A DNA stretch of 64,000 nucleotides from Thecamonas trahens ATCC 50062 (Eukaryota; Protista; Apusomonadida): positions 73,698 through 137,697 of the forward strand of contig NW_013657660.1 in NCBI RefSeq assembly GCF_000142905.1, read 5' to 3'. Of the stretch, positions 1 through 64,000 are shown one piece after another (position 1 is the first letter of the stretch; each line of letters opens with the position of its first letter). The position numbers and the translations under genes were made by a program. The notes beneath the pieces are model-generated. The model was not told the DNA's origin, made no database searches, and saw nothing but the letters and a program-made list of their open reading frames with translations.

Positions 1-3000
1 GAGTACTCTTCAAGCCGCCCAGCTTGCTGAGCAGACTCGCTTTGAACGGCATGCCGGACCTCACCGAGCTGCTCGGAGAGTGACTCAATCTCGGCCCGCA
101 GCTCGCCGATGATGACCTCGTACTGCTCGCGGTACCCAAGTACCTGGCTCCGCATTTGCTCTATCGGCTGTGATGCCAGCCGCTCAATCTGCTCGTGCAT
201 CGTCACCACGGTCCGCTCGTACTCGGCCAGCCGCGTCATCACCTCGTCGTCCACACTCTCCGACTCAGCATGCAGCTGCGACTGCAGCGACGCAACTTCG
301 TCGCGCAGGTCGCTGATGATGGCCTCGTACTCGTCGCGCGCTTCCAGCGGGTCACGACTCGCCGCCAGTGGCGCGTGTTGCACAAGGCTCTCCGCCATCT
401 GGCGAACCACAAGCATGCTGTTCTCGTACTCGGCCAGCCGTTCCAGCGACAGTCCTGCAACTTGCTTTTCAAGCGCTGCAACGTCTGTACGCAGTGCCTG
501 ACTGGCGCCGTCGTTGCCCATATTTTGCACCATTGGCGACGCCACAAGCGCTTCAACGTAGAACCGCAGCTCGTTGAGTGCGCGCTCGTAGCCGGCAACC
601 CGGGACGCCTCGATGCCTTCCGCAATCACCAGCTCTGGCGGCGACCGCGCACCAAGCTCCTCTAGCTCGGCAGTCAGCCTCTGCACTGTCGCGCGATACT
701 CGACCAGGCGCTCGGCATTGCCGTCGGAACCACGCGGCGATGCCACAGGCGACGATGCCACAAGCATCTCTAGCTCCGCGCGCATGCTGCCCAGCACAGC
801 TTCGTAGCTGGCTGTCCGCGCGGCTGCCTCGCTGTCGACCTTGGTGACAACAAGCGGCGTGACCATTAGCGACTCTAGCTGTCCCCGCGCATCAGCTACA
901 CGCTCTTCGTAGCCTGCAACATCAACCTCGGGGCGTTTCGGCGCAACTGGAACTATTCCAGTAAGCTCATCAAGCATACCACGAACCTTTGCCACGGTTG
1001 CCTGGTACTCAACCACCCGTCCAGCATCAATATGGCTTGCACCGCTCCGCGGCGACGTCACAATCAGCTCTTCGAGCCCGTCACGCACGCCCACCAGCGA
1101 TGCCTGGAGCCGTGCCAGCCGCTCTGGCTGCGCAAGCACCTGCGCCTCCAGCTCCGCCACTCGCGCCCGCAGCAGGTGAACATCTTCATCCGCCTCCAGC
1201 GGTGCATGACTCACCACCGCAACTCCATCACCCTCAGCTCCATCGCGCTTAGCTGCGGGCGGACCCATCGCAATCAGCGCATCCATCTCGTCGCGAACCT
1301 TGGCAACAGTCTCCCGGTGCTCAGCCACCCGCCCAGTATCAGTCTGGCTGCCACCGCTTCGCGGCGACGTCACAACCAGCTCCTCGAGCCCGTCACGCAC
1401 GCCCACCAGCGATGCCTGGAGCCGCGCCAGCCGCTCCGGCTGCGCAAGCACCTGCGCCTCCAACTCTGCAACTCGCGCCCGCAACGCATCCCGCTCACGC
1501 TGGTGAGCACTCCGGCTCCTCACCTGAACATGGGCCGCCTCGAGCTCGGACTCGAGCTCCTGCACCCGCTGACGGAGCTGCTCCACGTCCTCTCCGTGAC
1601 GATCCTCATCACGCACAGCATCTGCGGTCACGAGCTCAACCAGCTTGGCTTCGAGCTCCGTTACCTGCGCCTTCAGCTCGCTCACCGCGACGTCCGCGTT
1701 CTGCACCACTTCGTTGGCAGCAAGCGAGACCACGGTCACCGCCCGCTCGTAAGCAGCCACGCGCTCCGCTCGGCCAATCACCACAGCCTCCAGCCGTGCA
1801 ACCTCGTCTCGCAGCTGAACAATTCCATCCGCCAGCCGCAGCACATGACCGGGACCGGGGTTCTTCAGTTGCGCCAGGTTGCGGGCTTCCTCAGCATCGA
1901 CATGCGCGTCGAGCATCGCCTCCGCCGCCACCCGCGCCTGCGTTACAGCCTCTACGTACTCAGCCAGCTGCTCGGCCTCGACGCCGGTCGGTCGAGCCTC
2001 ACGCGCCTTCATCGCCCGCACCTCATCCTTGAGGATCTCCACCACCGACGTGTACTTGGCTAGATCTGCCTCGCTCGGCCCGACCCGCACAAGCACAGGA
2101 TCCTTCGCCTCGGCCTCGGCCACAGCCTCGACATACGCCTGCTCAGCCGCGGCACGCGCCTCCGCCGCCGCCGCCCCAGACTGCGCCTGCACAAGTGCAA
2201 TCACCGCGTCGCGCGCCTCGTCAATCGCCTCCTGGTACGACGCAATCTTGTCTGGCCCAATCGCCGCCGCGCTGCGGACCCGCGCTTGCAGTGTCGTCAC
2301 TTCGTCGCGTAGCATCTTGACAATCTCCGTGTACCGCGAGACGTCGGCCTCGCTCGGGCCAGTTCGTGGCATCATCCGCGCCCTTTCGGCTGCAGTCTGT
2401 GCCTCTACAAGCGCCGTCACCGTAGCTTGCGCTGCCGCAACCGCGCCAGCGTACTCGGCCAGCTTGCCTGCCTGCTCGCCAGTTGCACCAGTCACTTGAA
2501 ACTGGAGTGCCTCCACCTCGGCTCTGAGATCTGCCACCACTGCCACGAGCGCACCGGCGTGCTCTGCCTGCTCCGCCGCTCCAGTTTCCTGCTCCGCAAG
2601 CTGCTCCTGCAGCCGCGCCACTTGGCCTTTGAGCTCGGCCACGGCGCCGGTCGACTCTCGCCCGGCATCCAGCTCGGTTTGCAGCGCAATCAGCACCTCC
2701 ACCTCGTTGTAGGCTGCCTGCACCGCCTCATGATACCCGACCACACGCTCCGCGACCACACTCGGGCTCTCAGCCACCGGCGCAGTCTCGCTTCGCACCG
2801 CGGATACCTCGGCAGAGAGCACTTCTACCTGGTCCTTAAGCATGTCAACCACATGCGCATACTGTGTCACCTTGGCGTCGTTTGCCACGCTCTTGGCCCG
2901 CTCCTCCTCCAGCGCAATCATCTGCAGCTCCTCGCGCTCCGCCTGCTGGCTGACAAGCTCGCTCGCCGCCGCACGCGCAGCATCCACAATCGCGTAGTAC

Positions 3001-6000
3001 TCGGAAAACACCGCACGGCCTAAGCCCTCGGACCCGCGCGTGTTGATCTGCGTCCGCAGCGAGACAATCTCTGTCTTGAGCATGTCCACAACCTGCGCGT
3101 ACTGCGCAATGTCATGTGTTGATGCTCGCGCCTCGTGCTCTGACTTGAGCGCCACGAGCGCGTCCATCTCCTGCCGCAGCTCCGAAACAACTGCCGCGTA
3201 CGTCGCAACTTGCTCCCTTGCCACGCCTGACTGAACAACAGCTATCTGTGGCGACGACACTGCCACAGTCTCATCATCCGCCTCAGAAGCGCGCACCTCC
3301 ACCGGAGCCACTGCCTTCGCCTTCTCATCCCCCAGTCCTCCGCGAGACACGCTCGCCTCGTGCTTGGCCACAAGCTGCTCAAGATCGGCGTGAGCCTTCT
3401 CCACAACAGCCTCGTAGCTCGCCACCCGATTGTGGAGGGCAACGATGGTGTTCCGCGCTGCGCTCTGTGAAGCCACAAACATATCCAGCTCGGCGGTAAT
3501 CGCCTCGAGCTGTGTGTGATACGACGGCATTAGCGACGCTTCCGCAACCTGCGACGCCTCAATGACCCGCAGCTCGTGCCGAAGCTCGGCAATCGTAGCC
3601 TCATACGCCCGGATGAGCTCCTGCGCTGTCGCCAGCTCGGCTTCGGCGTCGTCAAAGACAAGGCTCGAGACAACTCGCTCCAGCCCGTCCTTGGGCGACG
3701 AGAGCTGGAGAGAAGCCGCGGCAGAGACCGACAATGCAACCGACTGCAGCGCCTCGGCACGCTCACGCGCCAATCGCTCGCGCTGCTGGCTCTCCGCAAG
3801 CTCTGCCGCGAGCCTGGCCACGTCCAGCTCAACCTCACCCATCCGCGCACGGGTCGAAAACAGCTCCTCCAGCGTCCCACGCGCCGTCGCAATCTGCGTC
3901 CGCCACTCCTGAATCCGCGCAGCCGACGCCTGCCGCGCTGTTGCATGACCCACGAGCCCAGTCACTGCCGACGATGCACGCTTCAGCATGAGGTCGCGCT
4001 CCTGGAGCTGCGCTTCGTATGCCGCCCGCTCGGCTTCCATATCGCGGTCGAGCTCGGCCAGGTTCGCCTCGTACTGCTCGATCATGGTGCTCACCTGCGC
4101 ATGCACTGCCGCCATCGATGCCATGTCCTCCCGGAGCGCCATTACACGCTGCGTTTCGGCCGACGCTCCACCATAGCTCACTGCTGCCTGCCGCTCCAGC
4201 TCCGCTAGCCTCGCCTGGTCGGCCGCCCGCTCCTGCTGCAGGATCGCCAGTTCCTGCCGCAGATGCAGCACTTCCGGCACCACTTCACCTTGCGACGAGT
4301 CCCAACCGCCGTCGACCAGCGAGAGCGACCGCTGGAGAGCCCCAATCTCGTCTGCAGCGTCGGCACCGGCAGTCGCACCCGAGTCCACTCGCTTGCTGAG
4401 CTCTGCAAGGCTCTTGCGCGCCCCAACAAGCTCGTCGAGACTCGCCTCGTCGCCGGCAGCAATCACCTTTCCCAGCTCGTCCAGCTCGACCGCTGTCTGA
4501 CCCAGAACCTTGAGCGCCCGCGCCCGGACTGCCCGCGCCACCGACGGCTCGTCAGCCTGCGCCTCGGCCCGACTGCGCAACGACGCCATACGGTCCTGCG
4601 CGATGCCGAGGATGCGCATCGCCGCAAACCGAGCCTCCGTCGGCGTCATGTTCTCGGCCGCGGTCTTCTTTGCCGAGACGCTAGCTCAACGTGGACATCG
4701 GCCAACTGCTCGCGCAGCGCGTTCTGGATGTCCATCGCCTCGTTGACCACGGACTCGGCCTGTGCACGGGCGCGAGTCAGCGCGGTAGCGGTGCTGCCAG
4801 GAGTGACAGCGTCACCATGCCCGCGAGAACGAACCAGCGCACTCTGCTGTAGCTGCGCCTCTGCCCGGCTTGCCCGCGCTGATGCATCAGCAAGCTCAGC
4901 GAGCAAAAGACGAGTGTCTTCGCCTGAGCCAGCCGCGATGCGGTGGAGGCGGCGATGCTCAAAGAGTTCGCGCTGTACCTCTTCCAACTCACCAAGGAGG
5001 ACCATCTCGCGGTCGGACGCCGCCCCAGCCTCGCGCGCCGCGGCCAACTCGTCGCGCAAGACGGCGTTTTCCACCGCAGCGTCGACATGTCCTCAATCTC
5101 GTCGTCGTCATCAGCAAAGAGCCGCGAAGAGTCGCCATAGCTCGAAACACGGCGCTGAATCTCGCGCAACTCGGCGGTCTGCTGGGAAAGCAGTGACTCG
5201 ATGTCGTCGTCTGAAGTCACCGGCTCGCCCGTTGTCAGGCTCGCAAGTGACTGGCGGGCTGCAGCGAGCGCCTCGGCAGTTTCGGCCGCCGCCGGCTCGG
5301 CCTTGTCCACTGCAACCGCAAGGTCACCCAGCTGCGCCTTGGTCTCATTCAGCACCGCCACAGAGCGGGCGCGGACGCCCGAAGCCGACGCCCGGACGGC
5401 CTCATCTTCCAACACCCGCATGCGCAGCGCAGCCATGCGTCCCTGAGCAATACCAATTGCCCGTGCCGCACGCTTACGAGCCACACCAGGCGGAACGCTC
5501 ATATCAGGCTCGGACGCGGCCGCGAGCTGCACACGCAGCCGCGCGTTCTCAGCCCGCAGCGCATCCTGAGCGTTCTGGGCAGCGTCGACAACCTCGACGG
5601 CCAGTGCGCGTGCCTTGCTGGCCACAGCAGCCCGTGCGTCGATCGCAGCTGGCGGAGCATCGACGGGGCCACGCGTGCCAGCACACTCTTAAGCGCACCA
5701 ATCGGGGTGCGCGCCTCCGAGAGCGCCTCCAGCTCGACCTCCAGATCGTCGATATGCGCAGCGATCTCACCGGCGCTCGCGTCTCCACCGAGCTCGAGAG
5801 CACGGATTCGGTTGTATGCAGCCTCCAACTCTTCACGCAAACCTGCATCTGAAGTCTCCATGGCATCGACGAGCGCAAAGGTGAGAAGCCGGACCTCGGA
5901 GAGCTGGGTCAGGCGAACAGGAGCCGCGACCGCAGGGTTAGCTGGCCTGTCGTCGTTCTCGCGAACCGCAGCATGCAAGTCGGCCATATCAGAGCGAGCC

Positions 6001-9000
6001 TCCGCAACATCGGCCATGGCAGTCTTAACCGTCTCGACCACCGACTCTAGTTGAACAATGCGGTTGTTGGCTGCTAGAAGCTGGTTGACTACTGCGGCTG
6101 CATCCGGCTCGGCCTCGCCGACCGCCACTAGCGCGGCCTGCTCCATTCGTGCTGACTGCTCCTCGGCAGCCTCGAGGGCCTCGACAAGCTCTGTGATGCG
6201 GAACTGTGCCTCGCTCGCCTCGACGACGACAGCCTCGACGGCGGTGAGGCCTGTCTCGAGCTCGCGAATGCGGTCGTGGGCAGCCGCGAGATCGTCTGCT
6301 AGCTCAGACTCACGCTCTGATGTGGTCATGTTGCCTGCCCGGGCTGCAGCTTCCTCGAGCTCACCGATACGTGCACGAGTGGCCGCGACATCGGCCATGG
6401 CACTCTGAACCGTCGCCACAACAGCCTCGAGCTCCAGAATGCGATCCCGGGCAGCCAACAAGTTGGCGCCCATGGCGTCGGGCCCCGCCCCGGCACTCGA
6501 CGGCGCGACAAGCGGAGAGACGGCGCTGGCAGCAAGCTCGGAAACAAGCTCGGCAGCTTCGGCCACAGCGGCCAAGTGCAGGCGTTGCGCCGCCACCGAC
6601 CCGGTGGCAGCAGTTTCCAGATGACCCATGCGCAGCCGCGCTGCCTCGACCTCGGCCACAGTGTCCTGGATAGTGGTCACTGCAATCTCAAGCTGGGCAA
6701 TGTGCGCATGCGCCGCAGCAAGCTCCACTTTGAGCGTCGCCGATGACGGCGAGTCGGTGCGGGCGTGATTGGCTTCAGCCTCGGCCTCGAGCTCGATGAT
6801 GCGGGCCTGTGCTGCCTCGACCTCGACCACAGTGTCGTCGATGGAGGCAACAGCAGACTCGAGCTCGACGATGTGGGCATGTGCCACGTCGAGCTCCTGT
6901 TCTAGGCGCGGCACGTCGGCCATAGCAGCCTCGAGATCGCGCTCGAGTTCGAAAATGCGGTCTTGCGCCGAGGAGACATCCGTGAGCGCACCTTGGACTA
7001 CCGCAACAACCGACTTGAGCTCGGCAATCTGGTTGCGGGCCGTGGTGAGCTCGGACTGCAGCTCGGTCACAGTCTTGGTTTCGTCCAAAGGTTGCGACGT
7101 AACCGTTGACTCCTCCATAATAGTCGGCAGCGCCAGTCCAAGCGGCTGGCGCCGCGATTCGAGCTCAACAATGTAATCGTTGGCAGCGGCGAGGTCGGCC
7201 TCCAGGTCAGCGACGCGGTCCTGGGCCTCGGCCACGTTGTGCATGGCATCCTTGACAGCGGCAGCGACTTGCTTGAGCTCGGCAATTTGGGCGCGCGCTT
7301 CATCCAGCTCGGCGCGCAGTTCGACTGCGGCTGCGCTACCACCAGCCATGGCTTCAAGCTCGACCTCAAGGCTGGCGATGCGCTTCTTGGCAAGCGCAAG
7401 CTCTTGCTCGAGCTCAGTGACGCGCTTCTGGGCAGAGGCCACATCGGCGACGGCGTCCTCGACGGCGGCGGCTACCTGGCGGAGATCTGCAATCTGGGCC
7501 CGCGCGTTGTCAAGATCGGCTTGCAACTCGGCTTCAGTCGAGTCAGGCGCGAGGTGGGGCCGCGACGGACGGGCCTCGAGCTCGGCAATGTGGTCGTCGG
7601 CAACCGCAAGCTCATGTTCGAGCTCGTCGACGCGCTTTTGGAACGACCCGACATTGGCCATGGCATCCTGAACTACCGCGACAGCATGCTTAAGCTCGGC
7701 AATCTGAGCATGGGCCGAGTCGAGCTGCTCCACGAGGTCGGGGCGCACAGCGTCGGTGTCAGTCTCAAGCTGGGCAATATAGTCGCGTGAGGCGGCCAGC
7801 TCAGCTTCGAGAACCGCGACGCGCTCGCGGAGATCGCCCAGCTCGGACGGTTGCGACATGAGTGCCAACTGATCATGGGCTGCGGCGAGTTCGGAGACCA
7901 CCAGATCGGCGGCGGCCTGGACATCTACCAGCTGCAGAGTCGCATTCTCAAGCCGGGACTCGAGCATGCCGGCACGCCCGGGCCCAGACCCACTTGCTGG
8001 AACAGCCTCAAGCTCAGTCTCAAGCTCAGTAATCCGGAGCTTGGCAGCAGTCACATCGGCCATGGCGTCGTGAACGACAGAGACAACCTGCTCAAGATCG
8101 GCGATTCTGGCATGAGCAGCGGTGAGGTCAGCGCTACTAACCTGACGCTCAACCGGCGAATGCGCATCAGAATCGACAAGCGAAAGCTCAGTGGATGGAG
8201 CCGACTCGTGCTGAGCAATGCGGGTACGAGCAGCGTCAAGCTCAGCCTCTAGCACAGCCAACCGCCTCTGAGCCGCCTCGGCTTCAGCAACTGTCTCTTC
8301 GACAGCAGCAGCAACAGGCTCGATCGCAGAGATATGGTGGCGGGCTGCAGCTAGCTCCGTCTCCAGCGCCACAACTCGCCCCTGCAGGTCGGCGTCGCCT
8401 CCAGACTCCAGCTCTGCAATACGGTCACGGGCAACTGCCAGCTCACCGACAACGTCATCAGCAGCCTCCTGCACGGCCGCGAGCTTACCGACTGCAGCAC
8501 GCTGTGAGGCAGCAAACTCTGCTGCATCGGCTTCCAGCATGACGTTGCGACGCTTGGCGGCAGTTACATCATCCATGGCTTCGTGAACAACGGCTGCAAC
8601 ATGCTCGAGCTGCACAATCTTGGCGCGCGCAGCCCCAAGCTCGTCTTCGGTCTCGTCTTCGGGGTGGTTGACTCGGGCGCGACTGCTGGGACATCGACCG
8701 GAGACGCAGCTGCCTCGAGCTTGGCGATGTGATCACGAGCAGCGCTGAGCTCGACTTCCAACACAGCCACCCGCTCCTGAACGGCTTCTGTCTCGGCCCC
8801 TTCTCCTCGGCGGCAGCAGCAGCAGCCTCGAGCTCGGCGATGTGATCACGAGCAGCGCTGAGCTCGACTTCCAACACAGCCACCCGCTCCTGAACGGCTT
8901 CTGTCTCAGCCCCCTTCTCCTCGGCGGCAGCAGCAGCGGGCTCGAGCTCGGCGATGCGGCTGTGGGCGGCCGCCAGCTCACCAACAACATCATCAGCAGC

Positions 9001-12000
9001 TGCTTGCGCAGCCGCTAGCTTGTCAATCGCTACAGGGCGCAGCGTAAGAGAGCCTGACACATCTGCATCGGTTACAACCGAGTCGACAGAACGAGCACCC
9101 GGTAGGAAGTCGCGGGCAGCCTCGAGCTCGGCCTCAAGCTCTGCATTGCGGCGCTTGGCGGCGGCCACATCATCCATGGCTTCGTGAACAACGGCTGCAA
9201 CTTGCTCGAGCTGCACAATCTTGGCGCGCGCAGCCTCAAGCTCGTCTTCGGTCTCGTCTTCGGTTTCGAGAACGGGGGTGGTTGACTCGGGCGCGACTGC
9301 TGGGACATCGACCGCAGACGCAGCTGCCTCGAGTTCGGCGATGTGATCACGAGCAGCGCTGAGCTCGGCTTCCAACACAGCCACCCGCTCCTGAACGGCT
9401 GCTGTCTCGGCCCCCTTCTCCTCGGCGGCAGCAGCAGCGGGCTCGAGCTCGGCGATGCGGCTGTGGGCGGCCGCCAGCTCACCAACAACATCATCAGCAG
9501 CTGCTTGCGCAGCCGCTAGCTTGTCAATCGCTACAGGGCGCAGCGTAAGAGAGCCTGACACATCTGCATCGGTTACAACCGAGTCGACAGAACGAGCACC
9601 CGGTAGGAAGTCGCGGGCAGCCTCGAGCTCGGCCTCAAGCTCTGCATTGCGGCGCTTGGCGGCGGCCACATCATCCATGGCTTCGTGAACAACGGCTGCA
9701 ACTTGCTCGAGCTGCACAATCTTGGCGCGCGCAGCCTCAAGCTCGTCTTCGGTCTCGTCTTCGGTTTCGAGAACGGGGGTGGTTGACTCGGGCGCGACTG
9801 CTGGGACATCGACCGCAGACGCAGCTGCCTCGAGTTCGGCGATGTGATCACGAGCAGCGCTGAGCTCGGCTTCCAACACAGCCACCCGCTCCTGAACGGC
9901 TTCTGTCTCAGCCCCCTTCTCCTCGGCGGCAGCAGCAGCGGGCTCAAGATCAGCAGCATGGGCACGCACAGCATCAAACTCAACCTCCAGCTCGGCCACG
10001 CGCTCAGAAACCTCATCAGTTTCGGCCGCCTGGAGCGCGACAATGTGATCATGTGCAGCCGCAAGCTCACCAACCACGTCGTCGGCTGCAGCCTGCAGAG
10101 CTGCCAGCTTCTCCGCGGCGACCTCATACTGGCGATCAACGACGTAGACCTTGGTCGCACCAATGCCCGAGGGTACACCCGACTCGACCCCAGCCACAAA
10201 GTCACGAGCAGCAGCCAGCTCGCCCTCCAGCTCGTCGATTCTGTGCTTCGCGGCGGCGACATCAGCCATCGCATCGTGGACGGTTGCCACAACCTGTGCC
10301 AGCTCGGCGATCTGAGCGCGCGCTTCCACCAGCTCGGCCTCAGTTTTAGCGACAACCTGATGGGCCTTGTCAGCGGGGGCTGCATCCTGCGATGCGTGAG
10401 CGGTAGCGAGGTCGCCGACGACATCATGCGCGGCGGAATGCACGTGAGCGAGCCGTGCAGAGGTCTCGTGCAGCTTGGTCTCCAGGAATCTCACCCGTTC
10501 GCTGCTACGGCGCGCAGCGTCGTGTGCAACTGCGGCATCGCCAACGACTGTGCTTGCTGCAGCACGTGCTTCGTCCAAGCGACGTGCAGCGTTGCACAGT
10601 TTGATCTCGAGTGCATCGACGCGTCCGTGCTCGGCGGCTTCAGTTGCATGCAACGAAGTGGTCTCGGTGCGTGCGGCGACGGGCTGCGCCTCGAAGTGAG
10701 TCAGCCGCTGGGCACCGGCGCGAGCATCAGCAAGCTCGGCCACAACAACATCTGCAGCAAGACGCACGGCGTGCAGCTGCTTGATGCGAGACTGCTGCAG
10801 ATTGCTGTGGCGCACATCACGCTCATGGGCCTCGACTAGGGCCATGTGCTCCCGGGTGGCGTTGACGTCGTCCATGGCGCGGGTGATGGTATCAACGACA
10901 AGCTCCAGCTCTGCAACCTGGCGACGAGCCATGACGAGGCGCTTGTGCTCGGCGACGGCGCCCTCATGCTCGAGTTCGGCCACGCGCGCCCGGGCGACGG
11001 CGAGTTCGTCGACAACACGAGAGGCGGCGGCCTGGACAGCGGCTAAGTCGACAAGCCGGGCCTCCTGCACGTCGGGCGGGAGGGCGATTGCTTCGCGAGG
11101 AGCCACACGTGACGGATCAGCGGCAGTCACAGTGCGGATTTCTGGACGTGATTCAGGCGCATCGGCAGCGTCAGCCTGGAGCTCGATCAGCCGGGTCTCC
11201 AGTGCTCCCACCTTGAGCGCAAGCACCTTTGTCTCGGGCTCCAGCGCGACGAGGCGAGCTTCCGCTGCCTCAAGCTCGGCAATCCGAGCCCTGAGCGTCT
11301 CTTGCTCAGCGTGACGACCTGCGTCGTCAAGGTCATTGCCTGCAGGACGAGCAGAGTGAGACTCGGAATGGACAGGTGTAGACTGCATCCGGGGCATCTC
11401 ATGTTCAGCGGCAAGCGTCGCGACAGGTTCCTGCTCGGCGGCGATCGCATCAATGAAGTCTGTCTCGGTGTTGTGGGCGTTGAGAACCCCAGCCTGTACT
11501 TCCAGCTCGACAACCCTTGTCTCGGCAACTTCCAGCTCGGCGACCCGCGCCTCGGCAACCGCGAGCTTCGGCTCAATCTCGGCAACCTTGGCCTCGGCAG
11601 CCTCGAGCTGCGGCTCAATCTCGGCGACCTTGGCCTCGGCAGCCTCCAGTTCGGCAACCTTGGCCTCGGCAGCCTCCAGCTTCGGCTCAATCTCGGCAAG
11701 CTTGGCCTCGACAGCCTCCAGCTCGGTGACCCGCGCCTCGGCAGCCGCGAGCTGCGGCTCAATCTCAGCAACCTTGGCTTCAGCAACCTCCAGTTCGGCA
11801 GCCTTGGCCTCGGCAGCCGCGAGCTGCGGCTCAATCTCGGCAACCTTGTTGGCCCTGGCAGCCTCTAGTTCGGCAACCCTGGCCTCAGCAGCTTCCAGCT
11901 TCGGCTCAATCTCGGCAAGCTTGGCCTCGGCAGCCTCGAGCTGCGGCTCAATCTCAGCAACCTTGACCTCGGCAGCCTCCAGTTCGGCAACCTTGGCTTC

Positions 12001-15000
12001 GGCAGCCTCGAGCTGCGGCTCAATCTCGGCAAGCTTGGCCTCGGCAGCCTCCAGCTCGGTGACTCGCGCCTCGGCAGCCGCGAGCTGCGGCTCAATCTCG
12101 GCAACCTTGGCCTCGGCAGCCTCGAGCTGCGGCTCAATCTCGGCGACCTTGGCCTCGGCAGCCTCCAGTTCGGTGACCCGCGCCTCGGCAGCCGCGAGCT
12201 GCGGCTCAATCTCAGCAACCTTGGCTTCAGCAACCTCCAGTTCGGCAACCTTGGCCTCGGTAGCCGCGAGCTTCGGCTCAATCTCGGCAAGCTTGGCCTC
12301 GGCAGCCTCCAGTTCGGCAACCTTGGCCTCGGCAGCCTCCAGCTCGGTGACCCGCGCCTCGGCAGCCTCCAGCTTCGGCTCAATCTCGGCAAGCTTGGCC
12401 TCGACAGCCTCCAGCTCGGTGACCCGCGCCTCGGCAGCCGCGAGCTGCGGCTCAATCTCGGCAACCTTGGCCTCGGCAGCCTCCAGCTCGGTGACCCGCG
12501 CCTCGGCAGCCGCGAGCTGCGGCTCAATCTCAGCAACCTTGGCTTCAGCAACCTCCAGTTCGGTGACCCGCGCCTCGGCAGCCTCCAGCTTCGGCTCAAT
12601 CTCGGCAAGCTTGGCCTCGACAGCCTCCAGCTCGGTGACCCGCGCCTCGGCAGCCGCGAGCTGCGGCTCAATCTCGGCAACCTTGGCCTCGGCAGCCTCC
12701 AGCTCGGTGACCCGCGCCTCGGCAGCCGCGAGCTGCGGCTCAATCTCAGCAACCTTGGCTTCAGCAACCTCCAGTTCGGCAACCTTGGCCTCGGCAGCCT
12801 CCAGCTTCGGCTCAATCTCGGCAAGCTTGGCCTCGACAGCCTCCAGCTCGGTGACCCGCGCCTCGGCAGCCGCGAGCTGCGGCTCAATCTCGGCAACCTT
12901 GGCCTCGGCAGCCTCGAGCTGCGGCTCAATCTCGGCGACCTTGGCCTTGGCAGCCTCCAGTTCGGCAACCTTGGCCTCGGCAGCCTCCAGCTTCGGCTCA
13001 ATCTCGGCAAGCTTGGCCTCGACAGCCTCCAGCTCGGTGACCCGCGCCTCGGCAGCCGCGAGCTGCGGCTCAATCTCAGCAACCTTGGCTTCAGCAACCT
13101 CCAGTTCGGCAACCTTGGCCTCGGCAGCCTCCAGCTTCGGCTCAATCTCGGCGACCTTGGCCTCGGCAGCCTCCAGCTTCGGCTCAATCTCGGCTACCTT
13201 GGCCTCGGCAGCCTCCAGTTTCGGCTCAATCTCGGCAACCTTGGCCTCGGCAGCCTCCAGCTTCGGCTCAATCTCGGCAACCTTGGCCTCGGCAGCCTCC
13301 AGTTTCGGCTCAATCTCGGCAACCTTGGCCTCGGCAGCCTCCAGCCCGGCAACCCGTGCCCGCAGACTATCAGCCTCACCGGCGAGCTCCCCAAGGCATA
13401 CAACAAGCTCCTCGGCACCATCCCGCACCGCCTCTACGTCTGCAAGCGCCCAGCCAACTCCGCGCTGCGCACCGGCAACCAGCGCGCTCTCCGCGGCCTC
13501 TCGCGCCGCCTCCACCTGCGCGAGCCAACTCTCCATTTTGGGCGAGCCAGCGGCCCGGCTCTTCCGCAGCGCCTCAACAGCCCGCCGGTGCATGCCCACT
13601 TCCGACGCGTACACCTGAAGCATCGCCTCGGCGTCGCCAAGCTCCACCCGGAGCCGCTCGTTCTCGCGTGCGAGCCTCCGCGCCTCGCCCGGCGTGAGGC
13701 TGCTCAACTCGGGCTCAACGAGGTCCAGCGACGTGTCCTGCACCACCTCGCCACTCGCTGGCGTCGCCATCTGGCTCTGGAGGTGCAGGCCTCCCAGCAG
13801 CGCCACCTGCTCGATGAGCGCCTCGACCTGCGCCTGCAAGTGCGACGTGATGAGGAGCGTCGACGCGTGGTGGTCTTCTGCCGCCGATGCCGTAGACACC
13901 AGCTGGGTGTGGAGCTCCTTCTTGTCAGCCACCAGCCGTCCCAGCTGGAGACGGAGCTTGTTAACAGCTCCTGCGAGCGCCTCGCGCTCAGCGCACAACG
14001 TCTGATTCTCCGACGCGAGTGCATCGTTAGCATCCTGCACCGCTGCAGACTCGGATGCGAGCTGCTCATGGCCCTCGGCGAGCCATGCGTTTGACGCCTC
14101 GAGCGCAGCAACCTGGTTGGCGAGCTGACGCACTCGGTCCGCCAATTCGCCCTTTTCGAGCACGCTCGTCTCGAGCGCGCCGGCCAGAGCCGTTGCCGCC
14201 GCGCGCGCCTCGCGAACCGATGCCAACCGCAAGCCAACCGCGTCGCGCGAAGGACCGGCGTTTGCCTCACGCACTGCATCGTCGAGCCGCCGCTGGAGCA
14301 CCGCAATGTGGGTGCTCGCCTCCTGCTCCTCGTACATTGTCTCGTCCACAAACGCCGAGAGCACAGGCAGTGCCTCGTGTAGCGCAGCCACCTCGTCTTC
14401 AACCACAAGCTCGGCCGCGTCGGCCTCCGAGCACGACCCGCCTGACGAGAACGAGAGCGACTCGATCGTCGTCGCTGCCTCCAGAGCTGCCCGCAAGTGG
14501 CTGATCTCGTCCGCAGTCCCCGTCTTGATCCGCGTGTACGCGCCTAGGAGCGCCTCAAACTGGACCCGGAGGTCGTCGTACAGCGCTTGCAGCTCCGCGT
14601 GTGCACCACCCAGCGCATGCAGCCGGTGCGCCGCCGTTTCTGACGCCGCGTACAGCTCATCGCGCTCGGCCACCAGTGCCCGCCGGTCCGCGAGCGCCAC
14701 GTCCAGAGACGCGTTCTCACTCTCCAGCCTCGCAATAGTCTCGGCGGCTGCTGCCGCCTCCTGCCGCAGCTCATTGAGTGACTCTTCGGCGTCGACAAGC
14801 GCTGCCTGAAGATGGCCCTTGCGCCGTGTCACCATCGCCGTCTGCGACGTCATCGACTCGAGCTCGCGCTGCGCCACGTCCAGCGCAATGACAAGGTCGG
14901 CCTTCTCAGCCTGGAGCTGCGCCTTTTCGCGGGTGAGCGTCGTAACCTGGCCACGCAGTTGCTTCGACGGGCCCGACGGCGACGATGCCACCAAGTTTTC

Positions 15001-16017
15001 CTTGTCTAGCGGAGTCCGCGCCGGTCGCGCCACTGGCCCGCTCCGCCGGTTCTCCTCCACCGCCCGCATCTGCTCAAACCGCAGCATGAGCGCCTCGGCC
15101 TTGCGCTGCAGCGCATCCCGCTCCTCTCCGAGCCGCTCGTTGGCCTCGCGCTCGTCCTCGAGCGAGTGCTCCAGCTCACGGATCCGTCTTGCCGCTGCTA
15201 CCTGGCTTTCTTCGAGTTTGGTCCTCAGCCCGGCTGTTGAGTCGGCGCCGCGCTGTTCCGCACTCGCAGCCTCGGTCTCGAGCGCTACGTTGCGAGCCTC
15301 GACGTTGCGCAGCTGCCGCTCCAGCTGCAACACACGCTCGTCCGCCACCGCCAGTCGCTCCGACAGCGCCGACCGCCGGTGGATCTCCTCGTGGAGTGTC
15401 ACCGATATCGTGTCGAGGTCTGCCACAGCCGACGACGCGTCGGCCTCGGCCTCGAGCGCAACAATCCGCGCTGATGCGTCGTTGCGGTAACTCTCAAACG
15501 TGGTCTGGACTTCCTCCAGCGCCTGCGAGAGCGAGAGCGAGAGCTCTTTCTCCCGTGCCAGCGCGTTGCGGTGTGACTCGAGCAAGTCCTTGGCCTCGCT
15601 CAGCTCAGACTTGAGGCCCTGTGTCGTCGCCACCAGCAGCGACCGCTCGGCACCAAACCGCGCCTCGAGATCGCTCAGCTCCCGGGCATGCTCTGCGCTC
15701 AATGTGTCCAGCGAGTAAAGCGCGCTCTCCAGCTCGCCCTCGTCGTCCGACGACGAGCTTGCCGCCAGCTCCGCGCCTGACCGCGACGAGCCCGGCCCGA
15801 GTGAGAGCAGCGCAAGCTGTGACCGGAGCTTAGCATTGGCTCTGGTCTTTGCCGCGCACGACGACAATAGCGACGCATTAGCCTCCGTCAGCTGAGCCAC
15901 GTTCCCAGCAGCCGCCGACTGCTGCGCCAGCGCCGAAGTCAGCAGCGTCCGGAAGTGCGGGAGACGGTCGGCGGGCAAGTGGCTCTCGCAAAAGAGCGCC
16001 ACAGCTTCCAGCGCCAT
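1..16017 (-). CDS. Giant Ala/Glu-rich coiled-coil protein (>5,300 aa), 3' end beyond the window, interrupted by five apparent single-base frameshifts
   Basis: ATG at 16017 (MALEAVALF). ORF pieces 8569-16017, 8564-8770, 5499-8615, 4777-5625 and 4646-5074, plus a frame from ~4680 to position 1 (…SAKKTAAENMTPTEARFAAMRILGIAQDRMASLR… to …VRHAVQSESAQQAGRLEEY), share heptad composition and motifs (AAAHDRIAELE, GIAQ[GD]RMA). The last frame is inferred open because the ORF track lists no terminated ORF in it. Each junction shifts frame by the same step (~8800, ~8662, ~5666, ~5090, ~4680). Confidence 0.85.
1049..1480. repeat. Internal ~120-bp direct repeat (two copies 312 bp apart) within the giant coiled-coil gene
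   Basis: gcggcgacgtcacaa[tc]cagctc[tc]tcgagcccgtcacgcacgcccaccagcgatgcctggagccg… occurs at ~1049 and ~1361. Confidence 0.8.
8570..9945. repeat. 501-bp (167-aa) near-identical tandem repeat, about 2.5 copies, coding
   Basis: Identical antisense ORFs at 8954-9187 and 9455-9688 give a period of 501. The peptide AAAAAEEKGAET..VQERVAVLEAELSAARDHIAELE…TLRPVAIDKL recurs. Confidence 0.9.
11560..13345. repeat. Coding minisatellite of 21/42-bp units (EAAEAKVAEIEPKL, EAAEAKVAEL, AAAEARVTEL), ~590 aa
   Basis: Repeated ggctcaatctcggcaaccttggcctcggcagcctccag on the + strand, with 7- and 14-aa periodicity in the translation. Confidence 0.95.
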
Positions 16018-16246
16018 GTGCTCTGCGTGACGCTGCGTGTTTGTGTGTGTGCGTGTGTGTGTGTGTATGTATGTGTGTATGCGACTGTTGCTTCTCTGCT
16101 CGCTCGGCTCTGCTCCCACGCCCACGTGCAGTGTCCTTCTCTCGGCTCTCGGTACTCTGCCTGCCTTCGCGCTCGCGCCGAATGCTGAACCGCCGACTAG
16201 GTGAATCGCCCTGAAACCGCACCTCTGCCAAGTGACTTTTACGCTG

Positions 16247-17706
16247 CTACCGCTCGTCACTGTCGGTCGAGTCCATGAACAGTGCATCGATGCGGGTCGG
16301 CGTCGGTGCCTTGGGCTCGTCCAAGGCGAGATGCGAGATGTCGAGCTGGGTCACAGAGGTCTGCCGCCGGCTGGCCATGGGCGTTGCTTCGATGAGCTCT
16401 TGTGCCTCATGGGCGCAGTCGTCCGACGACTCGTCGTGGGCCAGCTCCTTCTCGTTGGCGATGTGCTGGAGCTGCGAGGCGTCAAAGTCGATGTCGTCTG
16501 TCGACGTCTCACCCCCGCCGTGGCCCATCAGCCTGTCCAGGTCATCCAGGTCGTCGATGCTCTCTACCGGTGGCGGGTGCGCTCCGGCAAGCGGCGGCGG
16601 CGGCGGCGGGAGCGAGCCGGTGCTGGCCTCGGCGGCAGGTGCGGCCGGACGCGGCGAAGGCGCAGCACAAGCCTCCTCGGCTGCGTGAGCCTCGCTCGTT
16701 TCATCGCTGCTCGCAAGCCGCGAGCCGTGGACTCGCTCCTCTTCGGTCTTGAGAAAGTCGGGAAAGTCCGGGACCGGCGGCGGCTCGTCGATGGGCGTGT
16801 CTTCGATGACTGGCTCTGGAGCCTTGAGAAACGCGTGTGCCGGATGCAGTTCCGAGCCCAGGTCGCGGGTATGCTCATCTTCGTGCTTACCTGCGACGTG
16901 TGAAATCCAGAACGCCACCTCGCCCACGCGGACCGAGTACGGCGGCAGCGGCGTGCCGAGCATCGGGTCCCACATCGCCGCCAGCGCCGGCGCGAGCTTC
17001 TTGCCGAGGGCGTAGTACCGCCGCGCGAGAAGCGGCCTGTTTGTCAGCACCGCCGTATACGCCAGCAGCCGGTACGCACGCGACAGATAAATGGCGTCCA
17101 TCGACGCCGCTCGGATGTACGCAATGAGGTCCTTGCGCGCCTTGGACACCGCGTCGGCGTCGCCGAGACAGATCAGTGCGTTGGCCCGAAAGTACGGCGC
17201 CGGCGAGAGGTCATCGTCGGCCTGCAGTGCAACAGCCATCGACAGGTCGTACACTGCCAGCCGGAGGCCCTTGTCCTTGGCCGACGGCACACGGTGCTGC
17301 CGCGCCCGATTGTACCGCACCACCCCGCGGAGGAACCAGAGCAGGCCGTCGTTGGGATAAGCCTCGATGGCCGCGGTCAGCGCTTTGGTCGCCTTTGGCC
17401 GCGAGACCACAAACGAGGTTAGCACTGCCGAGGCCCGCGGCGGGACCTCGGGATCCGACGCCAGCATCGCCAGCAGCTGCGGGCTCAGCCCACCCCCGGC
17501 GCGCCCCTCAGCTTCTCCTGCTCCAGTCGCAGCGCCTCCGCCAGCTTGGCTCCAGCCGTGGCGGGGTCCCACTCTGCCATCTCCCGCGCTTCTTCCACAC
17601 ACGAAACTGCATGTCGCCACTGTGCGTAGGCCGAGCCGAGCGGTGCACCCGGCAGAGGCAGGCCGACATCGGCCAGCTCCACCTCGTACTGCGCGAGCGC
17701 GTTCAT
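16247..17706 (-). CDS. TPR-like helical-repeat protein with acidic, Pro-rich disordered C-terminus (one apparent frameshift near 17495)
   Basis: TPR-like helices GLLWFLRGVVRYNR…LAVYDLSMAVAL…PAPYFRANALICLGD…ARKDL. The listed ORF begins at TTG. The protein-like frame 17485-17706 (MNALAQYEVELAD…EQEKLRGAPG) joins it if one G is added to a G run. Start is uncertain. Confidence 0.6.
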
Positions 17707-17796
17707 CGCCACTCACCCGCCGCAACAAGCTCAACAAGCTCAGCGCCCGTGACAAAGGACGTCAGGTAGAAGTAAACGCGTGTGAGTGAGCGAGAA

Positions 17797-17828
<32 letters not shown>

Positions 17829-17976
17829 GTCTGGAAGCGTCGAGAGTGTATCCGCATTCACCCTCACACCACCTGGCCTCTGCCCGCGTCGGCTGTCGGA
17901 CCGCCGTCCGCCGGCTCACGCCAACCGCTCAACCGCCGACCAACAACCGCCCAATGGTACCCCCCCATTACTGCCA

Positions 17977-20900
17977 ATGGCCACCACCAATGGACAGTCG
18001 GCTGGCAGGCCACAGTTCTCTCGCAGCATGAGTCGCTCCGGCCGCAGAGACTCGTTCCGCGAGCCGGTCACAGCCGACGAGGCTAATGCTATTGCTAAGC
18101 GTGTACGCCTGCCAGATTGTTCTTCCCCTCTCTCCTTCCCTGCCTGCCCTCTTTTTGTCCTTGCATTGCCCAGAGGCAGCAGCAAAAGGCCGTGCGGCGT
18201 GCCGAGCCGGTGATGGCCAAATTCAGGTGAAAGGCTGGCATTTTTTCGCCCTGTCTCCCTCGCCTTCCTCGCCTTCCTCGCCCTCCCCACACTGCTAGCG
18301 CCACACCACAGCCACCCACCACCTTGCTCGAGACAGCTTTGGTGCAGTTGTAGAAGACCATCCCCCCCTCCCCTCTGCTAGTTTGCCATGCCCATCTGAC
18401 GCATGGCGTCGGCTACGCTCCGTTCCCAGCACCTGATCACGATCACCGGGTGAACTCACCGACGCCGACGACCCCCAGACCTTCACCAAGTGGATCAACT
18501 CGCAGGTGGAGAAGCATGGGCTCAATGTGGACGATTTGGCGACGGACTTGGACACAGGAGTGGTCCTTTGTATTTTGCTGGAGGAGTTGTCGGGCATGAA
18601 CGTCGGCCCGTACACCACCAAGGTTAAGAACCAGTTCATGGGCACCGCCAACCTCAACACAGCCATGACCTTCCTCATGGACACCGCCAAGATTCCGCTC
18701 GTCAACATCGGTGCCGAAGACATCCAGCACCACAACCTCAAAATCATCATGGGCCTCATCTGGCAGCTCATCATCCGGTTCGAGCTGCAGGGCGAGGACG
18801 GCAAGGGCGGCGAGAAGGCCGCCAAGTCGGCCATGCTCTCGTGGATCCACGACACGCTCGGCGCCATGGGTAACGACATGCGCATCGACGACTTTAAGCG
18901 CTCATTCATGGACGGCAAGGCCTTTCTTGCCATCCTGCACTCGCTCGACCCGAGTCTGCTCACCGAGGAGCAGCTGGCGTGCGACGATGCCCGGACCAAC
19001 CTTGAGCTCGCCTTTTCGCTTGCCGAGGAGCACTTTGGCGTCGCACGCATCCTTGACGTCGAGGACATGCTCAACGGCGGTGACGAGCGCGCCGTCCTCA
19101 CCTATGTCTCACAAATCTTCAAGGCCCAGCGCGCCATGTCCGAGGCCAAGATGAAGGATCTGGAGGCGCTGCGCGCTGCCCATGCCGCCGAGCAAGCGTC
19201 CAAGGCCGAGCTGGAGACCTCGCTTGGCGACGCCGAGGCCCGCATCCTCGCTCTCGAGGCCCGCATCGACGAGCTGGAGAAGGCGTTGGCTGAGTCGGAG
19301 GACGACTCGGCCGCCAAGGCTGCCCAGATTGCCGATCTTCGCGAGCAGCTGGCTGCCGCCAAGGCTCAGGCCGCCGACGCCGACGCCGGCGCCGCTCAGG
19401 CCCTGGCCGACCTCAAGGCCGAGCTCGACGCTCTTGATGCCAAGGCTGCTGCCAAGGCTGCCGAGGTCGAGAAGCTGCAGCGCGAGCTCGCCGCCGAGCG
19501 GAGCAAGGCCGAGACCGCCGAAGACGAGGCTGTACGAGGCCGCCGCCGTGCCAACACGCTCTCTTCAGAGCTCGAGGAAGCCGTCGGCGAGGCCGACGGC
19601 GCCAAGGCTGCGCTTTCGGACGCCAAGTCGAAGATTCGCTCGCTCGGCAGCGCACTTGCCGACGCCGAAGCTAACAACAAGCGCCTCGCTGCCGACCTTG
19701 CCCGTGCCCGTGACGACCTCGAGGACGCACAGGCGACGCCGACGCTAGACCTCTCCAAGTACGCGCCGCGCTCCGAGCTCGACGCTGCGCTCCGCGATCT
19801 TGTCGATGCCCGTAACGAGGGCGAGCTGGCAAAGGCCAAGGCTAGAGCGGCAGAGGCCCGCCTGGCCGAGTCTGAGGACGAGCTGGCCAGCCTCCGCCGT
19901 GAGGCCGACAAGGCTAAGCGTGCCGCCAAAGAGGCCAAGTCGGCCGTGCGCGAGACCGAGGACGCGCTGCTCCGTGCCAAGTCCTCGCGTCCGCGGGCCG
20001 GCTCGGTCGTCGACGTCTCCAAAGTCCGTGCCAAGGACCGCGAGCTCGCTGCTGCTGCTGCCGCAGCCGCCGACAAGGACGCCGAGATTGCCCGCCTCCG
20101 TAGTAAGCTGGAAGAGGCCCTCGGCGAGCTTGCCCGCGAGCGGAAGACCTCGCAGCGCCGCTCGCGCGCGCTCTCACAGGCGCCCCTCCCGCAGGATCTT
20201 GATGACGTTTCGGACGAGCTCGACGCTGCTCGCCGTAAGCTCCGCAAGCTCGAGCGCGACAACGCCGATCTGATGGCGCGCCTGGCCGAGGCCGAGGCGC
20301 TTATCGACTCTGCGTCCGGCGCCAATGCTACTCTCAAGGCCAACGCCGAGGCCCAAGTCCGCCAGCTCCGCGACGCGCTGCAGGGCCAGCTCAACGCTGC
20401 GCTCCTCACCAAGGACCGCGAGCTGGCGCGAGTGACCGAGGAGCGCGACGACGCCGCCGCCGACCGCGACGCCGCCGCCGCCGCTGCCGCTGCCGCTGCC
20501 AAGGAGAACAACCTACTGAGCACACGCGCGGCCGAGCTCGAGGCTGAGCTGGCCAAGGCCAAGGCCGACGCTGCAGACAAGCTCGCGCGGACCAAGCGGA
20601 AGCTAGAGGACCAGATTCGCTCGCTCCGGGAGGGCCAGCGCGGCTCGGTCACGCTCAACAACCACAATCTCGAGCTCATCGAGCAGCTCAAGGCCACCAA
20701 CCGCAAGCTCAAGGAGGAGGCCCAGGCCCGTGAGGGCCGACTCTCGTCGCTGCAGGCCGAGCTCTCGGCAGCGCTCGCCGAGGCTGCCCGTGCCGAGACC
20801 AAGGCCGACACGCTCGCGGCCGACGCGTCGCGGATGAAGGCCCGACTCGGCGACCTCTCGTCCAAGCTCGAGGCGTCGGGCCTCGAGCTCTCCCGCGCGC

Positions 20901-21751
20901 AGAGCGAGATGACGCGGACCGTTGCCGAGCTCAATGCCAAGGACGCTCGGATCAAGTCGGTCGAGGCCCAGATGGCGGCTGCTGAGGACCGGGTCACCGA
21001 CGAGCGCGAAAAGGCACGCCGCGCCGAAACTCGCGCCATCGAGGCCGAGGCTGAAGTTGACGCGCTCAAGGCGCTGGCCAAGCGCAAGGCTAACGCCAAG
21101 TCGGCATACGACGTCTCGGAGCTCCTCGCCCAGATCGACGCGCTCAAGAAGGAGAAGATCACCCTCCGCAAAAAGTGGAAGAAGGCTCGGACCCGCGCAG
21201 ACGTCGCGTCCAGCGAGGCCGCCTCGGCGTCGACTCGCGCCGCCGAGGCATCGTCGGCTCTGGCCACCGCACAGGCGGATCTCCGCTCGGCCAAGGCCAC
21301 CGCCGAAGACGCGACCCGCAAGGTCGCCTCGCTCGAGCATGCCCTCACCCGCGCCCACGACGACGCCGACGCCGCCAACGAGAAGCTTGCCCGTCGCGAG
21401 GATGAGCGCACCATCCTCACCGCCCGCGTCGCCGACCTCGAGCTTGCCGTCGCCCGCAACCGCAACCCGACTGGCGTCGATCCCGACGAGCTCCTCGCTG
21501 CCAAGCGCGCCGCTGACGCCGAGGCCGCCCGCCTCCGCGCCGACGTCGCCCATCTCAGCTCGCTCCTCGACGACGTCAAGTCGCGCCTTTCGTCGGAGAC
21601 CCGCCTCCGCGGCGACGCAGAGCGCGGCGCAGGCGAAGCCCAGGACGCAGTCCGCCGCATGGAGCGCAAGATTAAGCGCCTCCAAGGCGCCGTCTCGGGC
21701 CTCGAGACCGAGCTCGAGGACGAGCGCCGGCTCAGGTTGCGCGCTCGCTGA
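17977..21751 (+). CDS. Alpha-actinin-type tandem calponin-homology actin-binding domain plus long coiled coil (cortexillin/interaptin-like); join(17977..18102,18479..21751), ~1132 aa
   Basis: Splicing restores the CH1 signature AKR|TFTKWINSQ. Also DLATDLDTGVVLCILLEELSG, LVNIGAEDI, LGLIWQLI-like MGLIWQLIIRF, and CH2 motifs MLSWIH, DFKRSFMDGKAFLAILH, NLELAFSLAEEHFGVARILDVED, DERAVLTYVS. No spectrin repeats or EF-hands recognised. Confidence 0.9.
18103..18478 (+). other. Spliceosomal intron (phase 0)
   Basis: GTACGC donor and CCCCCAG acceptor; removal joins the exons in frame and completes the CH1 motif. Confidence 0.88.
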
Positions 21752-21898
21752 ACGACGTCGAAACTTGCGGTCACCCGCAGCCGCACGGCACGGACCTGAC
21801 GCCCGGCCACCACTGACCCACGCCGCCCGCCAAACCCATACACACACACTTGTCCTTTCACCACCACCACCTTCCCTTCACTCACACACCAACCACTC

Positions 21899-23062
21899 AT
21901 GCTTCGCCTCGCGCTTACCGCGCCCCTGGCAGCATTCCGTCCAGCCGCGGCAGCCGCCGCCGCCGCGCCGCACCTGGCCCGCGCCGCGTCATCCACCCGG
22001 TCGTCGGCGGCGGCGACGACGACGTCTGTGCTCGGCAGCCGAAGCGCCGTGGCTCGGGCTCGTCGGCGGGCTGACGAAGCCGACAAGGCCGCCGGCATTG
22101 TGAGCAGACGGTCCGGGCAGGCGCTCGAGTGGTTTGAGGATAGAAAGCCGATGCGGCGGCTGGCGGCGGCGGCAGTAAGCTCGTCGACGGCGGCGGTGGC
22201 CGGCGGCCGCGAACTGCTGGGCGATCTGTGGCTGGGATGTGTCCGGCTCTTCCGCAACGCCCGGCTGACGGCTCGACTCGAGGCGCAGACGGCAGATGCG
22301 GTGCGGAAGCGGTTCTCGCGTCGCCGGAGGCAGCGGTTTGTGGACAAGACGTATGCCGATCTCAAGCGGCTCGTGCCGTTCGCCCTCCTCAAGGTCATGC
22401 CCATGTCGACCGTCACCCTCCCGCTGGCCATCAAGGCCTTTCCTTCGCTCCTGCCGTCGACCTTTAAGCTCCGCATCCTCGGCGGATCGAGCGCCGAGTC
22501 GCGGGCGCAAGCGGCGGCCAAGGCGCGGTCGGCGGCGGCGGCCATGATCGCCAAGCTGCGGCTCGGCGAGCTCGCCCTCTCAGACCATGCCTTCCGGGCG
22601 CTGACCTCGGAGCAGATGGCGCCGCTGCGGTATGTCCGCCGCGGCTCGCCGGTCTCGGCAGACGACATCATCGGCAACGAGTCTGTGTTTGTCGAGCACA
22701 TGCGCCTGCCGGCCGCCCCGACTCCAGCACTCAAGTCACTGGCTGCAAGGATGGGCCTGCCCATGTGGGGCCCACGCTGGGTTGTCTACACCCGCCTCCT
22801 CCGCCACTTTAACCACATCATCCGCGACTCGGCCCTCATCCACGCCGAGGGCATGCATGCGCTCTCCCACGACGAGCTCATTGTCGCCGCCCGCGAGCGC
22901 GGCCTCCGCATCGAGGGTCTTACCGAGGCTCACATCGTTGCTGCCATCCGCGAGTTTAACAAGCTCGCCGCACACTCGCCGGCTCTTGTCTCTTCGCTGC
23001 TGCTCTTTGCCCATGGCAACTGCATCACCGAGTTGTGGCTTGCTCCGTCGACCCGGTTGTGA
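21899..23062 (+). CDS. LETM1/Mdm38-family mitochondrial inner-membrane protein
   Basis: Arg/Ala/Ser-rich presequence. DLKRLVPFALLKVMP…LPLAIKAFPSLLPSTF matches the LETM1 membrane motif (DLFRLVPF…LPVAVKLFPNMLPSTF). RDSALIHAEGMHALSHDELIVAARERGL matches the LETM1 ribosome-binding domain. Confidence 0.88.
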   Translation: MLRLALTAPLAAFRPAAAAAAAAPHLARAASSTRSSAAATTTSVLGSRSAVARARRRADEADKAAGIVSRRSGQALEWFEDRKPMRRLAAAAVSSSTAAVAGGRELLGDLWLGCVRLFRNARLTARLEAQTADAVRKRFSRRRRQRFVDKTYADLKRLVPFALLKVMPMSTVTLPLAIKAFPSLLPSTFKLRILGGSSAESRAQAAAKARSAAAAMIAKLRLGELALSDHAFRALTSEQMAPLRYVRRGSPVSADDIIGNESVFVEHMRLPAAPTPALKSLAARMGLPMWGPRWVVYTRLLRHFNHIIRDSALIHAEGMHALSHDELIVAARERGLRIEGLTEAHIVAAIREFNKLAAHSPALVSSLLLFAHGNCITELWLAPSTRL

Positions 23063-23068
23063 GCGTGC

Positions 23069-23605
23069 TCAGCTCGAGCCTAGGCGAGAGCTCGAGCTCG
23101 GGCTCGACGAGCGGTCCGAGTCGGAGAGGCCGTCGCCATCAGTATCGATGGAGAGATGCGCCCGTTCGGCGCCATGGTGCGGGGTGTGGTGCATGCCGTC
23201 GGCGTCTGACGACTGCGAGCGGAGGAATGTCGACATGAGGACCTCCTCCTCCTCCTTGCGCTTCTTGACCTCGACTCGCTTGGGGATGATGCGGCAGCAC
23301 CCGTTCCACAGCACGAACAAAGCAAGCAGACCCACAAAGACCACCGCAGCCATGAGCCCGATCCAGGTGCCGAGGTACACCTTTGAGTCTTCGGTGACCG
23401 GCGAGAGCGACGGCGGCGGCGGCGGCGCATTGGCCTGCACCACCGCAGCCATGTCCACTACGCAAACAACCACAAGGGCGCAAGCCACACACCAGTCGCC
23501 ACGCCACGCTACCACTGCGCCACCTTGGCTCTGGCGGCTGGGCGTGGTGCTGCCGCTGACGCTGGTTGTCGTCCAGCGAGTCAGCCACCGGCCAGTCGCC
23601 GTCAT
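23069..23605 (-). CDS. Small membrane protein of unknown function
   Basis: Hydrophobic segments CVACALVVVCVV and LGTWIGLMAAVVFVGLLALFVLW, followed by CC and a basic stop-transfer (KRVEVKKRK). Confidence 0.6.
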   Translation of the reverse strand: MTATGRWLTRWTTTSVSGSTTPSRQSQGGAVVAWRGDWCVACALVVVCVVDMAAVVQANAPPPPPSLSPVTEDSKVYLGTWIGLMAAVVFVGLLALFVLWNGCCRIIPKRVEVKKRKEEEEVLMSTFLRSQSSDADGMHHTPHHGAERAHLSIDTDGDGLSDSDRSSSPSSSSRLGSS

Positions 23606-23933
23606 AGGGAAAGTGTGCGGTGGGATGTGTGTGTGTGTGTGTGTGTGGTGGGGGTAGGGGGGGGGGGGAGGGAGGGAAGGGAGGGAGGGTGGAGGGTGGA
23701 GGTGGTGGGGGAGGGGGAGCAGGTGGGGGTGGCGAGGGGGGGGAGGGGCAGTGTCCAGCCCTGGGCGGCGATCAGGGGGGACGTGATCAAGGCGGGGCGG
23801 AGCGGGGGCAACAGGAAAAGGGCTTCAACTCGGACCACTCAGCGCTCCTTCCTCCCCCTCACCACCACCACCACCACCACCACCACCACCACCACCGCCA
23901 CCACCGCCACCACTCATCCATTCCTCTCCCGTC

Positions 23934-26723
23934 ATGAGGCTGGCTTTACCTCTCCTCACCCTCGTCCTCGTCCTCGCCCTGGCCGACGGCTTCTCCTGGT
24001 CCCACCCGCAGCTGGCGGCGACTGCGGTAGCCTCGCCCACGGTCTCTTGTGGCGAGAGCGCTTCTTCTCTGCATGCGCTGCCTCTGACCAGCCGCCAGGC
24101 TGCCGCCGCAGTCATCATCAGTCTCGAGAACGATGACTCGGCTGTTGCTCTGGGCTTGGGCATGCTGCCGAGCGTCCACGCCCGCCTCCTCTCGCCCGTG
24201 GCTGGCACTGCGGGTCTTCCCGATGCGACGCTGGCCGACTCGCAGCCGGAGCTGTGGGAGATCAACGAGCTCGCGGTGTCTGATCTGGCCTGCGCTCAGC
24301 CGCAGTTTGTCATTCCACTGCCGCGCTTGGACATTGGGTGGCTGGTGCTCACTGCGCTTGCACCGGACGTTTTCCATCCGCCTCTCCCGCTCGCCTCGAT
24401 TGTGGTGCCTGTCACTCCCATGGCTTCCAGGGTGCTCCCGGCTGCGTTGGCAGTCGATGCCGTGGCGCTGGCCAGCAAGAGCTTGCCGGCCAACGTTGCT
24501 GCTGCGCTCAACACTGTCCACTCGGACGCGCTGCTCGCCAGCCCGCATGGGGTCTGGGCCTGGTCCTCGGTCGCCGAGCCGGAGCTGGTGGTCGCCTTTC
24601 CACAGCTACCGGGCCGTCACGCCGGGTCGCTGGGCGGGGTGGCGACTTCGACCGCTGTCGGAGCATGGGCGGCCGTCACCGTCTGCCGCGTCACTCCGCC
24701 GGGCCCACTCCGCTTGGACATCCATCCTGTTCCGCGGGCCGACGACGCTCTGTTTCTCGCCACAACGCCCGGCACGCTCTACGCATTCAACTTTACATCG
24801 GGTGCGTGGACGACGCTCACGTTTCCCGCGTCTTCGGGCGGCGCGGTCGTGTCTGCGCTCTACCCGGCGCGCTCGCTTCCGTGGCACTCGCCAGACTCTG
24901 GCACCGTGTATGGCATTGCCAACGCCACCGCGGTCTTTCGGGTGGCGGCGGGGAGCATTACCGTCCTGCCGCCGCTGCCGGGCGCTGTGGCTCAGGTGGG
25001 TCATCCGATTGGGCGCGGCGACGAGCCGGTGGCGCTCCTGGACTCGGGGAGCGTGTGCTTGTGGAAGCCTTCGGCGCAACGCTGGGCGGTCTCAGCGGCG
25101 CCGATGCCCACGGCGACATGGCGGGGCCTGGTGCTGTCGGCGACCGACCCGTCGGCTGCGGCGGCGTGGGCGCCGGACCGGATTGCGGTTGTCCTCTTTA
25201 GTGCCGGCTTGAACCAGCCGCCGTTGCTTGTCGAGCGAGCGACAAGCGCGACCGCGCTCTTTGGCGAGACCATTCAAGCGCTGCTGATCGCTGACGACCA
25301 GCTGCTCGGGCAGGGAGCAAGCGGCGCTTGGCACGTCGCCCGCCTCTCTGCGCTGGAGAGCCCGGCTGCGCTGCTGTCGCAGGTCTCCGGTGTTCCGCTT
25401 GTTTATCCGCTCGTGCCGCCGCTTGTCGGATGGATGAGTGCAAACGTGAGCTCCAACGGCACGCTGGCGGCGTTGGCTCGCCAAGGCGCTTCAAGCGATA
25501 TGACATGTGCCGCAGTGTCTGCCACAGTGAGCGTCGACGAGCTCAGCAGTGGAAACCGGCGGCGGACTCTGCTCCGCGGCGGTGGCGCGTCTTTGGCAGC
25601 GTTTGCCGATGGCGACCTGCCAGAACACTCGCCGCTATATCTTGACTACGGGGAGAGACTCACGCTTCGGCTCCGCACTATGCTCACCGAGGCCGGTGCG
25701 GCGGCGGTAGCGACCCTCGGCACGAACGCGTCGCCGTTTGCGGTGGCCATCTCGCGTCAGGACGACGGCGATCACCCGCGGCTGTTGGTTGAGCCGACGG
25801 TGGTCGAGCGGCCCAACGCGACGTCACAGATGCTCGAGCTCCAGATTGTTGTGCGCGAGCCCGGGCGGAGTGCAGGCTATCCGCCGATTCAGTACGGGTC
25901 GGGCGAGTCGCTGACGGCGACGCACGTTGAAGTTGCGCTCGATGTGCCAGGGGTAGGCGGTGGGCCTGGGTGCTCGCTGAGCCGGGTCGGCGCCTCGGTT
26001 GACATGCTCGTGGGCTGCGCGCCAGGCCTCTCGCTGCAGCTCAGCGAGAGCGAGACGTTTTCCCAGAGCGAGGGCTGTCGTGAGAGCGACCCGTACCCGT
26101 GCCTCTTCTTCGAGTCTGTGTTTAGGCCTGTCATCAACGTGGTCGACGCAGTGGCCGGGACCTCGTGGCCGTACATCGGGCGGATGTACTTTCGGGTGGT
26201 GGGCGGCGGCCTGACGCCTGACAGCATCAGCCGGTTCAACGCAGACGAGGTGCTCGACAACAACCTGCACGGCTCAACAATGTGGACGTTTGACTCTGAT
26301 GGGTCGGGTGCGTCGTCGTCGGACCCCGTCATCTCCTCGTCGGCGAACGGTATCACCTTTGTGTGCTCCGGCACCTCGCCGTGCGCGGACATCCTGCCCA
26401 ATTTCCCGGACACGCCCGAGTACTACATGCTCATTGCGATCTCGACAGTGGGCATTCCCGACGACACTTACTGCGGGCTCACCACCGAGTTTGTGCTCCG
26501 GGTCCACGGCATTCCCATGAACTTTTCGACCTCGATCTCGTTTGTCTCGGCCTCGCTCCTCGCCGTCTTTATCCCCATGGTCATCGTCTACTGTGTCAAG
26601 CGCCGGGCTGGCACCCTCGACGGCGACGGCGATGGCGACGTCCACGCCAAACGCCGTGCCCTCGTCACTGGCGCCCGGCGCACCACTCCGCGGCCTCCGT
26701 CGCGTCGGGATCTGTTTGGGTGA
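23934..26723 (+). CDS. CATSPERG: Cation channel sperm-associated auxiliary subunit gamma homolog (type I membrane protein, 929 aa)
   Basis: Signal peptide and C-terminal TM helix. The C-terminal ectodomain is collinear with mammalian CATSPERG as recalled: VGCAPG (VGCPPG), PCLFFESVFRP (PCFLFRDIFYP), VVGGGLTPDSI (VVGGGPTLDSL), GITFVCSGTSPCADILP (GIEWLCLENAPCYDNVP), PEYY (PEFF), TYC..TTEFVLRVHGIP (TYC..QLTFLLHIHGLP). Confidence 0.88.
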   Translation: MRLALPLLTLVLVLALADGFSWSHPQLAATAVASPTVSCGESASSLHALPLTSRQAAAAVIISLENDDSAVALGLGMLPSVHARLLSPVAGTAGLPDATLADSQPELWEINELAVSDLACAQPQFVIPLPRLDIGWLVLTALAPDVFHPPLPLASIVVPVTPMASRVLPAALAVDAVALASKSLPANVAAALNTVHSDALLASPHGVWAWSSVAEPELVVAFPQLPGRHAGSLGGVATSTAVGAWAAVTVCRVTPPGPLRLDIHPVPRADDALFLATTPGTLYAFNFTSGAWTTLTFPASSGGAVVSALYPARSLPWHSPDSGTVYGIANATAVFRVAAGSITVLPPLPGAVAQVGHPIGRGDEPVALLDSGSVCLWKPSAQRWAVSAAPMPTATWRGLVLSATDPSAAAAWAPDRIAVVLFSAGLNQPPLLVERATSATALFGETIQALLIADDQLLGQGASGAWHVARLSALESPAALLSQVSGVPLVYPLVPPLVGWMSANVSSNGTLAALARQGASSDMTCAAVSATVSVDELSSGNRRRTLLRGGGASLAAFADGDLPEHSPLYLDYGERLTLRLRTMLTEAGAAAVATLGTNASPFAVAISRQDDGDHPRLLVEPTVVERPNATSQMLELQIVVREPGRSAGYPPIQYGSGESLTATHVEVALDVPGVGGGPGCSLSRVGASVDMLVGCAPGLSLQLSESETFSQSEGCRESDPYPCLFFESVFRPVINVVDAVAGTSWPYIGRMYFRVVGGGLTPDSISRFNADEVLDNNLHGSTMWTFDSDGSGASSSDPVISSSANGITFVCSGTSPCADILPNFPDTPEYYMLIAISTVGIPDDTYCGLTTEFVLRVHGIPMNFSTSISFVSASLLAVFIPMVIVYCVKRRAGTLDGDGDGDVHAKRRALVTGARRTTPRPPSRRDLFG

Positions 26724-26748
26724 AAAGCCGTCGCACACCGGCCCGCTG

Positions 26749-27336
26749 TCACCCGCCATCATCAGCGTCTGCATCAGCATACACAAAGCCCATTCTCCGG
26801 TACCGTCCGCCCCGTCCCGCCACATCGGTCACAGCTTGGCTCTCACTCGCCTCGTCGACCCCACCGAGCACTCTTTCAAAGTAGTGTCCGACGCGATCGG
26901 CAGGCGAGAGCACCGTAAAGGACGAGACCAGCGTGTCCGGCAGCAAATCGGGATGCGACTGCTTGCGGGTGCTCGGCTTGGGCGAGTAGAGGATGTGAGC
27001 GCCGATGAGCTCGCGCTCCAGCGCTGTCACGATCTCGGGCACATCAGCCACAGCAGCCTCCCACACGCTCGCGGAGCAGCCGAGAAGTGTGGCCACATCG
27101 TTGTCAAACAGCAGAATCGAGTCCAGCACGTCGGATCTGCCGCTGGTCGCCACACGCAGCGAGAGCTTGAAGACGGCCACCGAATCGGTCTGGGCCAAGT
27201 CGCGCTTGCACGTCTTGCAGTAGAGGGCATGGTGGGTGGGATGGAAGCCCGAGTGGGCCTTGGAGCAGAAAGCACACACCGCGTACGTCAGCCTCCGCGT
27301 GTCGGCAGCCATCACAATGCCGCGCTTGCCCAGCAT
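26749..27336 (-). CDS. Stand-alone RPA1 C-terminal-type OB fold with zinc ribbon (DDIAS/noxin-like)
   Basis: YAVCAFCSK…YCKTCK (C4 zinc ribbon), then FKLSLRVA and LFDNDVATLLGCSA, resembling the RPA70 DBD-C and DDIAS N-terminus (YKLSLKVA…VFG…FFGLTA). ATG at 27336. Confidence 0.7.
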   Translation of the reverse strand: MLGKRGIVMAADTRRLTYAVCAFCSKAHSGFHPTHHALYCKTCKRDLAQTDSVAVFKLSLRVATSGRSDVLDSILLFDNDVATLLGCSASVWEAAVADVPEIVTALERELIGAHILYSPKPSTRKQSHPDLLPDTLVSSFTVLSPADRVGHYFERVLGGVDEASESQAVTDVAGRGGRYRRMGFVYADADADDGG

Positions 27337-27515
27337 GCTCCTGCAGCCGCTTCCTGAGCCGAGCCGAGCCGAGCCGAGTGCTCTCGCCCGACCTGCTCGA
27401 GCTCCCCCAAAGCGAGCAAGGACCACAACCGAGGTAGGCTCAGCTCAGGCACGGCGGGTGGTATGGCCACACACGGCCAGCGGCCGGCGCGACGCACTCG
27501 TATATCATTCTTCAA

Positions 27516-30241
27516 TCACTCCTCATTACTTTCATCCTCTTCTCCACCGCCATCGCCGGCAGCAAGGACCACCGACGATGACGACGATTGGAGCCAGGGG
27601 CGCGATCGGTTCTCACGGGACTGGGTCCGGGCGAGGAGGTTCTTGCGGGCTGAGCGGCGGGAGGACCGCGGCCGCGACGGGGTGTCGACAGCGACGCCAG
27701 CGGTGCCGCTCCGGGTGGCGCGGAGGACAGAGACGCCGGAGCGGCGGGTTGGCATCGGTGACTTGAGGTGCGAGACGATGGCAGGGCGGACAAAGATGCC
27801 GTGCTTGGCCGCGCAGTCAAAGTACTGCACGCCGGCGACAGAACCATCGTTGCGACCCCAGGCTTCGTCGAGTGCAACGCCGACCCACTCGCCGCGCGGA
27901 TCAAACTGGGTGTAGCCAACAAAGGCAACGGTGCCCGGCTTGCCGCGGACAGAGACTCGGTTGCCGATCCCTAACTGGACACCCTCGACCGAGACTGACG
28001 TTCCGAGCACCGCAACCTCTTTGGTGTGGCTCTGGGCCTCGACTGACGTAGCCAGATCCTCCGGCACCAGCCGCGGACGGCTCGCCGGAACCACCGAAGA
28101 CGAAGCCGACGCCGTCTCGTCGTCGGCATCGCTCGCACTCTCGGACTCTGGCTCGGACTCGGCGTCCGACTCGGAGACCGAGGTGATCTGGAGCTCGGCA
28201 GCGGCCTCATCCTCCTCGCCGAGCACGGTTGCCACAAACAGGGCCGAGATCCAAGCATACAGTCCCGCAGCGGCCTTGGAAACGTCGGCGAGAAGGTCTG
28301 GCTCAAGGTCGTTGTCGACAATGTACGGCCAGAGCGCGTCCAGCTTTTGCGGCGTCATCTCACGCTTGTAGTTGTAGGCGAGACACTTGCGGGCCAGGTT
28401 CGGGTCGCGGAGAACAGCCTCAATGTCACGCGGCAGCGCCTGTGCCGCGTGCTGAAAGGTGGCGCCGGAGCCGCGCCACGAGGTGTGCTCGTGCAGCCGC
28501 TCGCCGGCCTCGGTGTCCTTGAACAAGACCACAAGTGCCTCCATGACCTTGACGATGGGCTCGACCGGATGGACGTATGACCGCAGCTCATAGAGGTCGG
28601 CCTTGGTGAGTGCGGCCAGCTGCGCCTGCGCCGACGCATACTGCCGGCCGGCGGCCGAGTGGGCAACGAGGGCGCGCACGCGCTCGACCTGCTCGCGCCG
28701 CTCGCGGGCGGCCCAGCCCGGAAGCTCGCGGCTCCCGGCCCGGACCAGACCGCTGCGGGTGCCTTCGAGCATGACGGTGCGTCGGGCGGCGGCAGCACTG
28801 GCGGCGACCCGCATTGAGTCAGCCGGGGTCCACACACGTTTCGGGCTGGTGCGGGCGACGAGGAGGCTGGACGGGGCGCCGAGCGTGTCGCCGGATCCGC
28901 TGGCAGTCAGCGCCGCCGTGTGCTCGGCCTCGCTCACCGCCGCGCGCTCGTTGTACAGGGCGAGCAGTGCGTCGAGCTTCTCAATGACGTCCTCAGGCTG
29001 CTCCTCGCGAAGAAGCAACAGCATCTCCTCCATCTGCTCGCGCTCGAGCTCGAGGCGCGAGTAAGCGCGCGACGACTCCTCAAGCTGGGCTGCGGCCGTC
29101 TCGTACTTGGCCTTGAGGACTTCGTGCTCGGTGATGAGAGCCTCATGCTCTGCGACGGTAACCGCGTTGGACGAGGTCGAAGCGACTGACGACTTTTTGA
29201 GCTCGTTGAGCTCAAACGAGAGTAGAGCCCGCTGGCGCGCCTCCTCGTCGAGCAGGGCAGCAACTTCCTCTTCCTCGGCCACAAACGAGGTCTTGAGCTG
29301 CTCTATATCTTCGACAAGCGCCGACTGGTCGGCATCGGCCCGACGCCGCAACGCGCGCTCGCGGTGGACCATCTCCTCGGCGACCCGCAGCTCGTCCTCG
29401 AGCTCTGCAATCCGGTCGCGGAGGGTGTCCTCGGTCTCGGCCGCAGCGTCGAGCTCATGTTCGTAAGCGAGCTTGTCGTACGCCGAAAGCGAAGCGTTCT
29501 GTCGCGACTCTGTCCGCGAGTGCCGCTCGGCCCGGCGGCGCGCCGCCTTTTCTTTCTCGAGCTTGAGTGAGAGCCGCGAGATTTTGCCCTTGAGCACCTC
29601 TATCTGGTCTGTGAGCAGATCAACCTCCTCCTCCGCCCGCTCGCGCATTGCGTTGCCGTCTGCTCGTGCGCTCTCGACCGCCTGCGCCGCCGCCTCGTCG
29701 GCGGCCTGCAGCTGCGCATCGAGGTGCGAGACAAGCGCCTTGAGCGCACGCGCCTCGTACATTGCCGCTGTGGCCCGCCGCCCACTGCCGGCCTCGCTCT
29801 CACGTGTGGGTGTTTGGCCTGCCTTTCGCCGCAGGCCCCAGTCGCCGTGCTCAGGCCTCCCATGTGCCGGCTGCAGCTCATCGAACCGGACTCGTCCGGC
29901 CCACTCGCGCATGGTCCTCCGGTCCGGCGGCATCGATGCCGGCACCACCGGTTCGTTTGAGCCCATCATAGCCGATGCTCGCTCTCCTCTCCGCGTCCTG
30001 CCCTCCACCCGCGGTCGCACCAATGGCTGTGCCTTGTGCTGCTTGTACCCCCCTGCTCTTTCCCCGTCTGCGATCTGGCCATTGGCTGTGTCCTGCGCGC
30101 CGATGGCTGCGCCCCGTACGCCGATGGCTGCGCCCCGTACGCCGATGGCTGCGCCCCGTACGCCGATGGCTGCGCCCCGTACGCCGATGGCTGCGCCCCG
30201 TACGCCGATGGCGGCGGCGGCGATCTGTGCACCACCTTCAT
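27516..30241 (-). CDS. Coiled-coil + dynein-stalk microtubule-binding-domain-like + CAP-Gly protein (start 29969, or 30241 if a C6 run at 30048-30053 is one base short)
   Basis: CAP-Gly: GNRVSVRGKPGTVAFVGYTQF..GEWVGVALDEAWGRNDGSVAGVQYFDC..KHGIFVRP (~27770-27975). MTBD-like: LTKADLYELRSYVHPVEPIVKVMEALVVLF…W…DPNLARKCLAYNY…PYIVDNDLEPDLLADVSKAAAGLYAWISA (~28240-28610). Confidence 0.88.
30098..30212. repeat. 21-bp tandem repeat (cgccgatggctgcgccccgta) x5.5; reads SAYGAQP on the minus strand
   Basis: Directly visible perfect copies. Confidence 0.95.
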
Positions 30242-30303
30242 CCGATCACTACTCCCAACCGTCCGTCCGTCCAGTCCCCCCCACCACACCACCCCCCCCC
30301 CCC

Positions 30304-30403
30304 NNNNNNNNNNNNNNNNNNNNNNNNNNNNNNNNNNNNNNNNNNNNNNNNNNNNNNNNNNNNNNNNNNNNNNNNNNNNNNNNNNNNNNNNNNNNNNNNN
30401 NNN
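30304..30403. other. Assembly gap (100 N) flanked by poly-C
   Basis: N run. Confidence 1.
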
Positions 30404-30511
30404 TCCCCCCCTGCCCCCGGCCCAGAACCACTTGGCGCCAGACCACCACCACCACCACCGCACCCGCACCCTCTCCACTCCACCCACCAACCACACACAA
30501 CCACACACACT

Positions 30512-30544
<33 letters not shown>

Positions 30545-30575
30545 TACACACACACACACATACATACACATATCC

Positions 30576-33500
30576 ATGTCTGTAGAGCGGAGGCTACGGG
30601 GCCTCCTTGCCTCGCTTGCCACTATCCCCACCCCCGACCGGTCTCCTGCCTCCCTCTCCGAGCTCAACACCCTTATCACTCCCTTGCTCCTGGTCGCGCC
30701 CTCGTCTATCTCCCTCCCCCTGCCGCCCACGGGAGAGACACTGACGGCAACGGCTGCGGCGGGCAACCCGCATTCGGCTGCTGCAAACACCACTCAGGAG
30801 AAGGTCGGTGCTCTGGATGGCTTGCCTGCTGCTCGTGCTGCTCGTGCTGCTCGTGGTCCAGGTGCAGGCGGTGGAGGTAGCACGGCTGCTGCTGCTGCTG
30901 CGGCGGCGGCGGCGGCTGCTGCTGCTGCTGCCACCCATGCACTGAGGCCGAGCATTGCGTTGGATGTCTTTGTCGAGGCTGCAGGGCTGTACATCGCCTT
31001 TGGTGAGTATGCGCATGCTCAGTCATGCCTCCTCACCTACTTTCAGTCGGATCCGCCCACCAACAAGTTTCTGGCCAAGGCACACTTTCTCCAGGGCGAG
31101 CTGCTGGTTGTTCCGGCGGTGGATGAGCCCATCCATGGCGAGCGCCTTTCGCTCACCGTTTTATCGGGCCTCGCTTCGGTCGTCAAGGGCTTTGACCTTG
31201 GCCTCACCTCGCCCCGCTACCACTTTCTCCTCTACAACGGCTCGGTCTACTGGTGGCGACTCGCCCGCCCGCTTGTGGTCCCGGGCTTCCGCCACCTGCT
31301 CCTCCCCTCCGCCGCACACATCGTCGAGGGCCTCGACGCTGTTGACGAGCCCGATCTCGCCTGGCGCGCCCGCCTCATGCACCTCCTCGCCCTCTGCCAC
31401 GAGGACAACAACGACCGCGCCGCCGCCCTGCACACCCTCTCGCGCGCCGCCGCTCTCGCCGACAAGGCCGCCGCCACTGAGCGCGCCGCCATTCTCTCCA
31501 AGTCTGGCTCGCCGCCGTCGACTCCGTCGCTCGCCCGCTCGTCGTCAGCCCGCGGCCAACGCACAGGGCGGGCTGCCCGGGCCGCCACCCCACCCAAGCG
31601 TGCTGCGACCAAGCACGGCCGCCAAGATTCACCGTCGGCCACCGTCCCAGACACTCCGGTTCTCGAGCTCTGCAGGCTCATTTACCGCACCCAGATCGAG
31701 CTCTCGCCGCCGTCGGCCGCTGCCAACCTGGAAAAGTCTGCTACTTCCTCGGCCGCTTCGTCATGGCTCACGGCCTCGCCGTCGACACCCGCCGTCCTCA
31801 AGGCCCTCGCCCGCGTCGAGCTCGTCATGTCCTCGCCCGAGCCGCGCGCCAGCCTCAAGCTCCTCCACGAAGCGTTTTCTCTCCTGGTAGGCGCGCCCAT
31901 TCCGCCGCCCGCCGCACCGACCTCCGAGTGGCCGACCGTCCCGTCCTCGCTCTCGTTCCCTGGCCAGGTACTCCTCGGCGAAGTTGGTCTCCTCGCCGTC
32001 TTCTACGGCGACCTGCACGTCGGCCGTGTCGCCGCCGCCGCCGCCCACCAGTCGCGCAACCTCGGCGCCCGTATCCAATCCGAGTACTCGCTCGCCATGC
32101 TTCGTGTCGCCGACATGGGCCCGGCTCAGTTTGCCTTTTCCAAGGACATGGTTGAGACCCGCGTCGAGTCACTTCGCATGCTCGAGCAGGCGCTGCACTC
32201 GGCTACCCGCCTCGGCAACGCAGGCATCATCGAGGCCGGCGCGGTCTGCATCTGGAACCTTGTGCTGCCGCTCCTGCAACCGAACCTTCGCCACCTCGCT
32301 CATCGCCCCATGCACCTCGCCGCCACCGCTCTCGCGCGCATCTCCTCGCCGCTTCGCACCCTCATGTCTGACCTTCACACGGAGCTTGCACACTGTGAGA
32401 TTGCCGACGACATGCTCTCCAAGGCCGCCAAGCACGTCGCCAAAGGCCTGGCCGCAGACCTCGTCGACCGACATGCTTCGCGCATCCTCAACCCGCTGGC
32501 CCACAAGCTCCGCCTCCGCACCAACATCTACGATAAGGTCTCGTCGCCGCTCGACGAAGCCACCCTCCTCCATGAGCAGGCGCTTCTCACCCGCGACCCC
32601 ACCCTCGCCTCCAACATCCTCCTCTCGGCCATGCAGTGCCTCTCCGACTTTCGGCCCGACCACGACTCGCCTGACCTCCACCACACCCTAGCGCTCTGGG
32701 GCAATCTCGCAAAGACCGCCCGCGCCTCGCACCTCCATCAGGCCGCCTATGACGCCGCCAAAGCTTACCTCAAGCTCGCCGGGGAGGTCTCCTCGGCTGC
32801 GCTCGCCCGCCACGTGGCCCTCCTTCCTGAGCCGGTCACCGCCGCAGACCTTGCTCTCCCACTTGCCTCGCGCACCGCTGCGGCCCCGAGCCGCGACGCT
32901 GCACCGTCGCCGGCCTCGCCGTCGCGCTCATCGGCCCGCGCTGCTGCGGCCCTCCGCTCGGCTTCGGACGATGCCCTCCACGATTCGTCGTCACACCTCC
33001 CGATCCCGGTGAGACTCACCGCGTCAGCAACCGAGCTCGACGCCGCGTTGGCGCCTGTCCTGGTCCCGGCGCCCGAGCTCTCGCTCGCCACCTCACTCGC
33101 CACGCCGCCTCCGGCGCGCCCTGGCTCGTCGGGCCGGACACCGCAGGCTCCGAGCCAGACCGCATCGCCGGCCCGCGCCAGCTCCAAGCAGTCGGCCTCG
33201 TCCGCTGCCAGCCACTCGCCGCCTTCGGCACTGATGCCTGCGGCGAGCGTGGTCGGGCCAGCACCGCGCCCGCCGGTAACCCCAGTCGCCCGCCCGGTTA
33301 CCCTTCAGGAGGAGGACGCGCTCCGCCAGCGCGCCGCCGTCTATTGCATCCTGGTCGAGGCTGCCATCGCCCTGCTAGAGGCTTCCTTCCGAGTCACCGC
33401 CCGCGACATTCTCGCCCTCGAGGTCTCGCCTGGCGACTCGCCGTCGGCCAAGCCAGTCCTCACCGGTATTGCGTCGCGAACTGCGTCGGTCCTCGCCTCG

Positions 33501-36500
33501 GCCGACCTCACCCAGCTCGCCCGGCTTGTCACCTTCCGCGACGAGATTGTTGCTTCGCTCACCTTTGCCACCCACATCGGCATTGTGCTCGGCGACCCGG
33601 TTGTAGCCTCGAATGCCGCCATCTACCTCTGGAACCACTTTCTCCCGATTTTTGACGCCGCTGCCAAGCTCTTTTCCCGCGCCGAGTCCATCGCCCGCGA
33701 CTCGCCGCCGCCGCCGCTCGAAGCCCGCCGCATGCTCGCCTCGGTCCTCGACCCGGTCCTCGCCCTCCTCGCCAAGGACGTGCCCTACTGGGGTGGGCCG
33801 GACTCAGACCCGCCCCCGCGCCTCCCTTCACTCGCTGGCATCATGGACCCGTTTTCGAGCGCGTCGTCGGTGCTGTCGAGCCAGCCACAGGCCAGCACAC
33901 CTCACCCTACAAGCGCCACTCACTCGTCGTCCTCGCTCGACCAGCCGCCGGCGGCCGACACCCTCGGATATTCGGTCCGTGGCCTTGACCTGCTGCCTTT
34001 CCTGGCGGGCTCGACAAACACACCGCCGCAGGCTGTCGGCCTTCTCTTTGCGCAGCTGCACGTCCTCGTCCGCCCGCTCTACGTGGCCTACGCCGGGCTC
34101 GGCGTCATGACCCTCCCGTCGTCGCCGCTTGCCCGGCGCATTGCGTCGCGACCCTGGCTCCGCGCGCCCGAGCCGCGACTCTTCCACGACATCTCCAACG
34201 CTCTCGCCCATGCGCTCTTTGCCTCGGTCGGTCTTGCTGCTGCGCCGCTCGCCGACGCTCTGCCCGTCTCTCTCGCCACCTCGCTCTCTGCATTTCTTCC
34301 CGCATCCAAGACGTACGTGGACGTGGCGCGGACTCTCCTCCGCGCAAACATGCCTGTTGCCGCTGTCGAGGACGCGCAAACATTGCTCTCTTCGCTCGTT
34401 GTTGCTCGCCGGCTAGCAAGCTCCAACGAGCCGCTTGTCGACGCTCGAGCACCCAACAGTCACCCGTTGCTCCCGGTCATCGCCGCCGTCGAGACACTCA
34501 ACTACCCATCGTCGGTCGACGAGCATGCCTCGGTCCTCCGCTCGGCGCTCACGGCGCTCCACGAGGTCTCGCTCCTCGGTGGCGCCTCGGGCCCGCCCGG
34601 CCTCGACACGTCGGCAGCAAGCATCGCGCCATCACCCAGTGGCGGGCGGCCCAAGTCGCGGGCAGCGAGCTCGCCTAGTCCTGGTCCGCCGCGCGGCCCC
34701 GCACCGCTCCCGCCGCCCGCGCTGGTGGGTCAGCTCTACGTCCGCGCCGCCCGTGCCGCTCTTGACCTCACAGCCTATCCGATTTCCCTCCTTGCTGCCC
34801 GGCGTGGCCTGGTGCTTCTGCTGGGCAGCGACGGCGCACCGGCGCTCGTCGCGCTCGCCCATATGGTCATGGGCGAGGCCACGCTTGGCCTCATCTCACC
34901 ACGCCATCGGCTGTCGCGGCAGAATCGGGCGCGGACCTTTGCGCTCGAGCAGTTTGTGGCCGCTGCGAGGCTCGGCAAGGCCCACGCCAACCTTGACACG
35001 GTCCTCACCGCCGCCACACACTTTTGGAACCTTGTGCCGGCCTTTGTCACCTCGCTCTCGCTTGTCCGGGTCCTTCTCCCGCAGCTTCAGGAGGTCATCA
35101 ACTCGCTCCTTGCCTTTGACCGCAGCATCGCGTCGTTGCAGCTAGTTGTCTCACTCTTTCGCCTCTCGTTTGAGTGCTACGCCCGGCTCGGGATGTGGGA
35201 CGACGGACTCTCGGCCGTCGCCGTCTACCTCTCAACTGTCTCGGTCAAGTTCCACGACCTCATCTGGCGCGAGCGCATTCTTTTCAAGTCCAAGTCTGGC
35301 AAGGACTTGCGGCCAGAACTCTCCAAGATCATCGACCTCGATCCAACCATTCAGGCCCAGATCTGGCTGACCCTCGCGCGGGCGGCCTCGCAGCCTGCCG
35401 CCCGCATGGCCGCTTACCACAAGGCCATTGAGGTCTTTGAGCGAGAGCCGTGGCGCAAGGTCGACATCTTGGTCGAGTTTGCTCAGTTTCTGTACGAGAC
35501 GCACGCGGACGGCCTCGATATCACTGACGTGCTGGAGGAGGCGGCCGACCTCTTGCTCGACTTGGTCTCTGACGAGCAGCGTGCGCGACGCAACTCGGTG
35601 GCAGAGCTGCATCTGTTCCGACTCGGCTCGAGTGGCGCCAAGTCCGAGAGCCAGCAAGCCCGCGTTCCACCCAAGCTCTCGGCCTCGCAGCTCGAGATCC
35701 TCGGCCGCATCCACACTATGCTCCACATTGTGAGCACCGATGCCGCCGCCGCTGTCGACTTTGCGCTCATGGCGCAGCACTTTTTCGAGCAGCTCTATGC
35801 CGCCGCCGCCGACCACGCCCGCGCGCTCCTCGAGGCCCTCGTTGCCGCCTACCCGCAGCTTGCCCCATCCGACTCGGCCGACCGCGTCGAGGCTGCCGAG
35901 TCGGAGCCGCCCAAGGAAAAGGCAAAGGCCAAGTCAAAGGACAAGGACAAGGAGCGCGAAAAGACAAAGGCAAAGGCTCGCAACTCCCGCCGTGCTGCCC
36001 TCGAAGCCACGGCGTCGACCTCGTCGTTTGCGCCCGACGCCACTGCAGCCGCAGCCGCTTCGGAAGCCTACGACGCACTTTGCACAGCGCTCGACAAGTT
36101 TGGACTTCCCGACTCGGTCTACGGTTGGCTCACCGCGCCGCTCGCCAGTGAGTTTGCAGATGCGCTCACTGCCGCCGCCGCGGTCCTCGCTGACGTGGGC
36201 TCTGCCCCCGGGGGTGCGAGCGGCCTGGCTGCCGGCGACTCGCTCGTCTCGCTCGACGAGGCCGCCACCGCTGCCGACGGCAACAGCGCCGCCTCGCCAG
36301 CAGACGCCTCCGCGCACGCTGCGCTGCCTATTGCTGCGCCGCAGCTGACGTTGTACTACATCAACGCGCTCATCGAGTTTCTGGAGCAGGCTGGATACTC
36401 GTTCCACGTGCTCCCGCTCATCCATCTCGTCCACCTCCTCGGCTCTGTTGCTGGCGAGTCGCGGGCGTACCTGCAGTGGAACCGCCAGCGGCTTGCCAAG

Positions 36501-39500
36501 CAGCTGGAGACGCTCAATCTCGCAGACCTTGCCGCCGATCTCCGGATCCGGCCGGTGCAGCTCGCACTCGACAACGCAGTCAAGATGGAGCACGCCGACG
36601 TCATCCACCAGGAGCGCGAGCTCCGCAAGTTTGCCGAGACCCGCCCATTGCACTCGGTCCTCAAGTCGTCGAGCCGCAAGACGGGAGACGTCGTCAGCGC
36701 TAGCACAAACCGCACGCTCCTTGAGCTCGAGCCGGTCACGCCGATGCGGTCGGTGTGGGTGCTCAAGGGCGACTCGCTTGCCAGCGATGGTGCGTACGAC
36801 CTTGCGGTCCCGCTCTACAACGCTGCCCTCGATCACGCTCGCGCCTTTGGGGACGAGCTTGTGCTTGGGCTCGCCTACAATGGGCTTGCCCGCGTTGCCC
36901 TCGCCCGTGCCCGCATCCTCGGCACCTGCGGCTCGGGCCCAAACGCCCGGACCCAGCTCAAGACTGCCGACAAGGAAGACGGCGTCGCCTCCGACTTTAT
37001 CGACCAGGGTATCGAGTACGCGATGCTTGCTCGCGGCACGGCTGGTACAGCCAAGTTCTGGCTGGACAACTCGACGCTGCTGGCAGACTTGCTATGCGAG
37101 GCCGCCCCGTCGCCGCGGTTTGCCGAAGCGCTCGCCATTCTCGGCGAGACCGTCGACATCCTCACCGAGGCCTCACGGGGCGTCCAAGCCGGAAAGGCCC
37201 TCCTTGACACCGCCATTGCGCTTGTCCGCCGGCACGAGGGCAGAGTCCACCTCGCCGCTGCGCTCACTGCCGACTCGGGCTCGCCAGACCCGGCCCGGCT
37301 CGATGCTGCACTTGCCGCCTTTGACGACGCAGTTGTCCTGCTCAAGGCGCTCGGCGGTGCGCATGCGCTCCTCGCACACACGCTTGTCGAGTATGCGCAG
37401 GTGCTGCAGCTCAAGTCGGGGACGAGCCTTGGCCAGTTTGAGGCCGTTGGCAAGGTGCTGGAGGAGGCCGAGGCTCAGGCAGCGGCGTGGTACGCCGCGG
37501 TCTCGGTCCAGGCCAGCGGTCCGCTCGCGGTCCGGGTCTCGCTCCCGGCCGCCCGCGCGCTGGCCGAGCTCAAGCTCGCTCTCGGCAAGACGCTCGTGTC
37601 CATTGTCGGCCTTCGCCCATCGCCCGAAGACGCGTACGCCGACTTTCCGACGGTGGTCGCAAAGTACTTGCTTGAGACGATGGAGCTCGAGACGCCCGAG
37701 CAGATCCTGCCGGCCCAGGAGCGGGCACTCATCCACATGTCGTCGGCATACAACCTGGCGCCGGTCCCGGGCCTCGCCTCGCGCGCTGCTCTCTGCCTCG
37801 GTCGCACCCTACTTGACATTGCTGTCCGCCGCGGCTACCTCATCCTTCAGTGGGGCGAGCCCGAGTCGGACGACGACGACGAGTCGGATCTCGACCGCTC
37901 GAGCTCGAACTCGTCAGCTGACGAGAGCGAAGAGCAGTCTGATGACGGCGACGGCGACGGCGACGACGACGATGCTGATGACGACGAAGATGACGACAAC
38001 GACGACGAAGGCGACGAAGGCGACGATGGCGACGACGACGACAATGACGACGACGATGACGACGATCCTGTCGACAGCAATGGCCGCCGCGTGGTACGTA
38101 AGATGGACGCGTCGATTCGTGTCCTCGCTCGCGAGCAGGAACACCTGTACCTGGTCGACCAGGCCGCTCAGTACCTCAAGCTTGCCGTGGTGGGCGCGCT
38201 GGCGGCGGAAGCATGGGAGGTTGCGCGCGAGGCGTGCCTCCACCTTGTGCATCTGCATGGCGTGCTTGATCCGGAGGCGTGTGCCCTGTTTTGCCTCCTC
38301 GCGCAGTGCGTCGAGGTGCGGATGCAGGCCGAAGAGCTTGTAGTGGCAGCTGCCGACGTCCGCGACCCGAACGCGATGCTGCTGCGGCAGCGGCAGGAAC
38401 AGCGGAAGCACTCGCTGATCGGCACTGTTCCGCCGCTGGCCGAGCACGATGCAGTCGCGGCCGCACTTGGGCGGCAGAGCGAGTCGTGGCGGGCGCTAGA
38501 GCTCTCGGTCGAGAACCTTGATTTGTTTGGGCCGCCGGCCAATGCTCTGGCGCGGATGCTAGAGCCGCTCGGCAACAGCTTGCTCGTTGTGGCGCATGTC
38601 GGCTCGCTCGACGGCGTTTGGCTGTACTCGGTGGTCGCCGCCGCCGGCGGCGGCTCGCGGGCGAGGGTGGTGCGGAGCAAGCGGAGCGGCGCGCAGCTGT
38701 TGGCGGCCGAAAAGGCATGTGCCGCGCTCGACTTACATCTGCGGCGTGGCCTTCTCAAGGAAGACAACGAGTTCCACCTGGCTACGCCCGGTCCGGCTCA
38801 GAGCGAGGCAGCGGCCGCGCCCGAGCCGGTAGCCAAGTCCTCGGGTGCATCGGGCTCGGCGCGGGGCTCGGGCTCCTCGCGAAGCCGTCGGTCGCGGACA
38901 AGCGCACCCAGTGCGGCAGCGGACAAGGGCGAGAAAGCGCCTGCCGCTGCAGTTGTGGACCCGATCAAGGTTGTGCGGGCGATGGCAAGCGGCCGGGTAA
39001 GCAACCCGCAGGCGTCCGCCGACGAAAAGGCGTGGAGCGAGCTGCTTGACGCGCTCAACGCGTGGTCACTGGAGAGCGGTCTTGTGGCTGCCGTCCACGA
39101 GGCGTGCGTCCATCGGACGTGTTCGACGTTTGAGAGCGTGGTAGTGTTGGCGCCCGAGGCGCTGTCGATGCTGCCATGGGAGGCGTTGGCGGTGTTTAGC
39201 GCGCTCCCGCTCCTCTGCGACGAGGTGGCGGCACTCGGTACCGTCGGCGTTGCACGCGAGTTCTCGGTCGGGCTCTTGCTCGCGGCGCTGAGGTCGCCGA
39301 TCCTCGGCGCAGAGGTCGAGACCAGCGCCGGAGCTGGGCTAACGACAGGATCATCAGGATCGCGGCGGAGCGGCAGTGTGGCGGGCGGGCCGCGAGGGAG
39401 TGTCGACAAAAACTCGGTGACGTATGTTGTCGACCCACTCAACGAGCACCACGTACACGAGGCCTTGCTGCCCGCTGCCGCGCGTGACTCGAGTCCGCCA

Positions 39501-40225
39501 GCAGTACCGGCGGCGACGCCCAAGTCGGCCGTGCCGCCGCGGCTGGCCGGGATGCGGGCAGCGTCACGGGCTGTGTCGCGGGCGGGCGAGAGCGGCAGCA
39601 GCGGCGGGTGGACTGACGTGGCGATGACAGTCATGTGCGACGGCTGGCGCGAGGCTTTGGCGAGCCACGGGCAGACGACGCGGGCGTGGTCCGGCGTCCT
39701 CGGCGATGAAGCCGGTGTCGGCGTCGAGCAGTGGCAGAGACTGCTGGTGCAACACGCCGATGGCGCGTTTGTCTACTCGGGCCTTGGCAGTATGTTCTCG
39801 TACCTACCGCTGTCGGCAGTGCTCTCACTCAACCTCTCATCGCTCCATGCGGCCATCCTGCTCGACCAGGTCCGAACCGAAGAGTCGCTTCTCCGCGAGC
39901 GGCAGGCGCTGCTGCGGACAGCAAAGGCAGCTGAGCGGCGCGCTCTCAAGTCGCCGTACCTCGCTGCACTCGCACTGCGCATCACCGGCATCTCGTGCGT
40001 TGTCACCAACGCGCGGAGCACGGCGTACCCGCCAACCACGCTCTCCTCGTCTCGCTCCTCCGCTCGCTACCATCGCGTCCGCTCGCCCGGGTCCTTGCCG
40101 ACTTTCGCGCCCTCGCCCGCAGCGGGGCCAAGGCCGGCACCCCCAACGAGGATCCCCGGAGCTGGAAGGCGGCGCTGCTCCACAGCGCTGTGGTGTATGG
40201 CTGGGCCGGCTGGGGCTGGAAGTGA
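30576..40225 (+). CDS. CFAP46: Cilia- and flagella-associated protein 46 (central-pair C1d projection, TTC40), ~3,200 aa, apparent frameshift at ~40029
   Basis: The N-terminus matches CFAP46: DVFVEAA…SCLLTYF…NKFLAKAH…PRYHFLLYNGSVYWWRLARPLVVPGFRHLLLPS…EPDLAWRARLM, and IIEAGAVCIWNLVLPLLQPNLR. TPR-like helices follow. The C-terminus LPWEAL…VAREFS…YVVDP continues in the -1 frame (ANHALLVSLL…AVVYGWAGWGWK*). Confidence 0.9.
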
Positions 40226-40553
40226 TGACAGAGAAAGCAACAAGCCATTGTGTACCCACGACTTGTTATGCAAGCCCATCATGCGATGGACATAAAGCGC
40301 GCATCATGCTCCAATCCGGGAAGGTGATGCCCGGGCAGAGTGCTGGCAAGGCTGGCGTGGCTCGACGTGTCACTCGCCCAATCGATCCCGGGCGACCTTC
40401 TCCCCCCCCTCCCCACCCCCTTCCTTCTCCAGACCCTCCGCCTCCCTCCCCTCACTGCACCAACCAGGCTACCACCCACTTCCACCCCCTCCACCCCGCA
40501 CAAGCCTCATCTCCAGCCACTCCACCCCCACCCCCCAACCCCCACCCCCCACC

Positions 40554-41738
40554 ATGTCGGACTCCGAGTCGCTGTCGGACGAGGCCTCCGGGCTGTCGTC
40601 GTCGTCGTCGCCGTGTGAAGAGGACGAGATGAGCTCGTCAAGCTCGTCGAGCTCATCTGGATCTATGACAGGCGAGCGGATTGGACTGGTGGACAAGACA
40701 GGAACACCCGTGGGACCGCCCGAGGGCTCGCCGGAGAAGGCCATGGCGTACCTCTACTACACCGAGAGCTCGCAGTGGCACTCGCAGGAGATGGAGGTCA
40801 TTGTCTCGTCGCGGCCGTTCCAGAAGGGCGGCATGCGGCAGGCGTTCAAGATCGTCAACGTCAAGAACGGCGACGTGTTTGTGGGAAAGCGGTACTACTC
40901 GCACGAGCGGGCATCGGACGAGATGTACTACCAGGACGTGAGTCTGCAGTCGTACTGCCAGCTGTGGGCAACGTCGTACAACGCAGAGCCCAACATTCCC
41001 AAGAAGGTCACTTTTGTCCGTACATGGGTCCTTCGTCTTGTCGAGCGCGATTGCATGCCGCTCTTCTCGTGCGAGCCGATGCTCTGCGGTCCGTTCCGCA
41101 AACAGAACTCGAACACCGGGTGGCTCGACGAGTCGCGCAACACGCCGCAAGCCTTCTCGCACTACACCTACGAGCGCTCGGGTCGCAAGCTGGTCATCGT
41201 CGACATCCAGGGCGTCGAGGACTACTACACCGATCCGCAGATCCACACCGTCGACGGCAACGACTTTGGGAAGGGCAACTTTGGCACCGAGGGCATCGAC
41301 AACTTTGTCGAGACTCACAAGTGCAACGCCATTTGCCGCGGTCTCGGCCTCCCGGTCTTTGGCGCCCGTGACATCAACGTCGGCACCCAGATGGCGTGGT
41401 CGGCCCGGCCAGAAATCCTGCCAGTCGCCCTCTCGTCTTCGATCTCCCAGGCCGGCCTGGCTCTCCTCGAGGCGACCACCAACGACGAGAGTGGCGCCGG
41501 GCCATCCGAGTCGCCGCAGGCTGTCGGCCGCCCCAGCTCCGCCATTCGCGAGCGCTCACGCTCCCGCGAGCGGGACCCCGATCCGCACGCCCAGCCCATG
41601 GTCTACGTCCGTGACGCCAAGCGCAAGACCGGCAAGTACCATATGCAGGCCGGCCATTTTAACTCGTACCAGACGATTCCGCTCACCACTGCTACCGAGC
41701 AGGGTCGCACCGCGTGCAAGAGCTGCTGCGATTCATAG
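40554..41738 (+). CDS. Alpha-type protein kinase (eEF2K/myosin heavy chain kinase family)
   Basis: PFQKGGMRQAF, FVGKRY, EPMLCGPFRKQNSNTG, TPQAFSHYTYERSG, VDIQGV, YTDPQIHT, FGKGNFG, HKCNAIC (zinc site). Confidence 0.95.
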   Translation: MSDSESLSDEASGLSSSSSPCEEDEMSSSSSSSSSGSMTGERIGLVDKTGTPVGPPEGSPEKAMAYLYYTESSQWHSQEMEVIVSSRPFQKGGMRQAFKIVNVKNGDVFVGKRYYSHERASDEMYYQDVSLQSYCQLWATSYNAEPNIPKKVTFVRTWVLRLVERDCMPLFSCEPMLCGPFRKQNSNTGWLDESRNTPQAFSHYTYERSGRKLVIVDIQGVEDYYTDPQIHTVDGNDFGKGNFGTEGIDNFVETHKCNAICRGLGLPVFGARDINVGTQMAWSARPEILPVALSSSISQAGLALLEATTNDESGAGPSESPQAVGRPSSAIRERSRSRERDPDPHAQPMVYVRDAKRKTGKYHMQAGHFNSYQTIPLTTATEQGRTACKSCCDS

Positions 41739-41754
41739 CCAAAAGCAACTTTCA

Positions 41755-42211
41755 ATGCGGTCGTGCCGGCGAGACTCGCGTCCACCTGACTCTGCTCTTG
41801 CACTGCGTCACAAAGAAAGTATGTTGGTGAGAGAGGCGGGCACGGCTACAGCGCATGACGCCGAGTAGCAGATGGGGCATGACATGCTGTGGAAGCAGGA
41901 GGCTAGCGGGCTGTTGTCGTCCATGGTGGCGAGGAGGGGGAGGCGAGGGGAGGCTGAGCGTGCGCCTGACTTGCTTGCGAAAGGCTCGTTTTTCGCCAGA
42001 ATCAGGATTTTTTCGGCTGAACGGCCGATCCTGGCTGGGCATGAGATTGGGGCGGAGGCGGCAGAGGGAGAGAAGAGGACTCATGCCTGCTGGCTGATAC
42101 TGTAGTGTCTCATCCTATCGCCGGACTTGCGCTTGCGCTCGAGCGCGAGGAGTTTGACGACCCGGCCGAGTTTGAGTTTGAAGAGGAGGAGGAGGAGGAC
42201 GACGACGGCGC

Positions 42212-42270
<59 letters not shown>

Positions 42271-42346
42271 ATGATGTCGATGATGACGACGATGAGGATG
42301 ACGACGAGGATGTTGACGAGGATGACGATGTGGATGAGGATGAGGA

Positions 42347-42389
<43 letters not shown>

Positions 42390-42400
42390 GAGGATGAGGA

Positions 42401-42440
<40 letters not shown>

Positions 42441-43487
42441 GAGATTGTGATCGACGAGTCAAAGGAGGCTGAGGCGGACGATGCCGATGCTGACGACGAC
42501 GACGACTATGCTGACGACGATGCCGATGCCGAGGAGGAGGAGGAGGTCGAGGCCGACGCCGACGCCGATGTGGTGGCGCCGGCCAAGATGAGCGCGGCCG
42601 AGAAGGCGTACAAGCGCGAGCGGGCCAACTCGGACGCGTCAAACGAGTCGATTGGATTCATTGTGGATGTGCCGACGTACGCGGACGGAGACTGGAAGGC
42701 GATGCAGCGCGACGCGCGGGCGTACGCGTCGCAAGCCGACCAGCTGATGACGCGGTCCAAGTTTGGGCAAGCGGCCGAGGCGTTCTCGCGCGCCTCGATT
42801 GTGCGCGGCTACTACATTAACGCCAAGCGGGCGGCGATTCGCGGCGAGATGGCTGCGCGGGCGCAGGCCATGTCGGAGACCAAGAAGAGCTGGAAGCAGC
42901 GCCGCGAGGAGCTGCAGCTGGGACTCGCTGCCAAGCGTGAGGAGCGCCGCGCCGCCCGCGAGGCCGACGAGCGCGAGCAGAACCTGCGGATGCGCGAGGA
43001 GCGCGAGCAGCGCCGCATCGAGCGCGAAGCTGCCGCTGAGCGCCGCGCTGCCCGTCAAGCCGAGGAAATGCGCATCGTCGCCACTGAAAAGGCTGCCATC
43101 CAGCGCGACGCCCGCGTCCGCGCAGATTCGATTCGCCGTGAGCACGCGCTGGCCAAGGCCGGCGTCGTCGCTGCAGATCCCGTGCCCGTTGACCTTGACG
43201 ATGACGCCGACGAGCCCGTTGACGACGTTGACGATGAGGATGCGGATGAGGATGCGGATGAGGATGCGGACGAGGATGCGGATGAGGATCAGGATGCAGA
43301 CGAGGATGAGGATGTGGATGTGGACGACGCCGACGACGACGACGACGACGATGACGACGATGATGATGAAGACAACGATGACGACGACGACGATGATGAG
43401 GACGATGACGACGACGACGACGCCGACGACGACGACGACGATGACGACGACGACGATGACGACGACGACGATGACGACGACGAGTAA
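41755..43487 (+). CDS. Extremely acidic protein: poly-Asp N- and C-terminal tracts around an E/R-rich helical core; join(41755 or 41818..41818,42106..43487)
   Basis: The 460-codon ORF starts at GTG directly over a CTGATACTGTAG acceptor. A GTATGT donor at 41819 splices A|TG TCT CAT CCT in frame, and an upstream in-frame ATG lies at 41755. Confidence 0.75.
41819..42105 (+). other. Spliceosomal intron (phase 1, splits an ATG)
   Basis: GTATGT donor, branch-like GCTGAT and TAG acceptor. Confidence 0.7.
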
Positions 43488-43559
43488 AATACATTTTCCC
43501 CGCACCCATCTATCAAAAAAGGGCGGGTGTGATGTTCAATAGCGCTACTCAACCCAAGG

Positions 43560-46500
43560 CTACTTGTGATGGCCCTTGCCCTTTTTGCGCCGCCGCTTGG
43601 ACTTGCCGCCACGACTGCGACGCGACGCACCGCCGCCATCGACGACAGACGTAAGTTCTGTGCTGGCGTCGGCGTCGGAGTGCACGCTCTCGACCTCAAC
43701 AGCAGCCAGCTCGGTGAGCGTAGCGGAAGTGATCAAGCCGGAGCCATCGGTGCTCTTCTTGGCCCTTCGCTTCTTACGTCCCGAGCGCGACGCGGTGGAG
43801 CGGGTCGAGCGGGTCGAGCAGGTCGAGCGGACCGACTCGGCCGAGTTGGATCGGGGCAGAGCCGCCGGCGGGTTTGCCGTTGCGACGGTGCCGGATCTGT
43901 TGCTACGGGCCTTGCCCTTTTTCTTGCGCCGCCCGCGGCGCGAGGCCCGCGACTCGTCCGAGCCGGCCGAGGCGAGCGACGAGACCGAGCCGACGTCGGA
44001 AAAGTCTGAGGCTTCCGAGCAGACCGAGGCACGAGACGACGGTCGGCGGCGGGACGCGCCGCGGCTGCGACTGGTCTTCTTGCCGCCAGTCGACAGCGCC
44101 TCGAGCTTGGCCTCGAGCTTCTGGACCTGGGCCTCGAGCCGGTTCGATTTGGCCTTGAAGGCGTCGCGGTCTGACTGCGCGATGAGGAGCTGCTCCTTGA
44201 GGCCCTGGTTGGCCGCCTCGAGGTCGGAGATGCGGGCGCGTGCCTCCTCCAGCGCAGCCTGGTACTCGGAGATGTCAGGGACAGAGGTGGCGTTGGAGCC
44301 TTCCGAGTCGGCAGTCATCCTGCGAGTGCGGGCGGTGCTGGATGCAACTTTGCGCGAGCTGCTGCTCCCGCGATGCCGCGAGTGGGTCTTCTTGGTCGAC
44401 TTTTTGCGACTCTTGGAGACGGAGCCTTTGGTGTGGGAGCCATGCTTGCGGCGCTTGCCGCGCGACGAGTGCGCGTGGTCATCCGAGATGCGCGCCTCGG
44501 CCTCAGCCTCGCTCACGGCGAGGTCGACGGCCGACGCGGTCATGGCGAGCGAGCTTGCTAGCTTGTCCTTGAGCATGACAATGGTGGCCTGCGCCGACGC
44601 AGCCTCGGCCTGGGCATCCTTCAGCTGTGACGCGAGCGCATTGTAGTCGTCGGTGGCGGCGCCGCGAAGCTGGCGGAGCAGGATCTCCCGCTCGGTTTCC
44701 ACGTCGACGAGCCTGGTCCGCAGCGCAGCGAGCGTCTCGCGGAACGACTCGGACCGTGGCGAGCGCGAGCCTGAGGACGACGGCTGCTCTAGGCCCGCGG
44801 CCGACATTTTCTTGTGGAGGACCGAGACTTCGGCGGCGAGAGTCGCCGACTCAACTTCAAACGACGCAAGTTGGCGCTTGAGCGAGTCGATGACAGTGGT
44901 GAGCGCGTCGTTGTCGGCCTTGAGGCCGCGGATGACTGCGACATGCGATGAGGCCTCCAGCTCGGTGGCCGACGCGTCCGCCGCGGACGGATGAGTTCCG
45001 TTGAGAGAGGCGCCGTCGTCGGCAGCGGTCGACGGGGTGATGAGGTTGAGGAGCGAGGGATCGACCCGCGACGAGCCTGCGTCGGTCGCAGCCTGGCGGG
45101 TCTTGCGAATGAGCCGCTCGAGCGGGGTGTTCGACGCCGACGCCATGTTGGTCAGCAGCTGCTTGAGCAGCAGATTTTCCTCGCGGAGTTGCTCGGCGGT
45201 GCGCGAGGCCGACGCAAGCGCCGATCCGGTCTCGGCCTCCTGCTCGCGGTAGGTCTTGAGGGCGCGGCGAAGAATGTGCAGCTTGCGGAGCATGGAAAAG
45301 AACGGGCGGATGCGCGAGGAGCGCAGATCCGGCGGCGGCGCGAGAGTGGAGAAAATCCCAAACGAGTCGGTGCCGTCCGCGAGCGTCCCGGCCTTGCTCA
45401 GCGCCTCAGGCAGCGACGAAATGCCGAGGTCGGCGACACGGCCGGTGGCGTAGGCGATGGCGGCGAGCATGGACGCAATGATCTCCAGGAGCGCCATTTT
45501 GGAGACCCGGACTTGCGAGGGGTCGGACGAGAACGAGTACCGCTGGATGAGGTCCTGCGTCCGAGACTTGGTCCACTTGAGCGAGACCTCGCCGCAGACC
45601 TTGCCGTAGGTCTTGTGGAGGGCGGTCATGTGGCGCTGGAGGTGCTTGATCTCGGCATGCAGAGCCTTGATCGAGTCCAGCTCGACTTTGTACGACGCCA
45701 CGGTCTCGGCCGCAAGGGTGGCGGTGATGCGGTCGACATCGATGGCGTTGAACGCCCGCAGGGGGCCCGAGTCGATCTCCGAGTGGTGAAAGTTGTTGAC
45801 GAGGCCGCGGCGTGGCGCAAGGACGCCAAACTGCGAGATGATGCCAGCGCCGCCAGTGCCGCCGTAGCCATCGTCATAGTGCTCTTGCATGTCGCCGTGC
45901 GAGTCCCACTCCGAGAGGCTGGCGGTGTTCGAGTTGATCGACCGTGACTTGGAGAGGGTCATGCCGGTCCCCTCGCTGCTGCCGATAGCACCGCCTGCCG
46001 ACGCGACGGCCTCGCTCAGGCCAGGGCCGTGGTCGACGCCGCTCGCCTGCTCGCCGCGGGCGCCTTCGTCGCCGCCGCCGCCGCCGTTCCCGGGCGAGGT
46101 GCCATACCGCTTGCGGAGCGAGGCCTCGCCACGCGCGCGGCCCTGTGGCGGATGCGGCGTGGACGGATTGGCTGAGATGGGTGGAACAGGGGCATCGGTA
46201 CTCCCGGGGCTGCCGCTAACAGTTGCGCCTCCAGAGCCACCGCTGGCGCTCGCGCTCGCGCCGCGCATCCGGATGAGCGGGAGCTTTGGCCCAGCACCCG
46301 GTGGATTTGCGGAGGGGAAGCGCGGAGCGTAGCGCGGGGTGCTCCTCCGCGACGAGCGAAAGGAGCCCGGCGAGCGGCGGCGATCGGGCGAGGGGACGGC
46401 CGGTAGCGCCGAGTGTGCGGCAGCGGCGGAGGAGAGAGCCGAGGCAGCGCCCGGAGACGGCGGGGGGGCGACGCCTGGCGCCAGAGCCGGGCTGTTGCCC

Positions 46501-46721
46501 ACAGTAGGCAGCAGCGAAGCACGGACAGCAGCAGGACGAGAAGCCAGCGAGGTGTTGATGTTGGACGATAGCCGTGGCGGCGTGAAGAGTGCAGGCGCGT
46601 CGTGGGCCAACGGAGACGCCGACTGGCCACCGCTCGGCCTGCCCACCGACGACGACGTCCGGCTTGTGCCCACAACCGCGTGGTTGGCCGCGGTGATATG
46701 CTTGTGCCGTCCGGACCGCAT
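43560..46721 (-). CDS. Hypothetical 1053-aa protein: Pro/Ser-rich N-terminus, coiled coils, Lys/Arg/Ser-rich basic C-terminus
   Basis: Long ORF with CACACC-ATG start and heptad segments (LREENLLLKQLL, LEEARARISDLEAANQGLKEQL); no family recognised. Confidence 0.8.
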   Translation of the reverse strand: MRSGRHKHITAANHAVVGTSRTSSSVGRPSGGQSASPLAHDAPALFTPPRLSSNINTSLASRPAAVRASLLPTVGNSPALAPGVAPPPSPGAASALSSAAAAHSALPAVPSPDRRRSPGSFRSSRRSTPRYAPRFPSANPPGAGPKLPLIRMRGASASASGGSGGATVSGSPGSTDAPVPPISANPSTPHPPQGRARGEASLRKRYGTSPGNGGGGGDEGARGEQASGVDHGPGLSEAVASAGGAIGSSEGTGMTLSKSRSINSNTASLSEWDSHGDMQEHYDDGYGGTGGAGIISQFGVLAPRRGLVNNFHHSEIDSGPLRAFNAIDVDRITATLAAETVASYKVELDSIKALHAEIKHLQRHMTALHKTYGKVCGEVSLKWTKSRTQDLIQRYSFSSDPSQVRVSKMALLEIIASMLAAIAYATGRVADLGISSLPEALSKAGTLADGTDSFGIFSTLAPPPDLRSSRIRPFFSMLRKLHILRRALKTYREQEAETGSALASASRTAEQLREENLLLKQLLTNMASASNTPLERLIRKTRQAATDAGSSRVDPSLLNLITPSTAADDGASLNGTHPSAADASATELEASSHVAVIRGLKADNDALTTVIDSLKRQLASFEVESATLAAEVSVLHKKMSAAGLEQPSSSGSRSPRSESFRETLAALRTRLVDVETEREILLRQLRGAATDDYNALASQLKDAQAEAASAQATIVMLKDKLASSLAMTASAVDLAVSEAEAEARISDDHAHSSRGKRRKHGSHTKGSVSKSRKKSTKKTHSRHRGSSSSRKVASSTARTRRMTADSEGSNATSVPDISEYQAALEEARARISDLEAANQGLKEQLLIAQSDRDAFKAKSNRLEAQVQKLEAKLEALSTGGKKTSRSRGASRRRPSSRASVCSEASDFSDVGSVSSLASAGSDESRASRRGRRKKKGKARSNRSGTVATANPPAALPRSNSAESVRSTCSTRSTRSTASRSGRKKRRAKKSTDGSGLITSATLTELAAVEVESVHSDADASTELTSVVDGGGASRRSRGGKSKRRRKKGKGHHK

Positions 46722-46798
46722 GGTGTGGGGGAGGGAGGGAGGGGGGGGGGGGGGGCGGGGGGGGGGGGGGGTCGAGGGGAGGTGGGAGGTGGGTAGGA

Positions 46799-46898
46799 NN
46801 NNNNNNNNNNNNNNNNNNNNNNNNNNNNNNNNNNNNNNNNNNNNNNNNNNNNNNNNNNNNNNNNNNNNNNNNNNNNNNNNNNNNNNNNNNNNNNNNNN
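46799..46898. other. Assembly gap (100 N)
   Basis: N run. Confidence 1.
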
Positions 46899-47055
46899 TC
46901 AGGGAGTGGAGTGGTAGAGGCAAAGTGAGCAACGGAAATGAGAGGTTCATTGACTGGCGAAGAGAGTGTGAGGTGGAGGAGTGCCAGCCAGGCACTCCCC
47001 CCCCCCCGTCCCTCCCCGGCTCCGGCCCCCAAAGGGGATCGAGTTTTGGGCACTC

Positions 47056-48844
47056 TCAGCACTTTTGGCCCCAGTAGTAGTTGGGTGCGATGCCGCCGCA
47101 GTGCTCGCGCATGTGAGGATAGGGCGTGACGGAGCCGGCCATGTGGAGCGGCTGCTTGATGGTGCCCATGAGCTGGCAGAGCGGAGCGTCCGGGTCGGCG
47201 TCGACGCAGGTCTGCGGGCGGGCCGGGGTCGGATCGTAAAAGTCGAGCGAGTAGACGTCCCAGTTGGTAAACTCGGTGCACTGGATGTGCGGGGTGAGGG
47301 AGCCAAAGGCGCCACCGGCCTTGAGGAATCGACAAACGTGGACGTCGCAGACCGAGGCCGGGATGGGCTTGTCGGGATGGGCCCAGCCGGGCATGAGGTA
47401 GCGCCAGTCGTCCTGCTCCGGGATGGAGAGGACGGCGCCGAGGCTGAGGTTGCGGGCGGCCATCTCGGCGTAGAGCTGGTAGCAGTCGAGCCCGGTTGTG
47501 TTGAGCCTGTGATTGAGCATCTGGTTCCACATGAGCTCGGCGGTCGGCGGCGAGATCTTTTCGAGGAGCGCAAAGACGATGCCCACGAGCTGGAGCGAGA
47601 GTGGCTCCGGGTAGTTGTCGTCGGGCGAGTCAATCCAGCCGACGAGAAAGTTAGCAAAGCCGTAGACAGTGCCGACGACCTCGTCGAGGTAGGCGGCCAT
47701 GGCAGACTCGTTGAGCGCGGCGCGGACGGCGGGCTTGAGCGGAAGGTGGACGACGTTGTACGAAGCCGCGTGGGCCATCTCGATCCACTTGTCGATGGGG
47801 TTGATCTGGATGAGGTTGACCGGCCAGTAGTGCGACTTGGTCTGCGACTCGGTAATGTAAACGCCGGGCGGGTAGGTGACGCCGTTGACGGTGGTGGGCA
47901 CGCTCGGCTTCCACACCGCTACCGTGTGGCCGGTGAGGAGCGAGCCCATGCCCCAGGCGATCATGGGATCAAGGCCGTCGAGGCGGATGATGCCGAAAAA
48001 GTCGCCGTTCTCCAGCGTCGGCACAATCTGGCTCATGTTGACCAGGCCGGCGTCCCGCGGCTCGAGCGTGATCTGCATTTTCTCCTCCAGAAAGGCCACG
48101 TTGAGCGCGGCCTCGTGAGCCGAGACGTCCGGCGGCCCGATCGGGAGGTTGCCCTGCAAGAACATGGCGAGGGTGTCGGCAAAGGCGACCACGTCGGCAA
48201 GGACCTCTGACTTGAAGTGGAAGACCCGCATGCCGTTGGCCTTGAGATCCGCCAGCTCCACCGGCGACAAGCCGCGGAGCGTCACCCGGTGCCGCCCAGC
48301 CAAAGCAAACTCGTGGACGTGAAAGGTCTCGACCGAGCCGAACAGATACAGATCCTCACAGAGCGGCGAGGCCTTGCCGGCCACGTCCATGGTAATCTCG
48401 ACGCAGCTTGCGCCGCACTCGGCCATCGACGCCGTCGCAGTCTCAAAGCAATGCCGCGAGAACGACTGGCCGCTCCACGCCTTGCTCACACCCACGCCGG
48501 GAGCGCCGTGACAAAGGTCGGAATAAACTCGAAAAAGTCGTCGGGATGGACCTTGCCCAGCTCTGCCGGCTTGCCGCGGGCGGCGAGCCAGGATGACACC
48601 ACCTTGTTCCGCTCTTCCCATCGGGCGAGCCTCTTTCGAAGCGGCAGGCCGTGCGCAGCCTCTGCCGCTCTTGCCGCGCTCGCCACCGTCACCGTCGTCA
48701 CGTGCGCCAACTCGCCGCATGTCACCTCTGTCCACGGAAAGAAGGCCGTCTGGGTGCAGGCCACGGGCGCAGCAGCAGCAGCAGCAGCCGTTGCGAGAGT
48801 GAGAGCAAAGGCGGAGAGGAGGATGGAGGGGGAGGGGGGTGCAT
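47056..48844 (-). CDS. Secreted conserved protein of the At1g70160/At4g27020-like family, probable permuted papain-like (NlpC/P60) fold; two apparent frameshifts (~48836, ~48500)
   Basis: Signal peptide ILLSAFALTLATAAAAAA after frame repair. Motifs GDFFGI, GHTVAV, VHLPLKP, YGFANFLVGWID..DNYPEPL, MWNQMLNHRL, IPEQDDWRY, SVCDVHV..FLKAGG, IQCTEFTNWDVY, CQLMG, PYPHMREHC…KC* parallel that family as recalled. Confidence 0.75.
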
Positions 48845-49089
48845 GGTGTGGGGAGGGGTGTGGGTATGGGAGGTGGGAGAGGGGAGGGGGGAGGGGGGGA
48901 GGGGGGAGGGGGGAGGGGGGGGGGGGGGGGAATGATCAAGAGGAAACGATCAAGTGGTTGGCAGGCGAACGGGTGAATGATGGTGGTGGTGATGGTGGTG
49001 GTGATGGTGATGGTGGTGGTGGTGATGGTGATGGTGGTGATGGTGGTGATGGTGCGTGGTGATGGTGGTGATGGTGGTGAATGATGGCA

Positions 49090-49217
49090 GCGAACGATTA
49101 TAGCGAACGATTATAGCGAACGATTGTAGCGAACGATTGTAGCGAACGATTGTAGCGAACGCTTGTAAAGGAACGATTGTTGCGAACGATGGCAGCGAAC
49201 GATTGATGGCAGCGAAC
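49090..49217. repeat. 13-bp tandem repeat (gcgaacgatt[ag]ta), ~9 degenerate copies, in a divergent intergenic region
   Basis: Directly visible; preceded by a GGT/GAT trinucleotide tract (48975-49085). Confidence 0.9.
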
Positions 49218-49292
49218 AACAGACAGGGCGACGAGGGGGAGAGGGCGAGGTGGGCTTGAAGCGACACACCTTTCTCACCACAACAGAGACTG

Positions 49293-49893
49293 ATGGCTTC
49301 CAGAGGTTCGAAGCGTATGTAGGAGGTGGAGTGGCATGTGCGAGAGGGGGAGGGGGGAGGCGGTGGTGCGCGCGTGGCGCAAGCTGCGGCAGGTGCGGGA
49401 CGGGCAGGACGACAAGGTGCTCACCGAGTGAGCGGGGATGGGGACACTGAAACGACGGGTGGTAGGAGAGGTGTATCATCCAGGAATCCGGTGCGATGGC
49501 TGCTCGGAGGAGCCGATCACAGGGACGAGGTACCTGTGCAAGGACGACGGGTGCGAGCTGAGCGAATCGCTCTGCAGCGAGTGCTACGAGGCCAACAAGG
49601 GCGTGCCGACCCACATGTACGCCAAGCTCGAGACGCCCATGTCGATCCTCACCTTTCTCCCGCCGCGAATGGACAAGGAGACCGTGTATCATCCACAGAT
49701 CGTGTGCACTGGATGCGGCGCCACGCCCATTGTCGGCCCGCGCTACCAATGCGCGAGCAAGACGTGCGCAGACCACGTCAACCTGTGTGAAGAGTGCTAC
49801 CAAGCCGGCCAGCATGCCACCTCCCATCCCTTCTCACTCATCGCCGAGCCGCACGCCTTTAAGGTTGCCCTCAATCCGCGCGATGACCCATAA
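49293..49893 (+). CDS. Small protein with two ZZ-type zinc fingers; join(49293..49314,49466..49893)
   Basis: HPGIRCDGC..EPITGTRYLC…C…LCSECY and HPQIVCTGC..TPIVGPRYQC…C…NLCEECY…H…HPF. Intron 49315-49465 (GTATGT…GGTAG) gives MASRGSKR|EVYHPG in frame. Confidence 0.88.
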
Positions 49894-50132
49894 CCCGTAA
49901 ACAGCACCACGACACCCGGAGACGCAGGCCACCTAGGCCACCCAGGCCACCCACCTGCCACCACCCATCAACCACCAGCCATCAACCACCAGCCATCACC
50001 CATCACCCATCACCCATCACCCATCACCCATCCCTCACCACTCGCACACCACTCGCTCACCACTCGCTCACCACTCGCACACCACTCGCTCACCACAGCA
50101 TCGGCCTCTGCCTCTCATTCATTCACAACAAG

Positions 50133-50168
50133 GTACGACCATGCCAACGGGCAAGAAAGGCGCCACAG

Positions 50169-50211
<43 letters not shown>

Positions 50212-50578
50212 GAGCCATTGTCACAGCCATAGCCACAGGCACACTCCCTACACACTACCATCACACACACACACACACACACACACTATCCCCTCCACCA
50301 CACACCACACACCATACACACCCCATCCCGTCCCCTCCCCGTCCACCCCCATAGGGTTGAGGCGGTGGATGATGCATTTTCTGCGACGCAGGCAACGCTC
50401 TTCCTCCTCCCCCTCCCCACCCCCACCCACCACCACCACCACCACCACCACCACCACCACCACCACCACCACCCCACACACACACGCACATACACACACT
50501 CTCCGTCCTCCGTCCACCCGTCTCAAACATACTCACTCCTCCTCCTCCTCCTCCTCCTCCTCCTCCCCATGCACACAG
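50133..50578 (+). other. Putative 5'-UTR intron of the HMGR gene, filled with CA/CCA/CCT microsatellites
   Basis: AAG|GTACGA donor, TACTCAC branch-like motif (~50530), pyrimidine tract, and ACAG acceptor 5 nt before the ATG. Confidence 0.55.
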
Positions 50579-50583
50579 TAGCT

Positions 50584-52029
50584 ATGCTGGGACTCGGGCT
50601 GGCTCGTGTGGCCGTCCGGGCATGGGCCCAGCCGGTGGCGGCAGCGGTGACGGCTTCGGCCAGTGCGGCGTTCAGCTCGCAGGCGGCGGTGGCGGCCGAG
50701 AAGGCGGCGGCAGGCGAGGCCAAGCGCCCGGTGGACATGACCGATGAGGAGATCATGGAGGCTGTGGTCAACGGTGAGGTCAAGTTCTTTGATCTGGAGA
50801 ACGAGCTCGAGCAGGACTACGAGCGGGCGGTCCGCATCCGGCGGCGCATTGTCGACGACCAGATCTCGACCTTTGTCGACGCCAAGGACACCCTCGCCGA
50901 TCTGCCGTACAAGGGCTTCGACTACTCGAACATCCACGGGCGGTGCGCCGAGAACGTCGTGGGCTACATGCCCATTCCCGTCGGCGTCGCCGGCCCGCTC
51001 CTGGTCGACGGCACCGTGTACCAGGTGCCAATGGCCACCACCGAGGGCGCCCTCATTGCGTCGACGGCACGCGGATGCAAGGCCATTACCCTCTCCGGCG
51101 GCGCGACGACCGCCATCACCAAGGACGCCATGACCCGCGCCCCGGTCCTCCGCCTCGAGTCGCTCTCGGAGGCCACCAAGTTTGTCGAGTACATCGAGCG
51201 CAACTTTGAGGAGGTCCGCGCCCAGTTTGAGTCGACCTCGCGCTTTGCCAAGCTCGTCTCGATTGACGCTCGCTTTGCCGGTAACCTTGTGTACCTGCGC
51301 TTTGCCTGCAAGCCTGGTGCGGCCATGGGCATGAACATGACCGGCAAGGGCGTCGAGAAGGCGCTCGCCCACCTCTCGGAGAACGCCCCCTTCGACTTTG
51401 ACGTCATGGCCCTCTCCGGCAACGTCTGCACCGACAAGAAGTTTGCTGCCATCAACTGGGTCGAGGGCCGCGGCAAGTCCGTCTCGGCCGACGCCGTCAT
51501 CAAGGGCGACGTCGTCCGCACCCTCCTCAAGTCGTCTGTGAAGTCCATGGCGTATGTCAACTACTGCAAGAACCTGGTCGGCTCGGCAGTCGCCGGCTCA
51601 ATAGGCGGCCAGAACGCGCACGCCTCCAACATCGTCACCGCCGCCTTTATCGCCGCGGGTCAGGACCCGGCCCAGAACGTCGAGTCGAGCGCGTGCCTCG
51701 TCACCATGGAGGACATCAACGACGGCCAGGACCTGTACGTCTCGGTCAACATGCCCTCCATCGAGGTCGGCACCATCGGCGGCGGCACCACCCTCCCCGC
51801 CCAGTCCGCCTGCCTCAAGATGATGGGCGTCCACGGCTCGGGCGAGGACGGCAACAACGCCCAGCGCCTCGCATCCATCGTCGCGGCCACCGTCATGGCC
51901 GGCGAGCTCTCGCTCTGCGCCGCCCTCTCCTCCGGCCACCTCATGTCCGGTCACATGAAGCTCAACCGCGGACCCGGTCGCAGAGACCATGACCGCCTTG
52001 CTGGCGTTGCTGAGAAGGCAAACCTGTAA
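50584..52029 (+). CDS. HMGCR: Class I 3-hydroxy-3-methylglutaryl-CoA reductase, catalytic domain only, with mitochondrial-type presequence (481 aa)
   Basis: CAENVVGYMPIPVGVAGPL, PMATTEGALIAS, STSRF, AMGMNM, SGNVCTDKK, GQDPAQ, EVGTIGGGT, LMSGHMKLNR. Confidence 0.97.
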   Translation: MLGLGLARVAVRAWAQPVAAAVTASASAAFSSQAAVAAEKAAAGEAKRPVDMTDEEIMEAVVNGEVKFFDLENELEQDYERAVRIRRRIVDDQISTFVDAKDTLADLPYKGFDYSNIHGRCAENVVGYMPIPVGVAGPLLVDGTVYQVPMATTEGALIASTARGCKAITLSGGATTAITKDAMTRAPVLRLESLSEATKFVEYIERNFEEVRAQFESTSRFAKLVSIDARFAGNLVYLRFACKPGAAMGMNMTGKGVEKALAHLSENAPFDFDVMALSGNVCTDKKFAAINWVEGRGKSVSADAVIKGDVVRTLLKSSVKSMAYVNYCKNLVGSAVAGSIGGQNAHASNIVTAAFIAAGQDPAQNVESSACLVTMEDINDGQDLYVSVNMPSIEVGTIGGGTTLPAQSACLKMMGVHGSGEDGNNAQRLASIVAATVMAGELSLCAALSSGHLMSGHMKLNRGPGRRDHDRLAGVAEKANL

Positions 52030-52087
52030 ACGCGACTATCGACTGCCGCTCGCTCCTCCCCCCCCCCCCCCCCCCCCTCCTTCCCTG

Positions 52088-52915
52088 CTACCTCTTGATC
52101 CGCTTCTTGCCGTACCGGATCGACCGCTGCACCTTTTTGAGAATCGGCGCCTTGGTCGTCGTCGGCAGCCGCCACCGCACAGGCTGCAGCACGTCCGGCA
52201 GCGCGAGCAGCCGTGCTGCAGGAATGCGAACACTCACCCCCTTGAGCAGCCACACGTCGTAGAGCCAGTGCCGCATCAACCGGAACGAGCCCGTGCCGGC
52301 CACAGAAGCAAAGACCCGTGACGGCTGGCTGTGCCGCGACGGCACGTCGCGGTCCTCCCGCGCCGCCCGCTCCAGCACCCGCCGCTCCAGCTTGAGCGCG
52401 TCGACAGAGGCCACCGCATCGCGTGTTGACTGCTCCTCCGCCAGCGAGGCAAAGAGCTCTTCATCCCACACCGACGCGCCCGGATCCCACTCGCCGTCGC
52501 CGCTCCCGCTCACGCTCCGGCTCCGGCTGCCCGAGCCCGACACGTCCGAGCTCGACTCCCCGCCGCGGGCAATGGCAGACGCGATCGAGGGGCCGGCCAT
52601 CATTCCGCCGGCCGTCGACCCACGCCGATGGCGCTGCCGCGCCGGAAGCACCGACGGGAGCTCGGCCGGCTGGATGCGGAGCTTCTCCGAGGCCACAAGG
52701 AAGCGCGACTCGCAGGCGACAGCGTCGGCCTCGACCAGCCAGCGGACCTCCAAGACATGCGAGTCGTCGACCACCAGTGGCGGCACGTCGGTGCTCTCCA
52801 CCAGCCACTCCTCGGTGTTCTCGTCGAACCGCATGGAGATGTCAAAGAACGGGTGCTCCTCCGCCCCGAGGTGCAGCACCCCGTGCCAGAACACAAGCTT
52901 CTCCTTCCGCGGCAT
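52088..52915 (-). CDS. Hypothetical protein; may extend upstream to ~53345 across two further one-base frameshifts
   Basis: 275-aa ORF with typical codon usage. The upstream frames 52600-53223 and 53076-53357 step in the same direction as the other frameshifts. Confidence 0.55.
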   Translation of the reverse strand: MPRKEKLVFWHGVLHLGAEEHPFFDISMRFDENTEEWLVESTDVPPLVVDDSHVLEVRWLVEADAVACESRFLVASEKLRIQPAELPSVLPARQRHRRGSTAGGMMAGPSIASAIARGGESSSDVSGSGSRSRSVSGSGDGEWDPGASVWDEELFASLAEEQSTRDAVASVDALKLERRVLERAAREDRDVPSRHSQPSRVFASVAGTGSFRLMRHWLYDVWLLKGVSVRIPAARLLALPDVLQPVRWRLPTTTKAPILKKVQRSIRYGKKRIKR

Positions 52916-53402
52916 GCCAAGCCTCGCCGCCCTGCTCTGCCCAGAGAGAAGTGTTGGTGGTGGCCATTTGGCGCCGCCCTGCCCGCCAATTGGCCCACCT
53001 GTTTATCGTTCGGAATGGACATTGTCCATCGCGCAAGCCGCGCTCCATGACGCTCCACAGACGTCGCAATGTCCATCAAGCTCGTCCGTCGCAAGACGCC
53101 TTTGCGATCTCCCGTCCGGCCGCTGTGTTCAACTCTGTCATGCTCTCCTTCCCGGTCGTCGGGGTCGTCAACGACGAGCTCCGCACCGTCCGCGCCCGCC
53201 GCCGTATCGGCGCCGTGCGGCACCTCGCGCGCCTCGCGCGTGCTCCCAGGCGTCCGTCACCGCGACGGCAACTCGTCAGGCGGGCATCTACATGTCGGCC
53301 GCCATCATGTGCGGGCGCGCCTCCCAACGGGAAGTCAAGCATCATCGAGATGTTCACATTGAGATGCGCGACGACGCGTCCAAACGACCGTACCGTTAAG
53401 GA

Positions 53403-55846
53403 TTATCGTTCGGCGGTCACGCCAAGCAGAAGCCCCATGTCGCGAACAAGCTCGACGGCCCGCGCTCCGAGCGCAGCGTCCGCCCGCCGCCCGATCAGCC
53501 ACTCGTAGGTGACGTCGTAGAGCGAGGTGAGGAGCTCGGCCCGTGCCAGCTGTTCCGCGCTGTCGGCCACGCTTGTGTAGAGGCTCACCATCCGCCCGAC
53601 GTCGCGCCCGGCGACGTTGACCAACGCGTGGTGGTCGCTGGCAAAGAGGTAGACAAGGACTAGCTGGAGCGCGTCGGCCGGATCGGTGGCAGCGCCCAGT
53701 GCGTCCGCCACCACCGCCATGTGCGCCTGCCGCCGGCCGTCCTGGGCGCTCGGCTCGGCGCACGAGCCCGCCTCTAGCGCGAGATCGAGGACCGGTGCCG
53801 CCGCCATCAGCGCTGCCAGGAACTTGTCGATCCGCTCGCCGGCCGGATGCGCCTCGAGCGCAGCCTGGGCCTCGGGACTCTTGGCGGCCTTACCCGGTGT
53901 GCCGGCCTTGACCAGCGCCAGTAATGTGTCGCGCGGCGGCTCGGTCAGCGTCTTGATTGCTTTCTTGCGCTTGCTCGCGGTGACAGGCTGCGGCAGCTCG
54001 CTGCCGGTCGCCGCAAGTGCCGACGCTACCAGCGCGTCCACCAGCGGCAGTGCAACTGTCTTGAGGACATGCGCCTCAAGAGCGTGCGCGACGCCGGGCG
54101 ATGTCGACGCTCCCGAAGCCAGCTCGGCCACGTACCGCACTCCGGCCGCATAAACCTCGAGCTCGCCCGCGACCTCGGAGACCATCGCCTGCTCAGGGCT
54201 CGGCTCGCTCGAACCACCGCTGAACTCGGGCGCCGCTGCGCGGAGGACCGACCGCCGCTCGAGGGCGCTCCGCAGCGCTCCCGCAATCATCGCCTTGGAC
54301 TCACCCACAAGCGCGGCGGTGACCGCGTCAAGGCACTCAGCCTCGCGGCCTAGCTCCGGGCTCGCCGTCGACACAGCAGCCTCGACGGCGTCGACAGGAA
54401 GAGTCAGCTCAGCTACCAGACCTTTGGCGGCGGCAGACGCGTGGTCGGACCGCCCGCGCTTGCTCCGCGCTCCAGCCTTGCCCTCCTCGAGCTGGACCAG
54501 CGCGAGAAAGACTGACTCGTACGCGCCAGCCTCCAGAGCGGTCTCGACCGCGTCCGACACTGCAGCCCTCAGCACCTCCATCAGCCGTCCTGCGATCGCC
54601 ACCGCCGCCCCGCGCTCGTCGAGCACCTGAACGTCGCCACCGAGGCACGGCAGCAAACCGCGCTCGAGCACAAGCGCAGTGTCGTCTGGTCCAATGTCCG
54701 GGTGCAGCGCAGAGCGGAGCGAGACAAAGCCCGGGCCATCGGGCGCCAGCGCAGCGCCTGCAATGGCGTCGACTACGTCGAGGTGCGACGAAGCGACAAA
54801 GACAGACTCGAGCGCCACGCCTGACTCGCCCCACCGCGCATGCGCAAAGGCCGCGCCGCCGTCAAACCCGCACTCGGCAAGGACCGAGTAGAGGACGACC
54901 GAGTTGACCTCGAGCTGGCGCTCGACGGCGTCGACCCGCGCTTGGGTGTACACATCCGGCACCCATGTGGCAGCAACGCCCGAGCCAGCGAGCGTCCCGT
55001 CGAGCTTGCCGGAGCCGGCCTCGCGGGCCACCAGAGCCTCGATTCGCTCAGCGTGGCCCTCGGCTCCACTCGCAGCAAGCACTACGTTGAGTCGAGTCGG
55101 AAGCAGCGCGGCGCGGAGCCGGCCACGGACCCGGGCCATGATACGGTCGAGAAAGACCTGCGAGTAGAGGGCGGCGTCGAGAAGAACGAGCCGCGAGTCG
55201 CGCGAGACCAGGGCCTCAAGCTGCTGCCGGAGAAAGCTTGATGGAAGCGCGACGCGGACAACGGCCGTAGCGAGCGGAAGCACGCCATGAGCGATCGCCT
55301 CATCCAGTACCTCGGACATCAACTCCTCGAGATACGGCGGATGCAAGATCTCGTCACCAACCAGAACCAGCGCTGTAGGGTTGCGGGCCAGGCGCCGGCG
55401 GACCGCGGCCTCGACCTCGACGTACTCGACCAAAAGCGTGTCGGCGACCTCAGCGATACGGACACGGCCGGCCAGTGCCACTTCGTCGGCGACCTCATCT
55501 TCCAGATGCTGCGGGGTCACGAACGCCGAGCCATCGCGGGTAAACAGCACGTCAACCAGTTGGAGCTCTTTGAGTCGTTGCACAAGCTCCTGTCATCAAT
55601 GTTGCACATTGTCGGGGCAGATCACGCCAGCGTCGTCCGTGTCCGTATCCGTGTCCGTGTCCGTGTCCGTGTCGTCCGCAGTGAGTCCCCCACCCCCCCT
55701 CCCCCCCCCCCTCCCCAACACCACCACACAAAGGGAGTCGCACAGGCAGCACATACCACCGCATTCGACTGGGTAATGCGCACAGCAGACGGGGCGGCAA
55801 AGGTCGATTGCAGCTGAGCCTGCAGCTGGGCAAGCTCTGTCGCCAT
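53403..55846 (-). CDS. UFL1: E3 UFM1-protein ligase 1; complement(join(53403..55589,55757..55846))
   Basis: The spliced N-terminus MATELAQLQAQLQSTFAAPSAVRITQSNAV|ELVQRLKELQLVDVLFTRDGSAFVTPQHLEDEVADEVALAGRVRI matches UFL1 (RLSERNCIEIVNKL…LEVVHTLDGKEYITP…GGRVNI). Intron 55590-55756 is GTATGT…ACAG. Confidence 0.9.
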
Positions 55847-56017
55847 ACGCCCACCACCCCTTGTCGCAAGACGAGTGCCGTTGAGCAGAGAGGCAGAGTG
55901 AGTACGGGGAGGAAGAGAGGGGGGGAGCGGGGGGGGGAGGGGGGGGGGGGGGGGGGGGGGGATCGAAGCCCATTCTTGCTTATTCTCGCACATGCCCATA
56001 TCTGATCATCCCACAGC

Positions 56018-56069
56018 TATGTTCATCCATCAGTCTGGGCAGTTATGTTCATCCATCAGTCTGGGCAGT
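56018..56069. repeat. Perfect 26-bp tandem duplication in the UFL1/GH92 divergent intergenic region
   Basis: tatgttcatccatcagtctgggcagt x2. Confidence 0.9.
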
Positions 56070-56109
56070 GTGCAGAGCAGCACGTGCGCCTGTCAGCACC
56101 ACATCCATT

Positions 56110-56113
<4 letters not shown>

Positions 56114-56156
<43 letters not shown>

Positions 56157-56163
56157 CTACCGC

Positions 56164-56245
<82 letters not shown>
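56114..56245. repeat. (CA)n microsatellite immediately upstream of the GH92 ATG
   Basis: Directly visible; similar tracts at 30490-30570 and 50170-50209. Confidence 0.95.
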
Positions 56246-56246
<1 letters not shown>

Positions 56247-58555
56247 ATGCACCTGCTCTCCCTCGCCCTCACCCTCGCCCTCGCCCTCGCCCTGGTTCTC
56301 ACCACCGCCGTCGCCACTCCCGACTCCACTCTCTCCAGCCCCGCGCCCGGCCCACTCGGCCGGCATGTGGACCCGTTCATCGGAACAGGCGGGACCGGAT
56401 TCGGTATCGGGTCGACGCCGCCGGGAGCACAGGCCCCGTTTGGTCTCGTCCGGGCATCGCCGGATACGACAGGCCTGATCTACGAGATCTTCAACCACTT
56501 TGGTGGCTACTACTACCACGATGACGTCGACGGCAAGATCCGCGCCTTCTCCCACCTGCACATGCAGGGCGCAGGCGCACCTGATCTCGGCGTCATCGGC
56601 GTCATGCTCGCCCGCAAACCACCGCATCAGAGCTGCACCACCAAGTTTGACGGATGCTGGGCATCGCGCTTCTCCCACTCTAGGGAGTCGGCCTTTCCCG
56701 GCTACTACGCGGTAGAGTTGGAGAGCTGCAAGGCCAACGTCGAGCTCACCGCTCGCCCCACCGCCGCCTTTCATCGCTACACCCTCGATGACCACGAGAC
56801 ATACCTCTACCTTGCAGCCTCGCACGTGGTCAAGGACAAGTCGTGCGCCAACGCGAGCGTAGTCGTTGCTTCCCCCGACGGTACGTCGGGCGCTGTGGCG
56901 CTCTCGGGCCACATCCATGTCATGGGCTCGCTCTCGGAACGCTTTGGTGGCGTCTACGCCCACTTTTCCGGACTTCTCACCGCTCCGCCTGGGTGTGTAA
57001 TCGAGGTCGGGACCTGGGGCACTAACGGCGAGCCGGCTGCCGGACCCGGCACCACAGCCGGGCCTGGCGCCGGAGGCTGGATCAAGCTCGCGGGCGCTTC
57101 CGCCTGCGCCGGCAAGCTCGAGCTCGCGCTCGGCATCTCGATCATCTCGGCCGAGCAGGCCGCGGCCAACCTTGCGCACGAGCAGGCGACCGCATCCGAC
57201 TTTGACGCTGCGCTGGCGGCGTCGATCGCCGACTGGGAGGCGGTCCTGGGCAACGCGGCGGTGGTCGACGACGGCGGCGCCGTGCCCGAGCTGGCTACCA
57301 AGTACTACACCGCGCTCTACCACGCCCACTCGGCGCCGACAAACTATCTCGAGGCCGGTCGGGTGTATCTCGGCTTTGACAGCAAGGTCCACCGCCTCGA
57401 CGATGCGCACAACGCGTACGCGTCCGATGGCTCGCTGTGGGACGTCTTTCGCTCGCAGATGGGCCTGCTCTCGATCCTGCAGCCGGCGTACCTCGGCGAC
57501 TTTGTGCACTCGCTCGATCTGATGCGGGCGCAGGGCGGGTACGTTCCGCGCTGGCCTCTGGCCAACGGCTACACCGGTTGCATGATCGGGACCCATGCCG
57601 ACCTTATTGTGGCCGAGGCCTGGGCCAAAGGCATCCGCAACTACAACCTGACCTCGCTCTACGCCGCCTTTCGCGCCTCGGCCATGGAGTCGCAGCGCGA
57701 GGCCGGGCGCTCCGACGTCGCCGACTACGTCCGCCTCGGCTACGTGTGCTCGGACAAGAGCTCGCGATCGGTATCGAGGACGCTCGCCTACGCCGCCGAC
57801 GACTGGGCCATTGCTAACATGGCGGTGGCGCTGGGCAAGACCGACGACGCGGCTTACTTTGCCGCCCGCGCGCAGGCCGCTCCGCGAAAGCTGTGGAACA
57901 GCGGCCGCGGCATCATGTGCGGTCGGACTTGCGCCGGCGCCGTCGACTGCCCCCGAACGACATCGAGTGGGGCACGCTCTTCACCGAGGGCAACGCCTGG
58001 CAGTGGTCGTACTTTGTCCCGCAGAACACGACTGCGCTCGCAGAGCTCATGGGCGGACCGGCCGCCTTCCTCCACGCTGTCGGCAAGTTCCTCGACCGCT
58101 CGTTCGACGACCCGTCGACCTTCCTCCCCAACCCGTTCTACTGGGCCGGCAACGAACCCGACCTACTCGTCCCGTGGCAGCCGGCGCTTGTGCCCGGCGG
58201 GCGGGCGCTGACCGAGCGGATCACTCGCAAGCTGCTCGACAAGGTCTACACTACCGAGCCCGGTGGCATCCCGGGCAACGACGACTACGGAGAGCTCTCG
58301 TCGTGGGCCGCTTTTGCGTCGTGGGGCTTCTACCCGCTCGGCGGATCTGATGAGTACATCCTCGGCTCGCCAGTCTTTGCCAAGGTCTTTCTCGCCCCGC
58401 TCAACTGCACCGTCGTCCGCCATGCGGCCTCGCCGGCCGACTACGCCGTCGAGCGCGTGGTTCTCAACGGGATGCCCCACACTCCGCCGACCATCAACCA
58501 CGCCCAGCTGCGCAACGCAGTCATCGAGTTCTTCCTCGCGCCCGCTCGCCACTAG
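56247..58555 (+). CDS. Secreted glycoside hydrolase family 92 alpha-mannosidase (apparent frameshift at 57950-57954)
   Basis: Signal peptide; VDPFIGTGG, PGAQAPFGLVRASPD, FSHLHMQGAG, FSHSRESAFPGYY, YYTALYH, SLWDVFR, GCMIGTHA, VSRTLAYAADD; then in the -1 frame TEGNAWQW, GNEPD, PGNDDYGELSSW..FASWGFYP. Confidence 0.93.
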
Positions 58556-59143
58556 TCAAGGCAGCAGCCGCCGCGCCTGCTCTGGAGACGGCAACGGGCA
58601 CGCCGACGTTCCGGGCTTGTCGGCCTCGACCCGCCCAAAGACCTGCAGCCGGTGGCGTGCCACCAGGCCGTAGACCGCGTCGGCAAGCGCCTGTGGCACC
58701 ACCGCCCCCGCCACTCGCGCCATGCTCGCCCACGGCTCGCACCCAGTCGCCTGCACCACAGCCAACGCTGCCTGCGACCGCACCAGCTGCTCGCCGCGCC
58801 GCAAGTACACAAAAGACTCGGGATCGTCGCGCACAGCCGCTGGCAGGAGCGCATGGGCCGTTACGCCCTGCATCGGCGCAAACCGCAGCAAAACGTCTGG
58901 ATCATGCTCACTCAGCCACGAGACGCTCCCCAGACAAAGCAGGCACTCGCCATCAAAGAACACCACATGCTCGTGCTCACCCGCTGCCATTTCGCTCTCC
59001 TCACCATGCCCATCGCGCCCATCGCACCCGCCACCATCTGCGCGCGCCGCAGCACACGCCAAACGACGCGACACCAGGCGCGCCCCCAGCCCGCCCAGCC
59101 CGCCCGCACCGCCGCTGAGAGCCAAGCAGCGGAGCCTGAGCAT
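58556..59143 (-). CDS. DCC-family (DUF393) thiol-disulfide oxidoreductase with probable mitochondrial presequence
   Basis: VVFFDGECLLC (DxxCxxC), LRFAPMQ, VRSQAAL, ADAVYGLVARHRLQVFG; ATG at 59143 (MLRLRCLALS…). Confidence 0.88.
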   Translation of the reverse strand: MLRLRCLALSGGAGGLGGLGARLVSRRLACAAARADGGGCDGRDGHGEESEMAAGEHEHVVFFDGECLLCLGSVSWLSEHDPDVLLRFAPMQGVTAHALLPAAVRDDPESFVYLRRGEQLVRSQAALAVVQATGCEPWASMARVAGAVVPQALADAVYGLVARHRLQVFGRVEADKPGTSACPLPSPEQARRLLP

Positions 59144-59412
59144 GGCTATGAACAGTTTGAAATGAAGCAAATGCTGTGAAAGGGTAGAGTGGGTGGAGGG
59201 AGGAGTGGGTGCTCCTGATGGCCGTCAAGAACCTCGTCAGTCCACCGCACCCGCCTCTGTGCGTTGATCACCCGTCACGGCATGGCGTGTCCCATGACAC
59301 GTTTACCGCTGCGATGAGAATTAGAGGAAATCGAGTGGAACCCATCCACGGGGAAGAGGGGGGGAGCGGGAAGGGCGATGAAGAGTCTGTGCTCCAGCTA
59401 TGTGTTGTGTGG

Positions 59413-59899
59413 NNNNNNNNNNNNNNNNNNNNNNNNNNNNNNNNNNNNNNNNNNNNNNNNNNNNNNNNNNNNNNNNNNNNNNNNNNNNNNNNNNNNNNNN
59501 NNNNNNNNNNNNNNNNNNNNNNNNNNNNNNNNNNNNNNNNNNNNNNNNNNNNNNNNNNNNNNNNNNNNNNNNNNNNNNNNNNNNNNNNNNNNNNNNNNNN
59601 NNNNNNNNNNNNNNNNNNNNNNNNNNNNNNNNNNNNNNNNNNNNNNNNNNNNNNNNNNNNNNNNNNNNNNNNNNNNNNNNNNNNNNNNNNNNNNNNNNNN
59701 NNNNNNNNNNNNNNNNNNNNNNNNNNNNNNNNNNNNNNNNNNNNNNNNNNNNNNNNNNNNNNNNNNNNNNNNNNNNNNNNNNNNNNNNNNNNNNNNNNNN
59801 NNNNNNNNNNNNNNNNNNNNNNNNNNNNNNNNNNNNNNNNNNNNNNNNNNNNNNNNNNNNNNNNNNNNNNNNNNNNNNNNNNNNNNNNNNNNNNNNNNN
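59413..59899. other. Assembly gap (487 N)
   Basis: N run. Confidence 1.
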
Positions 59900-60083
59900 C
59901 CGGCGCGGCGGGTATGATGACCGGCGTGGCGGCGGATACGACGATCGGCGCGGCGGCGGATACGACGATCGGCGCGGCGGCGGGTACGACGACCGGCGCA
60001 GCGGGCGCGAGACATACGAGCCGCGTATTCGGCGCGGGCCCAACTCGGGCTCTGCTGACCGGCGCCAGCACCGTCCGTACTGA
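59900..60083 (+). CDS. 3' end of an RGG-repeat RNA-binding protein with PY-type NLS (FET/hnRNP-like); 5' part lost in the gap
   Basis: (RRGGGYDD)x4 from a 24-bp repeat, ending DRRQHRPY* (compare FUS DRRERPY*). Confidence 0.65.
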
Positions 60084-60285
60084 TCGGTCACCCACGCCCT
60101 CGTCCTCCCTGACCGACCGAGCGACGAGGCAGTATCCTGCTTACGACCCTTAAACATGTCCTCATCCCATGCCCTCGATGCCGCCGGGCGACCGCGACCA
60201 CCGCGACCATCGTCACCTTTGTCACCACCGCCATCAGCCACACGAGCCTCGCCGCCCACCACGACTCTCCCCCCCTCACATCACC

Positions 60286-61355
60286 ATGCTGCGTATGGCG
60301 GTGACACGGGCAGCAGCCCTGGCTAGCACACCAAGTACGCCCCCGTCCCCCCGTCCCCTTTCTCCCGTCCTCCTCCCCCCCCCTCCCCCCCCCTCCCCTA
60401 CCCCCACCTCCCTCCACTGTGTCGGGTACATGGGAGTGTGTGTGGGGGAGGGAGTGGGTGGCCGTGGGGAGGAGGCGGGATGTCCCCCTTCCCCTCCTTC
60501 CCCTCGCCCTCTCCCATACCCCGACCAAGGGGAACAGAGACAGTAACAGTCTCAGGCAGTGCAGGGGGGGTATGTGTGGTGGGTGGGTGGGGCACTCACA
60601 TGGGTCGTGGGTGTGTAGGTGCAATGGTGGGTGCAGGTTGGGTCCGTATGGCCTCCAAGAAGGCCGGTGGTACCACCAAGAACAACAGAGACTCGCCTGG
60701 TCAGCGACTTGGCGTGAAGAAGGTACGATGGTTGACTGTGGCTGGATGCGCATGTGTGTATGGGTGGGTGGGGGGGGTGGATGTGGGTGCTTGTGTGTGA
60801 GGCTGTACTCATGATGCTGATGATGGTGCTGATGATGATGCTGATGATGATGATCATGGCGGACTGATGTGGTGATGGCCATGGTGGGATGTCGACTATA
60901 CTCTGGTGGCCGACTATACTCGGGGGGCCGACCATGCTCTGGTGGCCGACCATGCTCTGTTGGCCGACCATGCTCTGGTGGCCGACCATGCTCTGTGGCC
61001 GACTATGATCTGGTGGCCGACTATGATCTGGTGGTCGACGATGATGTGGTGGCCGGGGCCGACAATGCAACGGCGTGACGGCGCGAGACAGTTTGGCAAC
61101 GAGAAGGTCGTGCCGGGCAACATCATCGTGCGCCAGCGCGGTACCAAGTTCCATCCAGGCGTCAATGTCGGCATGGGCAAGGACCACACGCTCTTTGCCC
61201 TCGTCGACGGCTACGTCCGCTTCTCGCACAACAAGGTCACCGATCGCAAGTACGTCTCCATCGTGGACAAGCCGCGCTGGATCAAGACCAAGCGCGAGTT
61301 CAAGGGCAACACTCCGCAGCCGACCTCCTCAACGTCCACCCAGCCATCCGCATAA
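60286..61355 (+). CDS. MRPL27: Mitochondrial ribosomal protein bL27m; join(60286..60334,60619..60722,61092..61355)
   Basis: Presequence [15 protein letters not shown]; [24 protein letters not shown]|[44 protein letters not shown]. Introns 60335-60618 (GTACGC…TAG) and 60723-61091 (GTACGA…CAG) keep the frame. Confidence 0.93.
60891..61055. repeat. ~18-bp degenerate minisatellite (ggtggccgac[ct]atgctct), ~9 copies, inside MRPL27 intron 2
   Basis: Directly visible. Confidence 0.85.
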
Positions 61356-61575
61356 ATCCCCGTCCCTCCCTCCCTCCCTCCCTCCTGCCATCTGTGGATC
61401 CCTCCCTCCAAAATGCCACCAATAGACGCCACCTTCGGAAAACCGGTCGCTCGCCACAAAACCACGGACCGCCACGTCCCTCCCCTCCCTCCCCCACAGC
61501 ACCCGCACCGGCACCTCACTCCGCCCCCCCCCCTCCCGTCTCACCCCACCCCCCCACCCCTCATCTACAACCACC

Positions 61576-63843
61576 ATGTCCGCCTCTGCCCCCCTGCTCT
61601 CGCTCTCGGTGGCCAAGTGCCCCTCGTCCGACGCCGCCCTCACCAACATGGTGTACCTGTCCCCGGCTGACGCTGCTGTCGTTGACGCGGCGGCGGGCAA
61701 GTCGCATCTTGCTGGAGCACCGTCGCGGAACATCCGCCTCATCTCGCAGCATGCTGGTCGCGGACCGTTTGTCTTTGTCTACGCCGCCGACCCTAAGATT
61801 GCTGACGGAACCGTCGGCCTCTCGGGCATGCAGCGGAAGACGGCGCAAGTCTCCATGCGCGAGCTCCTGGCCGTCGAGGTCTACGCGCCCAAAGTGGCCG
61901 GCTCGGTCACGCTGGGCATGATCGAGCTCGAGGTCTCGTTCCGCAAGAAGACCGACGCCACCGACGAGGAGCTCAACACCGACGTCATGTCCGCCGGCTT
62001 CCTCCGCGACTTTGTGGGTCAGGTCTTCACCGTCGGCCAGGACGTGCTCCTCGACTACCGCGGCATCATGCTCGTCCTGCGAGTGGCCGACCTCCGCCGC
62101 GACGGCGCGGCCGACGCTGCCGGTCGCCCGCCGCGTGACGGCCTGGTGGTCGACGCGACTCAGATCGTGTTTACCTCGTCGAACGACTCTGCGGCCCGGG
62201 TCAAGCTCTCCGGCGACGCCGCCGCCGGGCCGTCGCTCTTCAAGTCGGACTGGAACTTTGAGGATCTTGGCATCGGCGGGCTCGACGATGAGTTTTCGTC
62301 CATCTTCCGCCGTGCCTTCTCCTCGCGCACCTTTTCGCCGTCGCTCATCAAGAAGCTCAACATCCGCCACGTCAAGGGCGTCCTCCTCTACGGGCCGCCC
62401 GGCACCGGCAAGACGCTCATGGCGCGGCAGATCGGCAAGATGCTTAACGCGGTCGAGCCCAAGATCGTCAACGGGCCCGAGATCTTCTCCAAGTACGTTG
62501 GCGACTCGGAGAGGAACATCCGCGAGCTGTTTGCGGACGCCGAGGCCGACCAGGCCCAGTACGGTGACTCCTCGCCGCTGCACATCATCATTTTCGACGA
62601 GATGGACGCCGTTGTCCGGCAGCGCGGCTCGCGGTCGGGCGACACAGGCGCCGGCGACCAGGTCGTCAACCAGCTCCTCTCCAAGATTGACGGTGTCGAC
62701 GAGCTCGACAACGTCCTCATCATCGGCATGACTAACCGCAAGGACATGCTCGACGAGGCCATCCTCCGTCCGGGCCGCCTCGAGGTCCACATCGAGGTCT
62801 CGCTCGCCGACTACGAGGGCCGCATCCAGATCTTCAACATCCACACCAAGTCGATGCGTGAGAATGGCCTCCTCGGGACCGACGTCTCCATCGAGGAGCT
62901 CGCGGCGGCGACCAAAAACTACACCGGTGCCGAGATTGCCGGCGTCGTCAAGTCGGCGTCTTCATTTGCCCTCTCGCGCCACGTTGACGTGGCAGGCATG
63001 GGCGCCGGCGCCGCCGCCGGAGGCGACCCGGCCGACACCCTCCGTGTCACCCGCGACGACTTTCTGCGCGCCCTCGAAGAGGTCCGCCCCGCCCTCGGCT
63101 CCTCCGACGAGGACTACAATCTCATTATGCGCGCCGGCATGATCGAGTACGGCCCGGCGTTCGCCGGCCTCATGGACGCCGCCTCGCTCCTTGTCCAGCA
63201 GATCAAGCGCTCGGCGCGGACCTCGCTCGTCACCGCGGTCATCGCCGGTGCGCCCGGCTGCGGCAAGTCGTCGATCGCCGTCAAGCTCGCCGCAGACTCG
63301 GACATTCCCTTTGTCCGCGTCATCTCGGCTGACAAGTTTGTCTCGCTCTCGGAGCTCTCCAAGTGCGACCGCATTGTCCAGACCTTCCTCGACGCCTACA
63401 AGTCGCCGGTCTCGGTCCTCATCATCGATGACATCGAGCGCATTCTCGGCTACTCGGCGCTCGGCGCCCGCTACTCCAACCCGGTCCTGCAGACCCTCAT
63501 GGCGTACCTCAACAAGCCGCCGCCCGAGGGCCACTCGCTCATTGTCTTTGCCACCTCGTCCTCGCTGCAGGCCCTCGAGGCGCTTGGCCTGCTTAGCATC
63601 TTTGATGGTGTTCTCTCCGTCCCCTCGCTCACCACTGGCGCCGAGGTCACCGCCGTCCTCGACGGCCTCGACGCCTTTGAGCCTGCTGCCCGCGCCCGCG
63701 TCGCCGCAAACTTCTCCGGCTCGGTCCCTATCAAGAAGCTCATCATGATGGTCGAGATGGCGCGCGAGGCCGTCAACCCGGCTGACAAGTTTGAGGAGCT
63801 CCTCCTCTCCAACCAGCTCGACGGCATGGTCAAGCTCAACTAA
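61576..63843 (+). CDS. NSF: Vesicle-fusing ATPase NSF/Sec18
   Basis: N-domain (CPSSDAALTNMVYLSP), GIGGLDDEFSSIFRRAF, D1 GPPGTGKTLMARQIGKML, KIVNGPE, LHIIIFDEMDA, VVNQLLSKIDGV, GMTNRKDMLDEAILRPGRLEV; D2 GAPGCGKS, IIDDIER. Confidence 0.98.
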   Translation: MSASAPLLSLSVAKCPSSDAALTNMVYLSPADAAVVDAAAGKSHLAGAPSRNIRLISQHAGRGPFVFVYAADPKIADGTVGLSGMQRKTAQVSMRELLAVEVYAPKVAGSVTLGMIELEVSFRKKTDATDEELNTDVMSAGFLRDFVGQVFTVGQDVLLDYRGIMLVLRVADLRRDGAADAAGRPPRDGLVVDATQIVFTSSNDSAARVKLSGDAAAGPSLFKSDWNFEDLGIGGLDDEFSSIFRRAFSSRTFSPSLIKKLNIRHVKGVLLYGPPGTGKTLMARQIGKMLNAVEPKIVNGPEIFSKYVGDSERNIRELFADAEADQAQYGDSSPLHIIIFDEMDAVVRQRGSRSGDTGAGDQVVNQLLSKIDGVDELDNVLIIGMTNRKDMLDEAILRPGRLEVHIEVSLADYEGRIQIFNIHTKSMRENGLLGTDVSIEELAAATKNYTGAEIAGVVKSASSFALSRHVDVAGMGAGAAAGGDPADTLRVTRDDFLRALEEVRPALGSSDEDYNLIMRAGMIEYGPAFAGLMDAASLLVQQIKRSARTSLVTAVIAGAPGCGKSSIAVKLAADSDIPFVRVISADKFVSLSELSKCDRIVQTFLDAYKSPVSVLIIDDIERILGYSALGARYSNPVLQTLMAYLNKPPPEGHSLIVFATSSSLQALEALGLLSIFDGVLSVPSLTTGAEVTAVLDGLDAFEPAARARVAANFSGSVPIKKLIMMVEMAREAVNPADKFEELLLSNQLDGMVKLN

Positions 63844-64000
63844 CACACACACGCACGGCCCGCAGTTCTGCCCTTAACCCCCCCCCCCCCTCATCGTGAG
63901 CCCAATGAGTGTATCAGCCCCGCGGCGGCTTCCGCGGCTCGCTGCTGTGCTGCGATGTGCGCGAGAGATGGTGCCGACGCCGCGTCCCGCTTGGCGTCCT

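What the first reader, a model, noticed from the sequence alone, without database searches (positions are those of the whole stretch)
27516..30241. Motor-less fusion of a dynein-stalk microtubule-binding domain with a CAP-Gly domain and a dimerising coiled coil
Seen in sequence: a long coiled coil, then a ~125-aa segment following the dynein heavy-chain stalk MTBD pattern (L.KADL.ELRS..HP…V..VMEAL.VL…W…L.DPNL…L.YN…PY..D.D..PD.L..VSKAA.GL..W..A), an acidic linker, a CAP-Gly domain (GRNDG in place of GKNDG) and a basic Ser/Arg tail. Established: the MTBD normally sits inside an AAA+ dynein whose stalk registry sets its affinity, and CAP-Gly binds tubulin/EB EEY tails in p150Glued and CLIP-170. 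Inference: a motor-less MAP or cross-linker that combines the dynein foot with the dynactin-type tubulin-tail reader. It could tether or bundle microtubule roots or compete with dyneins for lattice sites. I do not recognise this architecture from any characterised protein.
Basis: partly seen in the sequence, partly recalled or inferred. Interest (0 to 1): 0.8.

Follow-up and report, generated by a model that had tools for sequence, protein, structure and literature searches.

The report
Motor-less dynein foot fused to CAP-Gly
A single-exon gene of a GC-rich flagellate encodes a protein that joins the microtubule-binding "foot" of dynein, without any motor, to a CAP-Gly tubulin-tail reader; no other protein with this combination turned up in the searches run.

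Summary
The minus-strand ORF 27516-30023 (public model 748 aa, starting at 29762) scores above Pfam's cut-offs for CAP_GLY (E 7e-22) and for the dynein stalk family MT (28.6 bits, cut-off 24). The MT match covers only the MTBD part of that profile. An AlphaFold model of the segment (pLDDT 84) matches solved dynein MTBDs at Z 13.5-16.6. The best non-dynein chain scores 11.1 and unrelated folds score under 5.

No AAA+ module is present. The stalk is a stub of about 32 residues per strand, and both stalk-boundary prolines of dyneins are missing.

Upstream lie about 290 helical, heptad-biased residues. Downstream lie an acidic Ser-rich linker, a CAP-Gly with GRNDG, and a Ser/Arg tail.

An exhaustive HMMER search found no second MTBD+CAP-Gly protein. 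It did find uncharacterised motor-less proteins carrying 2-9 tandem MTBDs in other protists. This genome also holds about 45 CAP-Gly genes.

The most likely reading is a lineage-specific static microtubule-associated protein or cross-linker. Microtubule binding, dimerisation and expression are untested.

The parts
27516..29762 (-). Gene as in the public model P0001 (748 aa plus stop): one exon, no stop codon, no N
   Evidence: GC3 is 0.74-0.83 in every part, like the neighbouring genes (0.78-0.79).
29763..30023 (-). In-frame upstream stretch (87 codons; TTG at 30023, ATGs at 29969 and 29912); a possible but unproven N-terminal extension
   Evidence: GC2 is 0.655, so it looks less coding-like.
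28896..29759 (-). Long helical, E/A/L/R-rich N-terminal region (P0001 residues 2-289); probable coiled coil
   Evidence: The AF2 single-sequence model gives helices 2-85, 94-192, 201-251 and 257-289 with pLDDT up to 94. The heptad score is about 2.4 SD above shuffles.
28716..28895 (-). Ala/Arg/Ser/Gly-rich, low-confidence connector
28614..28715 (-). CC1-like helix of a short stalk stub (ORF residues 437-470). The conserved CC1 proline is replaced by Arg.
   Evidence: AF2 helix 8-41 of the segment. The proline column is P in 11 of 12 own dyneins and R here.
28278..28604 (-). Dynein-type microtubule-binding domain, helices H1-H6 (ORF residues 474-582), with a disordered insert of about 20 residues after the conserved Trp of H3
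   Evidence: PF12777 above its cut-off; alignment A1; AF2; Foldseek and VIA-align; ESM Atlas
28182..28277 (-). H6 continuing into a CC2-like helix of the stalk stub (ORF residues 583-614). There is no CC2 proline and no further return helix.
   Evidence: AF2 helix 154-185. The CC2 proline is present in 12 of 12 own dyneins and absent here.
27969..28181 (-). Acidic, Ser/Glu/Asp-rich disordered linker
27780..27968 (-). CAP-Gly domain (GRNDG motif)
   Evidence: PF01302 E 7.4e-22; E about 1e-17 to CLIP-170 and p150Glued CAP-Gly structures
27519..27779 (-). Basic Ser/Arg-rich tail that ends in an acidic EEDESNEE

Best explanation
This is a real, lineage-restricted gene for a non-motor microtubule-associated protein. 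Its order is: about 290 residues of probable coiled coil, a flexible connector, a dynein-type MTBD on an antiparallel stalk stub of about 32 residues per strand, an acidic Ser-rich linker of about 70 residues, a CAP-Gly domain and a basic Ser/Arg tail.

Proposed mechanism (inferred, not shown):
- The CAP-Gly domain reads the C-terminal -EEY of alpha-tubulin.
- The basic tail binds the acidic tubulin tails.
- The MTBD sits in the intradimer groove of the lattice.
- With no AAA+ ring, and with both stalk prolines lost, the MTBD's affinity cannot be cycled, so it would act as a fixed foot.
- Several weak sites on one chain, doubled if the coiled coil dimerises, would give a high-avidity static tether or cross-linker of microtubules. 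A flagellar or root-associated role is possible.

Shown here: the domain identities, their order in one open frame, the absence of a motor, and the MTBD fold. Inferred: all binding, dimerisation and cellular role.
For: - Domains: Pfam hits for both domains lie above their curated cut-offs, and no AAA or dynactin family matches.
- Fold: the model has pLDDT 83.9, and dynein MTBDs score Z 13.5-16.6 against 11.1 for the best non-dynein chain and under 5 for unrelated folds. The ESM Atlas model agrees independently.
- Signature residues: the family positions E50, P57, W87, S153, A155 and W162 of the segment are kept.
- CAP-Gly: it is 50-60% identical to CLIP-170 and p150 CAP-Gly domains in the local alignments. 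GRNDG also occurs in paralogues L023 (GRNDG) and L024 (GRNSG).
- Ligand: the genome's alpha-tubulin ends VEEY and its beta-tubulin ends EPEY, while its single EB1 match ends EAVEA.
- One gene: the frame is continuous with uniformly high GC3, and the public gene model carries both domains.
- Loss of the motor's switch: both stalk-boundary prolines, called universally conserved in PMC6629372, are absent.
- N-terminus: long confident helices and a heptad bias.
- Context: CFAP46 lies head-to-head about 1 kb away.
Against: - The MTBD is very divergent. It scores at most 20 bits against any of the genome's own dynein MTBDs and sits on a long, unplaced branch.
- Its core carries a net charge of -4, at the acidic end of the own-dynein range of -6 to +6.
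- A disordered insert of about 20 residues follows the H3 tryptophan.
- The position two before the H6 serine, K or R in most dyneins of alignment A1, is Asp here.
- There are no orthologues, so purifying selection cannot be tested. No expression data were available.
- The AF2 model was built from an alignment of dynein MTBDs, which may bias it towards that fold.
- Dimerisation rests only on helix and heptad predictions.
- Gene neighbourhood means little in eukaryotes.
Confidence: 0.6

Rival explanations
1. The MTBD-like module is a decayed relic that no longer binds the lattice. It would serve only as a helical spacer or as a protein-protein interaction bundle. The protein would then be just one more coiled-coil CAP-Gly protein among the roughly 45 in this genome, binding microtubules only through the CAP-Gly domain and the basic tail.
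For: - The Pfam score is low (28.6 bits) and the match to own dyneins is at most 20 bits.
- The core has a net charge of -4.
- There is an insert in H3-H4, and Asp sits at a position that is usually basic before H6.
- The branch is long.
- The genome has a massive CAP-Gly expansion with varied partners.
Against: - The fold and the family-wide signature residues are retained.
- One bona fide dynein of the same genome is even more acidic (L006, net -6) and several lack the basic residue before H6.
- Other lineages keep MTBDs in motor-less proteins in many copies, which argues that the isolated module is useful.
Confidence: 0.25
2. The protein is a regulator or competitor of dyneins rather than a structural MAP. 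It would occupy dynein's lattice site, or it would use the MTBD-stub to bind a dynein accessory protein (for example an LC1-type light chain that docks on outer-arm MTBDs), while the CAP-Gly domain targets it to tyrosinated microtubules.
For: - The model superposes closely on the LC1-bound outer-arm MTBD (6l4p_B: rmsd 2.4 over 127 residues, Z 13.9).
- The same binding site is implied by the same fold.
- A flagellar gene (CFAP46) lies next door.
Against: Nothing tested here speaks directly for a partner or for competition.
Confidence: 0.1
3. The fusion is an artefact: two genes, a pseudogene or an assembly join read through in a GC-rich genome, where long open frames arise easily.
For: - Many spurious overlapping ORFs occur in this 65% GC window.
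- By my own estimate, an 80-codon linker would stay open by chance in roughly 1 case in 8 at this base composition.
- There are no orthologues.
Against: - There is no stop after the MTBD in frame, so an upstream gene could not terminate.
- The ORF holds no N, and the gap lies outside it at 30303-30402.
- GC3 is 0.79 and GC2 is 0.53 in the linker, as in coding sequence.
- The independent public gene model contains both domains.
Confidence: 0.05

Closest known systems
Dynein heavy chain stalk/MTBD (Pfam PF12777; structures 3ERR, 6RZA, 6RZB, 8I3J)
   Same: It has a six-helix MTBD with the family signature on an antiparallel helical pair. Matches reach Z 13.5-16.6.
   Different: There is no AAA+ ring, linker or tail. 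The stalk is about 32 residues per strand, so the match covers only profile positions 91-204 of 344. Both stalk-boundary prolines are lost. There is an extra insert after the H3 Trp, and the sequence is highly divergent.
CLIP-170 / CLIP-115 and dynactin p150Glued (CAP-Gly plus basic/Ser-rich region plus coiled coil)
   Same: It has a CAP-Gly domain (E about 1e-17) followed by a basic Ser-rich stretch, combined with a long coiled coil. The logic of a tubulin -EEY tail reader is the same.
   Different: The order is reversed: coiled coil at the N-terminus and a single CAP-Gly near the C-terminus. There are no CLIP1 zinc knuckles and no Dynactin domain. An MTBD is added, and the motif is GRNDG instead of GKNDG.
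Uncharacterised motor-less tandem-MTBD proteins of other protists (e.g. P0036 with 9 units, P0002/P0035 with 5 units, P0024 from MMETSP, P0006 from Diphylleia rotans)
   Same: They carry dynein-type MTBDs without AAA+ domains, on short stubs that mostly lack the stalk prolines.
   Different: They carry 2-9 MTBD units and no CAP-Gly. A subset shares its own conserved N-terminal domain, which is unrelated to this protein's N-terminus. No supported tree link to the window's MTBD was found.
[quoted passage not shown]
   Same: It is a dynein derivative reused as a non-motile part.
   Different: DNAHX keeps the whole heavy chain, and according to the paper's headings the insertions in its stalk-MTBD disrupt microtubule binding. 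Here only the MTBD survives.
Engineered SRS-MTBD fusions used for structure work (3ERR; PMC6629372)
   Same: An MTBD on a stalk segment fused to a foreign protein is an autonomous microtubule-binding unit. Its affinity is fixed by the chosen registry.
   Different: Those constructs are artificial, and their registry is set by design. Here it is a natural gene of unknown registry.

Membership tests
Pfam MT (PF12777, dynein stalk/MTBD) | Score above the curated gathering cut-off | tested here: met
   28.6 bits against 24; E 9.2e-7; covers only profile positions 91-204 of 344. The six-frame genome search gives 30.9 bits.
Pfam MT (PF12777, dynein stalk/MTBD) | Six-helix MTBD fold on an antiparallel helical pair | tested here: met
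   AF2 pLDDT 83.9. Z is 16.6, 16.0 and 15.6 to 8i3j, 3err and 6rza. The ESM Atlas model gives TM 0.64-0.68.
Dynein heavy chain | AAA+ ring (AAA_8/AAA_9 and others) flanking a full-length stalk | tested here: not met
   No AAA family matches at E <= 1 in the 835-aa ORF. Flanking ORFs are unrelated genes.
Dynein heavy chain | The two conserved prolines that delimit the MTBD from CC1 and CC2 (PMC6629372) | tested here: not met
   The CC1 proline is Arg here and P in 11 of 12 own dyneins. The CC2 proline is absent here and present in 12 of 12.
CAP-Gly (PF01302) | Score above the cut-off and a GKNDG-type motif with the aromatic pocket residues | tested here: met
   77.5 bits against 26.5. GRNDG and the F, W, Y/F and F-x-R positions align with CLIP-170. 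The roles of these residues come from general knowledge of the family.
CLIP-170 family | N-terminal tandem CAP-Gly domains, CLIP1 coiled-coil family, C-terminal zinc knuckles and an ETF tail | tested here: not met
   There is a single, C-terminal CAP-Gly and no PF27241 or PF16641 hit. The protein ends in ...ESNEE.
Dynactin p150Glued | Dynactin domain (PF12455) after an N-terminal CAP-Gly | tested here: not met
   No such Pfam hit.
Motor-less tandem-MTBD proteins (uncharacterised) | Two or more MTBD units per chain; a shared N-terminal domain in a subset | tested here: not met
   There is one unit only. phmmer finds no similarity of the N- or C-terminal parts to any of them.
Microtubule-associated protein (functional class) | Direct binding to microtubules | not testable with these tools

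The most novel reading that the evidence does not exclude
The dynein MTBD is a mobile, autonomous microtubule-binding module that evolution has repeatedly taken out of the motor. It appears once here, fused to a CAP-Gly tail reader, and elsewhere as arrays of 2-9 MTBDs. Together these would define an unrecognised class of static, dynein-footprint MAPs. Loss of the stalk prolines would mark release from the motor's registry switch.
Probability: 0.45. Interest if true: 0.75.

Novelty: new variant of a known kind. Interest (0 to 1): 0.6.

Why it matters
The dynein MTBD is treated as a part whose affinity exists to be switched by an AAA+ ring through the stalk. A natural protein that keeps only the foot, on a stub without the hinge prolines, would show two things: that the foot works as a stand-alone lattice binder, and which registry or affinity state evolution freezes.

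Coupling the foot to a CAP-Gly domain would give a MAP that reads both the lattice groove and the tyrosination state of the tubulin tail.

The tandem-MTBD proteins found in passing suggest a wider unstudied MAP class in protists. These proteins could compete with dyneins for their binding site. They could also serve as natural probes for that site.

Tried and rejected
- Word-indexed homology searches with the whole protein, the MTBD region and the CAP-Gly region returned only the protein itself or ordinary CAP-Gly proteins. These searches are limited by word sharing and by the length window.
- The look-up of encoding contigs held no record for P0001.
- Complex prediction (beta-tubulin, the second exon of alpha-tubulin, and the MTBD) was unavailable, so no binding prediction exists.
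- The MTBD phylogeny used 97 units and 128 columns. The window's MTBD sits on a 1.6-long branch with no starred clade. Its weak grouping with the P0002 and P0036 units (SH-aLRT 83) may be long-branch attraction. An axonemal or a cytoplasmic origin therefore stays unresolved.
- Single-sequence AF2 of the whole protein was uninformative beyond the N-terminal helices; even the CAP-Gly domain had pLDDT under 50.
- Five literature searches found no paper on motor-less MTBD proteins or on an MTBD+CAP-Gly architecture. The library lacks most subscription journals.
- The structural match to a radial-spoke chain (7jtk_C, Z 11.1) was taken as a generic helical hairpin and not followed.

Full report
**What is in the sequence**

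The window is about 65% GC throughout. It carries long intron-poor eukaryotic ORFs.

The finding corresponds to a minus-strand open frame with its stop at 27516-27518. The first start codon after the preceding stop is a TTG at 30023 (835 aa). In-frame ATGs lie at 29969 and 29912. The public gene model for this sequence (P0001, 748 aa) begins at MYEARALK, nucleotide 29762.

It is in a different frame, which stops at 29966, so it is not part of this ORF unless an undocumented intron joins the two.

The ORF holds no N. The assembly gap lies outside it, at 30303-30402. GC3 is 0.74-0.83 in every segment, including the linker between the two domains. The neighbouring genes have GC3 of 0.78-0.79.

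**Domain identities**

Pfam reports CAP_GLY (PF01302, E 7.4e-22, 77.5 bits, ORF residues 686-748). It also reports MT, the dynein stalk family (PF12777, E 9.2e-7, 28.6 bits against a curated cut-off of 24). The MT match covers ORF residues 462-593 and only profile positions 91-204 of 344, which is the MTBD itself. Nothing else is credible, and no AAA, Dynactin or CLIP1 families match.

Against PDB sequences the CAP-Gly domain matches CLIP-170, CLIP-115 and p150Glued at E about 1e-17. The MTBD region gives weak matches (E 0.01-0.1) to axonemal heavy chains.

The alignment with 19 dynein MTBDs shows the family signature: L.K.D..E.RS...P, VMEA, W, L.D, the FD/YN-K block, DP.F/L.P and S.AA..L..W. 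The nearly invariant positions E50, P57, W87, S153, A155 and W162 of the segment are kept.

**Fold**

The 186-residue segment window:28179-28736:- was modelled with that alignment. The model has pLDDT 83.9 and pTM 0.77.

- It shows a 34-residue helix (CC1-like), then the small helices of the MTBD, then a 32-residue terminal helix (H6 plus CC2-like).
- Residues 84-98 form a disordered loop.
- All leading Foldseek hits are dynein MTBD or stalk structures.
- VIA-align gives Z 16.6 (8i3j, DNAH1), 16.0 (3err), 15.8 (5ayh), 15.6 (6rza, DNAH7 on microtubules) and 13.5 (6rzb).
- The best non-dynein chain scores 11.1, and unrelated helical proteins score under 5.

My alignment consisted of dynein MTBDs, so the model could be biased towards that fold. 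The ESM Atlas's own single-sequence model is independent of it. That model matches dynein-stalk clusters at TM 0.64-0.68 over residues 366-528, and the feature search gives MT-family clusters at 0.90-0.92. I consider the MTBD assignment established.

**How it differs from a dynein MTBD**

- There is no motor.
- The stalk is a stub of about 32 residues per strand.
- The two prolines that delimit the MTBD from CC1 and CC2 are described as universally conserved in PMC6629372. Both are gone. The CC1 position is Arg here, against P in 11 of 12 dyneins of the same genome. No proline follows H6, although 12 of 12 own dyneins have one.
- The domain is very divergent. It scores at most 20 bits to any of the genome's dynein MTBDs.
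- Its core net charge is -4, inside but at the acidic end of the own-dynein range of -6 to +6.
- It has an insert of about 20 residues after the H3 tryptophan.
- It has Asp at a position before H6 that is K or R in most dyneins.

These points leave real doubt about how well it binds the lattice.

**The rest of the protein**

P0001 residues 2-289 are predicted as four long helices with pLDDT up to 94. This region is 18% Glu, 18% Ala and 13% Leu. Its heptad score is about 2.4 SD above shuffles. That fits a coiled coil, but dimerisation is not shown.

The linker is Ser/Glu/Asp-rich. The tail after the CAP-Gly domain has 17 Ser and 13 Arg in 88 residues and ends in EEDESNEE.

The likely CAP-Gly ligand exists in this genome. 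Alpha-tubulin ends VEEY and beta-tubulin ends EPEY. The single EB1-domain match ends ...DEAVEA, without an aromatic residue. Tubulin tails are therefore the likelier target than EB1. This is an inference, because a further EB1 exon cannot be excluded.

**Relatives and novelty**

An exhaustive HMMER search of 1.84 billion representative proteins with the MTBD segment gave 33 other hits at E <= 1e-3, all 120-1277 aa long.

- None contains a CAP-Gly domain (phmmer).
- Some are plain fragments of heavy chains with AAA_8 or AAA_9 (P0019, P0025, P0026). The best single-domain scores go to the single-MTBD hits: P0010 (44.9 bits; no AAA domain found, but a PF12777 E of 1e-101), then P0019 (38.1 bits) and P0023 (37.8 bits, not scanned against Pfam).
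- Many hits are motor-less proteins with 2-9 complete MTBD units about 115-175 residues apart.
- Several of these are complete genes. P0036 (1568 aa, 9 units) and P0035 (746 aa, 5 units) are single ORFs flanked by unrelated genes on contigs of 1.36 Mb and 0.68 Mb.
- P0024 is a complete MMETSP ORF. P0006 comes from Diphylleia rotans. P0018 recurs in five data sets.
- A subset shares a conserved N-terminal domain that is unrelated to this protein.
- Most units also lack the stalk prolines.

The tree does not place the window's MTBD with support, so its dynein class of origin is unresolved.

Within its own genome this is the only non-dynein MT-family locus. CAP-Gly, by contrast, gives 75 matches in about 45 genes. 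This copy is 43-64% identical to 20 of them. The nearest, at 64%, shares a one-residue insertion. GRNDG recurs in paralogue L023, and L024 has GRNSG.

The ESM Atlas has no cluster with the combined architecture. Five literature searches found nothing on motor-less MTBDs or on this fusion. An InterPro architecture listing, which I could not consult, would be the decisive check.

**Context**

CFAP46 (PF25439, E 1e-12) is divergently oriented about 1 kb upstream. A CatSper-gamma homologue (PF22846, E 7e-26) lies a little further downstream. This hints at a flagellar neighbourhood, but gene order is weak evidence in eukaryotes.

**Verdict**

The best reading (0.6) is a lineage-specific static MAP or cross-linker with up to three microtubule-binding elements per chain. 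Its dynein foot has been released from the motor's affinity switch.

The main rival (0.25) is that the foot is a decayed relic and that only the CAP-Gly domain and the basic tail bind. Binding, dimerisation, expression and localisation are all untested. The complex predictor was unavailable.

I rate it a new variant of a known kind. It gains interest from the wider motor-less MTBD proteins that came to light with it.

Noticed in passing
P0036 (L014:2001-6707), P0035/P0002 (L015:2001-4241), P0003, P0004, P0009, P0013, P0015, P0018, P0024, P0029, P0006: These are uncharacterised motor-less proteins of other protists that carry 2-9 tandem dynein-type MTBD units (P0036 has nine units with a period of about 173 aa). 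They have no AAA domains. One has an Hmw_CFAP97 N-terminus, and a subset shares a conserved N-terminal domain. Orthologous unit positions cluster across proteins in the tree. No literature on them was found.
   Followed up: partly
G000 genome-wide, e.g. C9:207782-207979, C22:212696-212881, C5:285117-285308: A 28.7-Mb genome holds 75 CAP-Gly matches in about 45 genes, many with two or three domains. From memory, this is several times the human repertoire. It suggests rampant CAP-Gly domain shuffling in this lineage.
   Followed up: partly
L040:1501-1650 (G000:C3:577244-577393): The only EB1-domain match in the genome ends ...DDVEDEAVEA, with no C-terminal aromatic residue. The usual EEY/F ligand for CAP-Gly domains therefore seems missing from EB1 here, unless a further exon exists.
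   Followed up: partly
L016:762-2108 (-) and L017:876-2210 (-): Beta-tubulin is intronless and ends ...GDYEPEY, an EY end like that of alpha-tubulin, which ends ...DYVEEY. Alpha-tubulin has an intron after about 30 codons. Both tails could be CAP-Gly ligands.
   Followed up: no
window 30048-30600: The intergenic region between this gene and CFAP46 holds five or six copies of a 21-bp repeat, G-rich and (CA/TG)n runs, and a 100-N gap at 30303-30402. The repeat's SAYGAQP reading frame is not in frame with the MTBD-CAP-Gly ORF.
   Followed up: partly
window 30036-40295 (+) and 23934-26723 (+): The neighbours are a CFAP46 homologue (PF25439 TPR_CFAP46_N, E 1e-12) and a CatSper-gamma homologue (PF22846, E 7e-26). 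The 225-aa ORF at 26749-27426 (-) has no Pfam hit.
   Followed up: partly
AF2 model me88dbcbecc3e against PDB 7jtk_C: A Chlamydomonas radial-spoke 1 chain (residues 434-599) aligns to the MTBD-stub model at Z 11.1 over 163 residues. It is the only non-dynein chain well above background. It may be a generic helical hairpin or an unnoticed MTBD-like module.
   Followed up: no
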